Assembly: GCF_013315695.1 (NCBI RefSeq)
Contig: NZ_CP054354.1
Direction: 5' to 3' (one strand)
Origin: Escherichia coli
GTDB taxonomy: Bacteria > Pseudomonadota > Gammaproteobacteria > Enterobacterales > Enterobacteriaceae
Length of the DNA: 64,000 nt
Translations under genes and position numbers: made by a program
Notes under the pieces: generated by a model
What the model was told of the DNA's origin: nothing
The model's database searches: none
What the model saw: only the letters and a program-made list of their open reading frames with translations
In this document: one piece after another, positions 1 through 64,000 of the stretch
Position numbering within the stretch: position 1 is the first letter of the stretch
How the letters are laid out: each line of letters begins with the position of its first letter

Positions 1-36
1 CCCCGCCGGAGACGGGGCGGCAGCAAGGGAGATACC

Positions 37-474
37 GTGATGAAAACTGAACTGACCCTGAATGCCCTGCAGTCCATGAACGCACAGGAATATGAAGATA
101 TCCGTGCTGCGGGAAGCGATATGCGCCGTAATCTCACTCACGAGGTGATGCGTGAAGTGGACGCACCGGCTAACTGGGTGATGAACGGAGAGTATGGCAG
201 TGAGTTCGGGGGCTTTTTCCCCGTCCAGGTTCGTTTCACGCCAGCCCACGAACGTTTCCACCTGGCATTATGTTCGCCGGGAGACGTCTCTCAGCTCTGG
301 ATGCTGGTTCTGGTGAATGGTGGTGGACAGCCTTTCGCCGTCGTTCAGGTGCAACATATCTTCACGCCTGTCGCGATCAGTCACACGCTGGCGCTTGCCG
401 CGACACTGGATGCGCAGGGATACAGTGTTAACGACATCATCCATATCCTGATGGCAGAAGGAGGTCAGGCATGA
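37..474 (+). CDS. psiB: PsiB-like plasmid SOS-inhibition protein
   Basis: 145 aa; N-terminus MKTELTLN... matches PsiB as I recall it; GGAGG RBS; stop overlaps start of following 239-aa ORF (ATGA), the classic psiB-psiA arrangement; leading-region context. Confidence 0.6.
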
Positions 475-1190
475 GCGCACGTTCACGGGCACTGATCCCC
501 CTCAGCGCAGAACAACAGGCCGCCATGCAGGCGGTGGCTGTCACAGAACAACGTCGTCGTCAGGGACGCACACTTTCAGCATGGCCTTATGCCACCGCTT
601 TCTTTCGCTGCCTGAATGGCAGTCGCCGGATTTCGCTGACCGATCTCCGCTTTTTTGCCCCTGCGCTGACGAAGGAGGAATTTCATGGCAACCGTCTCCT
701 GTGGCTGGCTGCCGTGGATAAACTGATTGAAAGTTTTGGGGAAGTCTGTGTTCTTCCCCTGCCATCCGATGCGGGGCACCGTCTGTTCCCGTCCGTGCCT
801 TTTCGTGAAGGTGAGCGTCGTCGTCAGAAAACCACGCTGACAGAGCAGAAATACAGCCGCCAGCGGGAACGTGAGGCAGAACGACGGGAACTGGAATACC
901 AGACATGTTTTGCTCAGGCGCAGATTGACCTTGCGTTTCATACTCCCGCCACGGTCGGAAGCTGGTTGTCCCGCTGGTCTGGTGTTGTTGAGGAGCATGA
1001 TCTGGAAACGATTTTCTGGGGGTGGTGCGGGCGTTTTCCATCACTGTCATCATTTGACCGGTTTTTCTGGCAGGAGGAACCACTCTGGCGGCTGATTTTT
1101 GAAGCCGGTGAGGCCGGTCGTGGTGCACCGGTACAGGTACGTGCACTTGAGCAGTGGATGATCCCGAACAAGCTGGAGAACGTAATATGA
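471..1190 (+). CDS. psiA: PsiA-like protein
   Basis: 239 aa (same length as F PsiA); translationally coupled to psiB; GGAGG 6 nt upstream of ATG 471. Confidence 0.55.
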
Positions 1191-1783
1191 TGAAATCAGA
1201 CGAAAAATACCAGGTTCCCGCGTGGATGCGACCTCTGTTGCCGTTGCTCTGCAACACCGGGGGGAACGATCCGGAAGAACTGCTGAATGATACAGAAACC
1301 ACTGCCAGTGCGAATGTTGTCCGTTATGTACTGATAGTTGCTGTGCGGTCGCAGGTTGATCTGCTGCAGCTTCTGTACAGGAAAGGGCTGTTGCGCACAG
1401 AGATACCAGGTGGCTTTTCACCGGAAGAAGCGCAGGCACTCCTGGATAATCTGGTGCGCAGCCATATCAGCAAGGCGCTGTCGGGCGAGCGAATGGCAGC
1501 CCGTGACAGAAATGCCGATCTGGCCTGGATTGGACAGCAACTGGTCGATGCCGCCTGGTTTGTCCGTGCCACACTGGAAGCGCATGGGATGAGCGTCGGA
1601 AATGAGAGTCCCCCTGCTCCGCCGGAGACAATGCCGGACATACAGACACGGGAACTGGTGATGTTGATCAAGCGACTGGCATCATCGCTGAAAGCGGTGA
1701 AACCGGACAGTTGTGTGGTGCGTGAAGCGCAGGACTGGCTGCGCGACAGAAAACTTGTGGATATCACAGATATTCTCCGGTGA
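1187..1783 (+). CDS. hypothetical leading-region protein
   Basis: ORF 1154..1783; likely start ATG 1187 (MMKSDEKYQ) after GGAGA; no recognisable motif. Confidence 0.45.
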   Translation: MMKSDEKYQVPAWMRPLLPLLCNTGGNDPEELLNDTETTASANVVRYVLIVAVRSQVDLLQLLYRKGLLRTEIPGGFSPEEAQALLDNLVRSHISKALSGERMAARDRNADLAWIGQQLVDAAWFVRATLEAHGMSVGNESPPAPPETMPDIQTRELVMLIKRLASSLKAVKPDSCVVREAQDWLRDRKLVDITDILR

Positions 1784-2244
1784 ACCAGGCATGTATATTT
1801 TACGCAGGGACATGCCGGTCATGATCGTTTCGTTCCAGGGGTGGTCTGGAGATCATGCGGTGTGCTCCCTGCTCTCGCCGGAATAAGGACGTCGCCGCCG
1901 GCTCCGCTTTTACCCGGCCATGCGGGGCATGGCCTTGTGGGTTTTCAGTTATGTGGCCGCCGTGTCGTGTGCGGGCTGTGCCGTGCCTCCATCGTAGCCG
2001 GGCTTCTGCGGGCGGGATGCAAGGTAAGATGAACCGCTGCGGTCACCCGGTCCCTCCTTCCCGTCTGCCGTGATTTTCCGGTCGTTCACCCGCTCAGATT
2101 TCGCGGTCTCACCCTCCAACTCCCGCCAGCCGTGTGCGTCAGGCTGCGGCTTCCCTTGCGCCCTTGCATCCCTGCAGGCCCGGCAAAGATGGAGGCACGG
2201 CACCGCCCGGTGTCGCAGAACATGTGACTATGGAGGATTCGGGA

Positions 2245-2745
2245 ATGTCTGTTGTTGCACCTGCTGTATACGTTGGAACCTGGCACAAATACAACTGTGG
2301 AAGCATCGCTGGCCGCTGGTTTGACCTGACAACGTTTGATGATGAACGCGACTTTTTCGCCGCCTGCCGTGCCCTTCACCAGGATGAAACCGACCCGGAA
2401 CTGATGTTTCAGGATTATGAGGGATTCCCGGGGAATATGGCCTCTGAATGCCATATCAACTGGGCCTGGGTTGAAGGCTTCCGCCAGGCGCGGGATGAAG
2501 GCTGCGAAGAGGCTTATCGTCTCTGGGTGGATGATACCGGTGAGACGGATTTTGACAGCTTCCGCGATGCCTGGTGGGGCGAGGCTGACAGTGAGGAGGC
2601 TTTTGCGGTTGAGTTCGTCAGTGATACCGGCCTGCTGGCTGACGTGCCGGAGACGGTGGCGCTCTATTTTGACTATGAGGCGTATGCGCGGGATTTATTC
2701 CTGGACTCCTTCACCTTTATTGACGGTCATGTGTTCCGTCGGTGA
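2245..2745 (+). CDS. ardA: ArdA-family antirestriction protein
   Basis: MSVVAPAVYVGTWHKYNCGSIAGRWF... and C-terminal YFDYEAYARDLFLDSFTFI match ArdA hallmark motifs; acidic; start chosen at ATG 2245 after GGAGG (ORF track start 2134 is probably an N-terminal over-extension). Confidence 0.8.
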   Translation: MSVVAPAVYVGTWHKYNCGSIAGRWFDLTTFDDERDFFAACRALHQDETDPELMFQDYEGFPGNMASECHINWAWVEGFRQARDEGCEEAYRLWVDDTGETDFDSFRDAWWGEADSEEAFAVEFVSDTGLLADVPETVALYFDYEAYARDLFLDSFTFIDGHVFRR

Positions 2746-3112
2746 TTTACTCCCCGCTCCGGCGGGGGGATGGCCTGCCAGGCCCCCGGAAAACCCTGGC
2801 AGGCTTACGCCTGCCTGAAATACAGGAGGGCCGCGCCTGCGGCGCTACCCTTCCTGCCTGTCATAGTGTGAGGCATTTTTCTGTTTTGTCGTTTCTGTTG
2901 TTCTGACTCCCGGGGGCGGGGACACCCTTCGGCTCCCGGCTGCCTGGCGGCATCCGGTCGTCAGGCCCGACTCCGACAGGCAGCTGCTGGCGCACCCGCC
3001 AGTCTCCGCCGAACCCGCTGGCGCGGTTTCGGGCTGCCGCTACGGTCCGATGTCTGAAAAACCAGGCTTGCAGCGACCGTTCCGGTCGCGCCGCCTCTGT
3101 CGCGCCGTGACC

Positions 3113-3433
3113 TGCGCTCCCTGCACACCTGACGGTGTGTAAGGAAACTGCGCCTGATGGCGCAGTTGTCTGCCCTTCCGCCGCCCCCCCTGCGGCCTGT
3201 TTCCCCGCTGTGGACTTTCCGGGGGCTGAAGCGGCCACAACACGTTTCAGCCGTCCAGGGGAGAGATGTACCAGCCACAAAACTTTTTGCCGCAAGCGTC
3301 AAAAACTTTTGCGTCTGCCCCCGGACAACTGCCCCGTGCCGTGGCAGTCGCTGCCCCATCGGAAAGGTCCACTGCGGGGAGAAACCCCGAAGAAGTGGAC
3401 GGCAGAAGGGGCTTTCGCCCCTCCGGGGGAGCA
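3113..3433. repeat. copy A of ~320-bp GC-rich noncoding repeat (candidate ssDNA promoter or leader element)
   Basis: High nucleotide identity by eye to 6481..6795; similarity does not respect reading frame (ORFs drawn in the two copies diverge after a shared MYQPQNFLPQASKTFASAPGQLPR); lies directly upstream of a + strand gene. Confidence 0.7.
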
Positions 3434-3477
3434 ACCGGTCGGCCCGGCGACCTGATTCAGCAGAAGGAGACGTTTTC

Positions 3478-3912
3478 ATGACAGTCAGCAGCACGATTTC
3501 CGTTTTTTGCCGCGACGGGGTGTTCCGTACCGTTTACTGCCACCTGCACGGTGAGCCGACCTGGAACGGTCGCATCCTGCATACCCACTATGCCACCGGT
3601 CAGCAGGCCGAAGCCCTGGTTGAACACGGTGATATCCGTTGCCTCGGTCCCCGTTGCGACAAACCCGCCGGGCATACGCTTCAGAACCCGGTGGACGGTG
3701 TGACGGCTTATTACGGACGTGACAGTGGTTTCCGGATGGACAGTGAGGCGCGTGAGTACCGTTCTTTCAGGGAGGCCATCGCCACGGAAAGCACTGAAGA
3801 GGTGCGCTTCCATTATGTGTTCATCGACGGCTACTGGAAGGTGATGTACCGCACGCCGGAAGGCTGGAAGATGAAAGCGCTCGCGCTGGCACTGCGTCGC
3901 TGTCCGGAATGA
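3478..3912 (+). CDS. hypothetical protein, 144 aa, Cys/His-containing
   Basis: Internal ATG 3478 of ORF 3157..3912 (MTVSSTISVF...); upstream part of the track ORF lies in repeat A; followed by a hairpin. Confidence 0.5.
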   Translation: MTVSSTISVFCRDGVFRTVYCHLHGEPTWNGRILHTHYATGQQAEALVEHGDIRCLGPRCDKPAGHTLQNPVDGVTAYYGRDSGFRMDSEAREYRSFREAIATESTEEVRFHYVFIDGYWKVMYRTPEGWKMKALALALRRCPE

Positions 3913-3917
3913 AAAAA

Positions 3918-3945
3918 AGCAGGGCGATAAACCCTGCCTTTCTCC
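3918..3945 (+). terminator. putative hairpin terminator
   Basis: agcaggg-cgataaa-ccctgc stem-loop followed by a T-rich tract, just after the stop at 3910-3912. Confidence 0.35.
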
Positions 3946-4004
3946 GCTGGCGCTTCCCCGTACGGAAGTCCGGCATCTCATTCACTAACTATGGAGATTA
4001 TGCC

Positions 4005-4271
4005 ATGAGACCATCAATTATCTTCGCAACCGCCGAGTATGTAAAGCGTCTGCGAGAAGAGTGCCTGCGGGAGAACAAACCCCTGCACCGCCATACCCGC
4101 TTCAGACGCCAGGAACTGGCACCGGATGAGATTAACCCGGACGTCCTGGCGATGGGCGGTCATATCGCCAGACGCTGCAGTGAGCAGAAGCGGGTACGTA
4201 TCCCCGCCATGAAAGTCAGCGAATGGGGCCACCTGCTCCGCGCGCTTGAAATTGAACGGGTCTGTCACTGA
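4005..4271 (+). CDS. hypothetical protein, 88 aa
   Basis: ATG 4005 with GGAGA 7 nt upstream (MRPSIIFATAEY...); ORF 3909..4271. Confidence 0.4.
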   Translation: MRPSIIFATAEYVKRLREECLRENKPLHRHTRFRRQELAPDEINPDVLAMGGHIARRCSEQKRVRIPAMKVSEWGHLLRALEIERVCH

Positions 4272-4447
4272 TTAACCCCTGCCGTCTGCCTGTGCAGGTG
4301 GCAGGATGTGTTCAGGTACTTTACCAGGAGGAACCGTGAGCAAGATGAAAAACATCACGACGTCTGTGTTGCATGGTGTCTCCACAAAAAACAGAAAAGG
4401 GAAACAGATTCTCTTTCATTCAGGGCCCGGGAGGGCTGGAGATAACA

Positions 4448-4837
4448 ATGAAGTCTTGTTTTGATACTGACAAAGCTTTTCATATGTCTTTTGATGAAGT
4501 CACTTTCAACGCTGACAGAATTCGCTCAAAACTGGAACTATTATCCGAAGAACTAATGCCCCGTTGTGGTCTTGTTTATGAGCTATATCAGCGACGTTTG
4601 AGTGCTGCTATTGATAATTTTGTGGCCACATTGCCGACAGAACAACATCTACTGGTCCTGGAACTGGCCCGTGAGGAGTTTGATTACCTTTCCGCAGAAG
4701 AGATTGCTGAAGAAATACGCCGTGACTCAGAACGCGGCTATTGTTGTCATGGCTTTGAACGCAATTGCTGTCCTCTCGGTTGTGGGGATTTGGGCGATGA
4801 TTGCTGCGATGCTGCTGATTTGATGGAGGAACCGTGA
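4448..4837 (+). CDS. acidic protein with Cys-rich C-terminus, 129 aa
   Basis: ATG 4448 after GGAG (MKSCFDTDKAF...); many D/E; C-terminal CCHGFERNCCPLGCGDLGDDCCDAAD; stop TGA overlaps GTG start of rpn (GTGA). Confidence 0.5.
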   Translation: MKSCFDTDKAFHMSFDEVTFNADRIRSKLELLSEELMPRCGLVYELYQRRLSAAIDNFVATLPTEQHLLVLELAREEFDYLSAEEIAEEIRRDSERGYCCHGFERNCCPLGCGDLGDDCCDAADLMEEP

Positions 4838-5748
4838 GTAAGAAGAAAAACACCACAACGCCCACGCCGCATGATGCCGCGTTCCGGTCGTTCCTGGCGA
4901 ATCCCGACGTCGCCAGAGATTTTCTGGAACTGCATCTTCCTGCGGAGTACCGGCAGTTGTGCGACCTGTCCACGCTGAAGCTGGAACCCGCCACCTTTGT
5001 AGAGCCGGACCTGCATCAGTACGCCAGCGATATCCTCTGGAGCGTGAAAACCACCGGGGGTGAAGACGGCTATGTTTATACGCTCATCGAGCACCAGAGC
5101 ACAGAAAATCTGTACATGCCTTTTCGCATGTTACGCTACAGTGTGGCGGCGATGCAGAGACATCTGGAGCAGCACAAAACGTTGCCACTGGTGATTCCGG
5201 TGCTGTTCTATCACGGTGAGCGCAGCCCGTACCCGTACAGCATGAACTGGCTGGACTGTTTTGAGAATCCGGCACTTGCGGCTAAAATATACACAAAACC
5301 GTTTCCGCTGGTTGATATCACTGTCGTTGATGACAATGAAATCATGAATCATCGCCGGATGGCCGCACTGACGCTGCTGATGAAGCATATCCGCCATCGT
5401 GACATGATGGAGCTGCTGGACAAACTCCCGCAGGTCATGGTGGAAATTTCAGACGAGCAGGTGCGTGTTCTGATTCATTACATCGTTAACGCAGGGGACT
5501 CTGTATCACCGGAATTTATGCGGGCGCTGGCTGAGCGTCTGCCGCAGCATGAGGATAAACTGATGACTATCGCAGAACGTCTTGAGCAAAAAGGTCGCCA
5601 GGAAGGCAGGATGGAAGGACGCATGGAAGGAGCGCTTGAAAAAGCCCTGGCTATTGCGTGCCAGCTTCAGAAAATGGGGATGACGCCGGAGCAGATTAAG
5701 CAGGCTACCGGACTTTCCGATGACGAACTGAAGAAAATCACTCACTGA
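4834..5748 (+). CDS. rpn: Rpn-family recombination-promoting nuclease (YhgA-like, PD-(D/E)xK)
   Basis: 304 aa; N-terminal and core match the Rpn/YhgA-like family; C-terminal tail MTIAERLEQKGRQEGRMEGRMEG...; GTG start after GGAGG. Confidence 0.75.
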   Translation: MSKKKNTTTPTPHDAAFRSFLANPDVARDFLELHLPAEYRQLCDLSTLKLEPATFVEPDLHQYASDILWSVKTTGGEDGYVYTLIEHQSTENLYMPFRMLRYSVAAMQRHLEQHKTLPLVIPVLFYHGERSPYPYSMNWLDCFENPALAAKIYTKPFPLVDITVVDDNEIMNHRRMAALTLLMKHIRHRDMMELLDKLPQVMVEISDEQVRVLIHYIVNAGDSVSPEFMRALAERLPQHEDKLMTIAERLEQKGRQEGRMEGRMEGALEKALAIACQLQKMGMTPEQIKQATGLSDDELKKITH

Positions 5749-5761
5749 TGAGAACCGCAAA

Positions 5762-5786
5762 GCCCGGCAAAATCCCGGGCTTTTTT
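5762..5786 (+). terminator. rho-independent terminator after rpn
   Basis: gcccgg-caaaatc-ccgggc stem-loop followed by TTTTTT. Confidence 0.65.
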
Positions 5787-5810
5787 GCCTGCAGGAGCAG
5801 AGCAAACAGC

Positions 5811-5981
5811 ATGACGATTGCAGAACGTCTTATACAGAAAGGTTTTGAAAAAGGTGCTCTTGAAGTGGCGCGGGAAATAGCCTGCCGGCTGCGGGATATG
5901 GGCTGGACGCCGGAACGGATTCAGGAGGCGACCGGACTTTCCGGTGAAGAACTGAAAAAGCTGTTTCCTGATGAGCAGTAG
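5811..5981 (+). CDS. standalone Rpn C-terminal-tail-like small protein (RpnS-like)
   Basis: 56 aa from ATG 5811: MTIAERLIQKGFEKGALEVAREIACRLRDMGWTPERIQEATGLSGEELKKL closely parallels the last ~60 aa of the upstream Rpn. Confidence 0.55.
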   Translation: MTIAERLIQKGFEKGALEVAREIACRLRDMGWTPERIQEATGLSGEELKKLFPDEQ

Positions 5982-6011
5982 CCTGGCATTCTGCCAGGCT
6001 GTGAATCACGC

Positions 6012-6263
6012 TCACACATCCTCTGCCGTTTCCCCCAGTTCATTTTCCAGTCGCCTGATGATATCTGCCTTACGCATCCCCTGCATGTGAGGCAGCAGGT
6101 CACGGACTGAAAGTGCCTGGGTGGTCCTCCAGACGGTGACATCCACCTGCTCCGCATTTTCCCAGGCGTGCCATGTTCTCTGTGTCACGCCAAATTCTCT
6201 GGCCGCTTTTTCGCGTGACCAGAGCATGCTTTTTCGCCAGATTCGCAGTTCCCAGCCGGTCAT
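6012..6263 (-). CDS. XRE-like helix-turn-helix regulator
   Basis: 83 aa; ...REKAAREFGVTQRTWHAWEN... resembles an HTH DNA-binding motif; AT-rich promoter region with palindromes upstream. Confidence 0.55.
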   Translation of the reverse strand: MTGWELRIWRKSMLWSREKAAREFGVTQRTWHAWENAEQVDVTVWRTTQALSVRDLLPHMQGMRKADIIRRLENELGETAEDV

Positions 6264-6277
6264 AAAATACCTTTTAA

Positions 6278-6298
6278 AAAGTGAAAAAACTTCACTTT
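6278..6298. promoter_or_regulatory. palindromic operator-like site AAAGTGAA-N5-TTCACTTT
   Basis: Perfect 8-bp inverted arms with 5-nt spacer, just upstream of the minus-strand HTH gene start. Confidence 0.4.
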
Positions 6299-6344
6299 AT
6301 TTTATCACCATAATCACCAAATCAGCGCGAAAAATAAATGTGAA

Positions 6345-6365
6345 AAAGTGAAGAAATTTCACTTT
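6345..6365. promoter_or_regulatory. second palindromic operator-like site AAAGTGAA-N5-TTCACTTT
   Basis: Same arms as 6278..6298, 67 bp away. Confidence 0.4.
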
Positions 6366-6480
6366 TTTTAGTTGTAGATGTCGTGCTGTTTTCTCTGTTT
6401 TCACCTGTGCGGGAGTGGGTGTCAGTGACCACCACATGCCATTGTTGTGCCGTCGTTTTTCTTCAGTCGCGCCGGATGCA

Positions 6481-6795
6481 GCGCTCCCTGCACACCTTAC
6501 GGTGTGTAAGGCCACTGCGCCTGATGGCGCAGCTGTCTCTGCCTGTCTGCCGCCGCACTGCGGCCTGTTCTCCGCAGACGGACTTTCCGGGGAACATACA
6601 CGACCACATCCCGTTTCAGTTATCCAGGGGAGAGATGTACCAGCCACAAAACTTTTTGCCGCAGGCGTCAAAAACTTTTGCGTCTGCCCCCGGACAACTG
6701 CCCCGTGACGTGGTGAGCATCCCCCGTCGGAAAGGTCCACTGCGGGGAAATCCCCGAAGACCCGGACGGCAGAAGGAGCTTCGCTCCTCCGGGAA
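6481..6795. repeat. copy B of ~320-bp GC-rich noncoding repeat
   Basis: See copy A; lies directly upstream of the gene starting at 6841. Confidence 0.7.
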
Positions 6796-6840
6796 ATGAC
6801 CTGGCTGACCCGGCAGTCGTGACGATGAGGAGACAATGTG

Positions 6841-7689
6841 ATGAATCAGACTTTACCCACTGCTGACCTGAATACTGCCGGCACGACAGATGTTATTCCG
6901 TCTGTAGCTATCGACCGCATCATCGCGCAGCGTAACGAAGGTATTGCACTGTTCATGCAGGCGATGGAATGCCTGGCGACAGCGCGCAAGATTCTGCTCG
7001 ATGCGTCAGGTGATATTTTTCTTTACGGGTTTGAAGACTGCGTGACTGATTCCGTTCGTCGCATGGATAAGACGGAAGAAGCGAAAAGGAATATCACCCG
7101 TCTTGCCGACCGGAAAATCTGGGACCGCCTGATGACAGATACGGGCATGTACACCTTCATGAGTTCATGCCAGCGTGATGAGTGGAACAGCCAGCTGATG
7201 AGCGACACCTGTCCTGAAATCACCCTGGACAATGTACTGGCAACATTCCGCCATCTTAATGCCAGCAAGATGCAGACGTTTGAACAGGGGCTGATTGATG
7301 TCTACCGGAAATTGTCATGGGATTACAGAACCAATAATCCCTGCCGTCTGGGTAAGAAAATCATTATTGAAAACCTACTGTACCGCTGGAGTAACGGGCG
7401 TGTGACGCTGGACTGCAGCGGACGGGAGGCACTGGATGACCTGGTACGTCCGTTTTATCTGCTGGAGGGGCGCAACGTTCCTGACTTCAGGAACAGCATC
7501 GGGGCGCAGTATGGTGAATTTCTCGGGAACGGTGACAATGTCGGTAAGCTGTTAGAAGGGGAATATTTTACGGTGCGTGGCTACCAGAAAGGGACCGTAC
7601 ACATTGTCTTTAAGCGTTCTGACCTTGTTGAAAAACTGAATGATATTATTGCACGGCATTATCCTGGTGCATTGCCGCCACGAGTCTGA
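6841..7689 (+). CDS. hypothetical leading-region protein, ~282 aa
   Basis: ORF 6838..7689; ATG 6841 with GAGGAG 8 nt upstream; no recognisable motif. Confidence 0.55.
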   Translation: MNQTLPTADLNTAGTTDVIPSVAIDRIIAQRNEGIALFMQAMECLATARKILLDASGDIFLYGFEDCVTDSVRRMDKTEEAKRNITRLADRKIWDRLMTDTGMYTFMSSCQRDEWNSQLMSDTCPEITLDNVLATFRHLNASKMQTFEQGLIDVYRKLSWDYRTNNPCRLGKKIIIENLLYRWSNGRVTLDCSGREALDDLVRPFYLLEGRNVPDFRNSIGAQYGEFLGNGDNVGKLLEGEYFTVRGYQKGTVHIVFKRSDLVEKLNDIIARHYPGALPPRV

Positions 7690-7755
7690 TTAAACAGAAA
7701 AGCCCAGGTATTTATGCCGGGGCTTTTTTTTCTGTAATCATCATAATCTCAGAAC

Positions 7756-7774
7756 ACAATGTGACATTGTCACA
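7756..7774. promoter_or_regulatory. overlapping perfect palindromes ACAATGT-G-ACATTGT / TGTGACA-T-TGTCACA
   Basis: Read directly from sequence between two convergent genes. Confidence 0.3.
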
Positions 7775-8110
7775 TCAATTGTTGTTCATATCGATGCCAT
7801 CTTTCCTGCCTGAATCTGTCTTTTTAGGTGCTGTTTTAGAGGAAGAACGGCGGGATGGTTTTTTCGATTCTGCTTCCCGAATAATGTCACGAAGTGCTTT
7901 CTCTCCTACTTCATATCCTGCATTTTTGAGCGTGTCACGAACATCTGTCAGTGTATAACCCTTTGTCCTTACCAGGATAATGATGTCATCACGAATGGCA
8001 TCAAGAAAATCACGCAATGTTTTCCGTTGAGCGGTGAGGTCTGGCAATTCCGATAAAGCAGCTTTTGCCAGCTGGATGTCATCATCTGAGTAAAATTTTT
8101 TAGACGCCAT
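7775..8110 (-). CDS. hypothetical basic protein next to oriT, possibly DNA-binding
   Basis: ORF 7775..8116; ATG at 8110 with GGAGA upstream; Lys/Arg-rich C-terminus; divergent from nikA. Confidence 0.45.
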   Translation of the reverse strand: MASKKFYSDDDIQLAKAALSELPDLTAQRKTLRDFLDAIRDDIIILVRTKGYTLTDVRDTLKNAGYEVGEKALRDIIREAESKKPSRRSSSKTAPKKTDSGRKDGIDMNNN

Positions 8111-8116
8111 TGGCAC

Positions 8117-8342
8117 TTTCTCTCCGTTTAATGTTGAAGCCTGATTTTATCATCAAAAACTGCCTCCTGGCAGGGCTGCGCCCTGCCTCTGCCGTCTGCA
8201 TAAGACTATGATGCACAAAAATAACAGGCTATAATGGACTGAAAAACGGGACAGGATGTGTAATCGTATAACCGCGCACGCACGGCTATACGATTACCAC
8301 CTGGTCAGGGCTTAGCCCCGACACCCCGGTAAGGAGCAGACC
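8117..8342. other. candidate origin of transfer (oriT)
   Basis: Intergenic region upstream of nikA; perfect 11-bp inverted repeat GTAATCGTATA (8260..8270) / TATACGATTAC (8287..8297); on the minus strand the repeat is followed 2 nt later by ATCCTG (8252..8258), resembling the MobP nick motif ATCCTG|C; second inverted repeat CAGGGC-TGC-GCCCTG nearby. Confidence 0.55.
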
Positions 8343-8675
8343 ATGAGTGAGAAGAAAACCCGAAGTGGCAGTGAGAAACGGCAAAAGAATGTCCTCATTG
8401 CTGTTCGTTTTTCACCAGAAGAGGCTGAGATTGTTAAAGAAAAGGCAGAAAAAAACGGACTGACAGTTTCAACTCTGATAAGAAAAACTGTGCTGGGAAA
8501 ACAGATAAATGCCCGCATTGACGAAGATTTTTTGAAAGAGCTGATGCGTCTTGGTCGCCTGCAGAAGCATCTGTTTGTGGAAGGAAAACGCACGGGAGAT
8601 AAAGAGTATGCAGAGGTTCTCGTTGCTATTACAGAGCTTGCTAATACTCTGCGAAGAAATTTAATGGGACGCTGA
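8343..8675 (+). CDS. nikA: NikA-like relaxosome accessory protein (ribbon-helix-helix)
   Basis: 110 aa, same size as R64 NikA; AGGAG RBS; directly upstream of the relaxase. Confidence 0.65.
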   Translation: MSEKKTRSGSEKRQKNVLIAVRFSPEEAEIVKEKAEKNGLTVSTLIRKTVLGKQINARIDEDFLKELMRLGRLQKHLFVEGKRTGDKEYAEVLVAITELANTLRRNLMGR

Positions 8676-8686
8676 GATAATCGCTG

Positions 8687-11407
8687 ATGAATGCCATCAT
8701 TCCGAAAAAAAGACGTGACGGAAAGTCTTCTTTTGAAGACCTGATTGCGTACACCTCAGTGCGGGATGATGTGCCGGAAGATGAACTCAGGCCTGACACG
8801 GAAATGAAAGCTGAGATTCCGCACCGGAACCGCTTCAGACGTCTTGTTGATTATGCAACACGTCTGCGTAATGAAAAATTTGTTTCCCTGATTGATGTGA
8901 TGAAAGACGGCAGTCAGTGGGTGAATTTCTATGGTGTGACCTGCTTTCATAACTGTTTGTCTCTTGAATCTGCGGCTGAAGAAATGCAGAAAGCAGCAGA
9001 GCTTGCTCATTTTTCCAAAGATGATACAGACCCTGTTTTTCACTATATTCTCTCCTGGCCTGCGCACGAAAGTCCGCGTTCTGAGCAGCTTTTTGACTGT
9101 GTGCGTCACACCCTGAAATCCCTTGAGCTGTCAAAACATCAGTATGTGGCAGCCGTTCATACAGACACGGATAACCTGCATGTACATGTTGCAGTGAATC
9201 GTGTCCACCCTGAAACCGGCTATATCAATTGCCTTCCGTGGAGCCAGGAAAAACTCAGTCGTGCATGCCGTGAACTTGAACTTAAGCACGGATTCGCGCC
9301 GGATAATGGTTGCTTTGTACATGCACCGGGCAATCGTATTGTGCGCAAAACAGCGCTGGTACGTGAGCGCCGTAATGCCTGGCGACGCGGGAAAAAGCAG
9401 ACGTTCAGGGAATATATTGATCAGATGTCGATTGCCGGGCTGCGTGAAGAGCCAGCACAGGACTGGTTATCTTTGCATAAACGGCTGGCCAGTGATGGTC
9501 TGTATATCACGATGCAGGAAGGGGAACTGGTGGTGAAGGATGGCTGGGACAAAGCGCGGGAAGGTATTGCACTCAGTTCGTTCGGACCGTCATGGACAGC
9601 TGAAAAACTGGGGCGGAAACTGGGGGAATATCAGCCTGTACCGACAGATATTTTCAGTCAGGTGGGGACACCCGGTCGTTATGATCCGGAAGCCATAAAC
9701 GTTGATATCCGGCCGGAAAAAGTGGCAGAAACGGAGAGTCTGAAACAGTACGCCTGCCGTCATTTTGCCGAACGCTTACTGGCAATGGCGCGCAATGGTG
9801 AACTGAAAAGCTGCCTGGCTGTACACCGTACTCTGGCAGAGGCGGGATTATGGATGGGGATTCAACACGGGCATCTGGTACTGCATGATGGATTTGATAA
9901 ACAACAGACACCAGTACGTGCAGACAGTGTGTGGCCGTTAATGACGCTGGATTACATGCAGGATCTGGATGGTGGATGGCAGCCTGTACCGAAGGATATT
10001 TTTACTCAGGTCGTTCCCGGAGAACGATTCCGGGGACACAGTATTGGCTCTCAGCCTGTCAGTGATTACGAATGGTATCGCATGAGGATGGGCACAGGTC
10101 CGCAGGGGGCTATAAAGCGTGAACTGTTTTCTGATAAGGAAAGTCTGTGGGGATACGGCCTTATTCAGTGCAGGAGCCTGATTGAAGAGATGATAGCTGA
10201 CGGGGATTTCAGCTGGCAGGCATGTCATGAGATGTTTGCACGTAAAGGGCTTATGCTGCAGAAACAGCATCATGGTCTTGTGATTGTGGATGCGTTTAAT
10301 CATGAGCTGACACCGGTGAAGGCCAGCAGTATCCATCCTGATTTGACGTTATCCCGTGCCGAGCCTCAGGCCGGGCCATTTGAAATTGCGGCTGCAGATA
10401 TTTTCGAACGGGTGAAGCCTGAATGTCGTTACAATCCGGAACTTGCTGCCAGTGATGAAGTGGAACCCGGCTTCCGGCGCGATCCTGAGATTCGTCGTGA
10501 GCGCCGTGAAGCCCGTGCAGCTGCGCGGGAAGATTTGCGTGCGCGTTATCTTGCATGGAAGGAGCACTGGCGTAAACCCGACTTACGTTACGGAGAACGG
10601 TTACGGGAAATTCATGCTGCCTGCCGTCGGCGCAAGGCGTATATCCGTGTGCAGTTCCGGGATCCACAATTGCGTAAGCTGCATTACCATATTGCGGAAG
10701 TGCAGCGTATGCAGGCGCTGATCAGGCTGAAGGAGAGTGTGAAGGAAGAGCGGTTGTCACTGATTGCGGAGGGTAAGTGGTATCCTTTGTCCTACCGGCA
10801 GTGGGTGGAACAACAGGCGGCTCAGGGAGACAGGGCTGCAGTATCGCAGTTACGTGGCTGGGATTATCGTGATCGTCGCTCGCGTAATAAGGATAAAAGA
10901 CGCACAACTAATGTTGATCGTTGTGTCGTACTCTGCGAACCCGGAGGAACGCCACTTTTTAATAATGTTGCAAAACTTGAAGCTCGTCTTCAGAAAAATG
11001 GAAGTGTTCATTTCAGGGATACGCGGACAGGAAAAAATGTCTGTACGGATTACGGAGATCGGGTTGTTTTCTACCATCACACGGACCGAAATGAACTGGC
11101 AGAGAAGCTTGATTTAATTGCGCCAGTTCTGTTCAGCCGCAACGGAAAGCTTGGTTTTGAGCCGGAAGGTTCATACCAGCAGTTTAATGATGTGTTTGCA
11201 GAAATGGTGGCCTGGCACAATGCAGCGGGAATAACCGGAAACGGACACTTCACCATTACTCGTCCGGACGTGGATTTGCACCGTCAACGCAGTGAGCAGT
11301 ATTACCGGGAATATATCAGACAGCAGACCCGTTTATCGGAGAGCCATGATGATAATTATACGTTACGGCAGGAGAAAACATGGGAGCCACCATCACCTGG
11401 AATGTAA
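8687..11407 (+). CDS. nikB: NikB-like MobP-family relaxase
   Basis: 906 aa; HTDTDNLHVHVAVNRV fits the relaxase HxDxxxxHxHxxxN histidine motif; size close to R64 NikB. Confidence 0.75.
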   Translation: MNAIIPKKRRDGKSSFEDLIAYTSVRDDVPEDELRPDTEMKAEIPHRNRFRRLVDYATRLRNEKFVSLIDVMKDGSQWVNFYGVTCFHNCLSLESAAEEMQKAAELAHFSKDDTDPVFHYILSWPAHESPRSEQLFDCVRHTLKSLELSKHQYVAAVHTDTDNLHVHVAVNRVHPETGYINCLPWSQEKLSRACRELELKHGFAPDNGCFVHAPGNRIVRKTALVRERRNAWRRGKKQTFREYIDQMSIAGLREEPAQDWLSLHKRLASDGLYITMQEGELVVKDGWDKAREGIALSSFGPSWTAEKLGRKLGEYQPVPTDIFSQVGTPGRYDPEAINVDIRPEKVAETESLKQYACRHFAERLLAMARNGELKSCLAVHRTLAEAGLWMGIQHGHLVLHDGFDKQQTPVRADSVWPLMTLDYMQDLDGGWQPVPKDIFTQVVPGERFRGHSIGSQPVSDYEWYRMRMGTGPQGAIKRELFSDKESLWGYGLIQCRSLIEEMIADGDFSWQACHEMFARKGLMLQKQHHGLVIVDAFNHELTPVKASSIHPDLTLSRAEPQAGPFEIAAADIFERVKPECRYNPELAASDEVEPGFRRDPEIRRERREARAAAREDLRARYLAWKEHWRKPDLRYGERLREIHAACRRRKAYIRVQFRDPQLRKLHYHIAEVQRMQALIRLKESVKEERLSLIAEGKWYPLSYRQWVEQQAAQGDRAAVSQLRGWDYRDRRSRNKDKRRTTNVDRCVVLCEPGGTPLFNNVAKLEARLQKNGSVHFRDTRTGKNVCTDYGDRVVFYHHTDRNELAEKLDLIAPVLFSRNGKLGFEPEGSYQQFNDVFAEMVAWHNAAGITGNGHFTITRPDVDLHRQRSEQYYREYIRQQTRLSESHDDNYTLRQEKTWEPPSPGM

Positions 11408-11515
11408 GCCCGGATAAGTGATGGTGCAAAGATTCAGCCCAAAAACGGCAGGAATCTTCGTCAATAAGGGCGGGAGTAGTCACTGAATTGAGTTTATACC
11501 CGGTTAACTCTGAAT

Positions 11516-11539
11516 TAAGGGCCGTGTCTGCGGCCCTTA
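11516..11539. terminator. hairpin between convergent nikB and trbC
   Basis: Perfect 9-bp stem TAAGGGCCG / CGGCCCTTA with 6-nt loop. Confidence 0.5.
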
Positions 11540-11627
11540 TCCAGTGCGCCGTAAAACCCCGGACTTAGTGAACAGGGTTTTACAGTCTGATTGACAGATA
11601 TGGTCACCAGAAAATATTTGTATTCCT

Positions 11628-13928
11628 TCAGTATTTTTCGTCAGTTGTTGGTTGTGCTCCACATGATTTCTGGGGATGATCATTATTTATTGTCTTCGAT
11701 TTATTATTTTCAGCGACCGGTAACAGTATCTCCAGGGGGAGCAGGGTATTCAGAATCGCCTTCACTGAAGGTATATCTTCAGGACCGGAGTGTTCCTCTT
11801 CCGGACGATTCAGTGTGATATAACATACCCGGCGTTCTTCCCTGGTTGTGTTATTGATAGTGTGCACAGCCTTTTTCCACAGTTCGTTTGCCCGGGATTC
11901 GATATCTGTATCATATTGCGGAAGCAGATCCAGTGATGTCTGCGCTGTTGCCAACCGGCGCTGGAATGTATCAATGATACGGTAAGGCTCTGTACGGTTT
12001 TTACGACGTTTACGGGATGGTTTTGCTGTCAGTACACCGATGATGCTGCTGACATGCTCCGGTGTGGGGAGCCTGCGCTGCACTGTCCTGGGGACGAGAC
12101 GGCGGAGACGCTCCAGCCGGGGGGCTTCAACGGAAATATAGCGGTTGATGACCACCGGATCACTGTCGCAACTTTTCTCGCTGTCCGGAATATACACAGA
12201 GGCTGACGGCACCACATCCCCCTGGAAAACGGTAAAGAACTCACCGGCATTCAGTCTGATCAAATCCTGCACGTCGATTTTGCTTTCCATCTGGATGGTG
12301 ATCTGGTTACCGTCCACCCAGGACTCACCCATCACACCATCGTGGCGCTGCAGGCTGCCCATTCTGGCCCGTGCCTCTTCACCGGCGGCATTTTTCACCG
12401 TTCTTGCCGTTTTGTCGTCACTGACAATGCGTCCGGCGAATTTGGTGCCGGCGTTCTGCATCAGTGTGGCGGTGTTGGTGGCGGAGGTCTGCCCTTCAAT
12501 TCGCTCCTGATCCTGCGCCATCATTATCAGGGAAAACTCCAGTGAACGTACCTGGGTGGCCTCCACAGCAATGCGGTCTGTGTAGTAGGCACCGACTTCG
12601 TCAAGGATACAGATATAGGGGAAGCTGCCTTTGTATTTTTTGACTTCCAGGGTCTGTGCATCTGTGCCTTCCAGGCGGTAGCCCAGGTCACGGGCGAGGA
12701 GCATGCTCTGCTGGGTGACGAACATACGACCGAGTGCCGACGTGGTATGGGCCGATGTGTCCAGTGCAGGGATCATCACAATCAGAATGCGGTCGCTGTG
12801 AATACTGTCGCGAATATCGATATCGCCGGCATCTGCCGCAAAGACGTCCCCGAAGGTTTCGGCAAAGGTTGTGAACGTTTCCGAGAACTGACCGGAGAGA
12901 TAAGCATGCTGTTTACGGGGCTCCTCAGTCCAGGCTGACGGCGTTCTCACCAGTGACATATCGAATCCCGGGACATCCTGCAGGTAGTTTCGCAGTGGTG
13001 CGATAGCTTCTTCCGGCCACTGGTCATCAAGGCCACGGCAATAGAGTTTTGCCATCCCTTCCAGCGTCATATGTTCCCGTAACATCTGCAGGGACATGGT
13101 TTTACCTTCCCGGACGCACCAGAATTTTGTGCCAAAGACCAGGGCTTTGTTCATGGCTATCGCCCGTGACTGCCATTCACCGCCCTGAACGTTCTGGGGC
13201 AGCATGGACTGCATGGTTTCGGCGGTGAAGGCTTCGGTGCTGAATGCGAACGGGTTCCAGGTGTTTGACTGTGGGCGGGATTTATCGCCACTCTGAATGA
13301 CTTCACTGCGGGATTTTCCGCCGTTCATGAAGTTGATGACTTCGATATCATCCTCCCTGCCAAAACGTCGGGAGAGATACCAGATTGTCCTCGTGGTATC
13401 GTTCTGTGCCTTGCCGTCAACAAAGGTAAAGCCTCTTCCCCAGCAGAGCGGGTTGAGCAGCCAGGCAAAGGTGGTTTCTGTTTTACCGCCACCGGTGGTG
13501 GCAAAAAACATGACATGCCGGGTGAGGTCATCCATGCTCAGCCAGAGTTCGCGACCGATATCGTTGATACGGCGGTAACCGACATAAAAAATCCCCCGGG
13601 CGGGGAATGTTTCATCCGCTTCATACTGAAACAGGGTGGGCCAGAAGCTGAAGAGGCTTCTCCTGACCTTTCTGTCCTGGGAGGGGTCATCAAGGCTGAG
13701 TGTCATGGGCATACGCAGGGGGCATCGCCAGCGTTGCAGCATGAATATCACGGAGGTGACCAGGGTGAACAGCAGGCAGACAGGAAGGGCCAGTGGCCAT
13801 ATCAGCGCCGTAATGATACTGCCGGCCAGACACAGACCAGTGATGTTCAGGTTATGCAGTGCATTCCACAACGGGTTTCCCCAGGCCGTGCGGTGTATGA
13901 GGTCAGGATTAACGTGGTGCTGGCTCAT
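11628..13928 (-). CDS. trbC: TrbC-like type IV coupling protein (DotL/IcmO-like)
   Basis: 766 aa; N-terminal TM segments; Walker A FATTGGGKTE; size and position match R64 TrbC. Confidence 0.75.
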   Translation of the reverse strand: MSQHHVNPDLIHRTAWGNPLWNALHNLNITGLCLAGSIITALIWPLALPVCLLFTLVTSVIFMLQRWRCPLRMPMTLSLDDPSQDRKVRRSLFSFWPTLFQYEADETFPARGIFYVGYRRINDIGRELWLSMDDLTRHVMFFATTGGGKTETTFAWLLNPLCWGRGFTFVDGKAQNDTTRTIWYLSRRFGREDDIEVINFMNGGKSRSEVIQSGDKSRPQSNTWNPFAFSTEAFTAETMQSMLPQNVQGGEWQSRAIAMNKALVFGTKFWCVREGKTMSLQMLREHMTLEGMAKLYCRGLDDQWPEEAIAPLRNYLQDVPGFDMSLVRTPSAWTEEPRKQHAYLSGQFSETFTTFAETFGDVFAADAGDIDIRDSIHSDRILIVMIPALDTSAHTTSALGRMFVTQQSMLLARDLGYRLEGTDAQTLEVKKYKGSFPYICILDEVGAYYTDRIAVEATQVRSLEFSLIMMAQDQERIEGQTSATNTATLMQNAGTKFAGRIVSDDKTARTVKNAAGEEARARMGSLQRHDGVMGESWVDGNQITIQMESKIDVQDLIRLNAGEFFTVFQGDVVPSASVYIPDSEKSCDSDPVVINRYISVEAPRLERLRRLVPRTVQRRLPTPEHVSSIIGVLTAKPSRKRRKNRTEPYRIIDTFQRRLATAQTSLDLLPQYDTDIESRANELWKKAVHTINNTTREERRVCYITLNRPEEEHSGPEDIPSVKAILNTLLPLEILLPVAENNKSKTINNDHPQKSCGAQPTTDEKY

Positions 13929-15033
13929 TGTGATACTCCTCGCTATCTGTTGCTTTCAGGAAGAGGCGAACGGAAGTGGCGTCTTTCAGGATGCCGGACG
14001 GCAGGTGCCAGCCGGTATCTGATAACACCCAGGGGGTTCCGCCAAAACCGAACTGGCGGAAAGCCTGGTTATTGACATCGATGGCAGCACGTGCGGCGGT
14101 CAGACACTGTCCATCCTGTGCGGCCGGTGCATCGCCGGTGGGGGCCATACCACTGTCAGCGGAATACAGCTGATGCCATCCGGTCGCCCGTTTTTGTGAG
14201 TCCGGTTCACACAGCAGCGGAGCAGTCCGCTTTGTACTGGACTCCCCGCCAATCACGGAGACCGGATAAATCACCACGCTGAATTCCCGGGCCAGTTGCT
14301 TAAGCGCGGGTTCCAGCAGACGGCAGTTGATGCATGCGGGGTCAAGGAAGGCGTACAGCGTGCGTTCATGACCAGTGGACAGGTTAATGGTGAACATCCC
14401 CCGGTCTGCGTTGCGTTTAAGTACTGTGGCCAGATTACGGCGGGCCTCAGCGGCCTGAACGTGTTGTTCTTCCGTCACTGCCGTCGGGGCGGGGGCAGAA
14501 GAAGGTTCCTGCTGTGTGGGAGCCGGGCGGACCGGGATGCTGTTAACATGATGTTCCGTATGTGGGCGTGGTGTCTCTGTGTCGGTTACTGGTTCAGCTC
14601 TCCATTCCTGAGATGTAGGGTAAGCCAGCGTGGAAGGGGACTCTGCCTTCATCCAGTGGTAACCTGCAACTGTCGCCGGCAGAGCAATTCCGGCGATAAA
14701 GCCACACATCAGTGTCCGCCAGAAGCCATTTTTCCGGGAGGGATGTTTTCCTTTTCCGGCATATTCGGCATCCAGGCAGGCATCAATCGCTGAGAGCATT
14801 CTGCCGATGTGATGTCCGGGACGTTCTGCATCAACGGTATCAACAAGCACCGTTTCGGTTATTTCGCGAAAAGGGGAACTGAAGGACAGGTGCATCAGCC
14901 TGTTATTACGGTTAATCAGTGCGCCCAGTTCTGTGACTGGCAGGATGGCAATCACCTCCCGATTACCGTCAGGGTACAGGGCGGTCAGGGACAGGTGTTT
15001 ATTATTCAGTGTTGCAGTGTAGTGGATGGTCAT
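13909..15033 (-). CDS. trbB: TrbB-like thioredoxin-fold (DsbC-like) protein
   Basis: 374 aa; CxxC motif in FLDPACINC; start overlaps trbA stop (ATGA). Confidence 0.6.
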   Translation of the reverse strand: MTIHYTATLNNKHLSLTALYPDGNREVIAILPVTELGALINRNNRLMHLSFSSPFREITETVLVDTVDAERPGHHIGRMLSAIDACLDAEYAGKGKHPSRKNGFWRTLMCGFIAGIALPATVAGYHWMKAESPSTLAYPTSQEWRAEPVTDTETPRPHTEHHVNSIPVRPAPTQQEPSSAPAPTAVTEEQHVQAAEARRNLATVLKRNADRGMFTINLSTGHERTLYAFLDPACINCRLLEPALKQLAREFSVVIYPVSVIGGESSTKRTAPLLCEPDSQKRATGWHQLYSADSGMAPTGDAPAAQDGQCLTAARAAIDVNNQAFRQFGFGGTPWVLSDTGWHLPSGILKDATSVRLFLKATDSEEYHNEPAPR

Positions 15034-16373
15034 TGTTCTTTTTCCTTGTCGGCGGGATGCTGTTTTTCGGTGGTTTCGGTGGTTTCGGTGGTTTCGGTGG
15101 TTTCGGTGGTTTCGGTGGTTTCGGTGGTTTCGGTGGTTTCGGTGGTTTCGGTGGTTTCACCAGTGTCAGTGTCTTCGTCGTTATCATGGCGGCGGGGTAT
15201 CACGTCATCCGTGAGTGACCAGCGGGTTCTGATCTGACGTTTACGATCGCGATCTGGCTGAGGTTCGTCCCATATCAGGCCCAGCCCCAGCATGTCCCGT
15301 CGAAGCCCTTCAATGGCCTCTTCCACACAGGGTTCCGGGCAGGGGAGGCCGAGACGGCTGGCTTCATTTTCTGCCCGGGCAACGGCCACCACGCCGGCCC
15401 CTTCGATGAAGCCTTTTGTGGTGTTTGCCCGGTGAAGGGCATAGAAGAGCGTCCGGTCAACGCCCTTGAGCCACAGCCAGTTGGGGGGCGTCAGGCGCAA
15501 ATCATGTGCGTAAAGCCAGACCAGACCGCTGCGAACGTAACGGTGCTGCCTGAGCCACTGTTGTGCACCTTCTGTTTTTATGACCCGGATAAAGGCGTTT
15601 CTGGCCAGTGAATACACTGGCGTGCTGAAACGCCCCTGGTCCCGCTTGCTTTTGAGTCTGCAGGAGAGGTTGAGGTTATTCATCAGGGAAACAGCCGCTT
15701 TCCGGTCCCCGAGGAAGAACTGCAGGCCAAAGACGGCAAAGAGCGCTTTTTCATGTGGAGCCATGTCTTTCCAGGTGGTCAGAGGCTGGCCCAGCTGCGC
15801 CATAAAGCGCTGGCGCGTGGCCGCAACATCGAGCTGCATGTTGCGGATAAGGTTGTTCTGCGCCACAAAGACTTCCGGGGTTAGAGCGACACGGCGCTCG
15901 GGACGTTTTTGTCCGTGGAAGAGTCTGTTGCTGTCTCCGTCAGCCAGAACGGGGGCGATCGCCGGTGACAGTGATGAAAACAGATGTGGCAGCGTGTGGA
16001 TATTCAGTGGTCTGCGGGTGAAGCGGGGCTGGGCCGGATGCTGAAACCACATCCACAGAAAGCCGATCGTCATGGGAAGCAGAATCAGCCAGAGGATCCC
16101 CACGGTCTGTGACATGACATCCAGCCACTGGCTGAAAGTGATCGTTGCAGCGTTGTTGGCGGTGTTGGCCAGCAGGTTATAACGGGGGGCGGCAAAATGG
16201 TGAAAAGGCCCCCAGTCAGTCATCCCCCACATTGTGTGCAGGATCAGGCAGGTGGCAAAGACGATGTCGGGTAAAAAGAGCCAGATGAGAAGCGCAAAGA
16301 GCAGACATATGGTGCCAACGATATACCATATGTTCATCGGGTCTTCTGTTGTGGGGGAGTGTTGGTAAGACAC
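15030..16373 (-). CDS. trbA: TrbA-like protein (DotM/IcmP-like) with C-terminal (TTE)n repeat
   Basis: 447 aa; N-terminal TM segments; gene order trbA-trbB-trbC as in R64. Confidence 0.55.
   Translation of the reverse strand: MSYQHSPTTEDPMNIWYIVGTICLLFALLIWLFLPDIVFATCLILHTMWGMTDWGPFHHFAAPRYNLLANTANNAATITFSQWLDVMSQTVGILWLILLPMTIGFLWMWFQHPAQPRFTRRPLNIHTLPHLFSSLSPAIAPVLADGDSNRLFHGQKRPERRVALTPEVFVAQNNLIRNMQLDVAATRQRFMAQLGQPLTTWKDMAPHEKALFAVFGLQFFLGDRKAAVSLMNNLNLSCRLKSKRDQGRFSTPVYSLARNAFIRVIKTEGAQQWLRQHRYVRSGLVWLYAHDLRLTPPNWLWLKGVDRTLFYALHRANTTKGFIEGAGVVAVARAENEASRLGLPCPEPCVEEAIEGLRRDMLGLGLIWDEPQPDRDRKRQIRTRWSLTDDVIPRRHDNDEDTDTGETTETTETTETTETTETTETTETTETTETTEKQHPADKEKEQ
15063..15160. repeat. 9-bp tandem repeat (GGTTTCGGT unit, about 10 copies) inside the trbA 3' end
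   Basis: Direct tandem array in sequence; in-frame, encodes TETTETTE... on the minus strand. Confidence 0.9.
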
Positions 16374-16515
16374 GAGGATTCCTCCATCGATAAATAGATA
16401 AATTTCGGGATGAGGCTGAGTGGAATTAATGCGAACAATCGCCGGTAATGACCGGGCAGGGCTGAATTCAGCAGGGCATTTTCACAGGAACAACAGAAGG
16501 TGGTGAGAGACAGGC

Positions 16516-16547
16516 ACAAAAAAGCCGACTGGTGAGGCCGGCTTTTT
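16516..16547. terminator. bidirectional terminator-like hairpin flanked by A- and T-runs
   Basis: aaaaaagccgactggtgaggccggctttttt; near-identical copy at 17246..17277. Confidence 0.5.
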
Positions 16548-16909
16548 TGCGATCCCAGGGAGAGTGGGTGGCTCTGGCCCGGAGGAAGTCTCTTTTCAAC
16601 TAACGTTACCAGAATATCGTTATATTCACCTGATCGCAATCTGTTCGTTACAGTCTATTGTTCCGGGAGTAGCGATATCGCCTGAAACAAGTATAATCAG
16701 CAAGTTAGCCTTGTCTGGAGACTTACCTTCGCATCAATCCATCGGGACTATGGATCTGTGCTATTCAAAGACCTGGGCGGACAAACAGGTGGTGCTGCGT
16801 CTGGTGCTCTGGCCGGAGGAAGTCTCTTTTCAGCTAACAATGAAAGAGCTGTTGTGACAGGCAATGTAAGAGTAAACAACAGTGATTTCCTCCATTGATG
16901 GAGAAACGG

Positions 16910-17005
16910 ATGATTAACCTGTTAATCATCGTTCTCAGGGCGGTTGTTGCTGTGGCTAACGCAGTGATAGCTCTCCTGGAACTGATCCGGGAACTGGTTG
17001 ACTGA
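16910..17005 (+). CDS. small hydrophobic peptide, 31 aa; candidate type I toxin (DinQ/TisB-like)
   Basis: MINLLIIVLRAVVAVANAVIALLELIRELVD; GGAG RBS lies inside the palindrome CTCCAT-TG-ATGGAG; strong terminator follows; tandem duplicate at 17594..17689. Confidence 0.4.
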   Translation: MINLLIIVLRAVVAVANAVIALLELIRELVD

Positions 17006-17026
17006 TAATCCCGGAAACGTACTTAA

Positions 17027-17056
17027 GGGCAGAGGGTCACCGCCCTCTGCCCTTTA
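17027..17056 (+). terminator. rho-independent terminator
   Basis: Perfect 10-bp stem GGGCAGAGGG / CCCTCTGCCC, loop TCACCG, then TTT. Confidence 0.65.
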
Positions 17057-17245
17057 ATAATCTACGGACAGATTACTTTCTGTACTTCCAGAGCCTGTTT
17101 CTGTGAGTCAAACATGAGCTGGTTTTTACCGACTACACCCAAGTAAATATATTCGATATCTCCCATTTGCCGTATTTTCGTAAAATTCAACAGGAAATAT
17201 TCAACGGGAGTGAGAGAACTGCTGTCCGGGGAGGAGGTACAGACG

Positions 17246-17277
17246 CAAAAAAACCGACTGGTGAGGCCGGTTTTTTT
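17246..17277. terminator. bidirectional terminator-like hairpin (copy 2)
   Basis: aaaaaaaccgactggtgaggccggttttttt. Confidence 0.5.
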
Positions 17278-17593
17278 GCGATTCCGGATCGAAGTTGGTA
17301 GCCCTGACCGGAAGATAACTGCCTATAACTGACTATGAAATAATACGGCTGAAATAATATTTCTGCAAGCACAGTATAAGTATATACTCGGTGTGTCAGC
17401 TTTGAGGCACGTTCTTTCCGGCATATCGTTCACCGGGATGAACAGGTTGCAAGTCCTGGCCAAAACATCAGGTGGTGCTGGTTTTGGTGCTCTGGCCGGA
17501 GAAGAACTGTCTATAACTGACACTATAGAAAACGTGGCGACAGGCAATGTAAGGGCAAACCACGGTGTTCTTTCTCCATTGATGGAGAAGCGG

Positions 17594-17689
17594 ATGATTA
17601 ACCTGTTAATCATCGTTCTCAGGGCGGTTGTTGCTGTGGCTAACGCAGTGATAGCAATCCTGGAACTGATCCGGGAACTGGTTGACTGA
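17594..17689 (+). CDS. small hydrophobic peptide, 31 aa; candidate type I toxin (copy 2)
   Basis: MINLLIIVLRAVVAVANAVIAILELIRELVD; same RBS palindrome and terminator; the track ORF 17393..17689 is an in-frame upstream extension. Confidence 0.4.
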   Translation: MINLLIIVLRAVVAVANAVIAILELIRELVD

Positions 17690-17710
17690 TAATCCCGGAA
17701 ACGTACTTAA

Positions 17711-17740
17711 GGGCAGAGGGTCACCGCCTTCTGCCCTTTA
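17711..17740 (+). terminator. rho-independent terminator (copy 2)
   Basis: GGGCAGAGGG-TCACCG-CCTTCTGCCC then TTT. Confidence 0.6.
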
Positions 17741-18078
17741 ACAAAATATGCTCAGGTTAAAAATCGAAAACCTTCCTGCACTTCCTGTGCCTGTTCCCGT
17801 GAGTCAAACATGAGCCGGCTTTTACCCGGAACTCCCCAGGAAATATATTCTACATCCACCCACCATTTTCCGTATTCTTCATACGGTCCGGATATCACTT
17901 TAGTGACAAATGCATCAACCAGGTTCATTTTTACACCTTTCTGTTATTCTGCTTATTACGACCAGCAGACAGCAAATATTAAAAATAACGCGGCGGTAAA
18001 AATGGCAATTTTTTTCCATGCTGTATTTTTGCCATTTATTTTCTTTGAAATGGTTTTTTTCTTCATATCAGCAAATAA

Positions 18079-18546
18079 TTATTTCTTATTCTGTTTTCTC
18101 CAGGTCCATGGTGGTACCGGATTTTTATCTGCCCATAATCCCCGCTTCAGGGCGCGGGCATCACGCTGGAGCGGCGGGAGAGTATAGTCATTATTGTAGT
18201 CCGGGTACACCCAGGCAGCGCCGTTACGGACCTGCCAGCGATTTGCTTCTGTGCCGTCAGCGGTATAGACCCGGCCGAGAATACGGCCATACCTGTCTGT
18301 CTGCGCGTATTGCACGGTTACGGGCTTTCCGGCCACCAGGTCCTTCAGCTGAGTGGCTGACCAGCGTCCAAAGGGCTGTTTCTTTTCCGGTGCATCAATA
18401 TTAGCCAGACGGACCCTGACAGGCTTTTTGTCCTGTAATATTTCCAGCGTATCACCATCAAGAACGCGGATGACGTGCCCCTGAATCTGTGCAGCACAGA
18501 GAGAAGCGGAAAAAATAATGGTGAGTGAAAAGATATATTTTATCAT
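18079..18546 (-). CDS. nuc: secreted thermonuclease (staphylococcal nuclease-like)
   Basis: 155 aa; signal peptide MIKYIFSLTIIFSASLCAA; VIRVLDGDTLEI and RLANIDAPE motifs typical of SNase-fold nucleases. Confidence 0.7.
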   Translation of the reverse strand: MIKYIFSLTIIFSASLCAAQIQGHVIRVLDGDTLEILQDKKPVRVRLANIDAPEKKQPFGRWSATQLKDLVAGKPVTVQYAQTDRYGRILGRVYTADGTEANRWQVRNGAAWVYPDYNNDYTLPPLQRDARALKRGLWADKNPVPPWTWRKQNKK

Positions 18547-18648
18547 TTCATCGTCTCCTTTTTATTTATGAAAACAGGTGCAATTAATATTGCGAAATAA
18601 TAACGTTCAGGTGTGTTTTTTTTGGCAGTGTGATACTTCACGCAGGGC

Positions 18649-19329
18649 ATGAATTCCAGTACGCTGATATCCGTGATGATACGGCAACAGATATCCGGTG
18701 ACGGTATGCAGGAACATATTGATTATCAGATTGAGAAATATCAGTTCAGGGCCAGGAATGAGTCACCGCGACTGATGCGCCAGTGGGAAGATGTCATGCG
18801 TGAATGCCGTGATACCGGAGCAGGAGCCAGGGAGCGGCTGCGGATTGCCTTACTTAATGTTGATTATGTGACCAGTTTTGAACTGCCGTTTCGTCTGCTG
18901 TTAACCCGGACACCGCAGATGATTGACAGCGTGCGGCGGGAATGGCAGCTCAGCCAGAAAAAAGTTGTATTCAATGAGCGGCAGCGGGGATGTGTATACA
19001 GTCTGCAGAATGACTTATCCGGCGTGCCGGATAGCTTCAGTTACAGTCTTGCGACGCGAATACGGCGGGCGGACAGCTATGGCATGACGACGCGTTGTTT
19101 CACTGATATAGCCGGGCAGGTTAAAGCCCCGACAGCACGGCTGAAACTGGCGCTGGAAAGCGGGTTAATTGTCACCGCGCTGGATGGTCTGTTCTGGCTT
19201 GGTATTCAACGTATTGCCGCAGATGTGCAGCGGCTGCGTCAGTCCGGAATGACAATCATCACCCGGGATGTTGAGGTCTCAGACTCGCTGACCGGAACCA
19301 CACGGGTTGTTTCCGGGTACAGCCTTTGA
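18649..19329 (+). CDS. hypothetical protein, up to 226 aa
   Basis: ORF only; true start may be internal; no confident motif. Confidence 0.35.
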   Translation: MNSSTLISVMIRQQISGDGMQEHIDYQIEKYQFRARNESPRLMRQWEDVMRECRDTGAGARERLRIALLNVDYVTSFELPFRLLLTRTPQMIDSVRREWQLSQKKVVFNERQRGCVYSLQNDLSGVPDSFSYSLATRIRRADSYGMTTRCFTDIAGQVKAPTARLKLALESGLIVTALDGLFWLGIQRIAADVQRLRQSGMTIITRDVEVSDSLTGTTRVVSGYSL

Positions 19330-19530
19330 TTTATGCAACAAAGTATCGCAGCGTCGAATATGAGCTATGGCCAGATTTTTGTTAATCGTGGTTGTTGCAA
19401 CATGTAAGGCGAATGACCACACTATTCTGGCACGCTCGTAATCATGCTGAAATTCTGCTTCCTGTCCTGCCGTGATGAGTTCCGACCAGGACATACGGCG
19501 AAGTGTATGTCTGTCAGTAATATCCGTCAT
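19279..19530 (-). CDS. hypothetical small protein, 83 aa
   Basis: Last gene of four overlapping minus-strand ORFs (ATGA-type junctions). Confidence 0.35.
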   Translation of the reverse strand: MTDITDRHTLRRMSWSELITAGQEAEFQHDYERARIVWSFALHVATTTINKNLAIAHIRRCDTLLHKSKAVPGNNPCGSGQRV

Positions 19531-19742
19531 GAGCTCTCAGCCTCCTCCTTCGTATTTCCGTCAGAAACACAAACGCCCCGCAGAGAAAATTCGCCAACAT
19601 TCTCCTTTTTAATGGCGCGCAATGCATCGCGGCAGGCCCGTTCGGTATGAAAGGCCTGGCTGTGCACCGCCAGTGTGGGCTGACGGGCATCACCGGAAGA
19701 GACATTAAAGGGCGATGAAAGCCAGAAAATCAGTAGCCACAT
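19527..19742 (-). CDS. hypothetical small protein with hydrophobic N-terminus, 71 aa
   Basis: Overlapping-ORF operon member; MWLLIFWLSSPF... looks like a signal or TM segment. Confidence 0.35.
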   Translation of the reverse strand: MWLLIFWLSSPFNVSSGDARQPTLAVHSQAFHTERACRDALRAIKKENVGEFSLRGVCVSDGNTKEEAESS

Positions 19743-19745
19743 GCG

Positions 19746-20129
19746 TCACACCTCGTCCTTTTTATGCGGGTATCTGGACAGAATATTGAGCGCCTGTAAT
19801 GGCGCTTCATGCATTTCACGGATACAACGGGCATCGGTGATATTTTCCCGGTAATGTGTGGTTTCCAGCATCATATGATGCATATGGAGCATCCGGGCCA
19901 GGGCTGCGCGGAGTTCTTCAATATGTTGTTCATGGGAATGCTGGCGGGGCTGTATCCGGCAGAGAGGGATAACCTCCACATCATCCGGGTGCGCGCGAAG
20001 CCACGCGTCAGTGACTGCAATGTCGTCAGTGTAAAACCATGTGCCGGATGTCCCGTTGGCCAGAAAACGCATTTTCCAGGCTTCTGGGGTGGCGGTTGTG
20101 TTGTTATCTTTCATGGTGCCACCACTCAT
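19746..20129 (-). CDS. hypothetical protein, ~127 aa
   Basis: Overlapping-ORF operon member. Confidence 0.35.
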   Translation of the reverse strand: MSGGTMKDNNTTATPEAWKMRFLANGTSGTWFYTDDIAVTDAWLRAHPDDVEVIPLCRIQPRQHSHEQHIEELRAALARMLHMHHMMLETTHYRENITDARCIREMHEAPLQALNILSRYPHKKDEV

Positions 20130-20317
20130 TCAACAGGCTTAATGCTGTCCAGGCGCAGTCTGCTCAGACTGTCGTGGCTGCCACAGCGGCGTCCAGTGCT
20201 TTTGCTGTAGCACTCCTGCCCCCTGATACACCATGCCGTTGGCGTTTCGTAGAGGCTGACACGTCGGGTTTTATCTTTAATGATGAGAAGCCCGGTGTGA
20301 GTTTTTGTCTTTTTCAT
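20126..20317 (-). CDS. hypothetical small basic protein, 63 aa
   Basis: First gene of the overlapping-ORF operon. Confidence 0.3.
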   Translation of the reverse strand: MKKTKTHTGLLIIKDKTRRVSLYETPTAWCIRGQECYSKSTGRRCGSHDSLSRLRLDSIKPVE

Positions 20318-20413
20318 CGGTGGGGTACAAACGCAGAAATTTTGTTGTCATTACATCATCAGTTTTAGCCTGCAGAGACGCTGAAAAATCAGCGTTTTCA
20401 GACCCTGTTCAGG

Positions 20414-20734
20414 TTAGTGAATATTCTTGCCTGGCCTTTCGGCAATATCAATCCCCTGAAGTTGCATGGATATCCCATGCCCATTGAGCATCTGGCTGTC
20501 CATGGAATGGATACCGCATGTCATCATCAGGTTGTAACAAAGCGTACTCAGCATGGCGAGTGCCTCTTCTGAGGATTTACAATGTGTGTTCATAAGGGCC
20601 AGAAACTGCTCAACAACATCCGGGTTAATGCTGGTACTGTGTATTTCATCCTTCATGATGTGTCCTTGTTTTTTATTATTTTGCATTTCAGAAAATAACA
20701 CGATGCCTGCAGCCCGGAAAACAGATGTGTGCAC
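20414..20734 (-). CDS. hypothetical small protein
   Basis: ORF only; likely start at the internal MKDEIHS. Confidence 0.3.
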   Translation of the reverse strand: MHTSVFRAAGIVLFSEMQNNKKQGHIMKDEIHSTSINPDVVEQFLALMNTHCKSSEEALAMLSTLCYNLMMTCGIHSMDSQMLNGHGISMQLQGIDIAERPGKNIH

Positions 20735-20985
20735 ACGTAGTCACTTTCCGGCTTTATTTCTGTCCCTGACACAAAATACGTGGTGGCATGAAAAGGATTG
20801 TGGCGGACTGGAAAACGATTAGAATAGCGGCGGGCGCTTGAGGCTGTATGCCGAAAGCGTTTTGTGGACGGCATGTAGCAGAAAGCCCCAGGCGATTTTT
20901 TTATCAATCAACCCAGGGCCCACTGTAATGCCTCAACAACATTATAGTAGCCCGATGACGGCCGAAAGGCAATGGAGGGGCTGCG

Positions 20986-21138
20986 ATGCCACAACGAACG
21001 TTTTTAATGATGTTAATCGTCGTCTGTGTGACGATACTGTGTTTTGTCTGGATGGTGAGGGATTCGCTTTGCGGATTTCGTATCGAGCAGGGAAATACGG
21101 TGCTTGTGGCAACGTTAGCCTACGAAGTTAAACGTTAA
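20986..21138 (+). CDS. hok: Hok/Gef-family type I toxin (PndA/Hok-like), 50 aa
   Basis: Not in ORF track (<60 aa). MPQRTFLMMLIVVCVTILCFVWMVRDSLCGFRIEQGNTVLVATLAYEVKR matches the Hok/PndA pattern; overlapped in another frame by ORF 20838..21131 (mok-like). Confidence 0.7.
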   Translation: MPQRTFLMMLIVVCVTILCFVWMVRDSLCGFRIEQGNTVLVATLAYEVKR

Positions 21139-21275
21139 CGGGCAACACGGCGGTAGAGAATCTGCCGCCGGATTGTTGCGAAGGCTGACCTCAATGCGCC
21201 TTGTTTGTCTTTTTTACCGGACGACTGCTGGTTGCTGCTGTCCGGCAGCTATTATTTTTTCCGTCCTGTGCGTCA

Positions 21276-22862
21276 TCAATTATGACAGTCGCTCTCATTT
21301 AGTTGTCTCTGGTTAGATGTATTATTAGATATTTTCGGGGTAATTCGATAAAAGTTATCCACTTCAGCACCAGACTGAATGATATATGCAATAAGATCTA
21401 AACGATGAATCTCGTATCGTGTACGTAACTCCATCATTTCACGCCATGCTAAAATCCTTGATGTTTTCAGTTCAGCCTCTATAAGTTTCCATGTGTTTGT
21501 TGAGATGGCATGTTCTTCCAGCTGACGTAACGAGAACCTATCACTAATGACCAACCATCCCCATCCTCGAGTATGTGCCCATTTGCGACCTGCATTACTT
21601 TTTATTCTCGTGAGACTCAAGGTCATTCGGTCTGTTGGCTTCACTTCCATAAGTAGGCACCGACCATCAACTGTCGCAATGAGTAAATCTGGATAGTATT
21701 TTTTTGATTTGTTTTTAAAACAATATGGAATAGAAAATGGTTGTTCTTGATAGAAAAGAACCTGATCGCAACATTCTAATAGATTCATTATTTTAAACTC
21801 AAGCCCTGATTCGTACTGGACTGTACGACCTAATTTTTGAGAGTAAAAGAATCCAGATATGTCAGTATCATTAACCGCTCTCTGTGAACATAGCTGTTCT
21901 ACGGGGGGAGGAGGTGCGATATATTTTGGCCAATGTGTATTGTCTAGCCATTTACTGAATATGAACTCAACTCTTTCTTTCTTGATTCGGGCTCTTTCCT
22001 GAGCGCGAGCGTGTGCTAATTCTGCTCTTCGTTCACGTAACCTCTGCTTTTGTAATTGTGATATTAATGAGAGCGAACTTTTTATTTCATCTCGTCTTGC
22101 TTTAGGAATGCCTGCGGTAAAAATAATGAATTTGGCGGCTAAGTCAGAGGATGTAACGAAATCCCGATGAACAATACGATAAATCCATACTGCTATATCA
22201 TATGGTGAATTACCTATTGAGTTAATAAGGGCTTTAAGGCAAGCTCCAGGTGTCCCTTCATAGCGAGATTTAGCAGCTAGTAAGCCAAGGGCTCGTTCCT
22301 GAAGTTGTCTTACCCTTTCACGGGAAATTCCTAATTTGACGGCAATATCTGCCAGAGAATGAGGTGAATCATCTGTGCCGAGTCGCATTAGAAGAATATA
22401 TTGATGTCGTTTATTAGATAAACTTTCGATAGCAGAATGAATTAGCATAATGACATCATGTTCATCGGCTATATAATCTTTAAAATCTGTATTGGGTTGG
22501 CAGAGGGGGAGTGGGGTATTTTGTTTAAAACTATTCTTTTGTATTTCAACTTTATCATGAGCAATTGTTTTTGCAGTGCTCAATGATATTAAATTATTGA
22601 TGATACTATTGTGTTCTTGGCGAGGAATCTTGTTGAAGTAATTGCTGAGATCATTCACCGTGTTTATATCGTTGAACTCAAGAAACTCAGAAGGAAGCAG
22701 GCGTTTGATTGCTCCACGTATTCCCCCGGACGATCGTTGATGTGTTTGAGTAAGTTTTTTTAGCGAGACGCCCTCCGCTATGGATACGAGAAGACGCTGT
22801 AACTCTTCAGTATTCCATGGAGTACCATGTCGTGCTGGAAAATTGCTGCGGGATTCAGACAT
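21276..22862 (-). CDS. sigma-70 region-4-like HTH fused to PD-(D/E)xK (TnsA-like) nuclease motif; unknown function
   Basis: 528 aa; HQYILLMRLGTDDSPHSLADIAVKLGISRERVRQLQERALGLL fits sigma-70 region 4.2; C-terminal YYPDLLIATVDGRCLLMEVKP fits PD...EVK; lies in a visibly AT-rich segment. Confidence 0.55.
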   Translation of the reverse strand: MSESRSNFPARHGTPWNTEELQRLLVSIAEGVSLKKLTQTHQRSSGGIRGAIKRLLPSEFLEFNDINTVNDLSNYFNKIPRQEHNSIINNLISLSTAKTIAHDKVEIQKNSFKQNTPLPLCQPNTDFKDYIADEHDVIMLIHSAIESLSNKRHQYILLMRLGTDDSPHSLADIAVKLGISRERVRQLQERALGLLAAKSRYEGTPGACLKALINSIGNSPYDIAVWIYRIVHRDFVTSSDLAAKFIIFTAGIPKARRDEIKSSLSLISQLQKQRLRERRAELAHARAQERARIKKERVEFIFSKWLDNTHWPKYIAPPPPVEQLCSQRAVNDTDISGFFYSQKLGRTVQYESGLEFKIMNLLECCDQVLFYQEQPFSIPYCFKNKSKKYYPDLLIATVDGRCLLMEVKPTDRMTLSLTRIKSNAGRKWAHTRGWGWLVISDRFSLRQLEEHAISTNTWKLIEAELKTSRILAWREMMELRTRYEIHRLDLIAYIIQSGAEVDNFYRITPKISNNTSNQRQLNESDCHN

Positions 22863-23135
22863 GATTTTATCTTTATGTTTTCTAGGTACTGCCTTGAGTG
22901 TGTGGATATGATAATTATTTGTAATGATATTGTTATCTTTTATAGATAACTGATATGCAGAATTGTATTGATTTTGTCTACAGTGGGCAAGACAGTGCTA
23001 AGAATTTGTGGGGAAAACATAGAGACTCCATGCGGCGTCCTGAGATAGACGGCAGACAGGCATTCTGCCTGAAAAGAAAAAGCCGGTTCAGAGAAAACCG
23101 GCTGACGGATTATCGTCTAACAGTTGATAGCTACC

Positions 23136-23789
23136 TCAAAATACTTCTGCAACAGGAACACCGGCAACTTTTTCCCACTCTTTAACCCGATACCGGATCA
23201 TCTGTGGGAAACGTTCCTTGTACTCATATCCACGTGCAGCCATGGTGTGCATGGTGTTGGCCAGCGTCCTTGCTGAGATGCCGGAGATCTCAAGAGGAAT
23301 CATCGGCAGACTCACATAGGTGGTGTGGATTTCCAGCTTGCCGTCTTCAGCAACCGTGCGGGTAAAGTTGTGAATATCCAGACCAATCACATCCATCACA
23401 TTGTTTGGATAAATACGCACATACAGCATGGTGCCGTTTTTAATGTCGATCCCGAAATAACAACTCTTCGAGAATGACAGTTGCTCATAATCGCTGGTCG
23501 GCGCAAAGGGACTGCTTTCTTTTATCTGCTGAACAACCTGCTGGACTTTCTTTTTCTTCGCTCTGGTTTTCATATATAGCCAGAGTGATGGGAGTATTAA
23601 TAGGAGCCAACTGCCATAAGTATATAGATATGCTTGAATATCTGTTTCTATATATGGTTCTGTAAGCATCATACCGGTAAATCCTAGAGAACATAGTAAT
23701 AAAAAAGGAACACCAAATATAAAATAAGCAGTGCGGATAAGGTAATAATATGCCCACCAGGAAGGATATCTGCTTTTTGTTGTGTTCAT
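23136..23789 (-). CDS. excA: ExcA-like entry-exclusion inner-membrane protein
   Basis: 217 aa; N-terminal TM segments; immediately downstream of traY as in R64; AT-rich. Confidence 0.45.
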   Translation of the reverse strand: MNTTKSRYPSWWAYYYLIRTAYFIFGVPFLLLCSLGFTGMMLTEPYIETDIQAYLYTYGSWLLLILPSLWLYMKTRAKKKKVQQVVQQIKESSPFAPTSDYEQLSFSKSCYFGIDIKNGTMLYVRIYPNNVMDVIGLDIHNFTRTVAEDGKLEIHTTYVSLPMIPLEISGISARTLANTMHTMAARGYEYKERFPQMIRYRVKEWEKVAGVPVAEVF

Positions 23790-23800
23790 AATAAACCTCC

Positions 23801-23841
23801 ATATTCACCTGAATGTATTTTAATCTCTTCAGGTGAATATG
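23801..23841 (-). promoter_or_regulatory. perfect 13-bp inverted repeat between traY and excA
   Basis: ATATTCACCTGAA ... TTCAGGTGAATAT with 15-nt loop, just upstream of the excA RBS. Confidence 0.4.
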
Positions 23842-23876
23842 GCAATGGTGTTTTAGTGGTTTTTCGATATTTTCAT

Positions 23877-26042
23877 TTATTGTTTTATTCCGTCTTTATC
23901 ATCTCTATTAATATTTTTCAGTTTTTCTTCACGAACGCCAGGTGTTCTGCGCATATTGGTATTACCTCCGGCAATAATATCTTTGACTGAAGAAACCATA
24001 TTCCCCAGCATATTAACACCGTCACGTCCGCCCAGAAAATTAATTACATGGTCAGGCAGATAAGCCTGAAGCGCAAAAACGGCTGCAACCAGTGTGGTAC
24101 AGGCGCGGGCATAAATCATCAAAAATCCCGCCATGCTGAACACACCCGTCACAGAGTTTATCTGGACATTCATCAGTGCAGCAGCATACAGCGCATTCAG
24201 GATTGTGCCGCCGGCCACGATGGCGACTGATGCAAAAAAGAACCCGAACACCATCAGCAGCGGTCTGATCATGCTGTCTATCAGGTAGATGTAACCGTAA
24301 GCGGCTCGGCTTCCCCGGTCCTGACTTGTTCCCAGATGGGTGGCGGCCCACAGGGGGCCAGCAGCACATCCAATCAGTACGCTGACTATCCAGTTGCCGA
24401 TGCCGGTCATCCAGAAGATAAACGGGATAAACGGCAGGTAAATGGATAACGAAAAACCGGCACAAAACAGCAAAAACAGCAGGAAGTAGAGTGGTGGTGC
24501 GGATGCTTCCAGAAAAGCCTTTGCGGCGTCAGATAATCCGCTGACGGCATTGACCAGTCGACCAAAAACGGAGTTGCTGCCGGCCGTGGAAAGTACCCTG
24601 ACGGTGGTATAACCCGCCCAGATGGTTTCGGTCGTAACCATGGTGTAATCGCCAATGTTTTTCATTTTTATCAACGGATTTAGTTGATTAGTTGTGGTAC
24701 CTGTACCGCTCAGATAAGTGGCTGTCCAGTTAGTCATTCTTGTTAGGTTAAACCCAATCAATTTTAAGATTGCTGATTGAGGGTCTTGAGTTTTAGATGC
24801 GTGGTATTCACTGGCAGAGGTGGCGGTTCCCAGTGCAGGAGTATACGCTGAGTTCTGCAGCTGTGCCTGGTAAGCCCCCTTGACTTCCTTCAGGAATTCC
24901 GTATCCCCGGCTTCGCCCAGTGACGAGACGCCACTCACTGTAGGAGCACGGTCGGCCAGTTCAGCCAGTCGCTGGTTGGCGGTGGCAAAGGTCTGGTACC
25001 AGGCGCCCAGGGCAACCCAGCCGTAGGTGGTCAGGTAGGATTTCAGCTGCTCCCTGCGCTCAGTTTCTGCGTTATCTGCCGGCAACGCCTTCTGCACCGT
25101 TTCTTCATACCGGTTGGCTGCCTTCTGAATACGGCTTTCAATATCCGGCAGGTTGCCGTTACCCGTGTCGCGCCGGGTCCGGTATGCCGACACAAATTCC
25201 TGCGCCGCGCTGTCCAGGTCACGGAGCATGGTATCCATGGCGGAGCGCTGTGCCGTCAGAACCCCCTGATATTCCGTTTCAATGAAGGGATTGAAAAAAT
25301 GGGCCAGCGCGGACTGCTTGTTACTGCCGTTTCCTTTCACGGAGAGACTCACACTCCCGCAGGTGGCGCTGCCATTTGAGACGGTGACGGTATATCTGCC
25401 ATTCTCTGTCCGTGAGGATTCGCTCATGGGCGGCGTTGATGAACGTGCGGTACGGTTAAAGTCATCGAGGCCCGTATTCATGGCGTGTTTGCACAGTTCC
25501 ATCTCCAGAATTCCCCGTGCTGCCGTGCGGGTGGAGACATGTACTGGCTGTACGGTCATTGAATAGCCTTCAGCAATGTTTTCTGCCGCTGTCTGAACCA
25601 TGATATTGGCGGAACCGATGCCCATGATGGATGCGCCCCACAGCATGACCAGTTGCGCCAGACTCCAGCCGGAAGCGGTGGGCACAATCATCAAAAATCC
25701 ACTCACGACACTGAGTATGCCGACGACGTCCCGTCCGTTGTTAAAGACACTGCCCTGGTGTCCCGTGCGGACAGCATGACGGATACCAATAAACAGAAAC
25801 CAGACTATCCCCATCGTGGCGATAATTGCGTTAAACACCATGAACAGGTTGCCAATGATGGTGTTGCTGCTGGCTGTCAGGGGATTTGTGACCACATCAC
25901 CAAAAATGGTGACCAGTGCCTGGCGCGACAGGTCATCCGGATTGGTGGCGGCACTCACAATGTCCTGATAGGTGACGAAAGCCTGTGCAGGTACGGCAGC
26001 CAGCGCCAGACCTGCACTCAGTGCTCTGGGTATGATTTTCAC
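23877..26042 (-). CDS. traY: TraY-like integral membrane protein
   Basis: 721 aa; multiple TM segments; size and position as R64 TraY. Confidence 0.65.
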   Translation of the reverse strand: MKIIPRALSAGLALAAVPAQAFVTYQDIVSAATNPDDLSRQALVTIFGDVVTNPLTASSNTIIGNLFMVFNAIIATMGIVWFLFIGIRHAVRTGHQGSVFNNGRDVVGILSVVSGFLMIVPTASGWSLAQLVMLWGASIMGIGSANIMVQTAAENIAEGYSMTVQPVHVSTRTAARGILEMELCKHAMNTGLDDFNRTARSSTPPMSESSRTENGRYTVTVSNGSATCGSVSLSVKGNGSNKQSALAHFFNPFIETEYQGVLTAQRSAMDTMLRDLDSAAQEFVSAYRTRRDTGNGNLPDIESRIQKAANRYEETVQKALPADNAETERREQLKSYLTTYGWVALGAWYQTFATANQRLAELADRAPTVSGVSSLGEAGDTEFLKEVKGAYQAQLQNSAYTPALGTATSASEYHASKTQDPQSAILKLIGFNLTRMTNWTATYLSGTGTTTNQLNPLIKMKNIGDYTMVTTETIWAGYTTVRVLSTAGSNSVFGRLVNAVSGLSDAAKAFLEASAPPLYFLLFLLFCAGFSLSIYLPFIPFIFWMTGIGNWIVSVLIGCAAGPLWAATHLGTSQDRGSRAAYGYIYLIDSMIRPLLMVFGFFFASVAIVAGGTILNALYAAALMNVQINSVTGVFSMAGFLMIYARACTTLVAAVFALQAYLPDHVINFLGGRDGVNMLGNMVSSVKDIIAGGNTNMRRTPGVREEKLKNINRDDKDGIKQ

Positions 26043-26116
26043 GGTAACTCCGGAACCGAAGGGGATGCCCGGGCATCAGCCCCCGGAATGAGGAAAAGAA
26101 ATTGCAGACCGGACAG

Positions 26117-26686
26117 TCAGTACTGCCGGTGGGTAATGGCCAGCCATGTGGCCTGTTTCCAGCCGTGCCGGGCCTGCAGGTAATCGGGGAATGTGCCCTG
26201 TTCGTCCTCGCTGACCCGACGTTCATTCAGCTGCCAGAGGCGGTATGACGCAATCAGGGCTTTTGAGGCACACAGTGCTGCAATGGTGCTCATCAGTAAC
26301 AGGCAGACCAGGATACGTATCAGGGTGATGACCGGCAGTGCGGTGGCCGCAAGGGCCATACCACACAGCAGAAGTACCGGTATCATCATCAGCCAGAATC
26401 CTGTCCGCCAGAACATCCTGCGACGTCGCAGACGCCGGTCCAGTTCGTCGACCGTCAGTCCGCTGGCCCTGACCGCTTCCTCCCAGGTCATACAGACCGG
26501 ACTCTCCGGTTGCCGGTCGGGCATGAGGCGCTTCAGGCGCGTTTTATGCTGGTCCAGCATATGGCGGCAGCTGCGCAGCATCCAGCGGGTTTCGGCCAGT
26601 GGTGCGAACAGATTTATCCCTATATCACCGATGCGGCGGAGACGGGGGGCCGGTTTTTTTTCGTCGATGCTGTTGTCGTCTTTCAT
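26117..26686 (-). CDS. traX: TraX-like membrane protein
   Basis: 189 aa; TM segments; position in operon. Confidence 0.5.
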   Translation of the reverse strand: MKDDNSIDEKKPAPRLRRIGDIGINLFAPLAETRWMLRSCRHMLDQHKTRLKRLMPDRQPESPVCMTWEEAVRASGLTVDELDRRLRRRRMFWRTGFWLMMIPVLLLCGMALAATALPVITLIRILVCLLLMSTIAALCASKALIASYRLWQLNERRVSEDEQGTFPDYLQARHGWKQATWLAITHRQY

Positions 26687-27888
26687 CTTACGCTCCCCTG
26701 GCTCATGGCCTGTGACAGTTCGCCAAGGCGCTGTCCGTAATACTGCCGTGCGGCCAGCGCAAGTTGCTGCCCGGCGATAACGTTACCCTGACGAATCTGC
26801 TCTTTCAGATCGTTCATCTGCCAGTTCAGCAGGGCGGTGGTGCGCAGCAGCTCACGGAGAAGGTTATCGCCTTCCATGCCCTGCAGATCCTGCTGCCAGT
26901 CGGTGTTGGCATACCGTCTGCCGGCTTCAAAGGCCTCAAACTCCCGCTGGCTCATGTGGCCACGGGTGCGGGCTTCTGATGATGCGGTCCGGTCAAAATA
27001 TGCCGCAGCTGACGGTGACTGCAGGGCTTCAGTCAGTGCCCCACGGGTGGCTTCATTAGGGGTACTGTCAGCAATCAGTGACAGCTGCGGATGAGAGGCG
27101 GCATCGATGATGCCGTTGTATTCATTCTGCAGGCCCACATACGTGCGCCCGGTCTGTGTGCCCACTTCTCCTTTCCCCGGGGCACGACCCGCTGACGGTC
27201 TGGCGGTGTTTTTCATATAAGCCGTCGCGGCATCAATCTGTTTCTGATCCCAGGTGAGAGCGGCCGGGGTATCTGCTGTGCCTGCGCCCTGATAGAGCGA
27301 TCGTACCTGGCTGTCTCCGCCCGGCAGATCGCCCACGGCAGGGCAGACATCAGTTCCGCCAAAGCGGGCATACTCCGCTTCCGTGCAGTAACCGGCGTGG
27401 ATGCCGGCACTGTCATACGCCTCGCGGACCGGGGAGTCCGCAGCCCGGGAGAGACGTTCCCGGATGGGTTTACTGCTGACCCCTCCCCCCTGACTCAGAC
27501 GTGCCGCTGCAGACGCTGCTGCCCGGCGGCTTTCTGCTGCAATGCCGGACGCGGATTCACTGCAGATGGAGTCCGGCACGCTGAAGCTTTTCCTGGCCTC
27601 CTCGAGGCGGTGTGTTTCATTACTGAATATCATCTGCTGACGGGTGGCCTGCCCGTCCTGGGCAATGACGGTGGCCAGTTTTTCTGAGTTCTGGGTGATG
27701 GCTGTGCCGGTGGCCGTCTGCATACGGACCATTTCCTCCATGATGCCCTGTATGGTGGCCAGCTCCGGCATGATCTGTCGGGTGACGGGCTGACTGGACA
27801 CAACATTCACAGAGTAGGCATGGGTGGCAGGGATAACCGCACAGCCTACAAGGAGTGCAAGCAGTGTGGTTGCAGATTGTCTTTGCAT
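26683..27888 (-). CDS. traW: TraW-like lipoprotein
   Basis: Start moved to internal ATG 27888 giving MQRQSATTLLALLVGC (lipobox); ~401 aa; ORF track 26683..27993. Confidence 0.55.
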   Translation of the reverse strand: MQRQSATTLLALLVGCAVIPATHAYSVNVVSSQPVTRQIMPELATIQGIMEEMVRMQTATGTAITQNSEKLATVIAQDGQATRQQMIFSNETHRLEEARKSFSVPDSICSESASGIAAESRRAAASAAARLSQGGGVSSKPIRERLSRAADSPVREAYDSAGIHAGYCTEAEYARFGGTDVCPAVGDLPGGDSQVRSLYQGAGTADTPAALTWDQKQIDAATAYMKNTARPSAGRAPGKGEVGTQTGRTYVGLQNEYNGIIDAASHPQLSLIADSTPNEATRGALTEALQSPSAAAYFDRTASSEARTRGHMSQREFEAFEAGRRYANTDWQQDLQGMEGDNLLRELLRTTALLNWQMNDLKEQIRQGNVIAGQQLALAARQYYGQRLGELSQAMSQGSVR

Positions 27889-28466
27889 TCTTTTTTCTCC
27901 GTTTTCGGGGGATACAGGATGTCTGGTACGCGATGACTGAGTGATTCCGGCAGCGGAGCCAGCGGGAAACACTGGAAGCGGCGCGTGATCCATCCCTGAC
28001 GGTTACGGTTATCGATGAGCGTGAAGGTACGACGCTTCACGCGTTTCAGTGTCGGGGTGTCGCTTTCCATGACCGGCCAGTCTCCGGCTGTGAGTGCCGG
28101 TGTGCCGGGGACATCCGGCCACAGCCAGGTGTTGTCAGACATCAGCGCAGTGAGTGGTGCGGGCAGAAGCCAGTGAATGACATGCTGTATATCAAAAGGC
28201 GGTCGCTCCGGCACGTTAACCTGCCAGGTGGCCGTTGTTATCAGCGTGCCTGTCTCTCCGGGCAGGGCCAGGCGAATACCACTCATCTCCCCGTCAGCCC
28301 GTCTGTCACTGGCAAAAATGACCCGGGGATTAGGGGACGGTCGCAGTGTGAAGCAGGCGGACGGCAGGGTGAAGCTGAAACTGTCACCGTCCACGCGCAG
28401 TGTTTTCAGGAAGACCTGTCCCCGGGCAGGACGCCGGCAGCGGGGGGTGATATGAATGCTGTACAT
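27846..28466 (-). CDS. traV: TraV-like protein
   Basis: 206 aa; position in operon. Confidence 0.45.
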   Translation of the reverse strand: MYSIHITPRCRRPARGQVFLKTLRVDGDSFSFTLPSACFTLRPSPNPRVIFASDRRADGEMSGIRLALPGETGTLITTATWQVNVPERPPFDIQHVIHWLLPAPLTALMSDNTWLWPDVPGTPALTAGDWPVMESDTPTLKRVKRRTFTLIDNRNRQGWITRRFQCFPLAPLPESLSHRVPDILYPPKTEKKECKDNLQPHCLHSL

Positions 28467-31400
28467 CAGAGGTTATATCCCTGCTTACGGATGAGTTCTG
28501 CTGCCAGCTCATGGATGACGTTTTCACTGTCATGTGTACGGGCGCGGTGTTCTATCAGTGAGGTGGCTGAACCCCGGGGAAAGTGTTCGGCCAGGATCTG
28601 GCGTGCCCGCAGTGACCCCACCTCCTGCGTCAGCGCACGTCGCAGGGCGCTGTCTTTAGGAGAGGAGTTCAGTGCCCACAGCTCCAGTGGACCGAGGGTG
28701 AATTTCAGGATCCGGGCCAGCGTGCCGTTTTTTACACGGAACACAGCCAGTACCGGGACACCACTGCCGTCCGGTGCGGCCCCTTCCGGCATTTTCAGGA
28801 AGCGCCGCAGTGTGACTTCCGGGACGCCAAAGTTATCCCGCAGGAACGGAATTTCGTCAGGGCGGTAACGCAGCAGCCACAGGGTGTTGGCGGATTTGAG
28901 CACGGCCGGAGGATAATGCTGCAGCAGCTGGGTGCTCAGCACCGTGCGTATCCCGAACTTACGCTGCTCCAGCTCCTGGGTGTCCAGGGCTTCCCAGATG
29001 AAGTTGATCCCTTTTGCATTGTGCAGTTCGTCATAGACTTTGGTCTTGACCTCCTGATCAAGCTGTTCAATGCGGCGGAAAATCACCTCATGGTAGCGTG
29101 GGTCGAGATTTTTCCGTATTTCCTCCTGATACTGCGGCAGGACAAAATCCCCGCCGGCGATCTGCCCGGCCAGCAGATACATGATACCGGTGCGCAGACG
29201 TCCGGCAGGTGTCTTGTCCCCGGCCACATTGTTCAGATCAACGGCGACCACGCGGGTGTCGGGGCTGAGCATAAACCGGGTACAGCCGGACATCATCGGG
29301 TAGTCACTGTGTCCCTGATCGAGGGCACGGCGGATGTAGTCCAGCAACCGCTCTTCCGAGTTATCACGCTGAACGGTGCCGAACACATCCCGGATGGACG
29401 GCTGTCCCAGCAGGGCGGACATTTCAGCCAGCAGGGGCATGGCCTGGTAGTGTGCCCGCTGGGCGGCGGGGATATTCCCTGCAATATGCAGCATGTCCCT
29501 GATTTCAAACCAGGTGGCGGCATTCCACCATCCGGCATCATGTTGTTCAGCGATGCCGCTCTCTTCCAGGGCGAGATCCACCAGGGGTTCCGTACCTGCG
29601 CGGTAAAGTCTGGGGTTATTCTCGCCATATTCCCGGAAGGCCAGGTCCACCAGGCTGCTGATGATTTGCCGGGTGTCGCCGGGATTACAGGGCTGACCGG
29701 TGCCGGTATCCACACACAATGCACAGAGGACGGAGACCATGAAGTTCTTTTCCGGTGTGACGGGTTTTCTGGCCCCGTACATCACATCAAACAGGTTGCG
29801 GGTGTGGTCCGGGTCATTACTCAGAATGATCCCCACGGCTTCGTCCTTTCTCTGCTCAGGCAGGCTGTCACGGATAAGCTGTACCAGTCCCTGTGCACTG
29901 AATCCCTTGTCGATATAGGCAATGAAAGGGAGATTCTTCTGGGCTGAGGCTATCTGGATCTCCGACAGTGCGTTGATGAGTACCGATTTGCCCAGACCGG
30001 GTGCGCCGGGTGTCAGCTCCGTGTGCTTGTTCTGTTGTGATGACGCCAGCGCCACCTCCCATGCAGAGCCGTCTTCGGTGTGCATCATCAGATTTCCCTG
30101 TCCCCGCCAGACAGAGCCTGCCCTGTTCAGGGGAAACAGGGAAAGGGCGTGTGAAAGGGGCGGGTAAAGGGGGATCGGGCCGGAGCTGTGGGAGGCTGCC
30201 AGAACCGTGTTCACCCAGGCACGTCTCGGATCACCGAAGGTTGTGGTGGTGCCGCATACCCCCCAGCCTTCCAGCGCAGATTTCAGGAGAGCCTGGTTAC
30301 GGGTACAGACTTCCCGGCTGTTTCCCCATGTGGTGGCAACAATGGTCATGATACAGACCGGATCATGCTTGTTGATGTCATTCAGCATCATTACCGAGTC
30401 ATACATGGGCCGGAGAGGAGGAATAAAGCTGCTGTAGGTCAGCAGGGTTTTCTTGACCCCCAGCGCCTTCATGCCGTCGGGCATCAGATCCATCCGGATA
30501 CGCCAGGGGATTGCACGGGGCACATCCCTGACCAGCTGGTTGAATGTCCGCAGATTCTGAGGGGGCAGGGTAATGGCGACCATACCGTGCCAGAGCTCAC
30601 CGGCCTGAATCAGGCTGCCGTGTGTTTCAGGCTGTGTGGTGAATAACTGCAGATTCAGCGACGGTGCGTGGAATACAGAGGTATCCCCGCCCTGTCGCCA
30701 GCCGGCAGGACGGGCATCTTCAGGCAGATGAGGCTGCCATACTGCCGGTGTACTGTTGCGCTCCAGCTGGCGGCGGATTTCCCGTCCCACTTCATGGATA
30801 TCCATCAGGCGAATCAGCAGGCCATCAGAATCATGTGTCAGGGCCTGCTCCAGCGTGTCCAGTAAGGCGTCATGCCGTATTTTGAGGGCGGAAAGTGTCC
30901 AGCGCCAGGGATCCTGCGCAAAACGGGCTGGCGGAGCGTGTTCAGCGAGTTTCCTGACACGGGTCTGATGGTCCTTGCGATCGGTCCGGCTCAGCAGTTC
31001 TTCAGAGCTCCAGACGGTCAGCCAGCAGCGCTCCCGGACAAGCCAGGGGGTGAGTGTGGTGACTTTTTCATCCAGGACGTCCTGAAGCAGGATCCCCGTG
31101 CGTGCGATGGATTTTCGCTGGGGTAAGAGCATGGCTTCGATTTCATCCCTTCCACGCTCCGGATCGCGTTCGAAAACAAAACTGATTTTGTGGCCGGAAT
31201 TTTTCCAGGCCGTGTTCATTCGCTCAGCCAGTGCTGCAATCAGTGACTCCAGTGTCCCGGGGGCCGTCTGGTCCGGGTTTTCATCCATTTCTTTCAGGGC
31301 ACCGCTGATTTCAAAGACGGAAAGGTAATACCCCTGTTTTGTGGTGGCAATGTAGGGGGCTTTCAGCCAGGGGCGGCGTTCGCGGTCCTGCTGGTCCAGA

Positions 31401-31522
31401 CCGATGACGGTGTGCAGATCACAGTAATCGGGGAAGAATGCGGAAACGGAATACCGTGACAGGGTACTGATACAGTCTTCAATGGCAAAAATAATGCGGT
31501 TGATATTCATGGCATGGGGCAC
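28466..31522 (-). CDS. traU: TraU-like ATPase (DotO/IcmB-like)
   Basis: 1018 aa (R64 TraU is of similar size); Walker A GAPGLGKS. Confidence 0.75.
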   Translation of the reverse strand: MPHAMNINRIIFAIEDCISTLSRYSVSAFFPDYCDLHTVIGLDQQDRERRPWLKAPYIATTKQGYYLSVFEISGALKEMDENPDQTAPGTLESLIAALAERMNTAWKNSGHKISFVFERDPERGRDEIEAMLLPQRKSIARTGILLQDVLDEKVTTLTPWLVRERCWLTVWSSEELLSRTDRKDHQTRVRKLAEHAPPARFAQDPWRWTLSALKIRHDALLDTLEQALTHDSDGLLIRLMDIHEVGREIRRQLERNSTPAVWQPHLPEDARPAGWRQGGDTSVFHAPSLNLQLFTTQPETHGSLIQAGELWHGMVAITLPPQNLRTFNQLVRDVPRAIPWRIRMDLMPDGMKALGVKKTLLTYSSFIPPLRPMYDSVMMLNDINKHDPVCIMTIVATTWGNSREVCTRNQALLKSALEGWGVCGTTTTFGDPRRAWVNTVLAASHSSGPIPLYPPLSHALSLFPLNRAGSVWRGQGNLMMHTEDGSAWEVALASSQQNKHTELTPGAPGLGKSVLINALSEIQIASAQKNLPFIAYIDKGFSAQGLVQLIRDSLPEQRKDEAVGIILSNDPDHTRNLFDVMYGARKPVTPEKNFMVSVLCALCVDTGTGQPCNPGDTRQIISSLVDLAFREYGENNPRLYRAGTEPLVDLALEESGIAEQHDAGWWNAATWFEIRDMLHIAGNIPAAQRAHYQAMPLLAEMSALLGQPSIRDVFGTVQRDNSEERLLDYIRRALDQGHSDYPMMSGCTRFMLSPDTRVVAVDLNNVAGDKTPAGRLRTGIMYLLAGQIAGGDFVLPQYQEEIRKNLDPRYHEVIFRRIEQLDQEVKTKVYDELHNAKGINFIWEALDTQELEQRKFGIRTVLSTQLLQHYPPAVLKSANTLWLLRYRPDEIPFLRDNFGVPEVTLRRFLKMPEGAAPDGSGVPVLAVFRVKNGTLARILKFTLGPLELWALNSSPKDSALRRALTQEVGSLRARQILAEHFPRGSATSLIEHRARTHDSENVIHELAAELIRKQGYNL

Positions 31523-31804
31523 TCCGGTAAGGATGAATCATCACGGTCTTATATTTTTTGATGCCACAGCAGGGGATGTGGCATGAAAAAACAGCAGAGA
31601 AGATAAATAATCTGTTGAGGGGCAGGGGCGTATTTCTGTGTGATTACACCCGGATAAATAAACTGCTGGCGGCGAATGAACCGGGCAATCTCTTTTTCAT
31701 CTCCGTCAGGCGGAATATCGTCAGTCAGCGACCGGATAATAAAGTGCCGGAATGCATCTGCGGAGAACTGATATCCGGCAGAACGTCACCGGCACCGGTG
31801 TGTG

Positions 31805-32623
31805 TCACATGACGTACTTTTTGTCAGGAAACGAATCCGGCAGCAGAATGAGCGCCACCCCGTCCATTTTCTCCCTCAACGTTTTACGCTGTGCCGGCGG
31901 CCAGCGGCGCAGGGCATCAGCAAAATCCGCCGGACGCCAGGTGCGGAATTTCTCCTCAACGGCCAGACGGTTCTGTACCAGGGCATTCAGGACTGCCCGT
32001 CCCTGCCTGACCCGCTGACGGTTATCGCTGAAAATCTCCTGCAGTGCCCGCGCATTGAGGGCAACCACCGAGGCCGGATGCAAATCGGGGAGCCAGACCA
32101 TCACTCCCTGTGCGGCAGCGTAGCCGTTCAGACAGTGCCAGGCGTGGCAGAAGGCACAGAGATGAAAGGGCGGGCCTTCCGGCTGCAGCAGGTCACTTTC
32201 ATTTTCGCTGAGTGCATCCGTTGTGACGATTTGCGACTTTTCCACATGACGCAGGGCCAGTCGCCTGGCCGACAGGCGGGCCTGTGCCAGGGACCGCTCC
32301 GCATCCTGCAGGGTTCGGGTGTGTTTCTTTTTTTCGTCAGCGTTTTCCGGTACCGGACGTTTTTTCAGGCGCATCACCCGGGTGAGGTTTTTTTCCAGCA
32401 GGACGATCGTATCCCGGCAGGTGTCAGCCATCTGCTGTAATGGCCATGAATCTTCCAGAATGAAGCGGTGAGTGACGGTTCTGCGACAGCAGGGGCAGCG
32501 TCCCTCTGTTGAGAGCACTGGCGGTGGTAACAGGGCTTCACCGCTGAATACCGTGTCCGGTTGCGGGAGCGGGAAAAGCCATCGTTCCCGGACCGGGGCG
32601 ATGAGTGGCGGGGTCTTTTTCAT
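31805..32623 (-). CDS. traT: TraT-like protein (DotN/IcmJ-like, Cys-rich)
   Basis: 272 aa; CPCC and CAFCHAWHC cysteine clusters; position in operon. Confidence 0.5.
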   Translation of the reverse strand: MKKTPPLIAPVRERWLFPLPQPDTVFSGEALLPPPVLSTEGRCPCCRRTVTHRFILEDSWPLQQMADTCRDTIVLLEKNLTRVMRLKKRPVPENADEKKKHTRTLQDAERSLAQARLSARRLALRHVEKSQIVTTDALSENESDLLQPEGPPFHLCAFCHAWHCLNGYAAAQGVMVWLPDLHPASVVALNARALQEIFSDNRQRVRQGRAVLNALVQNRLAVEEKFRTWRPADFADALRRWPPAQRKTLREKMDGVALILLPDSFPDKKYVM

Positions 32624-32822
32624 ACGCTTTTCTCTCTGTATACAGGGTGACGGCAGCCAGAATCAGTGCTGCTATAGCGGTGGAGTAACACTCTGCAAAC
32701 ACAAACTCCTGATTATCCCGGTTGTCGCGGGCAATCACGTTGCCGTGCTCTGTTCTGAGCAGGGTGAAAGGGGGTAGCTCACAGGACATGGTCTGGTCCT
32801 CCTCATTGTGTGAAGACGGCAC
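32538..32822 (-). CDS. possible TraS-position small ORF
   Basis: 94-aa ORF overlapping the traT 5' end by ~86 nt; may be spurious. Confidence 0.2.
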   Translation of the reverse strand: MPSSHNEEDQTMSCELPPFTLLRTEHGNVIARDNRDNQEFVFAECYSTAIAALILAAVTLYTERKAYEKDPATHRPGPGTMAFPAPATGHGIQR

Positions 32823-32845
32823 CGGTTTCCCGGTGCCTTTGCGGA

Positions 32846-33244
32846 TTAACTGATTGAAACCGGAGAAAGACCGAGCGTTTTCTGTCCGCTGCCCATCAGT
32901 TCCGGTACGACGGCAAGGCAGACGCCGACCAGAATTGACAGCAGGCAGGCCAGCCCTGCACCGGGTTTTTTACCGATTTGTTTGAGGCCAAGCAGTCCGC
33001 CGATAAAGAGCACCAGGCCAATAACCTGACCGATAGCCACAAACGAACTGCTGGAGCCTCTGGCACCATCGCCAACGGTTTTAATCATATCGAAGAGGGT
33101 ATTTGCCATTGCGGTGTGGGGCAGCAGCATCACGGGAAGCAGCAGTAACAGGCGTACCAGCCGGTCACGGCAGGCCATCAGGCATAACTGAACATAAACA
33201 GATGCAGCGCGCAGACGCGCCGCCATGGCACGAAGTCGTGACAT
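32846..33244 (-). CDS. traR: TraR-like small membrane protein
   Basis: ORF 32846..33397; start placed at internal MSRLRAMA to limit overlap with traQ; hydrophobic. Confidence 0.4.
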   Translation of the reverse strand: MSRLRAMAARLRAASVYVQLCLMACRDRLVRLLLLLPVMLLPHTAMANTLFDMIKTVGDGARGSSSSFVAIGQVIGLVLFIGGLLGLKQIGKKPGAGLACLLSILVGVCLAVVPELMGSGQKTLGLSPVSIS

Positions 33245-33290
33245 AGTGTCTCCTTTATTAACAGATTGATTTACTGAAAAAATACAGGGG

Positions 33291-33821
33291 TCAGAAGGCG
33301 ATACCGAGGCTTGCCAGAGTGGCATCGATAACCCGGTCGTTGAAAACCAGCAGAACGCCGGCCACAAACTTGACGTTCCCTTTACTGATGGATTCACTGG
33401 CGCTCAGGGCGGTGTGCCCGTCCAGCAGTGATTTGCGCCAGATGGATATGCCGTTCATGACAAAACCGACGCCGGCCAGTTTTGCCAGTGAGAGAATGGC
33501 ATTGACGGCACCGGCAGCGGCACCAAAGGAGCCCGGCTGCACGTATGCGATGGGGGCGAAAGAATCTGCCCTGAAGCCCATCTGGGTACCACCGGCATTG
33601 ATCATTGAGGGCAGACTGACCAGCATGCCGCAGATGAAGATACCGGCAATAAATTTTCCCGGTCCCATACTGTGACGTCCTTCTGCCCGGGCGCGCATCA
33701 GATGACCGATAAGGCCGATAATCCCCAGCAGCTCTCCCCAGGTAAAGAGAAACTCCATGCCTGCACTGAAAATACCGCTGGCAAAGTTCTCTATGGCTGT
33801 CAGGGCATCAATGCTCATCAT
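33291..33821 (-). CDS. traQ: TraQ-like membrane protein
   Basis: 176 aa; TM-rich; position in operon. Confidence 0.5.
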   Translation of the reverse strand: MMSIDALTAIENFASGIFSAGMEFLFTWGELLGIIGLIGHLMRARAEGRHSMGPGKFIAGIFICGMLVSLPSMINAGGTQMGFRADSFAPIAYVQPGSFGAAAGAVNAILSLAKLAGVGFVMNGISIWRKSLLDGHTALSASESISKGNVKFVAGVLLVFNDRVIDATLASLGIAF

Positions 33822-34531
33822 CGTAATGTACCGGCAGAGGTGATGACTGCCCGGCTGGACGGGTCAATCCGAGTGATGGTGATGTTTCCCAGACTGTCGC
33901 CTTCCCGTACTGCCCAGGCACTGCCCTGCCAGCGGATCCAGGCCATGCCTTTCTCCACCGACATGATTTTCATGCCCTGCAGAGGTGAAGGCAGGGTTTT
34001 CGCAGGCTGTCTGTTATTCCCGGTCGGGGCTGGCAGTGCTCCCTGCATCTGCAGGGTATGCACCTGCTTACGGGTCTCCTCAAGCAACTGACGGGTTTCC
34101 TGTGCCCAGGCCTCATCCTTCTGAATGGCGTTACTGAGGGTGGTGATACTGTCCTTCAGCATGGTCAGGGTGCGCCGGATTTCCTCATCCCGTCTGTCCA
34201 GCTCTGCTTTCAGATCACGGGCAAGTTGCTGCATGTCTGCCTGTGGGGTAACCGGCGGTGCGGGCATGTTGTTTCCGCTCCCGGACTCCGTCATGGTCAT
34301 GGGCTCTGCCCAGCTCTCAGCAGCGGGCGGTGTGACAGCAAAGCCTGCATCTGCAGGGGGCTCTGAGGGTGTCCGCAGAAACTTGTACCAGATGGCGACC
34401 AGGATGATGAGGGCACAGCCGGCCCAGACCGGCAGGCTGTATCCCATATACTGGCGTTTCAGGAAGGATTTGCCGGATGCCGGTGCCGTCGTTTCGCCAA
34501 AGCTGCCGGGATCTTCATGTTCGTTTTTCAT
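33818..34531 (-). CDS. traP: TraP-like protein (DotF/IcmG-like)
   Basis: 237 aa; single TM then coiled-coil-like region; position. Confidence 0.5.
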   Translation of the reverse strand: MKNEHEDPGSFGETTAPASGKSFLKRQYMGYSLPVWAGCALIILVAIWYKFLRTPSEPPADAGFAVTPPAAESWAEPMTMTESGSGNNMPAPPVTPQADMQQLARDLKAELDRRDEEIRRTLTMLKDSITTLSNAIQKDEAWAQETRQLLEETRKQVHTLQMQGALPAPTGNNRQPAKTLPSPLQGMKIMSVEKGMAWIRWQGSAWAVREGDSLGNITITRIDPSSRAVITSAGTLR

Positions 34532-35865
34532 GGATAACTTTCCTGTTGTATGCCGTAGCGTTGCTGCATTTCATTCTGTTTACGGAGGACCGCCGCCCGG
34601 ATCCTGTCAGAGGCCTGGTGCTCTGCCTCCGCCTGGGTGAGCGGACGTCCGGAGGAGGGGGACTCAGAAGGGGCAGTGCCGGAGGACGGCGTACTGATAT
34701 CGTTGCTCATGACCGGCTCAACAAACAGAATGGAGACGACCTCGCCCCGTGATACTGTCACCTGACGGTAAGGTTCGCTCTCTGCCTGGCGGGTCAGCAG
34801 CTGGCTGCCCCGTTCGGCCATGCCACCTGCAATGACGCCGGCCAGCGCCTCTCCATCAGGCATTCCCACCCTGCCGGTAATACTGCCGTAGTTTCCCTGA
34901 AGGATCTGTGTGTTGGCGTCTTTGTAAAGACTTCCGACATTGCCCACCCCGCCAAGTACGGACGGCAGAACGATGTGCTTAAACCAGCGGTGGTTCACGT
35001 CGCTGGCCACGGTTGACATTCCTGTTCGTTCATTCAGGGCATATGCATTCACCTTCAGAAACATGCCCCTCCACATCATCCGGTCAAAGTGGATATCCAT
35101 TCCCTGACCTGCGAGTCTGGCGTCCTGGCTGTAGAGGACGGCCCCGGCCCATGGGCCGGCAGGTACGGAGGCCACCACACGGGAGACCGCATTGTCAGAG
35201 TCCACTTCGGTATCAATGTAGGCCGGTACGCGGGTCAGTGCCGGTATCAGCTGGATCCCCGGACGTGCTGCCGGGGTTGCCAGACTCGTCTCCTGCAGAC
35301 GGGGATGTTGTGATGTAACGGTACCGGGCGGTGACGCATGTGGGGCTGTCCCGGGAGTGCCGGTGGTGCTCCACATGGCTGCTGCCACTACCGGTGGCCG
35401 GGCATCCTGATGCTGTGTATTGATACGGGCAAGCAGTTTCTGTAATGCCTCACGCCGTTTTTCCCGGGCAGTCTGATCTTCCTGAGGGGGGGATGCGTTT
35501 TGCCCGGAAGTGCCTGACTGATCATCGGGGGGATTATCCCTTTTCTGATCGTTTCCGGTATCGGTATCCAGTCCCCGGGGCAGACTGGCGATAAACGTCT
35601 CGTTATTACGTAACGCTTCTGCAGCACCACGTTCATTGTCAGCCCGCAGTAAATCCCGGTAGTGCTGTGTCTCCATCACGTTCCGTCCGCCGCCGGACGT
35701 TGTGCTGTTGATATTGACTGACGAGAGCGATGCAGCGTTTTCGGGGGACAGCCAGGTGAGCAGCAGGTATCCGCCCCCGATGATAATCACGCCCCCCATA
35801 ACCAGCAGGGCTGACAGCTTTTTGCCGGATTTTGCGGCTGTGTCCTGTTCTTGTTCTGCGCTCAT
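34528..35865 (-). CDS. traO: TraO-like protein (DotG/IcmE-like)
   Basis: 445 aa; N-terminal TM, Pro/Thr-rich linker; position. Confidence 0.6.
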   Translation of the reverse strand: MSAEQEQDTAAKSGKKLSALLVMGGVIIIGGGYLLLTWLSPENAASLSSVNINSTTSGGGRNVMETQHYRDLLRADNERGAAEALRNNETFIASLPRGLDTDTGNDQKRDNPPDDQSGTSGQNASPPQEDQTAREKRREALQKLLARINTQHQDARPPVVAAAMWSTTGTPGTAPHASPPGTVTSQHPRLQETSLATPAARPGIQLIPALTRVPAYIDTEVDSDNAVSRVVASVPAGPWAGAVLYSQDARLAGQGMDIHFDRMMWRGMFLKVNAYALNERTGMSTVASDVNHRWFKHIVLPSVLGGVGNVGSLYKDANTQILQGNYGSITGRVGMPDGEALAGVIAGGMAERGSQLLTRQAESEPYRQVTVSRGEVVSILFVEPVMSNDISTPSSGTAPSESPSSGRPLTQAEAEHQASDRIRAAVLRKQNEMQQRYGIQQESYP

Positions 35866-35868
35866 GAT

Positions 35869-36843
35869 TTACTCCAGTTCCGGGGTGACGTGAACGGACT
35901 GACCATTCACGGAGAAGGTGAGTAAGGGGGTCACCGGCAGTTTCCACAGCCGCGTACCATCAGCCGATGCCAGCGTCTGTTCAAATTCATCCCGCAGCAT
36001 GGCCCGTGAGCGCACGAGAAGATCATCGCCGTGTTGCCAGATGGTGGTGTCCGGGACGTTACCGGAGAATTTCAGGCGGCGGATGGCGGGATCATCCGGT
36101 GGCACACCGTCCAGAAAGGCCTGCAGAGTGGCGTCATGCAGGGCAATTTTTTCTGACGGTATGGACACCACCGGGCTGGCAGGTCCCTGCCGGGGAATGC
36201 GCAGATCCAGACGACTGTCGATTTCCTGACTCAGGGTAGTGGTGTCCGTTTCACCACTGGTGATATTCAGGATGACCGGTACAGACAATCCTTTGAGATA
36301 GACCGTCACATTCCCGGCAGCCCAGGCGCGCAGGGGGGTGACGGACACCATATTGCCGTTGAACTGCACGTCAAAGTGACCGGGCGCAGCGTTATAGGGC
36401 GGATCCGACTGTGGCCACGGACTGCCGTTGACGTCCGTGAAGGTCACCACGCTGACGTTATGCAGAGCGGTACGGACAAGGGGCAGGCTGGCCCCCGGAG
36501 ACAGATTCACCGTGAGGGAACTGATACGGGGCACCACACTGGTGAGCGGGGCACTGATGGCCCGTTCGTTATCGGCCATTATCCCACGGAGTTCACGAAT
36601 TTCACTGGCATTCAGGGGAGAATCCAGCGATGCGCCTTCCTGTACAAGAGCAGCGCCGGGAGGCGGCAGGTTTCCCGGGAGTTGTGCGGCTGGCGGGGGA
36701 CCGCCTGCCGGGGTGTTCCCGGTTGCCTGTGCGGTCTTTCCGCCGGTCTGCGGGCTTCGTGCATTTTTCCAGCCCGGGTTATCTGCAGCTGTGACAGTGC
36801 CGCACACAATAAGCAGTGCGCCAATAAGATGATGTATGTGCAT
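35869..36843 (-). CDS. traN: TraN-like secreted protein (DotH/IcmK-like)
   Basis: Start moved to ATG 36843 giving signal peptide MHIHHLIGALLIVCGTVTAA; ~325 aa. Confidence 0.55.
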   Translation of the reverse strand: MHIHHLIGALLIVCGTVTAADNPGWKNARSPQTGGKTAQATGNTPAGGPPPAAQLPGNLPPPGAALVQEGASLDSPLNASEIRELRGIMADNERAISAPLTSVVPRISSLTVNLSPGASLPLVRTALHNVSVVTFTDVNGSPWPQSDPPYNAAPGHFDVQFNGNMVSVTPLRAWAAGNVTVYLKGLSVPVILNITSGETDTTTLSQEIDSRLDLRIPRQGPASPVVSIPSEKIALHDATLQAFLDGVPPDDPAIRRLKFSGNVPDTTIWQHGDDLLVRSRAMLRDEFEQTLASADGTRLWKLPVTPLLTFSVNGQSVHVTPELE

Positions 36844-36853
36844 GATATGAGTC

Positions 36854-37549
36854 TCAGATTCCTGCTGCGGCGTTACGGGAAACCATCTGGCTGATTTCCA
36901 TGCCGCCGGGTTTGATGCGGGGGTCAACGCGCCGGACAGTGATTTCAAAGGTGAAGGCCTGTTCGGGGCGGGTGCTGGTCTGACCGACCAGGCGCATCCT
37001 GACCGGATACTGGAATTTCCAGAACCAGACGCCGTTCTCCATCTGTCCCTGGTTGACCAGGGTACCTGCCCCGATAGTGGTTGTGAGGTTAAATTTCTCC
37101 TTTTTAATAGTGTCGAGAATGTTCGAGGCCTGAAGGGCATTCACATAGCCGGCAAAGCCGGCTTCGGAAAAGCGGGGGGCCTGTGTCGTGATTTGTTTTC
37201 GGTAGTGGACAAAATCGAGATTGAAGGCTTCGCTCAGCGTCATGCTGCCAAAGTTCATGACGTCGCTCTGACTCCAGGCCGGCTGGCTGGTTGGTGCCAG
37301 ACGGACCAGTCGGCCATTGTCAGTGGCAAAGTATTCGCGCGTCACGCCGGTGGCATGCCAGTACTGTATGCCATTAGCCACCAGGCTGATGCAGAGTGCT
37401 GCGCCGCTGTACAGCAACGCCCTGACCAGACCGGGTACCAGCGCGGCCCGTTGTTCTGACTGTGCGATGGTTCTGAGCACGGGGTTATAAATATCTCCGC
37501 TGTTATCCGCTTCCGGTGAGACAGGGGAGGTGGGTTGTGCTTCGCTCAT
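36854..37549 (-). CDS. traM: TraM-like protein (DotI/IcmL-like)
   Basis: 231 aa; one TM segment; position. Confidence 0.55.
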   Translation of the reverse strand: MSEAQPTSPVSPEADNSGDIYNPVLRTIAQSEQRAALVPGLVRALLYSGAALCISLVANGIQYWHATGVTREYFATDNGRLVRLAPTSQPAWSQSDVMNFGSMTLSEAFNLDFVHYRKQITTQAPRFSEAGFAGYVNALQASNILDTIKKEKFNLTTTIGAGTLVNQGQMENGVWFWKFQYPVRMRLVGQTSTRPEQAFTFEITVRRVDPRIKPGGMEISQMVSRNAAAGI

Positions 37550-37560
37550 GGTGCTCCTGT

Positions 37561-37911
37561 TCAGAGGTTGTAGTCTTTCCAGGGGTCGATATTCCCCGGA
37601 AGATGGTCATTCACCCGATCCACGACGGCATCACAGACCTGGTTTTCCAGGTCGCGGAGGAGCTTGTCCAGGCTGGGGAACTGCGGAAGAGTGATACTGA
37701 TGTCCTTGATGCGGGACAGGCAGGACTGCAGGGAGGAGGCGACGTCATTCTCCCGCTGTGACCATGCCTGGCTGGCTGTGCGCGCCCGCTCCCAGGCGGC
37801 TCTGCTGCCGGCTTCGGCAGCGGCCCCCGCCCGGCAGGTGGCGGCACCTGCCACCGGTGATGCCAGGGTGATGCCGGTCAGTATGACCAGCAGCGTTTTT
37901 TTCATGTTCAT
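37561..37911 (-). CDS. traL: TraL-like small secreted protein
   Basis: Start moved to internal MNMKKTLLVILTGITLASPVAGA (signal peptide); ORF track 37561..38082. Confidence 0.45.
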   Translation of the reverse strand: MNMKKTLLVILTGITLASPVAGAATCRAGAAAEAGSRAAWERARTASQAWSQRENDVASSLQSCLSRIKDISITLPQFPSLDKLLRDLENQVCDAVVDRVNDHLPGNIDPWKDYNL

Positions 37912-37927
37912 GGTCGTCCTTACCGGC

Positions 37928-47464: not shown

Positions 47465-48850
47465 CTAGCTGGCTTTAACAATGTAGTTGAATGCAATGTT
47501 TTTGGGACGCATTTCTGTGGTACTCCCCTGTGCCCAGTATGGCATACCACTATGATGCCCTTTCAGCCATCCGCCACGTTCGTGATAGACGCCTGATTGA
47601 TCGGCCTGATAACTCAGGAGCTGTCTGTTCCGATCACCATCAAGTCCCTTCCCGTTATCCCAGCCACGGATAAAAACACCGCGCAGATCGGGTAACTTAC
47701 AGCTAGGATAAGCACGGGCAAGCTGAGGATACCGGGAACAGGAAAACGACTGGCCGTTCATCAACAGATAGCCTTGTGGAGGAGTGGCAGATGGCCACGG
47801 GATAGGGCTTCCCACAGGGTAGGATTCAAAGCCAACCCACACACCGGATTGGCACGAAAGTATTGCCCCTTTGCTGTCGCGGCCTACAAGTCCATCTGGT
47901 GAACACTTTGTATTTGCTACGGCTGTTTTATCCAGCTGTAAATACTCACCTGTGGAAAGGCGACCGTCAGACCGGACTGTCCCCCCACTGACTTTTCCTC
48001 CTTTGATTTCCCCTGTGGTTATAATTCCTTTACCACCGACTGCGCGTATCCACTGGCTGTCTGTCATCGTAAAACCGCCACCATAGGTGATGTTCTTCCA
48101 GCCTTTATCATTTTTGGTGATTAACCAGCCGTTTTCGCTTGTAACATCACCTTTCAGTGTTGCACTTTGTCCATTGACGTTTCCTGCATTGTTCAGGTTG
48201 TTCCCTCCCATATTGATGGCCGTGTTCATCTGGTTCAGCTCCGGTCGTCCCGGTACCTGAAAGCGATACAGGCGATCGCTTTCCTGCAGGTCATCCCCCA
48301 TCATTACGATGGCGATGTGCCCGCCATTGCAGCTGAGTCCATAGTCGCCGGGTTTATCTGTCCATCCACCAAAAACACCGGTTGCTGTGCCATTTTTTCC
48401 TATAAATCCGCCCAGACCGGGGAGCAGGCTGGCGATACTGCGCAGGGCATCGTCTTTGATATTCTCCCCTCCGGTGGAGCAGGTCAGGGCCTCCAGACGA
48501 CCGGTACTCGTGTTACGACGGATGCCGGTGGTATAACTCTGCCCAAAGGGCGAGCGGTTAAGACCCTTCAGATATCCTTTCCGGATTAACTCATCCGCCG
48601 TGAAGGTGGCAGGAAGCGTTCCGCTATGCAGGCGGGCATTGTTATCGGCGATGTAGGTCCTGGCTGCAGTATTGTAGGCATCTGCATGAAATGCGGCGCT
48701 CTGGTTGCGCATTTCATTCAGGTAGTCTTCAATGTAAGACCAGAACAGCGGCATGAGCAGGCTGATGACAACCAGTCCTCCCAGAATTTCAAGAAGTGCA
48801 AAACCTTTATCGTTGTCTTTTTGCATAGTCGTTCCCTCCGGTATTACCAA
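47465..48850 (-). CDS. pilV: PilV-like minor pilin / tip adhesin
   Basis: 461 aa; prepilin-like KG|FALLEILGG with Glu at +5; Gly-rich; C-terminal region resembles a phage tail-collar/fibre-type domain. Confidence 0.7.
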   Translation of the reverse strand: MVIPEGTTMQKDNDKGFALLEILGGLVVISLLMPLFWSYIEDYLNEMRNQSAAFHADAYNTAARTYIADNNARLHSGTLPATFTADELIRKGYLKGLNRSPFGQSYTTGIRRNTSTGRLEALTCSTGGENIKDDALRSIASLLPGLGGFIGKNGTATGVFGGWTDKPGDYGLSCNGGHIAIVMMGDDLQESDRLYRFQVPGRPELNQMNTAINMGGNNLNNAGNVNGQSATLKGDVTSENGWLITKNDKGWKNITYGGGFTMTDSQWIRAVGGKGIITTGEIKGGKVSGGTVRSDGRLSTGEYLQLDKTAVANTKCSPDGLVGRDSKGAILSCQSGVWVGFESYPVGSPIPWPSATPPQGYLLMNGQSFSCSRYPQLARAYPSCKLPDLRGVFIRGWDNGKGLDGDRNRQLLSYQADQSGVYHERGGWLKGHHSGMPYWAQGSTTEMRPKNIAFNYIVKAS

Positions 48851-49470
48851 AGGCCACCGGGATAAAAAGTAAATGCGTACTGTGACGCGCAGAGAAACGG
48901 CCCAAAGGGAAGTTCTCTGGTAATGCGTCGTTGTCTGTTACACCACAGATAAAGTAAGGCTCCGCCTGCTGCCGTTGCGACAATCCAGGGGATGTCTCCC
49001 GGCGGGGACCAGATGGCAATACCGGCAATCAGAAAAACATCGCCCAGGCCTATGGTTTCTGTTTTCCTGCGGTAAGAGGTGTATTGCCTGAACAGAAGCA
49101 ACAGCAGGAACCAGAACCCTGCACTGCACAGGCCTGTCAGCCAGTCTCCCTGCCAGAGACGAAATGCGCTGCCGCTTATCAGATACATGATGGTGAAGGG
49201 CCGGGGAAGACGGCAGGATGCAGCATCCGTCAGGGTCATCAGTGTCATACATCCGGTCATTATCGTCATAAACAGCACCCCGACAGCGCTGTCATTCTGA
49301 TAAAGACGCAGGATAATGGCGGCAGCTGCAAGCATCCCGCTCATCAGCGCCAGCCCATGGTGAGGGGGGCGGGCATTCATCCGGGAGAGTCGATAGCGAC
49401 TCATCTGAACGGCCAGACACTGTATTACCACGGTTATGGCGACCAGCAGTGCCGGGATTATCTGGAGCAT
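48844..49470 (-). CDS. pilU: PilU-like prepilin peptidase
   Basis: 208 aa; polytopic membrane protein; position after pilT. Confidence 0.7.
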   Translation of the reverse strand: MLQIIPALLVAITVVIQCLAVQMSRYRLSRMNARPPHHGLALMSGMLAAAAIILRLYQNDSAVGVLFMTIMTGCMTLMTLTDAASCRLPRPFTIMYLISGSAFRLWQGDWLTGLCSAGFWFLLLLLFRQYTSYRRKTETIGLGDVFLIAGIAIWSPPGDIPWIVATAAGGALLYLWCNRQRRITRELPFGPFLCASQYAFTFYPGGLW

Positions 49471-49485
49471 GGCAGTTCTCCCGGA

Positions 49486-49971
49486 CTAACGTCCCTGCAT
49501 GTAAGCGCTGTAAATCTGCCGGGCGTATTTCATCCGGCGGTGAGTGTTACTTTTACTGAAGCCGGCGTTATAACTGCCGAGGCATTCCCAGTTTACGCCG
49601 CATCGCTGAAAATGCCGGGCGAGGATCCATGCTCCGGTCTGAATATTCAGGCAGACATTATTCAACAGATCTTTCTCACTCCGGATAATGCCCATTTTTT
49701 TCAGCCCGGGAATATGTGTGGAGTTAATCTGCATTATCCCGTAATCGGTACTGATAATTTTCCCACTGTCATTCCTGTTATGATTAATGGCCCGGGGATT
49801 CAGACTGCTTTCCCTGCGGGCAATAATTTTGAGTAATCCTGGATCAATGGAATAACGTTTTCCGGCGGTAATAAAACAACGATCATATTGTTTGTCCTGT
49901 GGGGATGCCTGTGCGGAAGGAAGTGAGCATAACAGTGAAAAAATCACTGTCAGGATAAATAACCTGTTCAT
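49486..49971 (-). CDS. pilT: PilT-like lytic transglycosylase
   Basis: 161 aa; signal peptide; SLT-like ...ARRESSLNPRAIN... and GIMQIN. Confidence 0.75.
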   Translation of the reverse strand: MNRLFILTVIFSLLCSLPSAQASPQDKQYDRCFITAGKRYSIDPGLLKIIARRESSLNPRAINHNRNDSGKIISTDYGIMQINSTHIPGLKKMGIIRSEKDLLNNVCLNIQTGAWILARHFQRCGVNWECLGSYNAGFSKSNTHRRMKYARQIYSAYMQGR

Positions 49972-50015
49972 ACAGTGACCTTAAATAAAGCGCCCGGGCG
50001 GGCGCTGATGAATGA

Positions 50016-50552
50016 TTAACTGTTGGTTTCCAGTTTGATAGTAGTTTTATCTGCGTTACATACTGTAGACGGGTCAACTTTATTCGTCACATTGCCGTTG
50101 ATTTTTGTAAACATGGATGAACTGCGCAGGCTGGTGACCAGATCAATACAGTTTTTCTTCGGCACATTGCTGGATTCAATAACGTAGGAGTATTTATCTG
50201 AACTGACTTTGATGGTTACCGCACCACCCCAGGCATTTTTCGCCTTATTACCACCGGCGATCATATCGGCAGGCAGGCCACCACTTTCGGTCAGGATTTT
50301 GACGTAGTCAGTACCTGTATACTGCCCCTGGAATTTTTGGGCTTTCATTTTGGTGGCGATTGTCTGCAGGTTTTTGAGTTCCTTCTGGTTGTCTGAAGAG
50401 GACAGGGTATCGGACATCAGTCCCATCACGGCACCAATAACAATGGCAGCGACGACCAGAACACCGAGAACTTCCAGCAGGGTCATGCCTTTATCATCGT
50501 TCTGAAGGTGACGAATATTATGTTCTGAATACGAAGAGGTTATGACGCTCAT
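50016..50552 (-). CDS. pilS: PilS-like type IVb major prepilin
   Basis: 178 aa; long leader then G|MTLLEVLGVLVV with Glu at +5. Confidence 0.8.
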   Translation of the reverse strand: MSVITSSYSEHNIRHLQNDDKGMTLLEVLGVLVVAAIVIGAVMGLMSDTLSSSDNQKELKNLQTIATKMKAQKFQGQYTGTDYVKILTESGGLPADMIAGGNKAKNAWGGAVTIKVSSDKYSYVIESSNVPKKNCIDLVTSLRSSSMFTKINGNVTNKVDPSTVCNADKTTIKLETNS

Positions 50553-50613
50553 ATTAGCTCCTGAGATTGGTAAAACAGAATTTGGATCGAGGGGAATATA
50601 AAGGATGCTGTGT

Positions 50614-51708
50614 TTACTGCTTCAGCATGTCACTGATGCCGTAAATGGCACTGACCATATTGATGATGAAGAGAAATACCAGCAGACCTGATATAGCAGT
50701 AATAATAATGCCGCTTTTTCTGACATTCTTTTTTGCTTCTTCCAGCCAGCGGTCTGCATAAAGCGCCATACTGGCAACACTGTCCTCCCTTTCTGAATTT
50801 AAAAGAAGATTATTCACACAGGATTTTGACGGAAAGTCATAACCACAGTTTTTCATGGCCAGTGCCAGTGACTGACCGGATAAGACATTTTTTCTGATAG
50901 CACTTATTCGTGATTTTAACCATCGGTTATGTTCTGCATGTTTTTCTATTCTGGTAAGGGCATGAGATAAAGGAATATTTATCTGCAGCATGGATGAAAT
51001 ATTAAAAAGGTAATTCACGCCATGGAAAGTCTGATACAGGGACCATGGCGGGATGCGATCAAGATACCGTCGTCGGGGACCGGTATACAGACTGAATGAC
51101 ATCCTGATGAGAATTGCCAGCAGCAGCAGTCCTGCCAGCAGCCACAAACCATAACCGATAACCAGTCCGGAGGATTTGGCCAGAATGACCATCTGTACTG
51201 ACCAGCGTTCTTCCGGTGCAAAGGCGCTGATCATCGGAATAACCCGGGTATGAACGTTATACATATTCACCACACAGAGTGTCAGCAGGATGAGCGGATA
51301 GAGGCAGACACTCACCAGACTGCTAATCATCTCCTGTCGTCCTTTTGCCGTTTTGACGACCTGAAACATGGCTTCAGCGATATCACCTCGTTCTTCACCG
51401 TTACGGATCAGGGCAATTTCATCTTTGGGTACCCAGTCCTTCAGGGCCGGAGAGAGCTGACCACTGCTGCGTATGCTGGCGATACAGTCTGTCGCCAGAA
51501 AATACAGGCCGGACTGCCCTTTCTTTTTACCAAAATCCGTTTCCACATCGCAGATGAACTCCAGTGCCCGCATAACCGGTGTGCCGTCCCGGATCATGCC
51601 TGCAAGGGACTCGTAAAACGTAGTCCGCCTGAACGTCTTTTTGCCCAGCCAGCGGTTAAGGCCGGACAGTTCCAGTTCCGTATTGTTGAGTCTTTCCAGA
51701 ATTTTCAT
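50614..51708 (-). CDS. pilR: PilR-like inner-membrane platform protein (GspF/PilC family)
   Basis: 364 aa; polytopic; follows the ATPase gene. Confidence 0.75.
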   Translation of the reverse strand: MKILERLNNTELELSGLNRWLGKKTFRRTTFYESLAGMIRDGTPVMRALEFICDVETDFGKKKGQSGLYFLATDCIASIRSSGQLSPALKDWVPKDEIALIRNGEERGDIAEAMFQVVKTAKGRQEMISSLVSVCLYPLILLTLCVVNMYNVHTRVIPMISAFAPEERWSVQMVILAKSSGLVIGYGLWLLAGLLLLAILIRMSFSLYTGPRRRYLDRIPPWSLYQTFHGVNYLFNISSMLQINIPLSHALTRIEKHAEHNRWLKSRISAIRKNVLSGQSLALAMKNCGYDFPSKSCVNNLLLNSEREDSVASMALYADRWLEEAKKNVRKSGIIITAISGLLVFLFIINMVSAIYGISDMLKQ

Positions 51709-51709
51709 A

Positions 51710-53218
51710 TCAGTGCAGCAGCGTATAGCTGTCCTCGTCTACAGGGGATATGTAATGCGCAGCCAGCGGATCGACCTGACCACTGTTGATTTTGCCCAGC
51801 AGGTGCTGATTTCGTGTCATACCGCCGAGCTCCCGGTGCCAGTAGGTTTTTGCCTCAATCCGGCCTTTTTCCCGGTAAATCTGGAAAAACTTCGCATCCG
51901 GGGAAATCACTTCTGCAATGACGGTCCGGCCGTTCACTCCACGCCAGCAGTGTGGGCAGCCGTTATGGTTACGAAGATACACGGCATCGGGCTGGCAGAA
52001 GTTTTCCACCAGGCGTCGTTCTTCATCCGTCCGGGAGCTCTCCACCTCATGCCAGGGGAGGCGGCAGTGGGGACATATCACCTGAACCAGACGCTGGCTG
52101 AGCAGGCCGATAAATAACTGCGGATCTGCAATCATCCTTGCCTGAACGCCCTCCATTTCCAGACGCTCAAGAATATTTATCGGGTCGTTAGCATGAAGGG
52201 TGGTCAGCATCAGGTGACCGGTCATGGCGGCTTTTATCGCCGTGATGGCGGAGGCATGGTCACGTATCTCCCCGTTCAGGATAGCGTCAGGATCAAGGCG
52301 CAGGGCGGACTTAACAGAATCGACCCAGCCCTGAGCGGTATCCATAACGGCCGTCTGAATTGCACCGGGGATACGCCCCTCTGGTGGTGATTCTATTGTG
52401 AACAGACGTCGCCGGGGGAGCAGGATCCCTCCGGTATCGTTGAAGCCATACTGTTCCAGATAGGCGGCAGAAGCCGTCCTCAGCGTGGTGGATTTTCCGG
52501 AACCGGTGGGGCCAGAGAGGATCACGATGCCCTCCGGTCGCTGCAGCATCCTTCGGACAGCGCGCTCCTGCTCAGGGTGATACCCCAGCATACTGAATGT
52601 CGGTATATGCTGACTGTCATCCTTGATCAGACGCAGTACGGCATAGAGTCCGCCCACACACGGATAGTGGGAGTAGCGCGCACCAAACAGTCCGGCCAGT
52701 TTCAGGAATCTTTCAGCCAGACGGGCATCCTGGGGGACACCGGGATCAAACTGTGTTCCCTTTATGACGTCAGTCATTCCGGAATAGGTGGCCCCCAGTA
52801 ATTCCAGCCCCTCATCTTTTCTGACGATATCGAGCAGCTCCAGCTCTCCGTGGACACGGGCCTCCAGATACGTGAAATCCGTACTGTCACGCCCCGGCGT
52901 GATGTGAAGATCTGAGGCGCTGAGGGTGGCCGCATGGCTGATATACCCGAGCATTTTTTGCTGTACGGGGTTAATTCCGTTTTCCACCCCGGAAATGACC
53001 GTCTCCTGCCTGAGTCGGGCGATCACATCAAGTGTGGTGAACTCAAACGGGGATACTTTACCCGGATAACGGGAGCACAGGCGGGTCAGATAATCCTGGA
53101 CGGCACGAAGGTGTTTTTTTCCTTCCACCACTCTGACATGAATTTGTCCTGTTTTATCTGTATCAACAACCACGTATTCCAGAATGTCATCAGGTGGCTG
53201 GTCTGCAGGTGCCAGCAT
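51710..53218 (-). CDS. pilQ: PilQ-like pilus assembly ATPase (GspE family)
   Basis: 502 aa; Walker A SGPTGSGKST; tetracysteine CPHC...CPHC. Confidence 0.85.
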   Translation of the reverse strand: MLAPADQPPDDILEYVVVDTDKTGQIHVRVVEGKKHLRAVQDYLTRLCSRYPGKVSPFEFTTLDVIARLRQETVISGVENGINPVQQKMLGYISHAATLSASDLHITPGRDSTDFTYLEARVHGELELLDIVRKDEGLELLGATYSGMTDVIKGTQFDPGVPQDARLAERFLKLAGLFGARYSHYPCVGGLYAVLRLIKDDSQHIPTFSMLGYHPEQERAVRRMLQRPEGIVILSGPTGSGKSTTLRTASAAYLEQYGFNDTGGILLPRRRLFTIESPPEGRIPGAIQTAVMDTAQGWVDSVKSALRLDPDAILNGEIRDHASAITAIKAAMTGHLMLTTLHANDPINILERLEMEGVQARMIADPQLFIGLLSQRLVQVICPHCRLPWHEVESSRTDEERRLVENFCQPDAVYLRNHNGCPHCWRGVNGRTVIAEVISPDAKFFQIYREKGRIEAKTYWHRELGGMTRNQHLLGKINSGQVDPLAAHYISPVDEDSYTLLH

Positions 53219-53320
53219 AAAATCTCCTTACGGGCAGCGGTACCCGGAAACGTTTTTTTTGTGATTAAGGGCCGGGGGAATAATCTGTTCCGACAGCCGG
53301 CTGTAAATGGCGGCACTGAG

Positions 53321-53779
53321 TCAGGGTTGTAGTGTTGTTCTGATACCATTTTGTTCAAGGACAACACTGTCAGTGGTGATCTTTTCCACGCGGAATGTGG
53401 TGCCGGGAATGTGTTGCCCTTCTTTTACATCAGCAGTTTGTCCGCCCGGCAGTTGTATCCTGGCGGTTATCTGGGGGTGAACTCCGGATATCTCTGTCAG
53501 CCGGGGAATACCGGTAATGGGGGCAGGGGTATCTGTCGTGACGGCTGAACTGCTTTCCTGTGAATGCACAGGCTCAGCTGGTTCTCCCTGCTCCAGGGTT
53601 CTGAGTTCATGTCGCACCTTTTCTCTTGCCAGCATGGCTTCATACAGTGCAGTTTCTTCCTGAATCTGTTCCACCTGGAGTTGCCGGTTATTCTGTTGCA
53701 TGTTGCTGATGGTGCTGGCCGCGACCGTTGTCGGCAGGATCAGGACGGAAAGCAGAAGAGCTTTTGTTTTACTGGACAT
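53321..53779 (-). CDS. pilP: PilP-like protein
   Basis: 152 aa; signal peptide; position. Confidence 0.55.
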   Translation of the reverse strand: MSSKTKALLLSVLILPTTVAASTISNMQQNNRQLQVEQIQEETALYEAMLAREKVRHELRTLEQGEPAEPVHSQESSSAVTTDTPAPITGIPRLTEISGVHPQITARIQLPGGQTADVKEGQHIPGTTFRVEKITTDSVVLEQNGIRTTLQP

Positions 53780-55064
53780 AATATTTACCTGTGAATTGAT
53801 AACGGAAACGACCCTCTTCCAGTTGCCTTGTTACGGAGATAAAACGGACGGAGGGTTCACTGAAATGCTCTGCCACCTGGTGCGCCGGAAGTGTCGTCAG
53901 TATCTGCAGGTCATACTCCTTCCAGGGGGGCTGGATGGTATTTCCGTCTTCATCGGTGAAGCTGTTGCTGACTTCCTGCCAGTCCATTTTCAGCTGCATC
54001 GACCGGGCGAGTGTGGTCAGCCGTTCCTGCAGGAGGGTGTTTTCCGGTAATGCCTCAACGGCAACGGGAGTTTCAGGCATACTGAAGGTGACCGGCAGGG
54101 CAAAACCACCGCTATTCCCGTCCGGCATAACCATAAACGGCCGGATGCTGAAAATTTCCCTGACCCGCTGGCTGAATGCGGTCACTGTCGTCCCGGCGAT
54201 GTTTGTATATGATGCACGCAGATTGCCGCTGTTCCCGGTGGCAGCACACTCGGCGAGTGAATATCGCCAGCCGGCGACCGACACCGGCAGGCGTGACCAT
54301 ACGTCACTGCATCCCCGGATAAAATCTCCGGTTTCCGGCATACTCAGCCACGGTGGTGTGATCCGTTCCTCTGCGGCTTTTTGTGCCGCTTCAGCAAGTG
54401 CTGCTTTTTCTGCCTTCAGGCGTTCATAGTACTGCCAGCCATACCATGCAGTACCCAGAAGGGTGAGTATGAGTAATACCGGAATAAGCTGTGGCCCACG
54501 GGATACGGGGTGAAGGCGTGCTTCTGCCGGATATTTCCCTGCACCTGTCAGGGTTTCCAGTGGCAGGGGACCTCTGCCGTCAGGCCCGTTAAACGAGGGC
54601 GGTTCATAACATGTCCAGCCGTGTTCAGGCGCGCTGTTAATGGTGAGGAATATTTCCCGGGCCTCCCTGATTTCCTCCCGGGTTCCCACCAGGTCACTGA
54701 CCAGGATGCCGTCAACAGCAGAAACAAAACCATAAAGTTCTGTATCGTTTGCCTGTGACAGTTCAACGATAGCGTATCCTCCTGGCTCGAGCAGAGGCAG
54801 GATAAGCATGGCGAGAGAGAAATACCTGCGGCTGCCTTTGGGGAGTGTATTCTGGCTGACGGCTGCAACCATGATGTGACGATCGGTATCTTCCGTACTG
54901 AGATACTCACAGGAAATATAGCGTACTGCCCCCAGACTGCGGGCAAACGTCCGGGGGTTTTTATGGCTTGCGGGCAGTGTTTTCCAGTCCATTCCGGCAA
55001 GAAATACATTCCGTCCTGCCGTCAGCGGAAACACCTGTCGCTCTGTCGGTGAAATATCTGTCAC
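53769..55064 (-). CDS. pilO: PilO-like protein
   Basis: 431 aa; position between secretin gene and pilP. Confidence 0.6.
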   Translation of the reverse strand: MTDISPTERQVFPLTAGRNVFLAGMDWKTLPASHKNPRTFARSLGAVRYISCEYLSTEDTDRHIMVAAVSQNTLPKGSRRYFSLAMLILPLLEPGGYAIVELSQANDTELYGFVSAVDGILVSDLVGTREEIREAREIFLTINSAPEHGWTCYEPPSFNGPDGRGPLPLETLTGAGKYPAEARLHPVSRGPQLIPVLLILTLLGTAWYGWQYYERLKAEKAALAEAAQKAAEERITPPWLSMPETGDFIRGCSDVWSRLPVSVAGWRYSLAECAATGNSGNLRASYTNIAGTTVTAFSQRVREIFSIRPFMVMPDGNSGGFALPVTFSMPETPVAVEALPENTLLQERLTTLARSMQLKMDWQEVSNSFTDEDGNTIQPPWKEYDLQILTTLPAHQVAEHFSEPSVRFISVTRQLEEGRFRYQFTGKYYVQ

Positions 55065-55084
55065 GATAGTCCTCCTTCTGCAAA

Positions 55085-56704
55085 TCAGATGATATTGGGC
55101 GTGATCAGCACCACGAGAATGGTGTCGTCGTTTTCACTGTTGATCCCACCGCCAAGACCGAAGAATCCCGGTGTGCCGACACCCTGTTTTCCACTGCGAC
55201 GCCCTGACTGCTGGAAGCCACTGATAATGACTGTCTGCCCGGATTTCAGGTCCACTGTCTGGTTGATGGTTTTCAGATCCACATTCGGCAGCTGGGCTTT
55301 GCTTCCACCACTCTCGTAATTCTCAATAACCGGTTTGTCGGAGAGACTCATGGAATAGAGCAGCTGCAGTGTCTGTGAGTCCGGGAGAATGAACGGCAGA
55401 AGGGTCATATTAAAACCGGTGGTGATGGTGGCCGCATTCAGGGAGGTGGATGAGCCGACATTGGCGGTGGTATCCGTCGTCACACTCTCAATGTAGCTCT
55501 GCTGATTGGCAATCTGCATCGGTACCGGGGTCAGGTTTTTGGTCACGGCGGAATTCCGGGTTACCACACTGACATCTCCCTGGGAAGAGAGTGCTTTCAG
55601 GAAGGCTTTTGAACCGGTGAGTTTCCCGTTCACAATGGAAACACCACCAGTGACGGTATCGCTGGCTGCACTGGTGAATGTGCTGCCGAGGCTCAGTCCC
55701 AGCGTTCTGTCGCTGAAGACTGCGTTCCAGTCGATACCTGCCTGCTCATTACGGGTTTTCCGGATACTCAGAATTTCCACATTCAGCACCACCTGGCGCT
55801 TCATTTCTTCATTGCGTTTTTCAATGAACGTCCGGACCGTTTCCAGTACCTGTGGGGTGTCCGTGACGGTGATAAAGCCCGTCGACATGAACATGCGACC
55901 AATACCCGGCGTCAGCATTGATGAGACAGCATTTTTCACATCCTGATACAGCGCAGATTTCATATCCACGGTGGTGGTCTGGGTATTACTGGCATCACCG
56001 GAAATGGCATCCGATGCTGTTCCACCTGATGAGCCATTTGATGACATGGTACCGCTGACCACGGTGGCATTATAGGCAACCTGGCTGTCCATATAGGTCA
56101 CCGGGAAGGTCCGGGTATCAAGATAATAGAACGTGATATGTGAACCATCATAACGCCAGGAAATCCCGAGACGGGAAGCGACCGCATTCAGCAGTGATGT
56201 CAGTCCTGAAGCCTTCAGTTCAGGAAGTGACGCCGTATTTCCCTGCAGGCGGGGAAGTGTCGTGTCAGAACTGCCTATGGCGGCCAGTGGAACCATACCG
56301 CCGGTATCCGGCGGTGGTACTGTGCCCTGGATTTGCTGCGTACTGCCGGAGGTGGTCACGCTCAGATACGCCTGTACATCAGGGGTGATCCTTACAGGAA
56401 TATGACAGTTTTGCGAGATCCGCTGGGCCACCTGCTGAAGGGTGATGCTCTGCCGGGTGTTAATGATAATCGGACAGCCGGGCACCGCATTACCGGGGTT
56501 TTTATCCGTGACCGGACGGGGATTGATCCACTGACGTGGGGATTCCTTTACAACCGGTGTCCGGTTTCGCAGCTCAGCGATCATTTCCCGGGCCCGTTGT
56601 TGTTCAGCAACGGCGTCTTTTCTGGTGTTCTCTGCCTGTCGGAAACTGGTACAGCCCTGCAGCAGAGTGGCTGCAATCATAATAGCAAGAAGTTTTTTGT
56701 TCAT
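55085..56704 (-). CDS. pilN: PilN-like secretin lipoprotein
   Basis: 539 aa; lipobox LLQGC; C-terminal secretin-like domain. Confidence 0.75.
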   Translation of the reverse strand: MNKKLLAIMIAATLLQGCTSFRQAENTRKDAVAEQQRAREMIAELRNRTPVVKESPRQWINPRPVTDKNPGNAVPGCPIIINTRQSITLQQVAQRISQNCHIPVRITPDVQAYLSVTTSGSTQQIQGTVPPPDTGGMVPLAAIGSSDTTLPRLQGNTASLPELKASGLTSLLNAVASRLGISWRYDGSHITFYYLDTRTFPVTYMDSQVAYNATVVSGTMSSNGSSGGTASDAISGDASNTQTTTVDMKSALYQDVKNAVSSMLTPGIGRMFMSTGFITVTDTPQVLETVRTFIEKRNEEMKRQVVLNVEILSIRKTRNEQAGIDWNAVFSDRTLGLSLGSTFTSAASDTVTGGVSIVNGKLTGSKAFLKALSSQGDVSVVTRNSAVTKNLTPVPMQIANQQSYIESVTTDTTANVGSSTSLNAATITTGFNMTLLPFILPDSQTLQLLYSMSLSDKPVIENYESGGSKAQLPNVDLKTINQTVDLKSGQTVIISGFQQSGRRSGKQGVGTPGFFGLGGGINSENDDTILVVLITPNII

Positions 56705-56735
56705 AGATAAATCCGTGAGTTATTCAGAGTCCGGC

Positions 56736-57173
56736 CTAATTCATCCAGATGATGACCTGATCGGGGATCACAGCAGGGAGCGTGATGGAAATACGCCGCC
56801 CACGGGTGTCCAGGAGGCGACCGTTTTCCACTCTGGCAAGCAGGGCCGAATCACCACTTTGTTCCAGGAGGGCACCCATAAGGCCGGGTTTTTCTTTTGC
56901 CCAGACAAAAACGCGCTGCTGACTGATGAGGTGGCTGACGTTTTTCGTGGCGGGCAGACCGAGCTGTGCTGACGTGAGCTGACCACCGGCAGCACGTCGT
57001 TCAGGGTGCTGATACAGGTAATCGTTGATGGCATTCATATAACGAATAAAGTCTGCAGCCTGCTGTGTGATTTCAGCGGTCTGCTGATGGTGCACAGTAC
57101 GGCTGAGGTGACTGTGGAACCAGAAATTACCAATGGCCATAATGACCATAATGAAACCCGTAACCCATCCCAT
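56736..57173 (-). CDS. pilM: PilM-like inner-membrane protein
   Basis: 145 aa; single N-terminal TM segment. Confidence 0.55.
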   Translation of the reverse strand: MGWVTGFIMVIMAIGNFWFHSHLSRTVHHQQTAEITQQAADFIRYMNAINDYLYQHPERRAAGGQLTSAQLGLPATKNVSHLISQQRVFVWAKEKPGLMGALLEQSGDSALLARVENGRLLDTRGRRISITLPAVIPDQVIIWMN

Positions 57174-57176
57174 AGG

Positions 57177-58247
57177 TTATTCCTGCGGGCGGTCTGTCAC
57201 ACGGAGCAGGCATTGTGCAGTGCTGGTCCGGGCATACAGCGGTTTTTCAGCCGGGGTATAGAGTGCAAAGAGCTGCTCCAGCGCCTGGCGGAAACTGCCG
57301 GTGAAAACCAGAGGGGCATCGATGCTGTAGTTGACAGGTGTTTCCCAGCGCAGTGTCCATGTGCCGTGCGGGCATTTTTCGGATGATGTCCAGCGGGCCA
57401 GTCCGTCTTTCAGGGTGGTCCCCTTTTCCATTTTCCACTGCCGTGGCGGTATGACCTTCTGCTGTGGTGGCACTACCGGTTTCGTGGCCACCGGGGCTGG
57501 CGTGGTTGTTCTGCTCTCTGGAGTTCCGGATCTCCCGGTGGTGGTCTGAGCCCGGGAAACGCTGACGGCAGGTGTCACTGGTGTCGGGCCTGCCGGCGTT
57601 GCGGCGCTGCCCCTGAACGGATTACGCGGTGTATCAGCAGCTTTCTGTGAACCCTGCGGTGCCGTGACGTCGACCGGCGGTGTTGCAGAGGTCGTGACAG
57701 TCAGTATTTTCCTGTTCCAGTCCATATGTCCGTAAAGCTGCTGGCCGGCCAGCAGCGCATTCAGTGCCCGGTGCCACTGGTCATTAACGGACCAGACGGG
57801 GAGGCGTTTGTTCAGTGCCGGTATGGCAGCGTTCTGTTGCCGGAACTGCCAGCCGGGTGGTAGCAACTGGCGTATCCAGTCACTGACGGAGCGCTGATGT
57901 GCCTCACGTAAATAAACGACGGATGACTGACCGGGTTTACCGGTCATAACCAGTGCGGGCAGCTGTGTGGCCTGAAGGAGCGGACGGGGAGGCAGTGCGG
58001 TACTCTGGCTGCTGACTGCGGTTGTGGGCGTCGCTGTTGTTGTCGGGCGGGGCGGCGTCACAGGGCGGGTCACCGGTGGCGGAAGCAGACGTTTTTGCGT
58101 ATGGGCGATAATGGCAGCGCTTTCGCGAATTTGTCCGTCGACGAACACCAGAGCCGGAGGCGTGGTGTCAGGAACAGGCGTGGCATTAAATGCCGTACAG
58201 CCGCTGAGTAATGACGGCAGAAGGAGTGTAAGTGATTTCTTTTTCAT
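57177..58247 (-). CDS. pilL: PilL-like lipoprotein (TcpQ-like C-terminal domain)
   Basis: 356 aa; lipobox LLSGC; Pro/Thr-rich linker; first gene of pil operon. Confidence 0.7.
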   Translation of the reverse strand: MKKKSLTLLLPSLLSGCTAFNATPVPDTTPPALVFVDGQIRESAAIIAHTQKRLLPPPVTRPVTPPRPTTTATPTTAVSSQSTALPPRPLLQATQLPALVMTGKPGQSSVVYLREAHQRSVSDWIRQLLPPGWQFRQQNAAIPALNKRLPVWSVNDQWHRALNALLAGQQLYGHMDWNRKILTVTTSATPPVDVTAPQGSQKAADTPRNPFRGSAATPAGPTPVTPAVSVSRAQTTTGRSGTPESRTTTPAPVATKPVVPPQQKVIPPRQWKMEKGTTLKDGLARWTSSEKCPHGTWTLRWETPVNYSIDAPLVFTGSFRQALEQLFALYTPAEKPLYARTSTAQCLLRVTDRPQE

Positions 58248-58473
58248 AGAATAAATCCGGTATGTATCGGGTTACGGTATAAGACAGGTGGCTGGTAACA
58301 GGTCTTCAGATAAATATAATTTCATCAGGATATTGATGATGAACATTCATGTTCGGGGTGATTATGAAAACTAAAATATTCCGGTTCCGGAAATATAAAA
58401 AGAAAAACGTCCTGCTGCAAATGATAGTTTCCAGAAAACAAGTGATATTGTTTTTCAGAACTGGAACATTATT

Positions 58474-58809
58474 TTATTTCTTGCCTGTTATTGAAACATG
58501 TCCGGTTATGATCTCCGAATGGCAGGTATCAATAAAATCACTTTTCCCCGATTGTGTGTCAAAGTCAACGTGGGTGAATCTGTGTACATCCTGCCATATG
58601 GTGAAACAGACAGGACAGGTAACAGGTAGTTTACCTTCAGCTATTTTTTCGCAGCTTTCAACCAGTTGCTGCGCCTTGTTGTATCTGACGTTATAGCCAT
58701 TTGTGCAAAGCGTTTCATACCCATGAGCTCCTGTAACTATATGTGTGGCGATTCTTTCGTGGACTCTCCCATTAATTAATAATTGTTCACGTGTTGTGAT
58801 TGTTCTCAT
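58474..58809 (-). CDS. hypothetical protein with CxxC motif, 111 aa
   Basis: ORF in AT-rich stretch; ...CPVCFTIW... Confidence 0.35.
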   Translation of the reverse strand: MRTITTREQLLINGRVHERIATHIVTGAHGYETLCTNGYNVRYNKAQQLVESCEKIAEGKLPVTCPVCFTIWQDVHRFTHVDFDTQSGKSDFIDTCHSEIITGHVSITGKK

Positions 58810-58924
58810 GCCTGTTTCTCAATTGGTCATAACAGAAAATAATCTGCATTCCTGAAAAATATCGCGGTTGTGAAATATTTAATTTTTACCCCCTTTTATG
58901 GGGGATGAAAAGCAGGCTGTCAGG

Positions 58925-59167
58925 CTATAACTGAACGCGGTTTCTGGATTTTGGTGCTAATGTCACATCTTTCCATTCACAGCTGCTTCCGGGAATACGC
59001 TCTTTGCGTCGTATTATACGGGAGTTCTGACACACAATAATTAAGCCATTGTCTGCCGTCTGAAATGGCATTATAGCGATGTTTATATCTTCTGTTGCAG
59101 GAATATAACTGACTTTCTTTTCACATGTATTGGTGTATATGACAACTCTGAATTTTTCTGCGGACAT
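58925..59167 (-). CDS. hypothetical small protein
   Basis: Internal start MSAEKFRVVIY... of ORF 58925..59242; AT-rich stretch. Confidence 0.3.
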   Translation of the reverse strand: MSAEKFRVVIYTNTCEKKVSYIPATEDINIAIMPFQTADNGLIIVCQNSRIIRRKERIPGSSCEWKDVTLAPKSRNRVQL

Positions 59168-59247
59168 TTTCAATCCTCTTTTAAACCAGAATATCCCGTG
59201 AGGGCATTCTTTGTGAAAAAGATGCCGGAAAAATTCCGGCACGGGGA

Positions 59248-60942
59248 TTAAACCTGTTGTGGTTCTGAGTTATCCGGAGCGGTTACCGGTTCGCTGACAT
59301 CCGGAACCTTTTCCGGGGCAGGCATGACCAGTGGACGTGTCAGGGCTGTAAGTCCTTCACCGGATAAACCCACCTCTTTCAGCAGGGAGTCGATGAGCGG
59401 AGCCTGTGTACGGTAAGCCAGAGCGGCGGTTACTGCCTGTTCAGCGAGATTTCCGCCACTTATGTCGGTTGTTGCTGTTTTACCGCGGGTAACACCGCCA
59501 TTCAGACCATCCACCTGAATGATTTTAATACCGTCAATGGATTTCATTGGTTCTGTGGACTTCTCTATGACGGCAGGTAATGCATCCAGCAGGGCAAGAC
59601 GGAAGCGGAGGCTGGTCTGCTCATCCGAAAGCACGTTAATGGCATCGTTCAGTGCGCGCTGTGCTTCTGCTTCTGCCAGACCTTTCTGACGGGTGGCCTC
59701 CGCCAGTTCAATAATTGCTGCTGCCTGGAGTTCGGCTGCTTCTTTTTCAGCCTGTGCGCGAACCGTCAGTTCAACCGCTTTCGTTTCAGCTTCCTGAGCA
59801 GCAGCAATCAGGGCAACCTGTTTGGTACGGTCGGCCTCCGCAGTCTGGCGGGTGGTTTCCACATCCTGCTGGGCCTGTACGGCCTCAGCCAGTGCTTTAC
59901 TTGCCCGGGCTTCTGCCTGTGACTGCTCTTCCGATTTTGCCGCCACGGCAATGGCTCTGGCCTGGCTGGCGATTTCGGTTGCCTGCTGTTGCTCAATTTC
60001 CCGTATGGCCACTTCCCGTTCGGCTTCGACCTGGCGGGTACGCACTATCTGCTGTCGTTCGATTTCGGCTTCCTCTATCTTACGTTCAGCCAGAATTCGC
60101 GCGGATTCTGCTTCACGACGTCGTTCAGCTTCAATAGCAGCAATACTGGCACTCTGCTCTGCCGTACGGGTTTTTACCCGTTGTTGTTGCTCCAGAGTCA
60201 TGAAGGCTTCCTGCTGTTCAATCTCCAGACGTCGGGAGAGTGCATCCCGGTTTTTTTCCCTGATGGCCACTTCAACATCCTGCTCAACTTCGTTGCGTTC
60301 GCGACGACGACGTTCTGTTTCCTGGGTCAGAAGGGTCAGGCCTTCAGCATCAAAGGCATTGTCAGGATTAAAATGTACCCGTGCAGTCTGGTTGAAACTT
60401 GTCAGCGACACACTTTCAAGCTCCAGACCGTTTTTGGATAAGTCTTCCGCAACGGTGTTCTGCACACCCTGAACAAAGTTCTCGCGGGCATCCTGTAAAT
60501 CCTGCATGCTCATTCTGGCCGCCGTGGCCCGTAGGGCATCAACAAATTTATCCTCGACCAGACTACGCAGATCTTCAGGTGTGAGCGTGCGTTGTCCCAG
60601 CGTCTGGGCTGCAGTGGATATTCCTTCGGCTGATGGTTTTACCCGAAGAAAAAAGGCAACGGCAACATCAACACGCATGCGGTCGCGGGTTATGAGACTT
60701 TCAGCCGCTGCACGACTGACTTCCAGCTTCAGGGTGTTCATGTTGACGGGAATTGTTTCGTGAAAAATGGGCATAACAATTGCACCGCCACTCATTACCA
60801 CTTTTTGGCCTCCCAGACCTGTGCGGACAAAGGCCTGCTCTGCCGATGCCCGGCGGTACAGGCGGGCAAATATCAGCCCGATAACGAACAGGGTGAGGAC
60901 CAGCGCTATAACGGTAAACAACCATCCCGGAAGATTAAACAT
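59248..60942 (-). CDS. yqiK: flotillin-like SPFH-domain protein (YqiK-like)
   Basis: 564 aa; N-terminal TM, SPFH region, long Ala/Glu/Gln/Arg coiled coil. Confidence 0.7.
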   Translation of the reverse strand: MFNLPGWLFTVIALVLTLFVIGLIFARLYRRASAEQAFVRTGLGGQKVVMSGGAIVMPIFHETIPVNMNTLKLEVSRAAAESLITRDRMRVDVAVAFFLRVKPSAEGISTAAQTLGQRTLTPEDLRSLVEDKFVDALRATAARMSMQDLQDARENFVQGVQNTVAEDLSKNGLELESVSLTSFNQTARVHFNPDNAFDAEGLTLLTQETERRRRERNEVEQDVEVAIREKNRDALSRRLEIEQQEAFMTLEQQQRVKTRTAEQSASIAAIEAERRREAESARILAERKIEEAEIERQQIVRTRQVEAEREVAIREIEQQQATEIASQARAIAVAAKSEEQSQAEARASKALAEAVQAQQDVETTRQTAEADRTKQVALIAAAQEAETKAVELTVRAQAEKEAAELQAAAIIELAEATRQKGLAEAEAQRALNDAINVLSDEQTSLRFRLALLDALPAVIEKSTEPMKSIDGIKIIQVDGLNGGVTRGKTATTDISGGNLAEQAVTAALAYRTQAPLIDSLLKEVGLSGEGLTALTRPLVMPAPEKVPDVSEPVTAPDNSEPQQV

Positions 60943-60968
60943 AGTGAGAACCTCTGTATATGTCGGGA

Positions 60969-61589
60969 TTAAAGAACATCCGGCCAGGGATTCAGTTCGC
61001 CCAGCCAGCGGGAACCGGAAAGACGGCAGACAATAATCACTTTGTCTCCTCGTCTGAATTCTTTCCCGGCCTCCGGCTCCAGCAACAGGTAATGAACCTG
61101 CCCGAAGCGGTCTGTGAAGCGACCTTCACAGGGGGAACCCGCCACTGCGTGATAACCAGTGATGGTGGCCATACAGCCGATGAATGCCTCCTCGGTGAGC
61201 GCCGTTGTTTCATCACGGGGTAACCAGGGGGCAATCAGTCTGCCGGTGCGGTGTACGAGAGGACATGTCAGCAGCAGGCAAAGTGGTGCAAGGAGAATGT
61301 TCGGAGCAGGAGCCTGCAGCAGATGAATAATAAGACCCTGCAGGAGAATGCCGGATATACCAAAAAAACCTGCCAGCATACAGAGGACGATCAGCAGGGG
61401 GATCCGTCCGATGTTCAGCCAGTCCAGCGCCTCTCCTGTCAGACCCTCCGGTAAATCAGGTGTATCCATAGCTGAAGAGAGGGAGTGTCCGCAGAGCAGG
61501 GCGATAAGTTCAGCGATACCAGTAAGCAGAACAAAAGTCAGGGCTGCCAGATAGGGTGCGTTATACGCGGTAAGTAACGTCAGTGTCAT
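60969..61589 (-). CDS. yqiJ: NfeD-like membrane protein (YqiJ-like)
   Basis: 206 aa; multiple TM segments; immediately upstream of the flotillin gene, the conserved NfeD-SPFH pairing. Confidence 0.6.
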   Translation of the reverse strand: MTLTLLTAYNAPYLAALTFVLLTGIAELIALLCGHSLSSAMDTPDLPEGLTGEALDWLNIGRIPLLIVLCMLAGFFGISGILLQGLIIHLLQAPAPNILLAPLCLLLTCPLVHRTGRLIAPWLPRDETTALTEEAFIGCMATITGYHAVAGSPCEGRFTDRFGQVHYLLLEPEAGKEFRRGDKVIIVCRLSGSRWLGELNPWPDVL

Positions 61590-61855
61590 TTTTCCTCCTG
61601 TGGCAGGTCAGTCAAACAACATTATGGCGTGAAGCTTCCGCTTCTTTAATTGTCAGAAGAAGCATATCGTCAGTCATCAGAAGACAAGGGGATGTCTGCA
61701 GGAGGGGATGATAACAACAGAAGCCTCACGCCGGAATGCGCTTTATGACAACCGGAGAGGACGGATAATCAAAAATGGGACATCCACATCAGCAAACCGC
61801 GATTTGCGAAAAAAAGTCAGCGGAGAGTGGCTGCCGTTGTGGCTGTCCCGGTATT

Positions 61856-62518
61856 TCAGTGTAAAAGCAGACTGTTGTCCATGCCCCATTCCTCTTCCGC
61901 TAAACCTGAATGGCCCACATGAAGAATGCGTGACAGCATATTTCTGCCGCTGCCGTTCAGACTGCATTCGCGCCCGTGTGCGAGCATAAAACCTTCATCC
62001 CGGAATATCTCTTCAACCTCAGACGTGTTGATGGTGGCCGGATGGATTAATGAAAATGCCACCGGTCTGATCATTCTGCCCGTGGTGGAAAAGGTGTCCC
62101 CGGTGCTGTTCAGCTGCAGGATATGACGTTTCCCGGTCTGTGCGCGGGAAAGTGTCTCACTCAGTAACTGGTCATTCCATGCGCACGTGCCAATCTGCCA
62201 TCCCAGACTCCTGCACGTGGCAAGAGCCGAGCGGAAGCGGTACAGGTCGTATAATGCTGCGTTATTGCCACTTTCCAGCAGTGATTTCAGGGTGTTTGCT
62301 ACCGGTATGTCTGAATTGGTGGCCAGCAGTTTTCGCAGGGTAGTGAACTCTTCAGCCATTCCTCTGAACTCGCGCATCTGACGGGCAGTGTCAAGCCAGT
62401 TCAGCAGGTAACGCCGGCGACGCCGTTCGTTGTTTATGTTGTCCGGGGCGGTGGAGAGTGCTTCGAGCATATTCTCCAGTAACAGAATGACAGGGTTTTC
62501 CTGGGATAGAATGGTCAT
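61856..62518 (-). CDS. hypothetical protein, 220 aa
   Basis: ORF only. Confidence 0.4.
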   Translation of the reverse strand: MTILSQENPVILLLENMLEALSTAPDNINNERRRRRYLLNWLDTARQMREFRGMAEEFTTLRKLLATNSDIPVANTLKSLLESGNNAALYDLYRFRSALATCRSLGWQIGTCAWNDQLLSETLSRAQTGKRHILQLNSTGDTFSTTGRMIRPVAFSLIHPATINTSEVEEIFRDEGFMLAHGRECSLNGSGRNMLSRILHVGHSGLAEEEWGMDNSLLLH

Positions 62519-62658
62519 AAAGGCGTCCTGAAAAAATGCCCGACAGCCGCTCTCCGTACACCCTCAGGTGTCACCGGTGCCGGGCATTGTGGAAACAGAA
62601 GGGAAAAAAATCCCGGCCATAAAGGCCGGGAAAAGTCGTCAAATTAAGACAGCAATTT

Positions 62659-63300
62659 TCATGTCAACGCTCCGTCATCAGATACCAGGTGCAGGAGCAG
62701 GGCGATCCTCGACTCCGGCAGAGGCTGTGCATCAAGCCGGAGGAGGTACTGGTAACGCGCTTTTGTCAGCCAGAGGGTGGAGGCAGCATCCAGCTCCTCC
62801 CTGGCTGCCGGATTGAGCGCAGGATCCGGGTACACTTTCATCAAAGACTGAACGATATCCTCCCTGACGGTTTTGATTTCACCGGCCATTTTCACGAAGT
62901 CCAGAAAGGCACTGTGACGGCGAAGGTGAGTGAAGCTGTGGCTTTCGGGGTCTGCTTTCAGGAAAAAGTAACCGGGAAACACGGCGTGTATATGTCGACG
63001 GTAACCACAGACTTTATCCGTGCGGCGGACCTTTTTCAGTATCAGGGGTGTCCAGGGAAGGACGTGTTGTTCGGAAAGCCAGGAAAAGAGATGTTCGCGG
63101 TTTTTGCCGGCAGGGATGTACTGTGCCAGATACCAGTTGCGTTGATGTAATTCACTGATATTCAAAATCCGGAACGCTCCGCGAAAATCGATCCCCGCAG
63201 GGGGGCTTCGATGTTGTTGTGAACGGCGAATACATAAAGCATGTGTCGGAAACAGCGGCTGACCCACGTTCAGCCTGGCCTGCAGTTCTGACAGGCACAT
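62659..63300 (-). CDS. NusG/RfaH-family (NGN-domain) protein, ActX-like candidate
   Basis: 213 aa; WYLAQYIPAGKNREHLFSWLSEQ...HAVFPGYFFLKADPE resembles the NGN domain; lies at the head of the long minus-strand transfer block. Confidence 0.45.
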   Translation of the reverse strand: MCLSELQARLNVGQPLFPTHALCIRRSQQHRSPPAGIDFRGAFRILNISELHQRNWYLAQYIPAGKNREHLFSWLSEQHVLPWTPLILKKVRRTDKVCGYRRHIHAVFPGYFFLKADPESHSFTHLRRHSAFLDFVKMAGEIKTVREDIVQSLMKVYPDPALNPAAREELDAASTLWLTKARYQYLLRLDAQPLPESRIALLLHLVSDDGALT

Positions 63301-63437
63301 GATTTACGCACTCTTGTAAGCCTTGTGGACGGTTTCGAGGCGGGCGAAAACCGACAACTCCTGCAAACAGGATTAATGGCTGGAAAATATATCACATAAG
63401 GATGTATCTGTGGCAAGAGCGAAGATAAGCAGTTGAA

Positions 63438-63700
63438 TAGATCGTTATATTTGATAAGACAGAATATTATTCTGTATTTGATGTTGTGTGCGGGATATTA
63501 GATCGTTTAAAAAAATTCGGCGATCTCTTCTACTGGAAAAGAAGAAAAAAGCAGCATAAAAGATCGTTTGTGAAATTGTTCATTTTTTTGACAGAGTTCA
63601 AAAAAACGACGCTTTTTAGGGGGTTAAAGAGGGCAACTGTAACTCTGAGAAATCGTGTCGGCTTTTCAAAGCGGTGGAAAAGGGGTATATTGCGGATCGT
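63438..63700. promoter_or_regulatory. four (A/G)GATCGTT motifs, the first three spaced 60-61 bp apart
   Basis: GATC at 63440, 63501, 63561 and 63695 each followed by GTT; AT-rich region upstream of the NusG-like gene. Confidence 0.3.
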
Positions 63701-64000
63701 TATTCAGTGGCTTTTGGGATCCTCGCGGTCCGGAAAGCCAGAAAACGGCAGAATGCGCCATAAGGCATTCAGGACGTATGGCAGAAACGACGGCAGTTTG
63801 CCGGTGCCGGAAGGCTGAAAAAAGTTTCAGAAGACCATAAAGGAAAACCCCCACTATTTTTCCTCGAACTTGGCGGAACGCAGAAAAATAATGGGGGCCT
63901 CACAGAATACGGGATAAGTATATATGAAACCGTACCAGAGATTCAACCCTGTGCAGTGTATAAATACACGGCACAATCGCTCCGCCATAAGCGACAGCTT

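Follow-up and report, generated by a model that had tools for sequence, protein, structure and literature searches.

The gene and its slot on I-complex plasmids

The window analyzed here comprises 64,000 nucleotides of Escherichia coli DNA (contig NZ_CP054354.1). At 21276..22862 on its minus strand lies a genuine, intact gene of an IncI-type conjugative plasmid, whose limits follow from the list of open reading frames (ORFs) and from the annotation of NZ_CP032260.1, to which the DNA is 100% identical. As already recognized in a preliminary description made from the sequence, the gene occupies an AT-rich segment between a hok-like locus and excA: its GC content is 39%, as compared with 53%, and hok and excA are its neighbors in the window. 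The intrinsic terminator of excA, made of a 9-bp stem and a T-run (23081..23103, minus strand), would split the gene from the tra/excA transcript, and its own promoter region probably lies at 22908..22990 on the same strand. There, a consensus scan and direct reading of the sequence gave two sigma-70-like matches, TTGCCC-17-TACAAT (22990-22962) and ATAACA-17-TATCAT (22936-22908), both to be taken as putative promoters since the number of matches in the scan does not exceed the shuffled expectation. A 7+7 palindrome, GTTATCT-ATAAA-AGATAAC (22932-22950), overlaps the -35 element of the second match.

The gene belongs to a cassette of about 1.8 kb (21201..23047, from blastn end-points) that sets its carriers apart from other I-complex plasmids. 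In plasmids without the gene, blastn homology ends at about 21200-21224 on the hok side and restarts at 23048 on the excA side. The slot then contains a HEAT-repeat ORF instead, or, in pESBL, a different small regulator (Hha/YmoA). The cassette thus takes turns with a different segment at a single slot, a pattern that indicates exchange by recombination rather than insertion into an empty site. Within 21150-23150, a scan for inverted repeats (9-nt seed, arms within 60 nt) gave none, which is weak negative evidence, and neither inverted nor direct terminal repeats were visible at the cassette borders, these being placed by homology only.

Among 5426 complete E. coli genomes, the gene is present in 255, every copy being on a plasmid and exclusively on those of the I-complex. 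It is carried by about 16% of the I-complex plasmids that have the common hok locus, and is missing from most I-complex plasmids, R64 among them, for which the preliminary description had expected nothing comparable. Such a patchy, plasmid-borne distribution is typical of accessory defense cargo. The IncI allele is intact in about 280-310 plasmids, with substitutions that spare the sigma-like domain and the catalytic core described below, while inactivated copies recur: a natural allele lacks 71 internal residues in frame, and others are truncated or interrupted by IS1. Six I-complex alleles differ by 2-11 substitutions per pair, and their pN/pS ratios of about 0.1 to 1.7 reflect too little variation to show selection either way. 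The published work on IncI1 phage-type conversion and on pESBL TnSeq concerns other genes, and the plasmids used there do not carry this one.

Domain architecture of the IncI protein

The structure model of the encoded protein (hereafter the IncI protein) is very confident and resolves a series of modules. The first is a three-helix HTH of Myb/SANT- or homeodomain-like type (aa 10-57; 22692..22835, minus strand), all three helices having a pLDDT above 90. It bears the motif RHG-PW-EE-L...G...L..H-R..G-I...RLLP, with W16, E20, L24 and R43 conserved. It resembles Myb and other HTH families only weakly, and is kept here as a generic three-helix HTH. About half of the family possess it, as a variable accessory module.

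The second module is a four-helix domain equivalent to sigma-70 region 4, with both its 4.1 and 4.2 parts (aa 134-198; 22269..22463, minus strand; hereafter sigma4). A sigma-70 region-4 HTH had been proposed at the outset, and profile searches, the structure model and Foldseek all bear it out. Its recognition helix reads S-R-E-R-V-R-Q (aa 180-186; nt 22305-22325), and the region 4.1-like helices are kept, including an HDV motif. The equivalents of the DNA-contacting residues of sigma-70, taken here, with the help of alignments, to be R554, R562, L573 and R584-Q589, are strongly conserved: R152, R160, L170, E182, R183, R185 and Q186 are each found in 93-97 of 98 homologues, and R181 in 80. Overall, the domain is about 32% identical to region 4 of E. 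coli sigma-70, and its score with E. coli RpoD (14 bits) is below those with Thermus or Staphylococcus sigmaA (21-25 bits).

Might such a protein act on transcription itself? Sigma region 4 is a beta-flap-binding module. The domain could therefore bind the beta-flap of core RNA polymerase or compete for -35 elements, so that the protein might cut DNA or R-loops where transcription units are stalled or foreign, or else modulate the transcription of host or transfer genes. The retention of the 4.1-like helices with their HDV motif fits this scheme, as do the gene's place where the tra/excA block ends and the presence of a small regulator in the same slot of pESBL. However, a gene missing from most I-complex plasmids and often disrupted does not belong to the transfer machinery, and this one has a promoter-like region of its own, past the excA terminator. 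In addition, its homologues are mostly located outside conjugative plasmids, and a regulator has no need of a conserved active nuclease site. We therefore consider a role tied to RNA polymerase or to promoter occupancy very improbable.

Sigma4 is followed by a three-helix middle domain (aa 205-249; 22116..22250, minus strand), with model helices at 205-216, 220-234 and 239-249. It is conserved in all family members, where the segment aligns over 52-68 aa. Next comes a single long charged helix (aa 254-307; 21942..22103, minus strand), in which E, R, K, Q and A make up 59% of the residues and whose length varies from 33 to 54 aa across the family. Set between the DNA-binding and nuclease halves, which it links, it may serve as a rigid spacer or as an oligomerization element. 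The distance from Q186 to W311 is 109-129 aa (interquartile range 116-121) in proteins only 21-61% identical, and the spacer between sigma4 and the nuclease is constrained in length.

The C-terminal part consists of a TnsA-like PD-(D/E)xK catalytic domain (aa 311-440; 21543..21932, minus strand) and of a helical/winged-helix domain (aa 445-510; 21333..21530, minus strand; pLDDT above 95), which is the counterpart of the TnsA C-terminal domain and matches the profile of the TnsAB C-domain weakly. The Foldseek alignments to TnsA (PDB 1t0f and 1f1z) extend over 222-234 columns and cover both TnsA domains. The catalytic residues are E355 (nt 21798-21800), D392 (21687-21689), E406 (21645-21647) and K408 (21639-21641). 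The early suggestion of a nuclease reminiscent of TnsA is thus upheld by both fold and active site.

The family, its contexts and its possible function

The IncI protein belongs to a large family without a name, of about 2000 members and with 441 clusters at E<=1e-10 spread over many phyla, among them Proteobacteria, Actinobacteria, Firmicutes, Bacteroidota and Myxococcota. In an alignment of 98 homologues, E355, D392 and K408 are each kept in 97 and E406 in 96, and sigma4 is found in 96. Several members also contain an RNA polymerase alpha-CTD. In these paralogues it replaces the N-terminal HTH, in a block common to the defense kinase PglW, and one homologue adds a PD-T4-6-type kinase (E 2e-59). 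Likeness of the family consensus to primary sigma factors extends past the DNA-contacting residues (...ALRRLA... vs. ALRKLRH). A scan of genome contigs with the family alignment collects mostly sigma factors: 79 of 80 loci are ordinary ones, a nuclease match being present in locus L022 only. In the IMG/VR viral contigs, the nuclease-only alignment retrieved two loci, and the family is rare there. The viral locus L111 is of high GC content and its ORFs are ambiguous. The labels "sigma-32" and "RNA polymerase subunit sigma" attached to members in UniProt and AFDB are misannotations, and the mislabeling of many of them as sigma-32, RpoS or RNA polymerase subunits deserves correction.

Many database copies are shortened. 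Together with the three HTH-type modules and a promoter-overlapping palindrome that could be an auto-operator, this might suggest a catalytically dead, nuclease-derived transcription regulator, or simply a decaying junk gene. Such a regulator had been offered as an alternative in the preliminary description, but catalytic residues at least 97% conserved across the 98 homologues speak against it. The full tetrad persists in 96-97 of these, over several phyla, the IncI allele is intact in hundreds of plasmids with its sigma4 and catalytic core spared, and the structure model is of very high confidence. This reading is hardly credible.

Of the 11 homologue contexts sampled, four are clear defense islands, in a small sample with no background control: Gabija with McrBC in an integrase island; BREX; an SMC-like ATPase with SIR2 and GmrSD; and OLD-TOPRIM with TIR, PIN, HNH, a STAND NTPase and an integrase. 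Others are likewise mobile, namely a Providencia plasmid, an F-like conjugative plasmid and an ssrA-side integrase island. In two contexts, however (Streptomyces and one Xanthomonas), the homologue is found among housekeeping genes. Beyond these 11, a homologue in a mycobacterial prophage lies in a recombinase-borne insertion, a 22.5-kb element with three tyrosine recombinases. Neither beside the gene in the window nor in the 11 sampled contexts was there any TnsB/TnsC, dedicated methylase or recurring neighbor, the sole MTase in the homologue loci being part of the adjoining BREX system.

This mobility raises the question of whether the nuclease spreads itself. As an orphan of a Tn7-like TnsA, it could be a selfish homing enzyme that propagates its own gene or the 1.8-kb cassette by cutting empty sites into which repair then copies it, or it could aid the recombination of its carrier elements. 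The homology to TnsA is clear, the gene behaves as a single-gene cassette in many unrelated genomic contexts, and about 150 nt of its 5′ leader move together with it in Pectobacterium, Salmonella and Providencia. The prophage homologue lies inside an element with three recombinases, and others adjoin integrases. Against this, no TnsB/TnsC or DDE transposase is adjacent in any sampled context, terminal repeats were not detected at the IncI borders (within the limits of the weak search given above), and the I-complex plasmids display slot swapping instead of insertion into an empty site. Frequent decay also argues against efficient homing, and we hold a selfish or mobility-related role to be decidedly unlikely.

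The explanation that we favor, and to which we would give about an even chance, is that the gene product works by itself as a modular DNA endonuclease in conflicts between mobile elements, either in anti-phage defense or in exclusion of, and competition with, incoming DNA, and that the gene is accessory cargo of I-complex conjugative plasmids. A DNA-targeting nuclease for defense or plasmid competition had been envisaged from the start. Although its function is inferred, it now finds support in the defense-island contexts and in the domains shared with PglW, MzaA and PD-T4-6. Sigma4, aided by the N-terminal Myb-like HTH, would bind duplex DNA. The residues of its recognition helix are those with which primary sigma factors contact the -35 element, and the target is accordingly predicted to be a TTGACA-like motif. 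The three-helix middle domain and a charged helix of about 45-55 residues would then form a module of fixed length, holding the TnsA/restriction-fold domain at a set distance, where E355, D392 and E406-x-K408 would cut the DNA in a layout analogous to that of a Type IIS enzyme such as FokI. It weighs against this explanation that a -35-targeted nuclease with no protecting partner should be toxic to its own cell. As there is no methyltransferase, antitoxin or conserved partner, the activity must be restrained, be it by low expression, by autoinhibition, or by some trigger or substrate feature.

A nuclease without partner that stays silent until infection would also be accounted for if the promoter-recognition modules were decoys. 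In that case sigma4, or the alpha-CTD of the paralogues, would serve less to read DNA than to mimic those surfaces of RNA polymerase to which phage take-over proteins bind or which they modify; once such a protein was caught, the nuclease would be freed and the infection aborted, as in a guard system. Examples of such proteins are anti-sigma factors like AsiA or G1 ORF67 and the ADP-ribosyltransferases that act on alpha-CTD. The promoter-recognition modules that phages hijack most often are sigma region 4 and alpha-CTD, and the modules of the family are specifically of this kind (sigma4 in 96 of 98, alpha-CTD in several). Phage proteins are known to target sigma domain 4, and among the PDB matches is 4g6d, in which G1 ORF67 is bound to sigmaA domain 4. 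The consensus likeness to primary sigma factors exceeds the DNA contacts, and both the alpha-CTD+sigma4 block and sigma4 recur in defense proteins, in PglW and MzaA respectively. However, at about 32% identity and only 14 bits to E. coli RpoD, the IncI sigma4 is a poor mimic of the host sigma, and the highest conservation falls exactly on the DNA-contacting positions. The third alternative N-terminal module, a generic Myb-like HTH, is a better fit to plain DNA binding, and there is no known trigger. We thus hold a decoy to be unlikely. If it were true, conjugative plasmids and defense islands would carry a guard against transcriptional hijacking, triggered by a phage take-over protein and not by a DNA sequence.

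Should the favored explanation be right, this nuclease would be a widespread one-gene addition to the bacterial immune repertoire, with hundreds of sequence clusters, and RNA polymerase would have lent its promoter-recognition modules (sigma4 and alpha-CTD) to the targeting or regulation of a nuclease. The carrier I-complex plasmids disseminate resistance genes, those for ESBL among them, in E. coli, Shigella and Salmonella, and the gene could affect phage susceptibility, hence phage therapy and phage typing, or plasmid co-existence. A sigma4-guided cleavage module with a spacer of fixed length is also a possible scaffold for programmable DNA cutting.

Relation to known systems

The preliminary description recognized no described system in this architecture, and wider searches agree. 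In NCBIfam, no family above its cut-off covers the sigma4-nuclease combination, the TnsA-type model NF033179 (TnsA_like_Actin) giving 46.8 bits against a cut-off of 110. With PADLOC-DB v2.0.0, the full-length IncI protein gave only a weak SspB match (5.6e-4, aa 171-251) and no PD-Lambda-3 match, while the nuclease domain alone gave 0 families at E<=10; the homologues are matched through sigma4 or alpha-CTD only. The protein is not included in the main text and tables of DefensePredictor, and the literature searched contained no functional paper on the architecture, its sole mention being a single line about an insertion in a prophage of Mycobacterium abscessus.

The nearest relative of the catalytic half is TnsA of Tn7 and of Tn7-like and CAST elements (PDB 1f1z, 1t0f; PseTnsA), with which the IncI protein shares the restriction-like N-terminal fold and the catalytic Glu, Asp and Lys. 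It differs by about 310 additional N-terminal residues (HTH, sigma4 and helical spacer) and by having no TnsB, TnsC or target selector nearby, as is also true of the sampled homologues, and it does not belong to a transposon. A relic of a Tn7 transposon is ruled out by the missing TnsB/TnsC. Tn7 TnsA is inactive without TnsB/TnsC, so that intrinsic activity of the IncI nuclease cannot be assumed. TnsA-N-type nucleases also occur, in each case without sigma4, in subunit A of PD-Lambda-3, a validated E. coli defense system of which the DefensePredictor tables list a protein as TnsA-N, and in the phage T4 gp4-type "head completion" packaging nucleases (phrog_218, E 1e-11; Iyer et al., 2021), where the similarity is confined to about 75 residues of the catalytic core.

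With group 1/2 factors of the sigma-70 family (RpoD/SigA, RpoS, RpoH), the IncI protein has only region 4 in common. Since regions 1.2, 2 and 3 are missing, it cannot form a holoenzyme or melt promoters. Sigma70_r2 has no match in it or in any of the 98 homologues, and all NCBIfam sigma models stay far below their cut-offs, with only region 4 aligning. A true sigma factor is ruled out by the lack of region 2.

The catalytic domain of TnsA resembles the FokI cleavage domain. Type IIS enzymes such as FokI likewise join an HTH-type reading module to a non-specific PD-(D/E)xK module in one polypeptide through a constrained connector, whereas the IncI protein has no cognate methyltransferase, its recognition module is derived from a sigma factor, and its cleavage at a distance would follow by analogy. 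With no methylase adjacent, a restriction-modification enzyme is ruled out.

Turning to defense proteins proper, family members with alpha-CTD and sigma4 match positions ~803-953 of the profile of PglW, the BREX type 2/Pgl kinase (E down to 1.9e-16), and family sigma4 domains match the C-terminus of MzaA, the sigma-like protein of the MZA system (E 1e-7 to 4e-14). The IncI protein itself has no PglW match, kinase or partner genes, and its nuclease domain lies outside both profiles. What these matches do reveal is that DNA-reading modules derived from RNA polymerase recur in defense proteins.

Domain architecture and conserved residues

The sigma4/TnsA-like gene is an ORF of 528 codons with an ATG start on the minus strand (21276..22862); it lies where the preliminary description had placed it and contains both of the peptides quoted there. 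The segment was rightly called AT-rich, the gene having 39.4% GC against a window mean of 53.4%, with a 500-nt profile that stays at 0.38-0.40 over it and returns to 0.5-0.6 on either side. The two claimed domains are also recognized by Pfam, as a sigma-70 region 4 (Sigma70_r4, aa 150-193, E 2.2e-8) and a TnsA-like PD-(D/E)xK nuclease (Tn7_TnsA-like_N, aa 366-440, E 1.8e-11). NCBIfam yields the identical two halves, its TnsA-like model matching at E 2.4e-12 (46.8 bits vs. a 110-bit cut-off), and region 4 of RpoH, RpoS and RpoD as well as the defence-associated MzaA at ~1e-6 to 1e-7, far under the family cut-offs.

Sigma region 4 and the TnsA-like catalytic domain reappear in the predicted structure, which had been named as the check on both: an AlphaFold2 model with 98 homologues as its input alignment. 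This model is very confident (mean pLDDT 91.8, pTM 0.67), with disorder limited to aa 1-4, 106-117 and the last residues. Its modular architecture includes a three-helix HTH with weak Myb/homeodomain-like similarities (aa 10-57), two helices (aa 65-110), a disordered linker (aa ~106-133), sigma region 4 (aa 134-198), a three-helix domain conserved in the family alignment (aa 205-249), a single long and highly charged helix (aa 254-307, 59% E/R/K/Q/A), the TnsA-like catalytic domain (aa 311-440), and a C-terminal helical/winged-helix domain, the counterpart of the TnsA C-domain (aa 445-510).

Across the 98 homologues, the catalytic positions are E355 (97/98), D392 (97/98), E406 (96/98) and K408 (97/98), accompanied by S352 in all 98 and a YQEQP motif in 96-97. 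The profile of the nuclease half matches PseTnsA at 1e-12 and Tn7 TnsA at 5e-4, and the ES-LE, Y-PD and E-x-K motifs line up. Because the catalytic positions are near-invariant and these motifs aligned, an inactive, purely regulatory protein is unlikely. The nuclease-derived regulator, which the preliminary description had kept as an alternative, is disfavoured by the same residues (96-97/98), and a dead nuclease turned regulator is scarcely credible beside an active endonuclease.

The sigma4 half has its own constrained positions: R152, R160, G162, L170, E182, R183, R185 and Q186 are near-invariant (each 92-97/98), and R181 is kept in 80/98. When compared with primary sigma factors, the conserved positions align with R554, R562, G564, L573 and R584-E585-R586-x-R588-Q589 of sigma-70, the residues that touch the -35 element according to established structural and genetic work on region 4 bound to -35 DNA. 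A profile of the family also finds SigA/RpoD region 4, at E ~1e-20. Most simply, the domain would retain sigma-type duplex DNA binding, possibly with a TTGACA-like motif as its target. Between Q186 and the invariant W311 the distance is 109-129 residues (interquartile 116-121) in proteins only 21-61% identical, which suggests that a fixed-length structural connector joins the reading head to the cutting head.

The plasmid cassette and its alleles

Window positions 21000-23100 are 100% identical to the IncI1/B/O plasmid NZ_CP032260.1, whose local order (thermonuclease-like, HTH, small ORFs, hok/Gef, sigma4/TnsA-like gene, excA, traY) agrees with the location first described, between hok/Gef and excA. 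The gene is probably an independent transcription unit, because excA has a strong intrinsic terminator (23103-23081) and the gene has its own upstream promoter-like hexamers, in a scan whose count is not above shuffled expectation, and a palindrome. The latter, a perfect 7+7 repeat (GTTATCT-ATAAA-AGATAAC, 22932-22950, minus strand), overlaps the proximal promoter-like site at its -35-like hexamer and could be an operator, perhaps for autoregulation.

Homology with gene-less I-complex plasmids ends at ~21200-21224 on the hok side and restarts at 23048 on the excA side, and these end-points define a cassette of ~1.8 kb. R64 was said to have nothing comparable; indeed, the slot directly downstream of excA (window 23048-23135; R64 locus L002, 4700-5000) holds a HEAT-repeat ORF in gene-less, R64-type plasmids. 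In pESBL, an Hha/YmoA-family regulator gene sits beside excA at the cassette slot (PMC4288162 Table). Since different segments occupy the same site, sequence comparison indicates that it is a cargo-swap slot and not a simple insertion site. The cassette is carried by about 309 of the ~1900 plasmids sharing the hok locus, on IncI1, IncI-gamma/K1, IncK2/Z and IncB/O replicons. The gene occurs in 255 of 5426 complete E. coli genomes, all 260 copies being plasmid-borne and none chromosomal; only 206 of them cover at least 80% of the gene. Low GC is limited to the plasmid allele, and as homologues elsewhere equal or exceed their flanks in GC, the plasmid allele probably came from a low-GC organism that is still unsampled.

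Two further features mark the variable trbA-excA region. The interval from trbA to the thermonuclease-like gene contains a tandem duplication (16505-17856) of the dqlB module (a DinQ-like type I toxin), giving two dqlB copies; the unit is ~684-729 bp and the segments 71-94% identical. It is probably the counterpart of the “RD1”-type duplication reported in S. Typhimurium IncI1 plasmids (PMC8004404). At 18088-19329, a thermonuclease-family gene (minus strand) and a divergent 226-aa HTH-domain gene (plus strand, 18649-19329) form another putative accessory nuclease/regulator pair, absent from R64.

Inactivated alleles recur as well. In IncK2/Z plasmids, an in-frame deletion between CCATGG/GCATGG microhomologies has removed aa 17-472, leaving a 71-aa ORF (protein P0068) in NZ_CP024887.1 (IncFIB/IncK2/Z, locus L003, 2700-3170), CP088445.1 and NZ_CP127318.1, a ready-made natural null for comparison. 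A group of Shigella sonnei I-complex plasmids (CP102114.1, CP104436.1, CP104411.1, CP104414.1 and CP104424.1; matches H27-H30, H104) has IS1 inserted close to the gene's 5′ end. Further records carry a copy truncated to aa 1-319 (H65, labelled “sigma factor-like HTH DNA-binding protein”) or 19% remnants labelled “RNA polymerase subunit sigma-70” (H96, H97). Protein databases also contain many fragment entries. Intact alleles differ by only 2-11 nt per pair, too few for a selection test, and their substitutions fall outside the sigma4 domain and catalytic core.

The family and its neighbourhoods

Searched without filters, 1.84 billion cluster representatives yielded 2060 proteins at E<=1e-3, 441 at E<=1e-10 and 58 at E<=1e-30, all of them uncharacterised. 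Most matches cover query residues ~140-500, and many consist solely of this ~370-390-aa core; both Pfam domains are present in 96 of the 98 aligned members. Identity is 55-61% in Dickeya, Pectobacterium, Salmonella, Providencia and Buttiauxella, ~40% in Xanthomonas, Stenotrophomonas and Mangrovibacter, and ~30% in Streptomyces, Kitasatospora and Archangium, while AFDB50 extends the family to Firmicutes, Bacteroidota, Chloroflexi and Alphaproteobacteria. Some AFDB50/UniProt members are named “RNA polymerase factor sigma-32,” “RpoS” or “RNA polymerase subunit sigma” (A0A7M3PPJ2, A0A2R4AE05, A0A447PUZ7, A0AB38D679 and others), wrongly so because sigma region 2 is absent, and a sigma factor was rejected for that reason. 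The “head closure” proteins among the PHROG matches owe their similarity to the TnsA-like nuclease present in head completion proteins of the T4 gp4 type.

The Myb-like HTH occurs in about half of the family; in its place, several members have the RNA polymerase alpha C-terminal domain at their start, single or in two copies (alpha-CTD; PF03118, E 2.3e-15). With E. coli alpha-CTD as the query, phmmer matched homologues P0093 (2.6e-18, two copies), P0083 (3e-11), P0049, P0063 and P0086. The alpha-CTD+sigma4 block also matches positions ~803-953 of the PADLOC profile of the Pgl/BREX type 2 defence kinase, PglW (P0093 1.9e-16; P0049 2.9e-12), implying that PglW would itself contain these polymerase-derived modules. 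The family's sigma4 domains match the C-terminus of MzaA (PADLOC), and in P0095 the core is fused to an N-terminal Ser/Thr kinase that matches PD-T4-6, a validated defence kinase, at 2e-59. Neither the nuclease half nor the full plasmid protein is recognised by a PADLOC model.

Were homologues to be found in defence islands or plasmid accessory regions, as the preliminary description wondered? Four of 11 sampled contexts are clear defence islands and others are plasmids or integrase islands; two homologues are surrounded by housekeeping genes. The Pectobacterium homologue lies in an integrase/AlpA island flanked by Gabija (OLD-TOPRIM ATPase and UvrD helicase) and McrBC, that of Salmonella adjoins BrxA-BrxB-BrxC-PglX, that of Xanthomonas cannabis is alongside an SMC-like ATPase, SIR2 and GmrSD, and the fourth shares its integrase island with OLD-TOPRIM, TIR, PIN, HNH and a STAND-type NTPase. 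Elsewhere, homologues are found on a Providencia plasmid, close to traM on an F-like conjugative plasmid (KAP NTPase and GIY-YIG neighbours), in an integrase island adjacent to ssrA, next to HipA, in a bpMoxR cluster, and beside an integrase on a short contig. In the sampled contexts, no TnsB, TnsC, methyltransferase or recurring neighbour was found beside them. A TnsA transposase subunit was rejected on its missing partners (TnsB/TnsC) and below-cut-off score, and an R-M enzyme on its missing methylase.

In gammaproteobacterial locus L016 (3454-11596), the homologue is ~4.7 kb downstream of housekeeping rpoD. Between the two are a gene for a HipA-family kinase toxin and 2.3 kb in which no genes are called; this position may be fortuitous or mark an integration hot spot beside rpoD. 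In the phage database there is a single full-length relative, in a 22.5-kb insertion with three tyrosine recombinases in Mycobacterium abscessus prophage prophiT36-1; IMG/VR has only two loci. The Pectobacterium, Salmonella and Providencia-plasmid homologues (L004, L006, L014; 9850-10000) share ~150 nt ahead of the start codon, with an inverted repeat GGCTGT...ACAGCC in this stretch, so that leader and promoter move with the gene as a cassette; window 22863-22910 is recognisably related but diverged.

Candidate function and known systems

The best-supported reading, to which an even chance may be given, is that of a single-polypeptide, HTH-guided endonuclease acting in conflicts between mobile elements, much like the DNA-targeting nuclease for defence or plasmid competition first envisaged. 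In its favour are an active site that is intact and strongly conserved, the conserved DNA-contact residues of sigma4, the solitary, horizontally mobile and patchy distribution, the defence-island and plasmid locations in the small sample of contexts, modules common to PglW, MzaA and PD-T4-6, and frequent loss, as expected of a costly accessory gene.

What weakens it most is that a nuclease directed to a -35-like motif, with no partner, ought to be self-toxic. The need for some restraint keeps alive the idea that sigma4 and alpha-CTD are RNA polymerase decoys sensing phage take-over proteins, which is nonetheless unlikely: the plasmid sigma4 shares only ~32% identity with region 4 of E. coli sigma-70 and scores higher against Thermus and Staphylococcus sigmaA, conservation falls on the DNA-contacting positions, and a plain HTH serves as the third of the alternative N-terminal modules. 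Selfish homing is quite unlikely and tethering to RNA polymerase very unlikely, each being a less likely role than that of an endonuclease in such conflicts.

In line with the preliminary description, which did not recognise this architecture from a described system, PADLOC v2, NCBIfam, PHROGs and the searchable literature assign no function to it. Decoys would be a categorically new principle, with a modest chance of being true. In the manner of Type IIS enzymes, the endonuclease would join a reading module to a non-specific cleavage module by a fixed connector. It would be known in kind, as a restriction-fold nuclease to which a DNA-reading domain is appended and which is found in defence islands and on plasmids; its polymerase-derived targeting or sensing module would be unusual.

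Follow-up and report, generated by a model that had tools for sequence, protein, structure and literature searches.

This locus raises the question of how the level of an entry exclusion protein is set when its gene lies at the end of a transfer operon that is under tight control, and of what part may be played in this by a long inverted repeat in the short gap before that gene. Entry exclusion decides which related resistance plasmids enter a cell, and the plasmids of the I-complex (IncI1, I-gamma, B/O, K and Z) are major carriers of ESBL and AmpC genes. The window, by which we mean the whole 64-kb stretch of DNA analysed here, belongs to an IncB/O-type I-complex plasmid. The 1.3 kb around the hairpin are 100% identical to the E. 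coli plasmid NZ_CP032260.1 (typed IncI1/B/O, MOBP, MPF_I), and in pCT (NC_014477) the 131 nt around it are identical to the window. The features of the junction, in the order in which a transcript of the minus strand would meet them, are as follows.

23877..26042, minus strand: traY (DotA/TraY family; NCBIfam TIGR04346, E 1.3e-161), the last gene upstream of the hairpin
23846..23876, minus strand: A-rich 31-nt stretch from the traY stop to the -35, variable and indel-rich among relatives, without a predicted terminator
23840..23845, minus strand: -35 TTGCCA of the predicted promoter P_exc; the 5' arm begins with its final three bases, CCA
23828..23842, minus strand: 5' arm CCAUAUUCACCUGAA, coinciding with the promoter spacer (repeat, fold and covariation with the 3' arm)
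23814..23827, minus strand: 14-nt loop GAGAUUAAAAUACA, containing the -10 TAAAAT at 23822-23817
23799..23813, minus strand: 3' arm UUCAGGUGAAUAUGG, with the predicted transcription start inside it (repeat and fold)
23796..23800, minus strand: Shine–Dalgarno sequence GGAGG, whose first two G (23800 and 23799) form the last two stem pairs (sequence)
23136..23789, minus strand: excA, IncI-type entry/surface exclusion protein of 217 aa (NCBIfam NF033891, E 2.7e-85)
23081..23103, minus strand: intrinsic-terminator-like hairpin and T run; 9-pair stem with 5 G-C, 5-nt loop, tail TTTTCTTTTC

The genes traX and traW lie upstream of traY, and in NZ_CP032260.1 the same two flanking genes are annotated as DotA/TraY and excA. 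The traY stop codon, TAA, is at 23879-23877 and 34 nt separate it from the hairpin; the excA ATG, at 23789-23787, comes six nt after the Shine–Dalgarno sequence.

Directly downstream of excA is an ORF of 528 aa (21276-22862, minus strand) that carries an N-terminal TnsA-like endonuclease domain (PF08722, E 5e-12) and also a sigma70 region-4 domain (PF04545, E 4e-9). In the window excA leads straight to this ORF, and the intervening 22863-23135 is without the ~500 bp of extra sequence that follow excA in IncK2/Z relatives (L002, NZ_MT707656.1, locus 763-972), where a small ORF is annotated as a "HEAT repeat domain-containing protein". The IncI1 plasmids have a small ORF at the same position, annotated as a HEAT repeat protein in ColIb-P9 and as Hha in others. 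Further on lies a 50-aa ORF on the plus strand (20986-21138), for which NZ_CP032260.1, the identical plasmid, gives the annotation Hok/Gef family toxin; it presumably belongs to a post-segregational killing locus of the pnd/hok type.

Geometry of the inverted repeat

On the plus strand the repeat between traY and excA reads CCATATTCACCTGAA (23799-23813) and TTCAGGTGAATATGG (23828-23842), 15 bp of perfect complementarity with G-C at 5 of the 15 positions; downstream of the A-rich stretch the excA-sense strand reads TTGCCATATTCACCTGAAGAGATTAAAATACATTCAGGTGAATATGGAGGTTTATTATG. The initial annotation, which had the flanking genes right, described a perfect 13-bp hairpin with a 15-nt loop just upstream of the excA ribosome-binding site. 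The repeat is indeed perfect, with the 13-bp arms being the inner part of the 15 bp; the loop is 14 nt long, an end coordinate was likewise off by one, and the 3' arm does not stop short of the ribosome-binding site but ends within it, taking the first two G of GGAGG. This overlap was overlooked, as was the conserved sigma70 promoter predicted within the hairpin.

The hairpin is the only perfect inverted repeat of at least 15 bp in the 64 kb, and hence the longest, when loops of 3–30 nt are scanned, and none of at least 13 bp was found in 20 dinucleotide-preserving shuffles of the window. As minus-strand RNA the surrounding 121-nt region folds at -23.8 kcal/mol compared with -9.4 ± 2.5 kcal/mol for its shuffles (z = -5.7), and none of 200 shuffles was as stable as the native fold. 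The probability that the hairpin arose by chance is negligible. The next-longest perfect repeats in the window, at 17025-17054 (12 bp) and 17244-17280 (13 bp), look like ordinary bidirectional intrinsic terminators, the latter with an A run on one side and a T run on the other (GCAAAAAAACCGA...TCGGTTTTTTTGC).

Scanning 23000-24500 against Rfam 15 at E values up to 10 brought no curated RNA family near its gathering score; the matches were sub-threshold microRNA precursors (15–18 bits against gathering scores of 70–160) and reflect generic hairpin shape. Nor did a search of the full-text literature find a description of the hairpin or of the nested promoter, an earlier mention in the first exc sequencing papers being possible. 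The exc genes of R144 and R64 were reportedly first sequenced by Hartskeerl et al. in 1986 and by Furuya and Komano in 1994.

Conservation of the pairing and of a predicted promoter

The junction is present at a DNA identity of at least 80% in 464–468 plasmids of PLSDB, mostly from Escherichia and Shigella, and those sampled were typed IncB/O, K2/Z or I-gamma/K1; homologues of ExcA occur on ~2,070 plasmids. Window-type junctions were taken from 20 plasmids, 18 found by DNA search and two (L034 and L035) by tblastn with ExcA. To these were added junctions of ColIb-P9, of one R621a-like and one R64-type plasmid, of one Klebsiella, one Enterobacter and one Pseudomonas plasmid, of two Salmonella plasmids of other replicon types and of eight ExcA variants from public assemblies, together with the outlying junctions of one IncL-like and one Serratia plasmid and seven distant loci from species-representative genomes. 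The arms differ widely between these lineages and are listed here for several of them.

Window: 5' arm CCATATTCACCTGAA, 3' arm TTCAGGTGAATATGG
L014: 5' arm CCATATTCGCCTGGT, 3' arm ACCAGGTGAATATGG (two compensatory pairs, one G.U)
L020: 5' arm CCATAAACACTCA(A)TCG, 3' arm CGATGAGTGTTTATGG
L039: as L020 but with TCA in the 5' arm and TGA in the 3' arm
L037: 5' arm CCATAAGCGCTCAATAA, 3' arm TTATTGAGCGTTTATGG
L040: 5' arm CCATAAACACTT, 3' arm AAGTGTTTATGG
L021 (Klebsiella): 5' arm CAGTAGCACCCAGGT, 3' arm ATCTGGATGTTACTG

The MAFFT alignment of 16 distinct I-complex sequences has no gaps over the hairpin and was thus not fitted to the structure. In these 16 sequences 93.3% of the stem cells form standard pairs, compared with 31–45% when the 3' partners are slid by 1–3 columns, and both-sided compensatory changes are found in 10 of the 15 pairs; a set of 15 sequences that includes ColIb-P9 has them in 11 of 15. 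Neither the covariation nor the pairing was matched in any of 500 shuffles, and RNAalifold independently predicts 14 of the 15 stem pairs. Three pairs show no variation at all, and these are the ones on which the -35 (CCA) and the sequence beside the Shine–Dalgarno (UGG) place a further constraint. The pattern of substitution argues that the arms are maintained as pairing and not as sequence, and that it is the pairing that has been selected. The few non-Watson–Crick cells of the stem, read on the excA-sense strand, comprise 9 G.U and 3 A.C, which are not independent events; they lean towards excA-sense RNA, rather than antisense RNA or a DNA cruciform, as probably the functional strand, and fall short of proof.

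What the hairpin surrounds is a match to a sigma70-type promoter, P_exc, found in a consensus scan, with the -35 TTGCCA at 23845-23840 separated by a 17-nt spacer from the -10 TAAAAT at 23822-23817 (10 of 12 matches to the consensus). The 5' arm (23842-23828) consists of the last three bases of the -35 and most of the spacer, and the start predicted from the position of the -10, at about 23810-23809, falls within the 3' arm, which spans from about -3 relative to that start to the first two G of the Shine–Dalgarno sequence. The scan match by itself is not above chance, four such promoters being found locally against 4.2 expected, and the support for P_exc comes from its conservation. Whilst the arms vary, there is no change in the columns TTG (-35) and TTA.A.T (-10). 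In the different lineages the -35 takes the forms TTGCCA, TTGCAC, TTGTCA and TAGACA, and the -10 the forms TAAAAT, TAGAAT, TAAACT and TACAAT, the TA...T pattern being kept in all. The spacer is exactly 17 nt long in every lineage with a strong hairpin, though its sequence changes, and window-type sequences are nearly invariant from the -35 to the ATG. Variation that keeps TTG... and TA...T appears promoter-like and not that of an RNA loop motif. Transcript levels point the same way: RNA-seq of an IncI1/ST3 plasmid found ~90% of the plasmid genes at or below the level of repA and excAB at 5–16 times that level (bioRxiv 10.1101/2023.02.03.527097), so that, with most plasmid genes low and excAB RNA high, excA must have a strong promoter of its own.

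We rejected two other arrangements of the promoter. One lying upstream, which would put both arms into the native mRNA, would have to be sited between the traY stop and the -35, a stretch that is indel-rich and has no conserved hexamers. A single-strand DNA promoter of the Frpo type does not agree with a -10 that is in the loop and a -35 of which half is outside the stem. In an alignment of 19 I-complex sequences, the indels that close relatives show within the junction are confined to the A-rich stretch (23846-23876), with an 18-nt deletion in L016–L018, and 7–8 nt in L012 and L013. This stretch may be an UP-element region or else an unconstrained spacer.

The range of the strong hairpin appears, on these comparisons, to be the enterobacterial I-complex and its close kin, with a promoter in the gap being the more general feature. 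In the Enterobacter-type relatives L022, L042 and L043 the promoter is kept, with a -10 near consensus (TATAAT in L042 and L043, TATAAC or TAACAT in L022), and the hairpin is absent or a weak A/U stem at most. An ExcA-profile scan of species-representative genomes gave seven distant loci (Dickeya and Pseudomonas), none with the hairpin–promoter arrangement; they bear on the range and not on the covariation. Two further plasmids have a -10 of TATAAT: L044 (NZ_CP089429.1, K. pneumoniae, locus 477-541; probably IncL-like), with an ExcA ~27% identical and an extended -10 TGATATAAT, and L045 (NZ_CP018918.1, Serratia, locus 488-553), with CTGACA, 17 nt and TATAAT in the traY–excA gap. Their small repeats are in other registers (5 bp flanking the -10 and a stem joining the -35 to the -10), and we do not count them as comparable hairpins.

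Natural variation within the range is also seen. L036 (Logan SRR31796971 contig, locus 338-400) is a deletion variant of the R621a-like junction from which the inner 3' arm is gone; its remaining stem is 9 bp long (-7 kcal/mol) and the -10 directly abuts the remaining arm. In L041 the promoter reads TAGACA, 17 nt, TAAAAT. Here too the -10 is in the loop of a hairpin, AGCUCCU.../...GGGAGCU, the stem of which stops 5 nt short of the Shine–Dalgarno sequence; a role that is purely structural or centred on the promoter suits this lineage just as well as masking of the Shine–Dalgarno does.

Ribosome-binding site and candidate roles of the hairpin

The base of the stem adjoins or covers the Shine–Dalgarno sequence in almost every lineage. 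Two of the five Shine–Dalgarno bases are within the stem in the window, and 1–2 in the L020, L023 and L021 types. All five are within it in ColIb-P9 and L038, where the stem is in another register, CCUCCCC(A)UCG / CGAGGGGAGG, and pairs the whole of the Shine–Dalgarno (CCUCCCC/GGGGAGG, an anti-SD). Opening the ribosome-binding site, computed from SD-3 to AUG+12, costs read-through RNA 3–12 kcal/mol more than it costs promoter-initiated RNA in 10 of 10 hairpin lineages. The respective values are 15.2 and 10.6 kcal/mol in the window, 16.8 and 7.0 in ColIb-P9, and 20.0 and 8.0 in the R64 type. The 10.6 kcal/mol of the promoter-initiated RNA of the window (23730-23810, minus strand) exceeds that of most relatives (3–9 kcal/mol) even without the 5' arm, which suggests that the 5' UTR pairs partly with the early coding region.

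We propose that two signals overlap in the traY–excA gap, a sigma70 promoter that serves excA and a 15-bp RNA hairpin. The mRNA initiated at P_exc would begin within the 3' arm and so could not form the hairpin, leaving its ribosome-binding site free. Only RNA that starts upstream of 23842 holds both arms, and the hairpin needs read-through from traY, at the end of the tra operon; such read-through is plausible since a terminator scan called none in the gap between the two genes. The read-through RNA would fold at about -22 kcal/mol, and its hairpin would occupy the Shine–Dalgarno and standby region, such that excA would be poorly translated from it. The output of ExcA would in this way be set by its own constitutive promoter and be insulated from the activity of the tra operon. 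Both the read-through and the P_exc transcripts are likely to end at the terminator-like hairpin at 23103-23081, 33 nt past the excA stop. We put the probability of this reading, a mask of the ribosome-binding site specific to read-through RNA combined with a constitutive promoter, at roughly 45%; of its elements we show the hairpin, its covariation, the conserved promoter consensus and the computed difference in accessibility, and we infer the selective value, the start site and the block to translation. Should transcription of the tra operon be weak under normal conditions, little ExcA would come from read-through in any case, and the selective benefit would be in doubt.

Were this model to hold, it would explain how a promoter of its own sets the ExcA level even though the gene closes a tightly controlled transfer operon. 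It would also be a case of overlapping codes, in which a promoter spacer and a 5' UTR have co-evolved as the two arms of a stem through several exchanges of the excA/traY specificity module. A practical use is in locating the excA promoter and the right start codon, as some database entries place the start inside the hairpin. The start given for pSH146_87 (L020, NC_019131.1, locus 471-500) is inside the hairpin, eight codons upstream of an ATG that has a Shine–Dalgarno sequence before it, and the ATG called on an S. bongori contig (L040, locus 401) is only 2 nt past GGAGG; both are probably mis-called.

The same parts could be arranged as an active switch. On derepression of tra, polymerases arriving from traY would occlude P_exc and yield only hairpin-silenced excA mRNA, lowering ExcA specifically in donors. 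We regard this as distinctly improbable. If true, it could avoid self-interference between ExcA and TraY or transiently relax exclusion, and donor state and entry exclusion would be linked in a way not described before, encoded in a promoter with a spacer that doubles as the anti-SD arm.

Other roles for the hairpin have to be weighed against a read-through-specific mask. The first is that it acts on the tra mRNA, either as a barrier to 3'–5' exonucleases that protects the traY-proximal message once it has been cleaved or as an RNase III-type processing site that splits off the excA segment, in which case the overlap with the promoter and the Shine–Dalgarno sequence would merely reflect the shortness of the intergenic space. 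Stabilising hairpins between cistrons are well known, REP in malE–malF being an example. That the last tra gene is followed directly by a stable stem that covaries on the sense strand is what such a role would lead one to expect, as is the stem of L041, which does not touch the Shine–Dalgarno. However, the stem is never placed in the stretch from the traY stop to the -35, even though variation is tolerated in it. The close association of the stem base with the Shine–Dalgarno in nearly all lineages, to the point of an exact anti-SD in ColIb-P9, also counts against it, and for RNase III a stem of 12–17 bp is short. We consider a role on the tra mRNA unlikely.

A structure at the level of the DNA, be it a cruciform or an opened-promoter structure centred on the -10, could modulate P_exc by extrusion under negative supercoiling. 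There is reportedly a synthetic precedent, from Horwitz and Loeb in 1988, for a -10 region regulated by a cruciform. The loop holds the -10 in every lineage with a strong repeat, including L041 with no Shine–Dalgarno involvement, and the centre of the repeat is A/T-rich. Extrusion would nevertheless be disfavoured by loops of 11–21 nt, and the 3' arm tracks the Shine–Dalgarno sequence, which a DNA model does not require. The G.T positions that are tolerated count against a cruciform because both strands must pair; there are DNA mismatches at 4 of 15 positions in L021 and at one each in L014, L018, L033 and L037. The excess of G.U over A.C cells described above is, for its part, too small to exclude a DNA-level structure. 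On balance this seems to us rather improbable.

It is very improbable that the hairpin is an intrinsic terminator or attenuator that ends tra transcription before excA. It is stable, lies at the end of an operon and is followed in the window by AGG and then UUUAUUAU. The U-rich run begins only 3 nt past the stem, though, and ColIb-P9, L021, L023 and L041 have no U-rich sequence following it; the terminator scan made no call on a hairpin with a 14-nt loop and 5 G-C pairs of 15, and the canonical terminator is the one located after excA. The initial annotation had proposed a structure in the minus-strand RNA by which expression of the exclusion gene is uncoupled from the tra operon, naming an attenuator, a processing site or a stability element as its possible forms. 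The general idea fits the compensatory changes and the G.U cells that favour the excA-sense strand; the attenuator is contradicted by the long loop, the A/U-rich stem, the lack of an abutting U tract and the tails of the relatives, and a processing or stability role is a candidate in whose favour nothing specific speaks.

Finally, the perfect 15-bp repeat flanking the -10 might be taken as a palindromic operator for a dimeric repressor straddling P_exc, which is highly unlikely, as the arm sequences are wholly different among ColIb-P9, R64-type and R621a-type plasmids, whose tra gene sets are otherwise ~99% identical (PMC8004404), so that a shared regulator could not recognise them all; the stem moreover admits G.U positions, and it is its pairing that is conserved.

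Comparison with known systems

The class of mechanism to which the read-through-specific mask would belong is known already, and the element at excA appears not to have been remarked on in the literature searched. The likeness to Rho-independent terminators goes as far as a stable hairpin in an intergenic region of an operon; the excA hairpin differs in having no adjacent U tract, a long loop, an A/U-rich stem and an overlap with the promoter and the Shine–Dalgarno sequence. In F-like plasmids traT and traS are expressed independently of the PY operon controlled by traJ. These exclusion genes and excA thus share a position in or at the tra operon and a constitutive promoter of their own (a predicted one for excA), whilst the proteins are unrelated, and, as far as we know, no covarying hairpin has been described around an F-like exclusion promoter.

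Closer parallels are found among insertion sequences. The tnpA gene of IS200 is protected by 5' stem-loops that act against impinging transcription and occlude the ribosome-binding site (PMC3196728; PMC4513863). There, two separate structures are involved, a terminator and a ribosome-binding-site hairpin that the native mRNA contains as well, whereas excA has a single hairpin, which would be expected to be absent from the native mRNA.

For IS50 (Tn5), Schulz and Reznikoff are said to have described in 1991 read-through transcripts that sequester the ribosome-binding site as in IS10. In IS10 (Tn10) itself, known for "fold-back inhibition", according to the account in PMC13181058, which cites Davis, Simons and Kleckner (1985, Cell 43:379), translation signals are sequestered in transcripts from outside promoters. 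These two elements and the arrangement proposed for excA have in common a promoter of their own downstream of a 5' complementary segment, a native mRNA that lacks this segment, a pairing of it with the translation-initiation region in read-through RNA, and insulation from upstream transcription. They differ in that excA is an entry exclusion gene at the end of a conjugation operon and not a transposase gene at the end of an element, and in that its translational block is a predicted one. At excA, moreover, the 5' arm doubles as the spacer of the putative promoter and the -10 lies in the loop.

Follow-up and report, generated by a model that had tools for sequence, protein, structure and literature searches.

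At the end of the pil operon of a conjugative plasmid lies a gene whose product resembles a pilin along most of its length and a phage tail fibre at its C-terminus. This raises the questions of what the C-terminal part is, how it came to be joined to a pilin, and what it might do there. The gene is contained in a 64-kb stretch of Escherichia coli DNA, called the window here, and corresponds to a minus-strand open reading frame that spans exactly 47465..48850, starts with TTG and encodes 461 aa.

On sequence evidence the protein is PilV, from a conjugative plasmid of the IncB/O/K/Z type (I-complex, MPF_I) with a thin, flexible type IVb pilus, and the PilV-like identity proposed in the initial annotation was correct. 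The Pfam family Shufflon_N (PF04917) matches with an E-value of 2.8e-99 and a score of 333.1 bits (cut-off 27.5), and the gene is the last of a pilQ-R-S-T-U-V operon among the open reading frames of the window. The operon annotation and the MPF_I typing were taken from the record of a plasmid that is 100% identical. RefSeq places the start at the ATG at 48826, giving a pilV coding sequence at 47465..48826 (minus strand) and a product of 453 aa (WP_001168171.1), a probable minor pilin and tip adhesin. Translation from this ATG yields a normal prepilin leader, suggesting that the first eight codons of the open reading frame are probably untranslated. The leader, MQKDNDKG (48803..48826, minus strand), has Gly at -1 and is followed by FALLEILGG, with Phe at +1 and Glu at +5, and cleavage is predicted before FALLE. 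The cut would be made by PilU, the prepilin peptidase that processes PilS and PilV, whose gene (48844..49470, minus strand) is directly upstream of pilV in the reading frames and in the annotation of the identical plasmid.

In mature PilV the constant part occupies aa 17-332 of the open reading frame (47856..48802, minus strand); it is the region of the Shufflon_N match and consists of a pilin helix, a globular domain and a stalk. The N_methyl match of Pfam at aa 13-33 is weak (14.3 bits, below the threshold of 21.2), and AlphaFold2 (AF2) predicts a long N-terminal helix at aa 15-69 and gives pLDDT values mostly above 90 across the constant part. A search of NCBIfam returned only weak pseudopilin matches and was uninformative. 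Most of the 5010 PilV homologues align only as far as aa ~339-342.

The C-terminal region of PilV

Sequence comparison and the predicted structure indicate that the C-terminus of PilV is a genuine tail-fibre collar-type module. The initial annotation had compared the C-terminal third of the protein to the collar and receptor-binding motifs of phage tail fibres, quoting two motifs, and both are found in PilV (MNGQSFSCSRYPQLARAY at aa 362-379 and LPDLRGVFIRGWDNG at aa 385-399). The Pfam Collar domain (PF07484) matches aa 347-394 with an E-value of 3.2e-13 and 49.8 bits against a cut-off of 24, and the isolated cassette scores 52.2 bits. A sequence search of the PDB with PilV found the tip of T4 gp37 (2xgf, E-value 2.2e-16, aa 342-403) and a short tail fibre (9cuy, E-value 5e-12). 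PilV also matches 19 PHROG families, nearly all of them tail-fibre or tail families, with a best E-value of 1e-42. The E-values, between 1e-13 and 1e-42 across three independent libraries, rule out a chance or compositional resemblance, and the fold searches concur. The extent of the resemblance is smaller than had been described. Some PHROG alignments begin at aa ~213-240, yet a search with aa 1-331 alone matched no PHROG family; the phage likeness thus does not reach into the constant part and is limited to the last 129 aa, or 28% of PilV. The annotation had also suggested a lectin-type tip domain, and no lectin family was found in the Pfam, PDB or fold searches of PilV.

The claim had been staked beforehand on a tail-collar fold, and the predicted fold of PilV matches the T4 gp37/gp12 collar. 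The full-length AF2 model has a pLDDT of 84.8, and the top three Foldseek matches in the PDB are gp37 and gp12 with a probability of 1.0, the comparators being the gp37 needle tip (2XGF) and the gp12 receptor-binding domain (1OCY/5LYE). Fifty viral models match the PilV fold at E<=1e-3, and those with names are tail collar, tail fibre and related tail proteins.

The collar domain is split in PilV into an N-terminal part, an insertion and a closing C-terminal strand. The core (aa 347-394; 47669..47812, minus strand) is conserved with phage fibres and contains Cys371 and Cys384, both of which are missing from phage cassettes. The C-terminal strand, EMRPKNIAFNYIVKAS (47468..47524, minus strand), closes the domain beyond the insert and is near-invariant in the cassette alignment (A2). 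In the comparison with 2xgf, aa 342-403 of PilV align to residues 27-88 and the last strand (aa 443-459) to residues 224-240, and AF2 predicts a strand at aa 455-459. Between these parts is a variable insert (aa 404-442; 47525..47641, minus strand), which forms the hypervariable block of the alignment and is shortest in PilV-type cassettes. Its PilV-specific motif, GHH(S/N)GM, is conserved across all retrieved PilV-type cassettes, and its similarity to phage inserts is only weak. The insert has low pLDDT (<50-66) in monomer models of both the full-length protein and the cassette alone, suggesting that it may not fold as a monomer. Modelling the cassette alone gave a pLDDT of 63, below the full-length run, and left the insert without a confident structure. 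The motifs first singled out belong to the scaffold shared with phage fibres, and the insert (aa ~404-442), a candidate receptor-contact region, is the likelier determinant of specificity.

The shufflon cassette and the deletion

The collar region begins exactly at a shufflon crossover site, indicating that it is one complete shufflon cassette. The 19-bp sfx site (GTGCCAATCCGGTGTGTGG, 'repeat-g'; 47837..47855, minus strand) was recognized by an exact match to the 13-bp core and encodes CQSG where the constant and variable parts of PilV meet. Repeat-g has also been named in IncK2 shufflons (PMC5350095). The cassette runs from CQSG to the stop codon (129 aa; 47465..47854, minus strand). A 100%-identical cassette is one of six in the active shufflon of pCT, and the copy in the shufflon of L002, a 99.4%-identical IncK1 plasmid, differs by one residue. 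Both plasmids have the features of a working shufflon: rci is intact, and alternative cassettes accompany several sfx sites in inverted orientation. Pfam did not find the Collar domain in the five other L002 cassettes. Salmonella plasmid shufflons with Rci contain sfx-flanked collar cassettes that are 66% identical. The Rci recombinase of these relatives belongs to the Pfam family Phage_integrase.

The window does not contain a working shufflon, as there is one sfx in 64 kb and rci is reduced to 188 bp. Comparison with L002 by blastn shows that L002 positions 2801-5000 are deleted, a loss of 2.2 kb that took out the five other cassettes and most of rci, and that a further 172 bp of L002 are replaced by 13 bp at 47150-47162. 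The rci remnant (47163..47350, minus strand) is internal, covering codons 274-336 of 375, and lies downstream of an RYTH motif that we take, by eye, to be the site of the catalytic tyrosine. Adjoining it on the plus strand (47350..47457) is a fossil consisting of the last 36 codons of an opposing cassette of an R64-like type. Its translation, FISFAVPVGASYQIISRPTQNYACGNGVFSVYTYQM followed by a stop, agrees with a 116-aa cassette that both L002 and pCT possess; the deletion has truncated it. One junction has ~2 bp of microhomology and the other the 13-bp filler; both are away from any sfx, which excludes a deletion made by Rci between sfx sites. With the other cassettes and rci deleted, PilV is fixed in the collar form and its tip cannot vary.

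The locked form is widespread among ordinary resistance plasmids. Of 5426 complete E. coli genomes, 96 have the same configuration, which also occurs in plasmids of Shigella and Klebsiella with a conjugative typing. Among the 297 plasmids matching at >=99%, many have a cassette that is 100% conserved.

Possible function of the collar cassette

The reading that best accounts for the locus is a PilV with an adhesin head derived from a phage fibre and locked by deletion of the shufflon; as a whole it has a probability of roughly 70%. The established parts are the identity of the gene, the homology of its domains, the predicted fold, the limits of the cassette, the deletion and the distribution; the position of PilV at the tip, its binding to a receptor, its specificity and its oligomeric state are inferred. 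In this reading PilV, a minor pilin, would occupy the tip of the thin pilus. The first ~324 residues of the mature protein are the constant pilin part. The 125-residue module beyond the sfx-encoded CQSG would derive from the distal ends of phage tail fibres; its collar scaffold spans aa 343-403 and its closing strand aa 443-461, with a short variable insert at aa 404-442 between them. This module would act as an adhesin head for a surface structure of the recipient cell, most likely the LPS core, and its binding would stabilize mating pairs in liquid. In related plasmids the module is among six or more alternative cassettes that the Rci tyrosine recombinase swaps onto pilV, while in the window the illegitimate 2.2-kb deletion has left only the collar form, which would therefore confer one fixed recipient specificity.

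The adhesin role proposed here is the one that the PilV cassettes have in R64 and that the homologous fibre tips have in phages. In R64 the shufflon-variable part of PilV is reported in the literature to determine recipient specificity, and PilV variants bind recipient LPS. By analogy, the collar cassette would bind recipients and set mating-partner specificity, as the initial annotation supposed; LPS binding by the module is only an analogy. The insert has no clear phage counterpart, which weakens the comparison with phage receptors for the key part of the module. Liquid mating of pCT is less efficient with pilS::aph, and with rci::aph transfer to Salmonella falls but transfer to E. coli does not (PMC4083329).

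The oligomeric state of the head and the possibility of other roles bear on this interpretation. Phage collar domains act as trimers and usually require a Tfa-type assembly chaperone, and the collar domains of T4 gp37 and gp12, the top fold matches, belong to trimeric fibres. Three PilV subunits at the pilus tip could likewise form a phage-like homotrimeric head, in which GHH might hold a central metal ion, with the trimer needed for binding. The poor folding of the insert in monomer predictions and the presence of GHH(S/N)GM in every PilV-type cassette retrieved are consistent with such an arrangement. However, the alternative cassettes of this shufflon encode small Cys-rich domains without a match to any known family, the His-x-His of many phage cassettes is missing at the equivalent position in PilV, and the extra cysteines at 371 and 384 would fit an independently folding periplasmic domain. 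A chaperone gene is also absent: a search for a hidden tail-fibre chaperone gene by tblastn of the window found no Tfa homologue (best E-value 0.92), and two cassettes fill the invertible segment of relatives, leaving no space for one. A homotrimeric head is unlikely.

It is still less probable that freezing of the shufflon fixed an adhesin for colonization. The pCT paper mentions speculation that this type of pilus is involved in adhesion and biofilm formation, and it describes pO26_vir and pO113, which have inactive shufflons, as carriers of virulence genes (PMC3377399); pO113 was independently frozen on a collar cassette. Against this, inactivation of pilS in pCT spares biofilm formation and reduces liquid mating (PMC4083329, Table 1), bacterial surfaces are the target of the homologous phage modules, and the frozen form is common in ordinary resistance plasmids. 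The colonization and mating roles are compatible rather than exclusive. Loss of the shufflon could also reflect relaxed selection on the thin pilus. The stronger claim, that selection has been lost and collar-form PilV is an inert leftover of a decaying locus, is very improbable. The loss of rci and five cassettes, the remaining fossils and the fact that surface mating proceeds without the thin pilus (PMC4083329) would agree with decay, but the pilV reading frame is intact, and the conservation and distribution of the cassette described above also argue against it. In addition, the identical plasmid is annotated with normal products for pilI and for pilL through pilV, although its gene table omits pseudogenes, so that it could conceal a decayed pil gene.

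If PilV has the proposed adhesin head, knowledge of phage receptors could help to predict plasmid recipients, and vice versa. IncB/O/K/Z and IncK plasmids, pCT among them, are major vehicles of ESBL and AmpC genes, and their transfer in liquid is raised by the thin pilus. A large plasmid lineage would then have one fixed recipient specificity, which could be defined and perhaps blocked, and LPS core mutations that allow escape from phage might alter uptake of these plasmids. More tentatively, the tip cassettes of phage tail fibres and of PilV may belong to a common pool of receptor-binding modules that have moved repeatedly between two switching systems with unrelated mechanisms, the Rci shufflons of plasmids and the resolvase-family loci of P1/p15B-type phages; we consider this possible, with the balance somewhat against it. 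In that case the recipients open to I-complex plasmids and the hosts open to phages infecting the same bacteria would be determined by related modules that read the same surface receptors. It would follow that among successful E. coli plasmid lineages the switch has repeatedly been dropped and the collar form kept, and such repeated retention would point to selection for the collar specificity.

Comparison with known systems

Outside plasmids the cassette is related to the tips of phage tail fibres. Over 91-96% of its length it is 42-48% identical to the far C-terminal ends of fibres from P2, HK106, Aeromonas, Yersinia and others, and it is 41-50% identical to cassettes of P1/p15B-type loci that contain a recombinase gene of the Pfam family Resolvase. 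The cassettes of P1/p15B, P2 and the lambda-like HK106 have the same layout, in which the N-terminal part of the collar and the closing strand are conserved and the insert between them varies. P1/p15B-type loci also have many alternative Collar cassettes near the recombinase gene, beside one constant fibre gene, but their recombinase is of the resolvase (serine) family, whereas the plasmid Rci is a tyrosine recombinase. This is a clean case of two different DNA-switching systems reusing one binding module. The phage loci encode a Caudo_TAP/Tfa chaperone, and in several phage records the tail-fibre-assembly (tfa) gene directly follows the matching fibre end; the window has no such gene. Phage inserts are ~45-75 aa long and many contain His-x-His, compared to about 40 aa in PilV, and the PilV group carries two cysteines beyond the phage cassettes. 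In T4 gp37 (2XGF) the two collar parts are separated by a needle and head of ~135 residues. The PilV cassette is a homologous module fused to a pilin, outside the phage system itself.

Among plasmids, R64 (IncI1) has the same gene arrangement with different cassettes. Its pilV also ends the pil operon, the Shufflon_N constant region is 48% identical, the C-terminal cassette is likewise the variable part, and its 19-bp sfx shares the conserved core and encodes CQSG at the junction. The R64 PilV C-terminal variants, to which the initial annotation had pointed for comparison, do not share the collar: a Pfam search of the seven R64 cassettes found neither Collar nor any other Pfam domain. Where L002 has the collar cassette, the corresponding R64 segment has a 73-aa Cys-rich cassette. 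In contrast to R64, the shufflon of the window is dead, with one sfx and no rci. The plasmids pO113, pO26_vir and pSERB1, named in the pCT paper as the closest relatives and as having inactive shufflons (Cottell et al. 2011, PMC3377399), belong to the backbone family of the window and likewise lack a working rci. pO113 has a single sfx, and its pilV is joined to a collar cassette, but its pilV DNA is only ~80% identical to that of the window and its surviving rci fragment corresponds to L002 5173-5302 rather than 5001-5188, which makes the loss of its shufflon a separate event.

The combination of PilV and collar is already in databases, so the locus is a well-documented example and not a new kind of system; its biology extends the known principles of PilV and tail fibres without adding a new one. 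Milman et al. (2023, NAR, PMC9881135) listed a 'Shufflon PilV + phage tail collar fusion' (UCP91044.1, CP084655.1) with the same PF04917 and PF07484 domains, a likeness at the level of Pfam architecture, and offered the same hypothesis, that a phage tail domain has been repurposed for recipient specificity. Their locus differs in being listed with two adjacent presumed pilus operons and in having inversions confirmed by long reads, whereas the PilV of the window is fixed and belongs to an epidemic E. coli plasmid family.

The pilV gene and its surroundings

The open reading frame at 47465..48850 on the minus strand is a pilV gene, in agreement with the initial annotation, which had called its product PilV-like. 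Shufflon_N of Pfam matches the protein with an E-value of 2.8e-99, the gene is the last in a pil operon with the order pilQ (ATPase), pilR, pilS (major pilin), pilT (transglycosylase), pilU (prepilin peptidase) and pilV, and it is annotated as pilV (WP_001168171.1) in NZ_CP103535.1. This plasmid, typed as conjugative, MPF_I and IncI1/B/O, is one of many E. coli plasmids with 100% DNA identity to window positions 46000-50600. Genes similar to traE, traF, traH and traI are found 3' of pilV. Both peptides quoted in the initial annotation are present in the reading frame. In the ORF listing the protein has 461 amino acids and starts at TTG, while the RefSeq annotation of NZ_CP103535.1 uses the ATG that corresponds to window position 48826 and gives 453. 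The difference is eight codons 5' of the ATG (48827-48850, minus strand). Read from the ATG, the protein begins with a normal prepilin leader, MQKDNDKG, and continues with FALLE, so the eight upstream codons are likely untranslated. The true length of PilV is therefore probably 453 amino acids, and 461 an overcall; the numbering of the longer frame is kept here.

Two other parts of the transfer region stand out. According to the annotation of an identical plasmid (L001, 25249-27590), genes for a flotillin family protein and an OB-fold-containing protein are found at approximately 59250-61560, directly 5' of pilI, where the pil region begins. They have no obvious role on a conjugative plasmid. 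At approximately 37930-41990 (L001 3929-7990), icmT/traK and DotI/DotH-like tra genes flank a 4.06-kb gene whose product has an LPD7 domain. The LPD7-domain gene in the corresponding region of R64, an IncI1 plasmid with an Rci shufflon, is 3.77 kb long, and there a phospholipase D gene separates it from the icmT/traK-like gene.

Predicted fold and proposed function of the C-terminal region

The C-terminal region of PilV resembles phage tail collars, as initially annotated, and the Pfam, PDB sequence and PHROG matches agree on this. Phage Tail Collar (PF07484) matches residues 347-394 with an E-value of 3.2e-13, and its 49.8 bits exceed the gathering score of 24. The best PDB sequence match is the tip of the T4 long tail fiber, gp37 (2xgf, E 2.2e-16), which aligns in two pieces, residues 342-403 and the last strand at 443-459; a short tail fiber (9cuy, E 5e-12) is second. 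PilV matches 19 PHROG families (best E 1e-42), nearly all of them tail-fiber or tail families, and the first 331 residues searched alone match none, so the resemblance is limited to the C-terminal 129 residues.

Structure prediction also gives a collar fold. The full-length AF2 model, built from an alignment of 102 sequences, has a mean pLDDT of 84.8. It starts with a long pilin helix, and its core is predicted with confidence. Values are 80-95 in the collar (residues 340-400), fall to 44-73 at about 400-450, and recover in the last strand. In a Foldseek search of the PDB, only gp37 (2xgf) and gp12 (5iv5, 1ocy) reach a probability of 1.0. The viral models of BFVD give 50 matches at E<=1e-3, and the named ones are tail collar, tail fiber or related tail proteins. 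The initial annotation had also considered a lectin-type tip, and no lectin family is found among the sequence-domain or fold search matches of PilV.

The collar tip of PilV may bind recipient cells and stabilize mating pairs in liquid. PilV would be processed by PilU and would then sit at the tip of the thin pilus. There the collar scaffold would display a short insert, and the insert would bind a surface structure of the recipient. We infer this from what the homologous modules do in phages, from the PilV cassettes of R64 and from mutants of pCT, an epidemic IncK plasmid. The fibers of P1, Mu and P2 use the LPS core. PilV cassettes of R64 bind recipient LPS, according to the literature. In pCT, a pilS::aph mutation lowers mating in liquid, and with rci::aph transfer is reduced when Salmonella is the recipient but not when it is E. 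coli (PMC4083329).

One cassette in an inactive shufflon

The collar module corresponds precisely to one shufflon cassette. Of the 13-bp sfx core, GTGCCAATCCGGT, the window has a single minus-strand copy (47843-47855). The full 19-mer crossover site is GTGCCAATCCGGTGTGTGG, which has been called 'repeat-g' in IncK2 plasmids (PMC5350095). It encodes CQSG at residues 333-336, and collar homology begins a few residues later. All sfx-anchored cassettes were translated from three plasmids: R64 has seven, the IncK1 relative NZ_LR883004 (L002; 99.4% identical across this region) has six, with six sfx sites, and the window has one. Among these, the Pfam Collar match is restricted to the window-type cassette. 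The remaining R64 and L002 cassettes are short Cys-rich segments without known Pfam domains, so the comparison with R64 PilV variants proposed initially finds no collar in any of the seven. An invertible segment of L002 pairs the collar cassette with one of 116 amino acids, whereas the corresponding R64 segment pairs a homologous 117-residue cassette with an unrelated one of 73.

The shufflon is dead in the window. The region from 49000 to 47349, containing pilV and 116 bp past its stop, is collinear with L002, and at ~47349/47350 a 2.2-kb segment (L002 2801-5000) is absent. It held the rest of the shufflon and rci codons 1-273. Two fossils survive in the 470 bp that separate pilV from traE: an internal 188-bp piece of the recombinase gene rci (47163-47350, minus strand, codons 274-336) and the 3' end, 36 codons long, of the opposing 116-residue cassette (47350-47457, plus strand). 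A 13-bp filler at 47150-47162 stands in place of 172 bp of L002, and collinearity resumes at 47149 and continues into traE. The deletion junctions lie away from sfx sites. Hundreds of plasmids have an rci gene ('site-specific integrase') that matches the gap sequence. The gene table of an identical plasmid, which omits pseudogenes, lists nothing in the gap, and its locus tags skip one number there. Of 5426 complete E. coli genomes, 96 have the locked configuration, counted where an 801-bp probe across the cassette and the two junctions is covered to >=80%.

Shufflon inactivity has been noted in pO113, pO26_vir and pSERB1 (Cottell et al. 2011, PMC3377399). In pO113 (NC_007365.1 11475-19861) a single sfx, the variant GTGCCAATCCGGTATGTGG, differs from that of the window, and the fused collar cassette is 94.6% identical in amino acids. 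Its pilV DNA, however, is just ~80% identical, and a different rci fragment survives, so the shufflon was lost independently. Two independent losses, both on the collar form, hint at a pattern, without statistical meaning since six cassettes are possible.

Related cassettes in plasmids and phages

The collar cassette is distributed beyond this lineage. In pCT a 100% identical copy is one of six in an active shufflon. Salmonella plasmids have a 66% identical, sfx-flanked cassette together with Rci, while their PilV constant region is just 42% identical. In PLSDB, the cassette is present at >=90% identity in ~407 plasmids, and unfused copies are labeled 'phage tail protein' by NCBI. An exhaustive search gave 5010 PilV-like proteins; most alignments stop at residues ~339-342, and a minority extend across the collar (for example P0125, 46% identity, residues 12-460). 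Shufflons of Salmonella plasmids also have, within an invertible segment, a gene of 168-182 amino acids with hexapeptide-repeat (Hexapep) domains (L006 5145-5693, minus strand; L005 7106-7612; L007 5145-5651). In L006 it begins ~13 bp 3' of a 94-residue PilV cassette on the same strand, and co-transcription with pilV would need one particular orientation. Its position recalls the phage chaperone genes that travel with fiber cassettes.

In phage genomes, tblastn aligns the cassette from residue ~6-13 to 129 with the extreme C-terminus of tail fibers at 42-48% identity, in P2, HK106 (lambda-like side fiber), Erwinia EtG, and Aeromonas, Yersinia and Vibrio phages. A tail-fiber-assembly gene (tfa) lies directly 3' of the match in several records. 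Protein database matches at 41-50% identity are short 'phage tail protein' ORFs, one of which (P0091) is located in P1/p15B-type loci. Three such phage-plasmid loci (L008-L010) have six to nine Collar cassettes each, of 136-161 amino acids, and a constant fiber gene. An adjoining resolvase-family recombinase gene is found in two of the three, as is a single Caudo_TAP chaperone gene. Among phages, these loci are a counterpart of the shufflon, with homologous cassettes.

An alignment of 64 collar cassettes has 24 invariant columns. The N-terminal part is conserved (PxGxPxxWP...LPDLRGxFxRG...), the insert after it is hypervariable, and the end hardly varies (E.RP.N.AFNYIV.A). The insert is shortest in PilV-type cassettes, which share a conserved GHH(S/N)GM motif; many phage cassettes instead have His-x-His right after the scaffold. 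Cysteines 371 and 384 are extra residues in PilV cassettes of E. coli, Salmonella and Citrobacter, absent from phage and Arsenophonus versions, and may be an adaptation to periplasmic folding. Phage collar domains are trimers. Several phage loci have a chaperone gene near the fiber cassettes, whereas no Tfa homolog was found in the 64-kb window, and the invertible segment in relatives has no space for one.

In other PilV lineages the inserts of collar cassettes are phage-like: those of P0264 and P0230 are 38-47% identical to P1-type cassettes over their whole length (E 1e-12 to 5e-18), and that of the window has at most weak similarity to the phage cassettes retrieved. Cassette exchange between phages and pili thus seems to have occurred more than once. 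Distant PilV homologs (P0230, P0264, P0242, P0253 and others) have much longer collar inserts, of 70-107 amino acids, some with His-x-His and some with 'GDAIRNI', a motif characteristic of cassettes from P1-type phages; P0266 has three collar units in tandem.

In the searchable literature, no statement was found that IncB/O/K/Z and IncK shufflons, that of pCT included, have the collar module as a regular cassette bounded by sfx, that the module is homologous over its whole length to P1/p15B-type tail-fiber cassettes, or that a plasmid lineage of wide distribution has become fixed on it. The only connection of PilV with tail collars found in the literature searched is that of Milman et al. (PMC9881135), who proposed that a domain of phage origin was given a new role in recipient specificity; one further paper contains both terms. 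The combination of Shufflon_N and Collar is already recognized by Pfam. The collar form of PilV adds detail to a known kind of system and is not a new kind.

Follow-up and report, generated by a model that had tools for sequence, protein, structure and literature searches.

The AT-rich islet upstream of pilL

Which genes stand in front of pilL in this type IVB thin-pilus (pil) operon, where plasmid R64 carries pilI, pilJ and pilK, and are they divergent pilus genes or unrelated cargo? The composition profile of the window (the whole 64-kb stretch of DNA analysed) and per-feature G+C values delimited an AT-rich islet that extends from pilL to a flotillin gene (58248..59247). Its G+C content was 0.393, vs a window mean of 0.535 (standard deviation, 0.051 in 1-kb windows). 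Values ranged from 0.35 to 0.43 across 58200..59300, compared with 0.55 to 0.63 in pilL and 0.53 to 0.55 in the flotillin gene, and a similarly AT-rich composition recurred in the window just once, at 21 to 23.3 kb. The initial annotation had noted a drop in base composition upstream of pilL, which was borne out (39% vs 53% for the whole window). It had also described two small ORFs encoding Cys-containing proteins, and both were found on the minus strand directly upstream of pilL: ORF1 (58474..58809), with five Cys residues including a CPVC motif at residues 65 to 68, and ORF2 (58925..59167), with three.

The islet is flanked on one side by pilL (57177..58247, minus strand), where the conserved genes of the pilus machine begin; its 356-aa product contains a TcpQ domain (Pfam E = 1e-16) and is 41% identical to R64 PilL. 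On the other side (59248..61589, minus strand) lie the genes for a flotillin (59248..60942; Pfam Flot/Band_7) and a YqiJ-like OB-fold protein (60969..61589; Pfam YqiJ_N/YqiJ_OB). The minus-strand order is traB, traC, flotillin and yqiJ-like genes, terminator, pilI (ORF2, see below), ORF1, pilL and further pil genes, compared with pilL-pilK-pilJ-pilI-traD-traC-traB in R64. The flotillin and YqiJ-like pair occupies the place of R64 traD, between traC and pilI; except for short flotillin remnants, both genes are missing from pCT and pDV10.

The region was 99.9% identical to pHUSEC41-1 and to many further conjugative plasmids of E. coli and Shigella. Among 5426 complete E. coli genomes, 254 carried it, each time on a plasmid; the locus is already known and widespread on plasmids. 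The islet is likely the variable head of the thin-pilus operon of an IncB/O/K/Z I-complex conjugative plasmid, with ORF1 as cargo within it.

ORF2 as the pilI gene of this lineage

ORF2 encodes a soluble, basic protein of 80 aa (pI 9.5). Against the PilI profile (Pfam PF10623) it scored 108.7 bits (cutoff, 25; E = 1.1e-31) over profile positions 2 to 76 of 77, and it aligned with R64 PilI at 32% identity over 62 residues (E = 1e-12), with a PGS-x-C-x-W stretch common to both. The gene is located where pilI is expected, at the head of the type IVB pil operon and downstream of traB and traC, as in R64. The protein is identical to WP_001271734.1, which is named PilI by RefSeq, and a dN/dS ratio of 0.15 against the IncK2 copy indicated purifying selection. 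We placed the start at the ATG at 59167 and rejected a longer ORF beginning with a GTG at 59242, because the latter would start within a terminator hairpin and the Pfam match opens at residue 5 of the 80-aa form. R64 PilI is of similar size (84 vs 80 aa), likewise soluble and basic, and also encoded between the traBC regulators and pilL; the two differ in sequence, with only 32% identity, and in the G+C content of their genes (0.40 here vs 0.58 in R64). In R64, Yoshida et al. (1999) reportedly found that pilI is not needed for pilus formation, and pilJ is likewise reported to be dispensable.

By these criteria ORF2 is very probably the PilI orthologue of this lineage, an ordinary gene of the pilus operon and not cargo. 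The profile search against PilI that the initial annotation had named (E = 1e-31) refuted the cargo reading for ORF2. The proposed replacement of pilI, pilJ and pilK did not hold for pilI, which is kept as ORF2. What is absent is pilJ and pilK: R64 PilJ and PilK, like TraD, had no tblastn match anywhere in the 64-kb window. The pilI gene of this lineage was overlooked in a published tBLASTn comparison with R64 (Table E of that comparison).

A replaceable segment between pilI and pilL

In blastn comparisons, homology to IncK2/Z plasmids ended at 58944 and resumed at 58347, which marks out a replaceable segment of ∼600 bp that contains ORF1 (58348..58943). IncK2/Z plasmids carry 631 to 939 bp instead, with an unrelated 143-aa ORF that has multiple membrane segments. 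In two of them, pDV10 and pEND_Eco19019-2, the pilL-pilM DNA was ∼90% identical to that of the window and PilI 81 to 86% identical, and ORF1 was missing. In pSNE1 from Salmonella, pilL directly follows pilI, and the slot is empty. IncB/O and IncK1 plasmids (pCT, pHUSEC41-1, and pMS7163B) carry ORF1 with 100% conservation, at the same position and in the same orientation. We searched for the direct or inverted repeats that signal insertion of a mobile element, and none flanked ORF1.

Among IncI1 plasmids the traD/pilI/pilJ/pilK segment is mosaic (PMC8004404; PMC4288162), and the IncI2 plasmid TP114 has a working pilus without pilI, pilJ and pilK (PMC9045228). The slot may thus take up small AT-rich genes of horizontal origin: pilJ and pilK in R64, ORF1 here, the membrane-protein ORF in IncK2/Z plasmids, and none in pSNE1.

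ORF1 and its plasmid-borne relatives

ORF1 encodes a protein of 111 aa that is identical to WP_001335624.1 of pCT and pHUSEC41-1. It lacked any Pfam match, signal peptide, membrane segment or recognised DNA-binding domain. Neither ORF1 nor ORF2 matched NCBIfam, and neither had a match in PHROGs or PADLOC (phage families, anti-phage defence) at E ≤ 1. The database contained 114 relatives of ORF1, down to 45% identity, and a dN/dS ratio of 0.22 pointed to purifying selection. In an alignment of 35 family members (down to 36% identity), His23, Cys35, Cys65 and Cys68 were invariant, and H29 was conserved in at least 90%. Members are mostly ∼105 to 111 aa long and acidic, with a median pI of 5.1 and a net charge that falls as low as −15. 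On this evidence we are highly confident that ORF1 belongs to a small family of soluble proteins of Enterobacterales plasmids with four invariant potential metal ligands. An antisense ORF of 115 aa overlaps ORF1.

The predicted ORF1 model was confident (pLDDT, 86) and placed the CPxC motif at a helix start. The fold is probably held by one structural zinc ion, as predicted from the ligand pattern. The model had no fold match among solved structures, zinc-finger folds and regulators included, and despite the four conserved Cys/His ligands no described zinc-finger family or fold was matched. Searches against PDB sequences gave chance matches only. An exhaustive profile search returned the family itself and three further candidates (P0132, P0139, and P0146), which were rejected as repeat-protein artefacts on reading the sequences.

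Relatives of ORF1 were found in 1960 plasmid records, 678 of them non-mobilizable. Carriers of the family comprised ∼1,900 Enterobacterales plasmids, including Klebsiella virulence, IncB/O/K, IncI-gamma, F-like and VirB-type conjugative plasmids. Relatives at 59 to 72% identity occurred on plasmids that lack a thin pilus: one was divergent from parM, one adjoined a VirB4 operon, and another lay near ParA on an MPF_T plasmid. Klebsiella virulence plasmids of the IncFIB/HI1B type carried others. Within F-like tra operons we found more distant relatives (e.g., between TraF and TraH), and one relative overlapped the end of the gene for a TrwB-like coupling protein and stood in front of a PLD nuclease gene. 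In two contexts an Hha-family gene lay within a few kilobases. The contexts had no target operon in common.

Several small accessory proteins of conjugative-transfer operons and leading regions are comparable, and the ORF1 family is likewise found within or next to transfer operons belonging to several mating-pair types. F-plasmid TraR is a DksA-type C4 zinc finger, and ArdA is an acidic anti-restriction protein. Proteins of this sort resemble ORF1 in being small, soluble, plasmid-borne and often acidic and in Cys/His ligands, a likeness drawn from general knowledge that does not imply membership. ORF1 differs from these families in having no Pfam, NCBIfam or PADLOC match to any of them and no fold match, and its ligand pattern, H-x11-C-x29-C-x2-C, differs from the C4 finger of TraR and DksA.

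Comparison of ORF1 with PilJ and PilK

ORF1 shares with R64 pilJ and pilK the slot between pilI and pilL, the orientation and an AT-rich composition (G+C content, 0.414, vs 0.355 for pilJ and 0.369 for pilK). The proteins are dissimilar. PilJ (150 aa) and PilK (196 aa) have membrane segments, two of them N-terminal in PilJ, whereas ORF1 is shorter and soluble; the maximum hydropathy over 19 residues was 0.71 for ORF1, 2.75 for PilJ and 2.83 for PilK. At the sequence level, ORF1 and PilJ gave no BLASTP alignment at E ≤ 100. The best BLASTP E value with PilK was 0.43, and the profile comparison of the two families by hhalign, the kind of search named in the initial annotation, yielded a probability of 0.06%, so that ORF1 stayed without PilK homology. 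R64 PilK itself is paralogous to TraD (27% identity; E = 3e-15) and occurs on IncI1-type plasmids only (14 clusters), whereas relatives of ORF1 are spread across many plasmid types. The only feature of PilK found in ORF1 was location, immediately upstream of pilL on the same strand. Judged by these sequences, ORF1 is almost certainly neither PilJ nor PilK. Because its relatives occur on many plasmids free of a thin pilus, and because it is absent from closely related pil operons, the reading of ORF1 as unrelated cargo, one of two considered initially, gained support.

The name pilK has nevertheless been used. ORF1 is 100% identical, via the pHUSEC41-1 protein, to pMS7163B_00180, which is called “pilK” in a TraDIS study of I-complex plasmids (PMC10286972), and the gene lengths and spacings of pMS7163B equal those here (243/115/336/226/1071 bp). 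A transfer-gene database (PMC10682676) lists pilI and pilK without pilJ for IncB/O/K plasmids; from that combination, its “pilK” entry would be ORF1. The shared location upstream of pilL is the source of the label, and by sequence the name is positional only, a mislabel. A literature search found no papers that mention the RefSeq protein accessions of ORF1 or ORF2.

In the TraDIS study, pMS7163B “pilK” was dispensable in surface mating (Log2FC, +3.2), and after mating both pilI and “pilK” showed an excess of insertions (Log2FC about +3). Its authors set this enrichment aside as single-site read bias and confirmed no repressors. These data come from surface mating (PMC10286972), for which the thin pilus is not needed; the pilus counts in liquid mating only. 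We considered the Hft hyper-transfer region of pESBL as a cause of the positive scores and rejected it, since it lies between traA and repY (PMC4288162).

A further question is whether ORF1, in IncB/O/K1 plasmids, replaces PilK (or PilJ) in function as a non-homologous assembly factor of the thin pilus. Its position and orientation directly upstream of pilL, its strict conservation together with pilI in pCT, pHUSEC41-1 and pMS7163B, and the name it bears in two papers would all fit such a role, as would the requirement of R64 PilK for thin-pilus biogenesis, reported in paper titles. These points are set against a soluble protein without sequence similarity to the membrane-segmented PilJ and PilK or profile similarity to PilK, relatives at 59 to 72% identity that have no type IV pilus genes in their vicinity, the IncK2/Z plasmids that lack ORF1 beside ∼90% identical pilL-pilM DNA, the empty slot of pSNE1, and the pilus that TP114 builds without pilI, pilJ and pilK (PMC9045228). 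A pilus function of this kind is improbable.

Sequence signals around the islet

Just past the flotillin stop codon we found a terminator-like hairpin (59222..59242, minus strand; 9-bp stem followed by CUUUUUC), and the spacer RNA of 59168..59247 folded with a z score of −3.2. A sigma-70 promoter-like site, by consensus match only, lies 20 nt upstream of the pilI ATG (59188..59217, minus strand; TTCACA, a spacer of 16 to 18 nt, and GATATT/TATTCT). The spacer between pilI and ORF1 (58810..58924, minus strand) contains a CCCCC/GGGGG hairpin (58889..58904) and a long-range stem that pairs the stretch just before the ORF1 AUG; its fold was stable (−29.4 kcal/mol; z = −3.1), with 0 of 200 shuffles equally so. 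In the spacer between ORF1 and pilL (58248..58473, minus strand; G+C content, 0.345), scans detected a promoter-like site (58421..58392) and a weak hairpin (58392..58379); its fold was not significant (z = −1.8), and its final 100 bp (58248..58347) are part of the conserved pilL backbone.

The numbers of promoter and terminator matches around the islet were not above the expectation from shuffled sequence. No RfaH-type ops element (GGCGGTAGnnTG), a possible mark of a TraB-dependent operon leader, was present near the islet, and a lone match with one mismatch at 939..950 was within chance. Rfam searches of 57900..59600 gave only a chance microRNA match.

Discussion

We infer that ORF1 is accessory cargo in the slot between pilI and pilL. 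Its orientation suggests that it is probably cotranscribed with pilI and the downstream pil genes, in which case its production would follow the switching on of the transfer genes by TraB/TraC. The product would most likely act by binding a protein that is a host factor or a general plasmid factor and not a part of the pilus, because the family is acidic and shows neither membrane segments nor signal peptides nor a recognised DNA-binding domain. As a mode of action, protein binding is tentative, drawn as it is solely from charge and the absence of other features. ORF1 could act as an inhibitor or adaptor that aids the plasmid in its host. Still more doubtful is the fuller proposal that ORF1 founds an undescribed zinc-stabilised family, with a fold absent among solved structures, whose members bind or inhibit a host factor, for example in anti-defence or host modulation.

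The ligand motif invites a different explanation, namely a role for ORF1 as a small zinc-finger regulator that, by binding to DNA or RNA, would tune the pil operon or counter silencing of the AT-rich islet. The conserved His/Cys3 motif with CPxC at a helix start, the location in AT-rich DNA at an operon head, and the Hha-family gene near relatives in two other contexts are consistent with it. Against it stand the mostly acidic character of the family, with a median pI of 5.1 and charges down to −15, unusual for nucleic-acid binders, the lack of any DNA-binding domain found or fold match to zinc-finger regulators, and family contexts that share no target operon. The enrichment of pilI and “pilK” insertions after mating (Log2FC about +3) would also agree with such a regulator, but the authors of the study discarded it as single-site read bias and confirmed no repressors (PMC10286972). 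We give this regulator only a slim chance. That one or both ORFs are chance frames in noncoding DNA, as their shortness, the AT-rich surroundings and the antisense ORF opposite ORF1 might suggest, has negligible probability and is excluded by the conservation data, given the PilI match of ORF2 (E = 1e-31) and, for ORF1, 114 relatives, invariant residues, a dN/dS ratio of 0.22 and a confident predicted fold.

Many plasmids of clinical importance carry a member of the ORF1 family, which nevertheless has no name, domain assignment or fold match and is a reasonable, low-priority target in screens of plasmid accessory genes. IncB/O/K/Z plasmids appear to be without homologues of PilJ, PilK and TraD. 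Since their “pilK” gene is not PilK, R64-based presence/absence tables and the functional inferences drawn from them are wrong for this lineage. The locus adds to existing evidence that the conserved thin-pilus machine extends from pilL to pilV only and that the operon head is a site at which small AT-rich genes are swapped.

An AT-rich islet in the I-complex plasmid backbone

In the surroundings of the islet every gene lies on the minus strand, in the order traB, coding for a NusG/RfaH-like protein (62659..63300), a traC-like gene (61856..62518), genes for a YqiJ-like OB-fold protein (60969..61589) and a flotillin (59248..60942), ORF2 (58925..59167), ORF1 (58474..58809), pilL with a TcpQ domain (57177..58247) and pilM (56736..57173). 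The drop in base composition that the initial annotation had seen upstream of pilL was borne out: G+C is 0.35-0.43 across ~58200 to 59300 and 0.393 over 58248..59247, compared with a window mean of 0.535, which places the islet ~2.8 standard deviations under the mean of 1-kb windows. The two small ORFs were also found as described, with the CxxC motif (CPVC) at residues 65-68 of ORF1. Comparably AT-rich sequence elsewhere in the window was confined to 21-23.3 kb (21000..23300; minimum, 0.372 per kb), where a 528-aa ORF (21276..22862), which carries a TnsA-endonuclease N-terminal-domain annotation in identical plasmids, and the surface exclusion gene excA (23136..23789) are located. A further dip just 5' of traB (63300..63700; G+C, 0.37; strong positive GC skew) is presumably the traB promoter/regulatory region.

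Around the islet, the sequence is shared at 99.9% identity with numerous complete conjugative plasmids from E. coli, Shigella, and a few Klebsiella strains, e.g., pHUSEC41-1 (NC_018995), typed by MOB-suite as IncI1/B/O, MOBP, and MPF_I and in the literature as IncB/O/K/Z. The whole 1.1-kb stretch was present in 254 of 5426 complete E. coli genomes and was plasmid-borne in every case. As a part of the I-complex plasmid backbone, the islet is widespread and already known.

The flotillin and YqiJ-like genes (59248..61589, minus strand) form a membrane-microdomain scaffold pair at the pilus-operon head of a conjugative plasmid, between traC and pilI, the position of traD in R64. Plasmid pCT (L017, 21852-21861) lacks the equivalent of 59349..61536 but retains the final ~100 bp of flotillin; in pDV10 (L018, 1506-1686), a 181-bp fragment from inside the flotillin gene survives (99.4% identity). 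Because of these remnants, the pair looks ancestral to the lineage and lost by independent deletions.

ORF2 is pilI

Both ORFs had been taken to replace pilI, pilJ, and pilK, either as divergent pilus proteins or as unrelated cargo. For ORF2, the cargo reading was refuted. Its 80-aa product matched nearly the entire Pfam PilI profile (PF10623; 108.7 bits, E=1.1e-31) and was 32% identical to R64 PilI (E=1e-12), and an identical protein is already named PilI in RefSeq. The product is soluble and basic (pI 9.5), and dN/dS relative to the IncK2 copy was 0.15. A longer version starting at GTG 59242 would begin inside a strong 9-bp GC-rich hairpin with a U-run (59242..59222, minus strand) directly after the flotillin stop, and the start was therefore set at ATG 59167. 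ORF2 is thus an ordinary pilI.

ORF1 belongs to a small plasmid family

ORF1 (111 aa) is a real gene. A large protein collection contained 114 relatives, every one labelled hypothetical. Their hosts all belong to Enterobacterales, the genera being Escherichia, Klebsiella, Salmonella, Pantoea, Erwinia, Pectobacterium, Yersinia, and Ewingella. When 1.84 billion representatives were searched exhaustively by profile, just 53 clusters came back, three repeat proteins among which were artefacts. In 35 aligned sequences reaching down to 36% identity, T22, H23, I24, L34, C35, C65, C68, W72, F78, and F83 were invariant, and H29 was kept in at least 90%. The Cys65-Pro-x-Cys68 pair lies at the start of the sole predicted helix, and its combination with His23 and Cys35 would fit one structural zinc site. 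Most of the family is acidic (median pI, 5.1), and dN/dS of ORF1 relative to a 70%-identical paralogue was 0.22.

By tblastn, the family occurred in 1960 plasmid records, 678 of them predicted to be non-mobilizable. In the sampled IncB/O and IncK1 plasmids, the copy in the pilI-pilL slot was 100% identical to ORF1. Relatives of ~70% identity lay divergent from parM-stbB on IncI-gamma/K-type plasmids, one of 72% divergent from an operon containing VirB4, one of 61% near ParA on an MPF_T plasmid, and those of ~59% on virulence plasmids of Klebsiella (IncFIB/HI1B), flanked by a Tus-like gene and a tyrosine recombinase. More distant relatives were located between TraF and TraH in an F-like operon, near Hha and a Dam-type methylase, or overlapping the end of a TrwB-like coupling-protein gene, 5' of a PLD nuclease gene. 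This last arrangement recurred on four metagenomic contigs with F-like transfer regions (L011, 1576-4261; L012; L013; L014), where a 163-aa relative, extended at its N terminus, overlaps the stop of the 733-aa TrwB-like gene and is followed by genes for a PLD-family nuclease and an RHH regulator. The family gene was AT-richer than its surroundings in all three contexts compared. No neighbour was constant across the sampled contexts. The family is not bound to pili; Enterobacterales plasmids are the only setting with which it is constantly associated.

ORF1 is not PilJ or PilK

In R64 (NC_005014), the gene order is pilL, pilK (196 aa), pilJ (150 aa), pilI (84 aa), traD, traC, and traB. R64 PilI, PilL, PilM, TraC, and TraB were all matched in the window by tblastn (31-66% identity); PilJ, PilK, and TraD had no match in the entire 64 kb. 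The proposed replacement therefore stands for PilJ and PilK, which leaves ORF1 in their place. That ORF1 is a nonhomologous substitute for PilK, as its position between pilI and pilL would allow, appears improbable given relatives in so many settings other than pili. In contrast to R64 PilJ, PilK, and TraD, each with clear membrane segments, ORF1 has no hydrophobic segment (maximum hydropathy, 0.71). Identity with PilJ or PilK was rejected on this ground and for want of similarity: BLASTP gave no alignment with PilJ and only chance-level alignments with PilK, and the 35-relative ORF1 profile matched the PilK-family profile with 0.06% probability. Searches of Pfam, NCBIfam, PHROGs, and PADLOC returned no match to ORF1.

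R64 PilK (L002, 45692-46282) and TraD (47349-47915), both missing from the window, are paralogous, with 27% identity over 180 residues (E=3e-15), and have in common their membrane segments as well as a conserved region at the C terminus. As a family, PilK is very narrow, comprising 14 clusters, all at least 67% identical.

A TraDIS study of the IncB/O/K/Z plasmid pMS7163B lists pilI (243 bp), "pilK" (336 bp), and pilL (1071 bp) (PMC10286972). Since these lengths and their spacings exactly match the window, and the pMS7163B pilI and "pilK" products show 100% identity with their pHUSEC41-1 counterparts (PMC10286972, Table F), ORF1 is the published "pilK." The same study records no R64 PilI, PilJ, PilK, or TraD match for pHUSEC41-1 (Table E), and a transfer-gene database enters pilI and pilK, and not pilJ, for IncB/O/K (PMC10682676). 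The name "pilK" is positional, without homology support.

Surface mating enriched insertions in pilI (Log2FC, +2.9) and "pilK" (+3.2), an enrichment that the authors filtered out as single-site read bias, with no repressor confirmed; the thin pilus matters in liquid mating, which was not screenable (PMC10286972). The record therefore shows only that both genes are dispensable for surface transfer. In pMS7163B, 13620..14537 corresponds to ~58474..59390 of the window, and ORF 160, pilI, "pilK," and, further downstream, pilO all showed Log2FC of +2.4 to +3.2 at very low FDR (PMC10286972, Table A), likewise filtered out as single-site read jackpots. That insertions at the pil-operon head really raise transfer, for example via cassette read-out or relieved cost of pil expression, is a candidate reading only.

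A variable slot between pilI and pilL

The IncK2/Z plasmids pDV10 and pEND_Eco19019-2 resemble the window on both sides of the slot (PilI, 81-86% identity; pilL-pilM DNA, ~90%), with homology ending at 58944 and restarting at 58347. ORF1 is absent from both; the slot holds unrelated sequence with an unannotated 143-aa protein of several predicted membrane segments, encoded on the pil strand (plus; L019, pEND_Eco19019-2, 2814-3245; L018, pDV10, 2055-2486) and unrelated to PilJ and PilK as well. In RefSeq, this stretch is unannotated in pEND_Eco19019-2, and in pDV10 bears only a 131-aa ORF on the opposite strand. In Salmonella plasmid pSNE1-2010K-2159, pilI is followed by 58 bp and then pilL.

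Published pil-operon variation agrees with this variability. IncI2 TP114 has a working thin pilus without pilI, pilJ, and pilK (PMC9045228), which the Salmonella Typhi pil operon likewise lacks (PMC6232867). The traD/pilI/pilJ/pilK segment is also a mosaic within IncI1, where it occurs as alternative alleles, with an additional gene between pilL and pilK, or with two small genes replacing pilJ (PMC8004404); the IncI1 plasmid pESBL is without traD, with pilJ not listed (PMC4288162). R64 pilJ and pilK are also AT-rich (G+C, 0.355 and 0.369), indicating that an AT-rich patch is a property which the slot has in common across lineages, with different genes filling it in different lineages.

Evidence on expression signals was graded weak. 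A promoter-like site lies 5' of pilI (59217..59188, minus strand), such matches being no more numerous than in shuffled sequence. The flotillin-pilI spacer folds better than shuffles (z -3.2), as does minus-strand RNA of the pilI-ORF1 spacer (58810..58924; -29.4 kcal/mol, z=-3.1, equalled by 0 of 200 shuffles), which contains a CCCCC/GGGGG hairpin (58889..58904). Its long-range outer stem pairs GAGAAACAGGC, immediately 5' of the ORF1 AUG, and in this folding model may act as a brake on ORF1 translation. No ops-like element, Rfam family, or flanking repeats were found around the islet.

As to cargo or pilus protein, the first alternative fails for ORF2 and is favored for ORF1. ORF1 is best read as accessory cargo at the variable head of the pil operon and is a soluble member of a mostly acidic, probably zinc-stabilised family. 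Tentatively, its role would be to bind a protein of the host or a general plasmid protein, not to form a part of the pilus.

Follow-up and report, generated by a model that had tools for sequence, protein, structure and literature searches.

What is a flotillin-like gene doing, together with its NfeD-like partner, between the transfer regulators and the thin-pilus operon of a conjugative plasmid, and does conjugation depend on the two of them? The question is raised by a 64-kb stretch of DNA (the window, that is, the whole 64,000 nucleotides analysed), in which a yqiJ-like and a yqiK-like gene lie between traC and pilI, oriented as the flanking genes, on an I-complex (IncB/O/K/Z) resistance plasmid. 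The first-pass annotation had offered two interpretations: that the pair scaffolds the pilus and the secretion machinery, or that it is cargo. The reading favoured here, to which we give a probability of about 0.72, is that the pair is a dispensable, selectively maintained accessory module, captured as a unit long ago, and not a component of conjugation or of the thin pilus.

Identity of the gene pair and its surroundings

The features of the region are the following.

62659..63300, minus strand: traB, encoding a NusG/RfaH-like regulator (match to Pfam NusG; NCBIfam RfaH below its cut-off)
62611-62631: strong hairpin with a T-run, after traB (dG -18.1 kcal/mol)
61856..62518, minus strand: traC (220 aa), immediate upstream neighbour of the pair, annotated as traC in relatives; positive regulator of transfer genes
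61590..61855, minus strand: traC-yqiJ intergenic region of 266 nt, including the yqiJ ribosome-binding site
60969..61589, minus strand: yqiJ-like gene; its product is an inner-membrane protein of 206 aa with three hydrophobic helices and, at its C-terminus, an OB-fold of the NfeD type
60943..60968, minus strand: yqiJ-yqiK spacer of 26 nt, as long as that of the chromosomal operon of E. coli
59248..60942, minus strand: yqiK-like flotillin gene (564 aa), from ORF, Pfam, hydropathy and composition
59212..59242, minus strand: terminator-like hairpin between the yqiK stop codon and pilI, GUGCCGGAA-UUU-UUCCGGCAU, then CUUUUUC
58925..59167, minus strand: pilI, first thin-pilus gene and immediate downstream neighbour (Pfam PilI, E 2.6e-31; RefSeq start as in pHUSEC41-1)

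The coordinates and minus strand of the two open reading frames were confirmed, and their earlier assignment to an SPFH/flotillin protein and an NfeD-like partner of the YqiJ/YqiK type was borne out by Pfam, by identity to the E. coli proteins and by fold search. All four Pfam matches exceeded the gathering cut-offs. In YqiK, these were Band_7/SPFH (PF01145) at residues 35-183 (E 1.3e-18, 68.1 bits, cut-off 23.6) and Flot (PF15975) at residues 402-526 (E 1.3e-38, 132.3 bits, cut-off 27), the latter over the full length of the model (1-124 of 124). In YqiJ, they were YqiJ_N (PF21001, E 8.8e-16) and YqiJ_OB (PF07290, E 1.3e-14). The hydropathy of YqiK showed a sole N-terminal hydrophobic segment, at residues 1-30. 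The long coiled coil mentioned in the first-pass annotation matches a stretch of 219 residues without Pro or Gly (residues 202-420), rich in E, A, Q, R and K, which make up 65% of residues 196-440; from this composition, we infer that YqiK forms a long coiled coil. Concerning YqiJ, the fold search showed an NfeD-type OB-fold beta-barrel at the C-terminus, and a relaxed Pfam search gave only YqiJ families, with no direct match to NfeD (PF01957). The position of yqiJ immediately upstream of the gene for its SPFH partner is that of a short NfeD (NfeD2). A PDB sequence search gave no match for either protein, and the antisense ORFs within the yqiJ/yqiK region had no family match. A reading of the locus as a defence system was discarded, as PADLOC-DB gave no match for YqiJ, YqiK or their neighbours. 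Taken on its sequence, the plasmid pair is a paralogue of the enterobacterial yqiJ-yqiK operon, an NfeD2/SPFH2 'flotillin' pair, and it is already annotated in databases and labelled on published plasmid maps.

As to the placement of the pair, the earlier description was right in the common orientation and in the position before the pil operon, but not in naming the NusG-like gene as the immediate upstream neighbour, which is traC. Across the compared 5.2-kb traB-pilI stretch, the window plasmid is 100% identical to pHUSEC41-1. Its TraC shares 37-38% amino acid identity with R64-type TraC, and traC is required for the conjugation of pMS7163B (PMC10286972). The evidence on promoters and terminators is of consensus level only: a coding-strand scan found no terminator-like site in the traC-yqiJ interval of the window, and a sigma-70 consensus scan gave weak matches, not above shuffles (8 found versus 5.5 expected), from which no promoter is claimed. 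Whether the pair had been inserted behind the pil promoter was asked by aligning the 266-nt spacer with the region upstream of pilI in R64 or pH1519-88, and no meaningful similarity was found. An RfaH-type ops element, GGCGGTAGnnTG, was considered as a tie to TraB and rejected, its sole match in the 64-kb window (939-950) having one mismatch and being at chance level.

Occurrence in related plasmids and transfer without the pair

In the prototype plasmid R64 the gene order is traB-traC-traD-pilI and the pair is absent, and a YqiK tblastn gave no match in any of the 1,533 plasmids whose TraC is of R64 type (less than 60% identical to that of the window). So, the earlier remark that the pair stands outside the canonical R64 region is correct, and the pair does not belong to the core R64 tra/pil set, understood as that present in the prototype and its relatives. 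As judged from gene order, the traC-pilI interval is a variable slot, which holds traD in R64 and is empty in the IncI1-type pH1519-88, where traC is directly followed by pilI, while in a Citrobacter plasmid pilL comes directly after traC.

Within the B/O/K/Z clade, the pair is intact in about half (~260) of ~539 plasmids, and the remaining ones show at least four kinds of loss, by deletion with a scar or by an IS cut, these PLSDB counts being inflated by clonal sampling. One kind of loss has its breakpoints at a 10-bp direct repeat, CAGCCCTGAC, with just two copies within the 64-kb window.

61537..61546, minus strand: copy 1 of the repeat, inside yqiJ (codons about 15-18), deletion breakpoint
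59339..59348, minus strand: copy 2 of the repeat, close to the yqiK 3' end, second deletion breakpoint

The 2,198-bp deletion between the repeats is seen in pCT, pMS7163B and pSCU-116-1. Overall, the 144-bp, in-frame scar at the repeat (scar A) replaces the pair in 96 PLSDB plasmids; this may reflect one deletion that was then spread by recombination, instead of recurrent loss. The further loss types are a double-deletion scar (scar B), a cut by an IS66-family element and a cut by IS26. The total of scar-B plasmids, ~70, was estimated from rows taken at even intervals in a YqiK match listing, and the query with the scar-B junction was confounded, as 80% coverage was reached by intact plasmids too. 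The 266-nt traC-yqiJ region is kept in scar-A plasmids, and it is missing in scar-B plasmids and in the divergent plasmid L048 considered below.

These losses bear on the question whether the thin pilus, the Dot/Icm-like T4SS, or both, need the pair as a structural or assembly factor in order to work. The location of the pair within the transfer region, in the same orientation and directly upstream of pilI, its strong conservation and synteny across divergent plasmids, and the finding of the Agrobacterium T4SS in detergent-resistant membranes (PMC8656257) would all agree with such a factor. However, SPFH proteins are unnecessary for the localisation or function of the Agrobacterium T4SS (PMC8656257), the pair is absent from R64 and all R64-type plasmids, roughly half of the plasmids in the B/O/K/Z clade have it deleted or interrupted, and both scar plasmids that were examined still type as conjugative. 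Moreover, pCT and pMS7163B, which carry the 144-bp scar instead of the pair, do conjugate. Plasmid pCT does so on solid and in liquid medium, and its liquid mating is pilS-dependent (PMC4083329), which means that its thin pilus works. Plasmid pMS7163B conjugates experimentally (PMC10286972), its TraC, PilN, PilO, PilP and PilQ proteins are identical to those of pHUSEC41-1, and the traC-pilI slot holds none of its 35 conjugation genes; since the pair is missing from pMS7163B, the TraDIS supplement for this plasmid lists neither yqiJ nor yqiK nor any flotillin.

Since both plasmids conjugate without it, the pair is not required for transfer or pilus function in the donors used, which were E. coli and thus nearly always yqiJK-positive. 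The notion of a needed scaffold is therefore largely refuted for E. coli hosts, and we consider it highly improbable; the alternative of cargo, added to it in the first-pass annotation, was the better-supported half of that interpretation. The scaffold was to be abandoned, according to the same annotation, if the pair were absent from all relatives and its deletion were without effect on transfer or pilus: scar plasmids do transfer, but about half of the close relatives have the pair. It is worth noting that, because the donors were E. coli, almost always with chromosomal yqiJK, redundancy could hide a transfer role of the plasmid pair. The liquid mating of pMS7163B is poor (about 2e-6; PMC10286972), and this could in principle be related to the loss of the pair, though pCT argues otherwise.

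Selection on the pair and its origin

Five intact yqiJK copies display 34 synonymous versus 3 non-synonymous variable sites (binomial P = 2e-17), of which 25 and 3, respectively, are in yqiK, and the pairwise dN/dS among plasmid copies is 0-0.09. L048 is a divergent mosaic plasmid that keeps the traB-traC-yqiJ-yqiK-pilI synteny and has an R64-type PilN (95% to R64) alongside a B/O/K/Z-type TraC. The identity to L048 decreases in the order: YqiK (94%), YqiJ (88%), TraB (80%), TraC (76%), PilI (71%). The dS versus L048 is 0.54-0.76 for traB, traC, yqiJ and yqiK, and the dN/dS of the pair, 0.045-0.11 over a dS of about 0.6-0.75, is below that of traB and traC. In L048, traC overlaps the start of yqiJ by 29 nt, and the hairpin between yqiK and pilI (dG -13.4 kcal/mol, z -3.3) is kept through a compensatory A-U to G-C change. 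As judged by these substitutions, purifying selection on the plasmid copies is strong, and they are not junk. A functionless relic under loss would be compatible with the structural loss types, at least four, and with the pair being intact in only about half of the clade. Nevertheless, it is contradicted by the substitution pattern, both within the clade and in the comparison with L048, and both ORFs stay intact in about 260 plasmids, so that a decaying passenger is very improbable.

The same comparison bears on the view that the pair is a non-essential modulator, co-expressed with traBC, which aids transfer, the pilus, the donor envelope or the host range conditionally. The linkage of the pair to the traB-traC-pilI block, which persists in L048 despite exchange of the downstream pil genes, speaks for it, as do the overlap of traC with yqiJ, the conserved hairpin before pilI with a NusG-like TraB upstream, and a dN/dS below that of traB and traC. 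It is made unlikely by the lack of an ops-like site in the 64-kb window, by the weakness of the Gram-negative flotillin phenotypes known so far, and by the repeated loss of the pair in successful epidemic plasmids (pCT), which indicates that any benefit is small or conditional. The condition proposed for such modulation is a host without its own yqiJK.

Concerning the origin of the pair, the amino acid identity between plasmid and E. coli chromosomal proteins is 82% for YqiK and 55% for YqiJ, and the dS versus the E. coli chromosomal copy is saturated. Plasmid YqiJ and YqiK both fall outside the chromosomal copies of all Enterobacteriaceae sampled; plasmid YqiK is 78-79% identical to any of these, the value for E. 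coli versus Citrobacter being 92%. No chromosomal donor was identified among 100,044 species representatives, where the top matches, from Citrobacter and Superficieibacter, had identities of 82-84% (YqiK) and 62% (YqiJ). A 99% match in a Terrisporobacter assembly was discarded as a contaminant contig (848 bp, 0.7x coverage). In 29 of 29 chromosomal loci examined, yqiJ is upstream of yqiK. The branching outside the sampled chromosomal copies, together with the saturated dS, argues for a capture of the pair as a unit that was not recent, and this would have taken place in the traC-pilI slot of an IncB/O/K/Z ancestor.

Possible role and comparison with known systems

If the pair is, as favoured here, a dispensable and selectively maintained module, it is probably transcribed together with traC, given the traC-yqiJ overlap in L048 and the lack of a terminator-like site between the two genes in the window, and the terminator-like hairpin would separate yqiK from pilI. 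From what is known of the family, YqiK may form an oligomeric scaffold of the flotillin type on the cytoplasmic side of the inner membrane, and YqiJ would be its partner in the membrane. Our best guess is that expression with the transfer regulators would provide extra flotillin scaffolding in the donor inner membrane. The benefit would likely be conditional, in the form of envelope homeostasis or altered surface behaviour, with no essential step of transfer involved. Mutants in the chromosomal yqiK show weak phenotypes (PMC2636767, PMC10434171), so that the function of the family is itself poorly defined.

It is possible, if unlikely, that the pair is host-directed cargo, selected via host fitness through its effects on motility, biofilm or the tolerance of membrane stress. 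Chromosomal YqiK has a reported link to swimming behaviour, and yqiK has been put forward as a possible cause of the drop in biofilm seen on acquisition of an IncK plasmid (PMC7824781), but the biofilm idea was a speculation of those authors. The purifying selection on the pair would fit this view, and so would the fact that the slot elsewhere houses other dispensable genes, such as R64 traD. On the other hand, E. coli is nearly always yqiJK-positive already, and a long-term tight linkage to traBC, rather than to cargo or resistance regions, fits a coupling to transfer somewhat better. A more elaborate form of such coupling, in which the pair would be co-transcribed with traC under TraB antitermination, the hairpin would gate read-through into pil, and flotillin platforms in the donor would aid the assembly or the tolerance of the T4SS and the thin pilus, seems quite unlikely. 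Its effect would be visible in some hosts or conditions only, e.g., yqiJK-less donors, or liquid or gut mating. If true, it would be the first flotillin shown to serve Gram-negative conjugation. A literature search with flotillin and I-complex plasmid terms gave no paper with both among the ranked results.

At present, this is a correctly recognised, already-annotated accessory gene pair. Gram-negative flotillins have almost no firm phenotype, and the plasmid pair offers a natural experimental handle: in a plasmid family of clinical importance, it has kept its linkage to the transfer regulators, it is under stronger purifying selection than those regulators, and isogenic plasmids with it (pHUSEC41-1-type) and without it (pMS7163B, pCT) already exist. 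Were the pair to affect transfer or donor fitness under some conditions, this would tie membrane microdomains to conjugation and help to explain the retention of the pair in some IncB/O/K/Z lineages.

Among the known systems, the NfeD/flotillin operon yuaF-floT of Bacillus subtilis is related, but plasmid YqiK is not an orthologue of FloT (81.5 bits with the equivalog model NCBIfam NF058507, cut-off 700), and the FloT phenotypes, coming from a Gram-positive organism, are not simply transferable to it. The long NfeD forms bear a ClpP-type protease domain, whereas no ClpP-class serine protease domain was found in the 206-aa YqiJ with Pfam at E up to 10, and YqiJ is thus not a member of the long NfeD (NfeD1b) protease family. 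E. coli qmcA-ybbJ and the archaeal stomatin/NfeD pair PH1511/PH1510 are of the stomatin-type (SPFH1) subfamily, unlike the plasmid pair. The HflK/HflC-FtsH cage, an SPFH-family oligomeric membrane scaffold, is the structural paradigm for the enclosure of a membrane patch. HflK/HflC share the SPFH family with plasmid YqiK, but they have no NfeD partner, they belong to a different subfamily, and their bulk faces the periplasm (PMC10434171). R64 traD occupies the same traC-pilI position in an I-complex plasmid and is likewise dispensable, but it is an unrelated single gene for a 188-aa protein of no Pfam family. The E. coli chromosomal yqiJ-yqiK operon, the NfeD2/SPFH2 of Hinderhofer et al. 2009 (PMC2636767), has in common with the plasmid pair the gene order, the 26-nt spacer, the Pfam architecture and a terminator after yqiK; unlike it, the plasmid pair resides in the traBC-pil region of a conjugative plasmid. 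Of 5,426 complete E. coli genomes, 5,423 have chromosomal yqiJK, so that in nearly every E. coli host the plasmid pair comes in addition to a copy already there.

The yqiJ-yqiK pair and its setting

The two genes of the pair, their neighbours and the associated signals were located as follows.

62659-63300, minus strand: traB, NusG/RfaH-like, one gene beyond traC
62611-62631, minus strand: terminator-like hairpin after traB (dG -18.1 kcal/mol; 8 bp, 7 of them G-C; seven Ts follow)
61856-62518, minus strand: traC, directly upstream of the pair
60969-61589, minus strand: yqiJ-like gene, ORF of 206 aa
59248-60942, minus strand: yqiK-like flotillin gene, ORF of 564 aa, starting 26 nt downstream of yqiJ
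59222-59242, minus strand: terminator-like hairpin after yqiK (dG -13.4 kcal/mol; T-run)
61537-61546 and 59339-59348: 10-bp direct repeat CAGCCCTGAC, with only these two copies in the whole window
minus strand: pilI, directly downstream of the pair

The first-pass annotation had proposed a flotillin-like SPFH protein with an NfeD-like (YqiJ/YqiK) partner, and Pfam matches for both ORFs bore this out: Band_7/SPFH (residues 35-183, E 1.3e-18) and the flotillin C-terminal domain (residues 402-526, E 1.3e-38) in the 564-aa protein, and YqiJ_N plus YqiJ_OB (E about 1e-15) in the 206-aa protein, with all four matches exceeding the curated cut-offs. No family match was obtained for ORFs antisense to the pair, and substitutions among relatives were overwhelmingly synonymous in its minus-strand frames. 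The pair had also been placed between the NusG-like gene and the pil operon; this holds on the pilI side, while the adjoining upstream gene is traC rather than traB. The start of traB, annotated in RefSeq relatives as giving either 642 nt (as in the window) or 507 nt (window compared with L002, L006 and L045), is uncertain, because the Pfam NusG match of the long form begins only at residue 55.

Every gene from traB through pilN lies on the minus strand. Concerning transcription, where promoter and terminator evidence is at consensus level only, no terminator-like hairpin was predicted in the traC-yqiJ interval of the window. In L048, a divergent metagenomic contig (ENA ERZ27268043, k141_149405), traC and yqiJ are very likely co-transcribed, judging from a 29-nt overlap of traC with the yqiJ start, and the yqiK hairpin is retained with a compensatory A-U to G-C change. 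TraB scored under the RfaH cut-off, and no site resembling ops turned up near the region. The intrinsic terminator right after the antiterminator-like traB suggests autoregulated read-through; as to the hairpins in general, we infer only that their read-through may depend on TraB.

Many E. coli and Shigella plasmids match the segment 58200-63400 at 100% identity. They are typed as IncI1/B/O replicon, MOBP, MPF_I and conjugative, and among them is pHUSEC41-1, whose 5.2-kb traB-pilI stretch is identical to that of the window. A full-length Rfam PK-repZ match (188.9 bits, 63840-63988, plus strand), the pseudoknot that controls repZ/repA translation in I-complex replicons, lies just past traB at the window end. 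The novelty of the pair is low, since it is already annotated in the identical plasmids ('flotillin family protein' and 'YqiJ family / OB-fold-containing protein') and noted in the literature: yqiJ and yqiK are labelled on Shigella sonnei IncB/O/K/Z plasmid maps (PMC8549364), and plasmid yqiK was speculated to reduce biofilm formation (PMC7824781). Our literature search found no paper studying yqiJ-yqiK on these plasmids.

A variable slot and repeated loss

The clade defined by TraC identity of at least 80% comprised 539 PLSDB plasmids (IncB/O, K1, K2, Z), and 1,533 further ones carried an R64-type TraC (about 37% identity). YqiK tblastn matched 492 plasmids in total. Near-full-length YqiK was present on 268, those sampled being all at least 98.8% identical; the remaining enterobacterial matches were remnants, and some 50 distant ones fell on rhizobial, Paracoccus and Variovorax replicons, mostly non-mobilizable. 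By this search, the R64-type plasmids thus lack the pair. The order in R64 is traB-traC-traD-pilI, in agreement with the earlier statement that the pair is foreign to the canonical R64 region. An 848-bp contig (0.7x coverage) in the assembly of Terrisporobacter mayombei DSM 6539 matches the 3' part of plasmid yqiK at 99% identity and almost certainly represents E. coli plasmid DNA contaminating a Firmicute assembly.

The slot between traC and pilI is variable: traC is followed by pilI in pH1519-88 and directly by pilL in a Citrobacter plasmid. The slot filled by yqiJK in the window holds traD in R64 (L047, 117349-117915; 188 aa, no Pfam family) and is empty in other IncI1-type plasmids such as pH1519-88. 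The adjoining pilI-pilL stretch (58250-59250 in the window; also L003, L011 and L012) is a second variable slot: its GC content is low, at 39-42% compared with 52-61% in the surrounding DNA, a 111-aa ORF lies there in the window and other hypothetical genes, some on the opposite strand, in the relatives, and no R64-like pilJ or pilK was found between pilI and pilL in these four loci.

Only 257 of the 518 plasmids matching the pair's DNA kept at least 80% of it. In scar A, found in 96 plasmids including pSCU-116-1, pCT and pMS7163B, a 144-bp in-frame ORF fuses the initial ~18 codons of yqiJ to the final ~30 of yqiK, the junction falling exactly on the direct repeat. It is flanked by differing traC alleles (pMS7163B TraC equals the pHUSEC41-1 protein; pCT TraC is 93.6% identical to that of the window). 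The ORF (pMS7163B/L045 13620-13763; L002 3501-3644) is intact, has kept its ribosome-binding site and start codon from yqiJ and its stop codon and terminator from yqiK, and is annotated as a 47-aa 'hypothetical protein', WP_072105535.1; it is a fusion artefact, not a gene family. Scar B results from two deletions, which left a 181-bp internal yqiK piece and removed the entire traC-yqiJ spacer; sampling the YqiK tblastn matches at even intervals gave an estimate of about 70 plasmids with it. Other losses were truncation of yqiJ by an IS66-family insertion and of yqiK by IS26. Because both genes leave remnants, the scars and truncations are losses from a pair-carrying ancestor and not pre-insertion absence.

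Transfer, selection and exchange of pilus genes

The first-pass annotation had considered that the pair might scaffold the pilus and secretion machinery or be cargo. TraC, PilN, PilO, PilP and PilQ of pMS7163B are identical to the pHUSEC41-1 proteins, yet this plasmid has scar A. It conjugates on surfaces, with poor liquid mating (about 2e-6), and the 35 required genes in its saturating TraDIS screen were traBC, tra/trb, nikAB and some leading-region genes (PMC10286972). pCT likewise carries scar A; it transfers in liquid and on solid medium, and its thin pilus works, since pilS inactivation reduces liquid mating (PMC4083329). The pair is thus dispensable for transfer, at least in E. coli donors, which almost always have chromosomal yqiJK. 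These plasmids, together with the dispensability of Agrobacterium SPFH proteins for T4SS localisation and function (PMC8656257), make a required scaffold unlikely, and 'cargo' is nearer the truth.

That the pair is a decaying passenger is likewise unlikely. Among five intact copies (the window and four IncK2/Z plasmids, 98.7-99.4% nt identity), 34 differing sites were synonymous and 3 non-synonymous (expected synonymous fraction 0.255; binomial P = 2e-17). A search of 5.8 billion proteins gave a single intermediate YqiJ, of 88% identity, on L048 (15.6 kb; order traB-traC-yqiJ-yqiK-pilI-pilK-like-pilL...pilR), where the conservation of YqiJ and YqiK, the best-conserved part of the traB-pilI block, also argues against junk.

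Comparison of L048 with the window (protein; aa identity; dN/dS; dS)
TraB; 80%; 0.22; 0.54
TraC; 76%; 0.21; 0.71
YqiJ; 88%; 0.11; 0.58
YqiK; 94%; 0.045; 0.76
PilI; 71%; 0.10; 1.54
PilL; 50%; not meaningful; saturated
PilM; 32%; not meaningful; saturated
PilN; 43%; not meaningful; saturated

Compared with R64, PilN of L048 was 95% identical and TraC only 38%, and no PLSDB record exceeded 83% nt identity to its traB-pilI block. For these reasons L048 is a fragment of an undescribed mosaic I-complex plasmid, joining B/O/K/Z-type traB-traC-yqiJ-yqiK-pilI to R64-type pil genes, and the pair stayed with the traBC-pilI block during the exchange of pilus structural genes. Separately, traC of the window differs from that of the otherwise near-identical L009-L012 by dS 0.18-0.27 and 17-23 amino-acid changes, with far less diverged flanks (traB dS 0-0.007, yqiJK dS 0.02-0.05), which suggests either mosaicism by recombination or a diversifying pressure acting on the regulator.

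Domain architecture, operon arrangement, coding-sequence selection and dispensability for conjugation (E. coli donors) are established here. A host-directed or conditional accessory function ranks first and a non-essential modulation of transfer close behind, both ahead of required scaffold and decaying passenger. What is new, and modestly interesting, is that strong purifying selection and long-term traBC linkage coexist with frequent clean loss; the natural deletion plasmids are ready-made for testing the pair's role.

Relation to known SPFH/NfeD systems

By analogy with the SPFH/NfeD families (PMC2636767, PMC10434171), YqiK would have an inner-membrane anchor and a mainly cytoplasmic body and would oligomerise into flotillin-type assemblies, and YqiJ would partner it in the membrane by way of the OB domain.

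Chromosomal yqiJ-yqiK was present in 5,423 of 5,426 complete E. coli genomes, 227 of which (4.2%) additionally had the plasmid pair. In each of the 29 chromosomal loci compared, Burkholderiaceae included, yqiJ lay directly 5' of yqiK. The closest chromosomal copies (GTDB, one genome per species) reached 82-84% for YqiK and 62% for YqiJ (Citrobacter, Superficieibacter). Crude NJ trees placed plasmid YqiJ and YqiK outside all sampled Enterobacteriaceae copies and inside Serratia, and YqiK identity was 92% between E. coli and Citrobacter against 78-79% between the plasmid and any of them. Given this branching and these identities, the two genes were captured together, in the distant past or else from a lineage outside the sample. 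The E. coli chromosomal operon shares with the plasmid pair the gene order and the 26-nt spacer, but their proteins are 82% (YqiK) and 55% (YqiJ) identical, synonymous sites are saturated, and chromosomal yqiK, like its plasmid counterpart, ends in a terminator of its own, although a different one.
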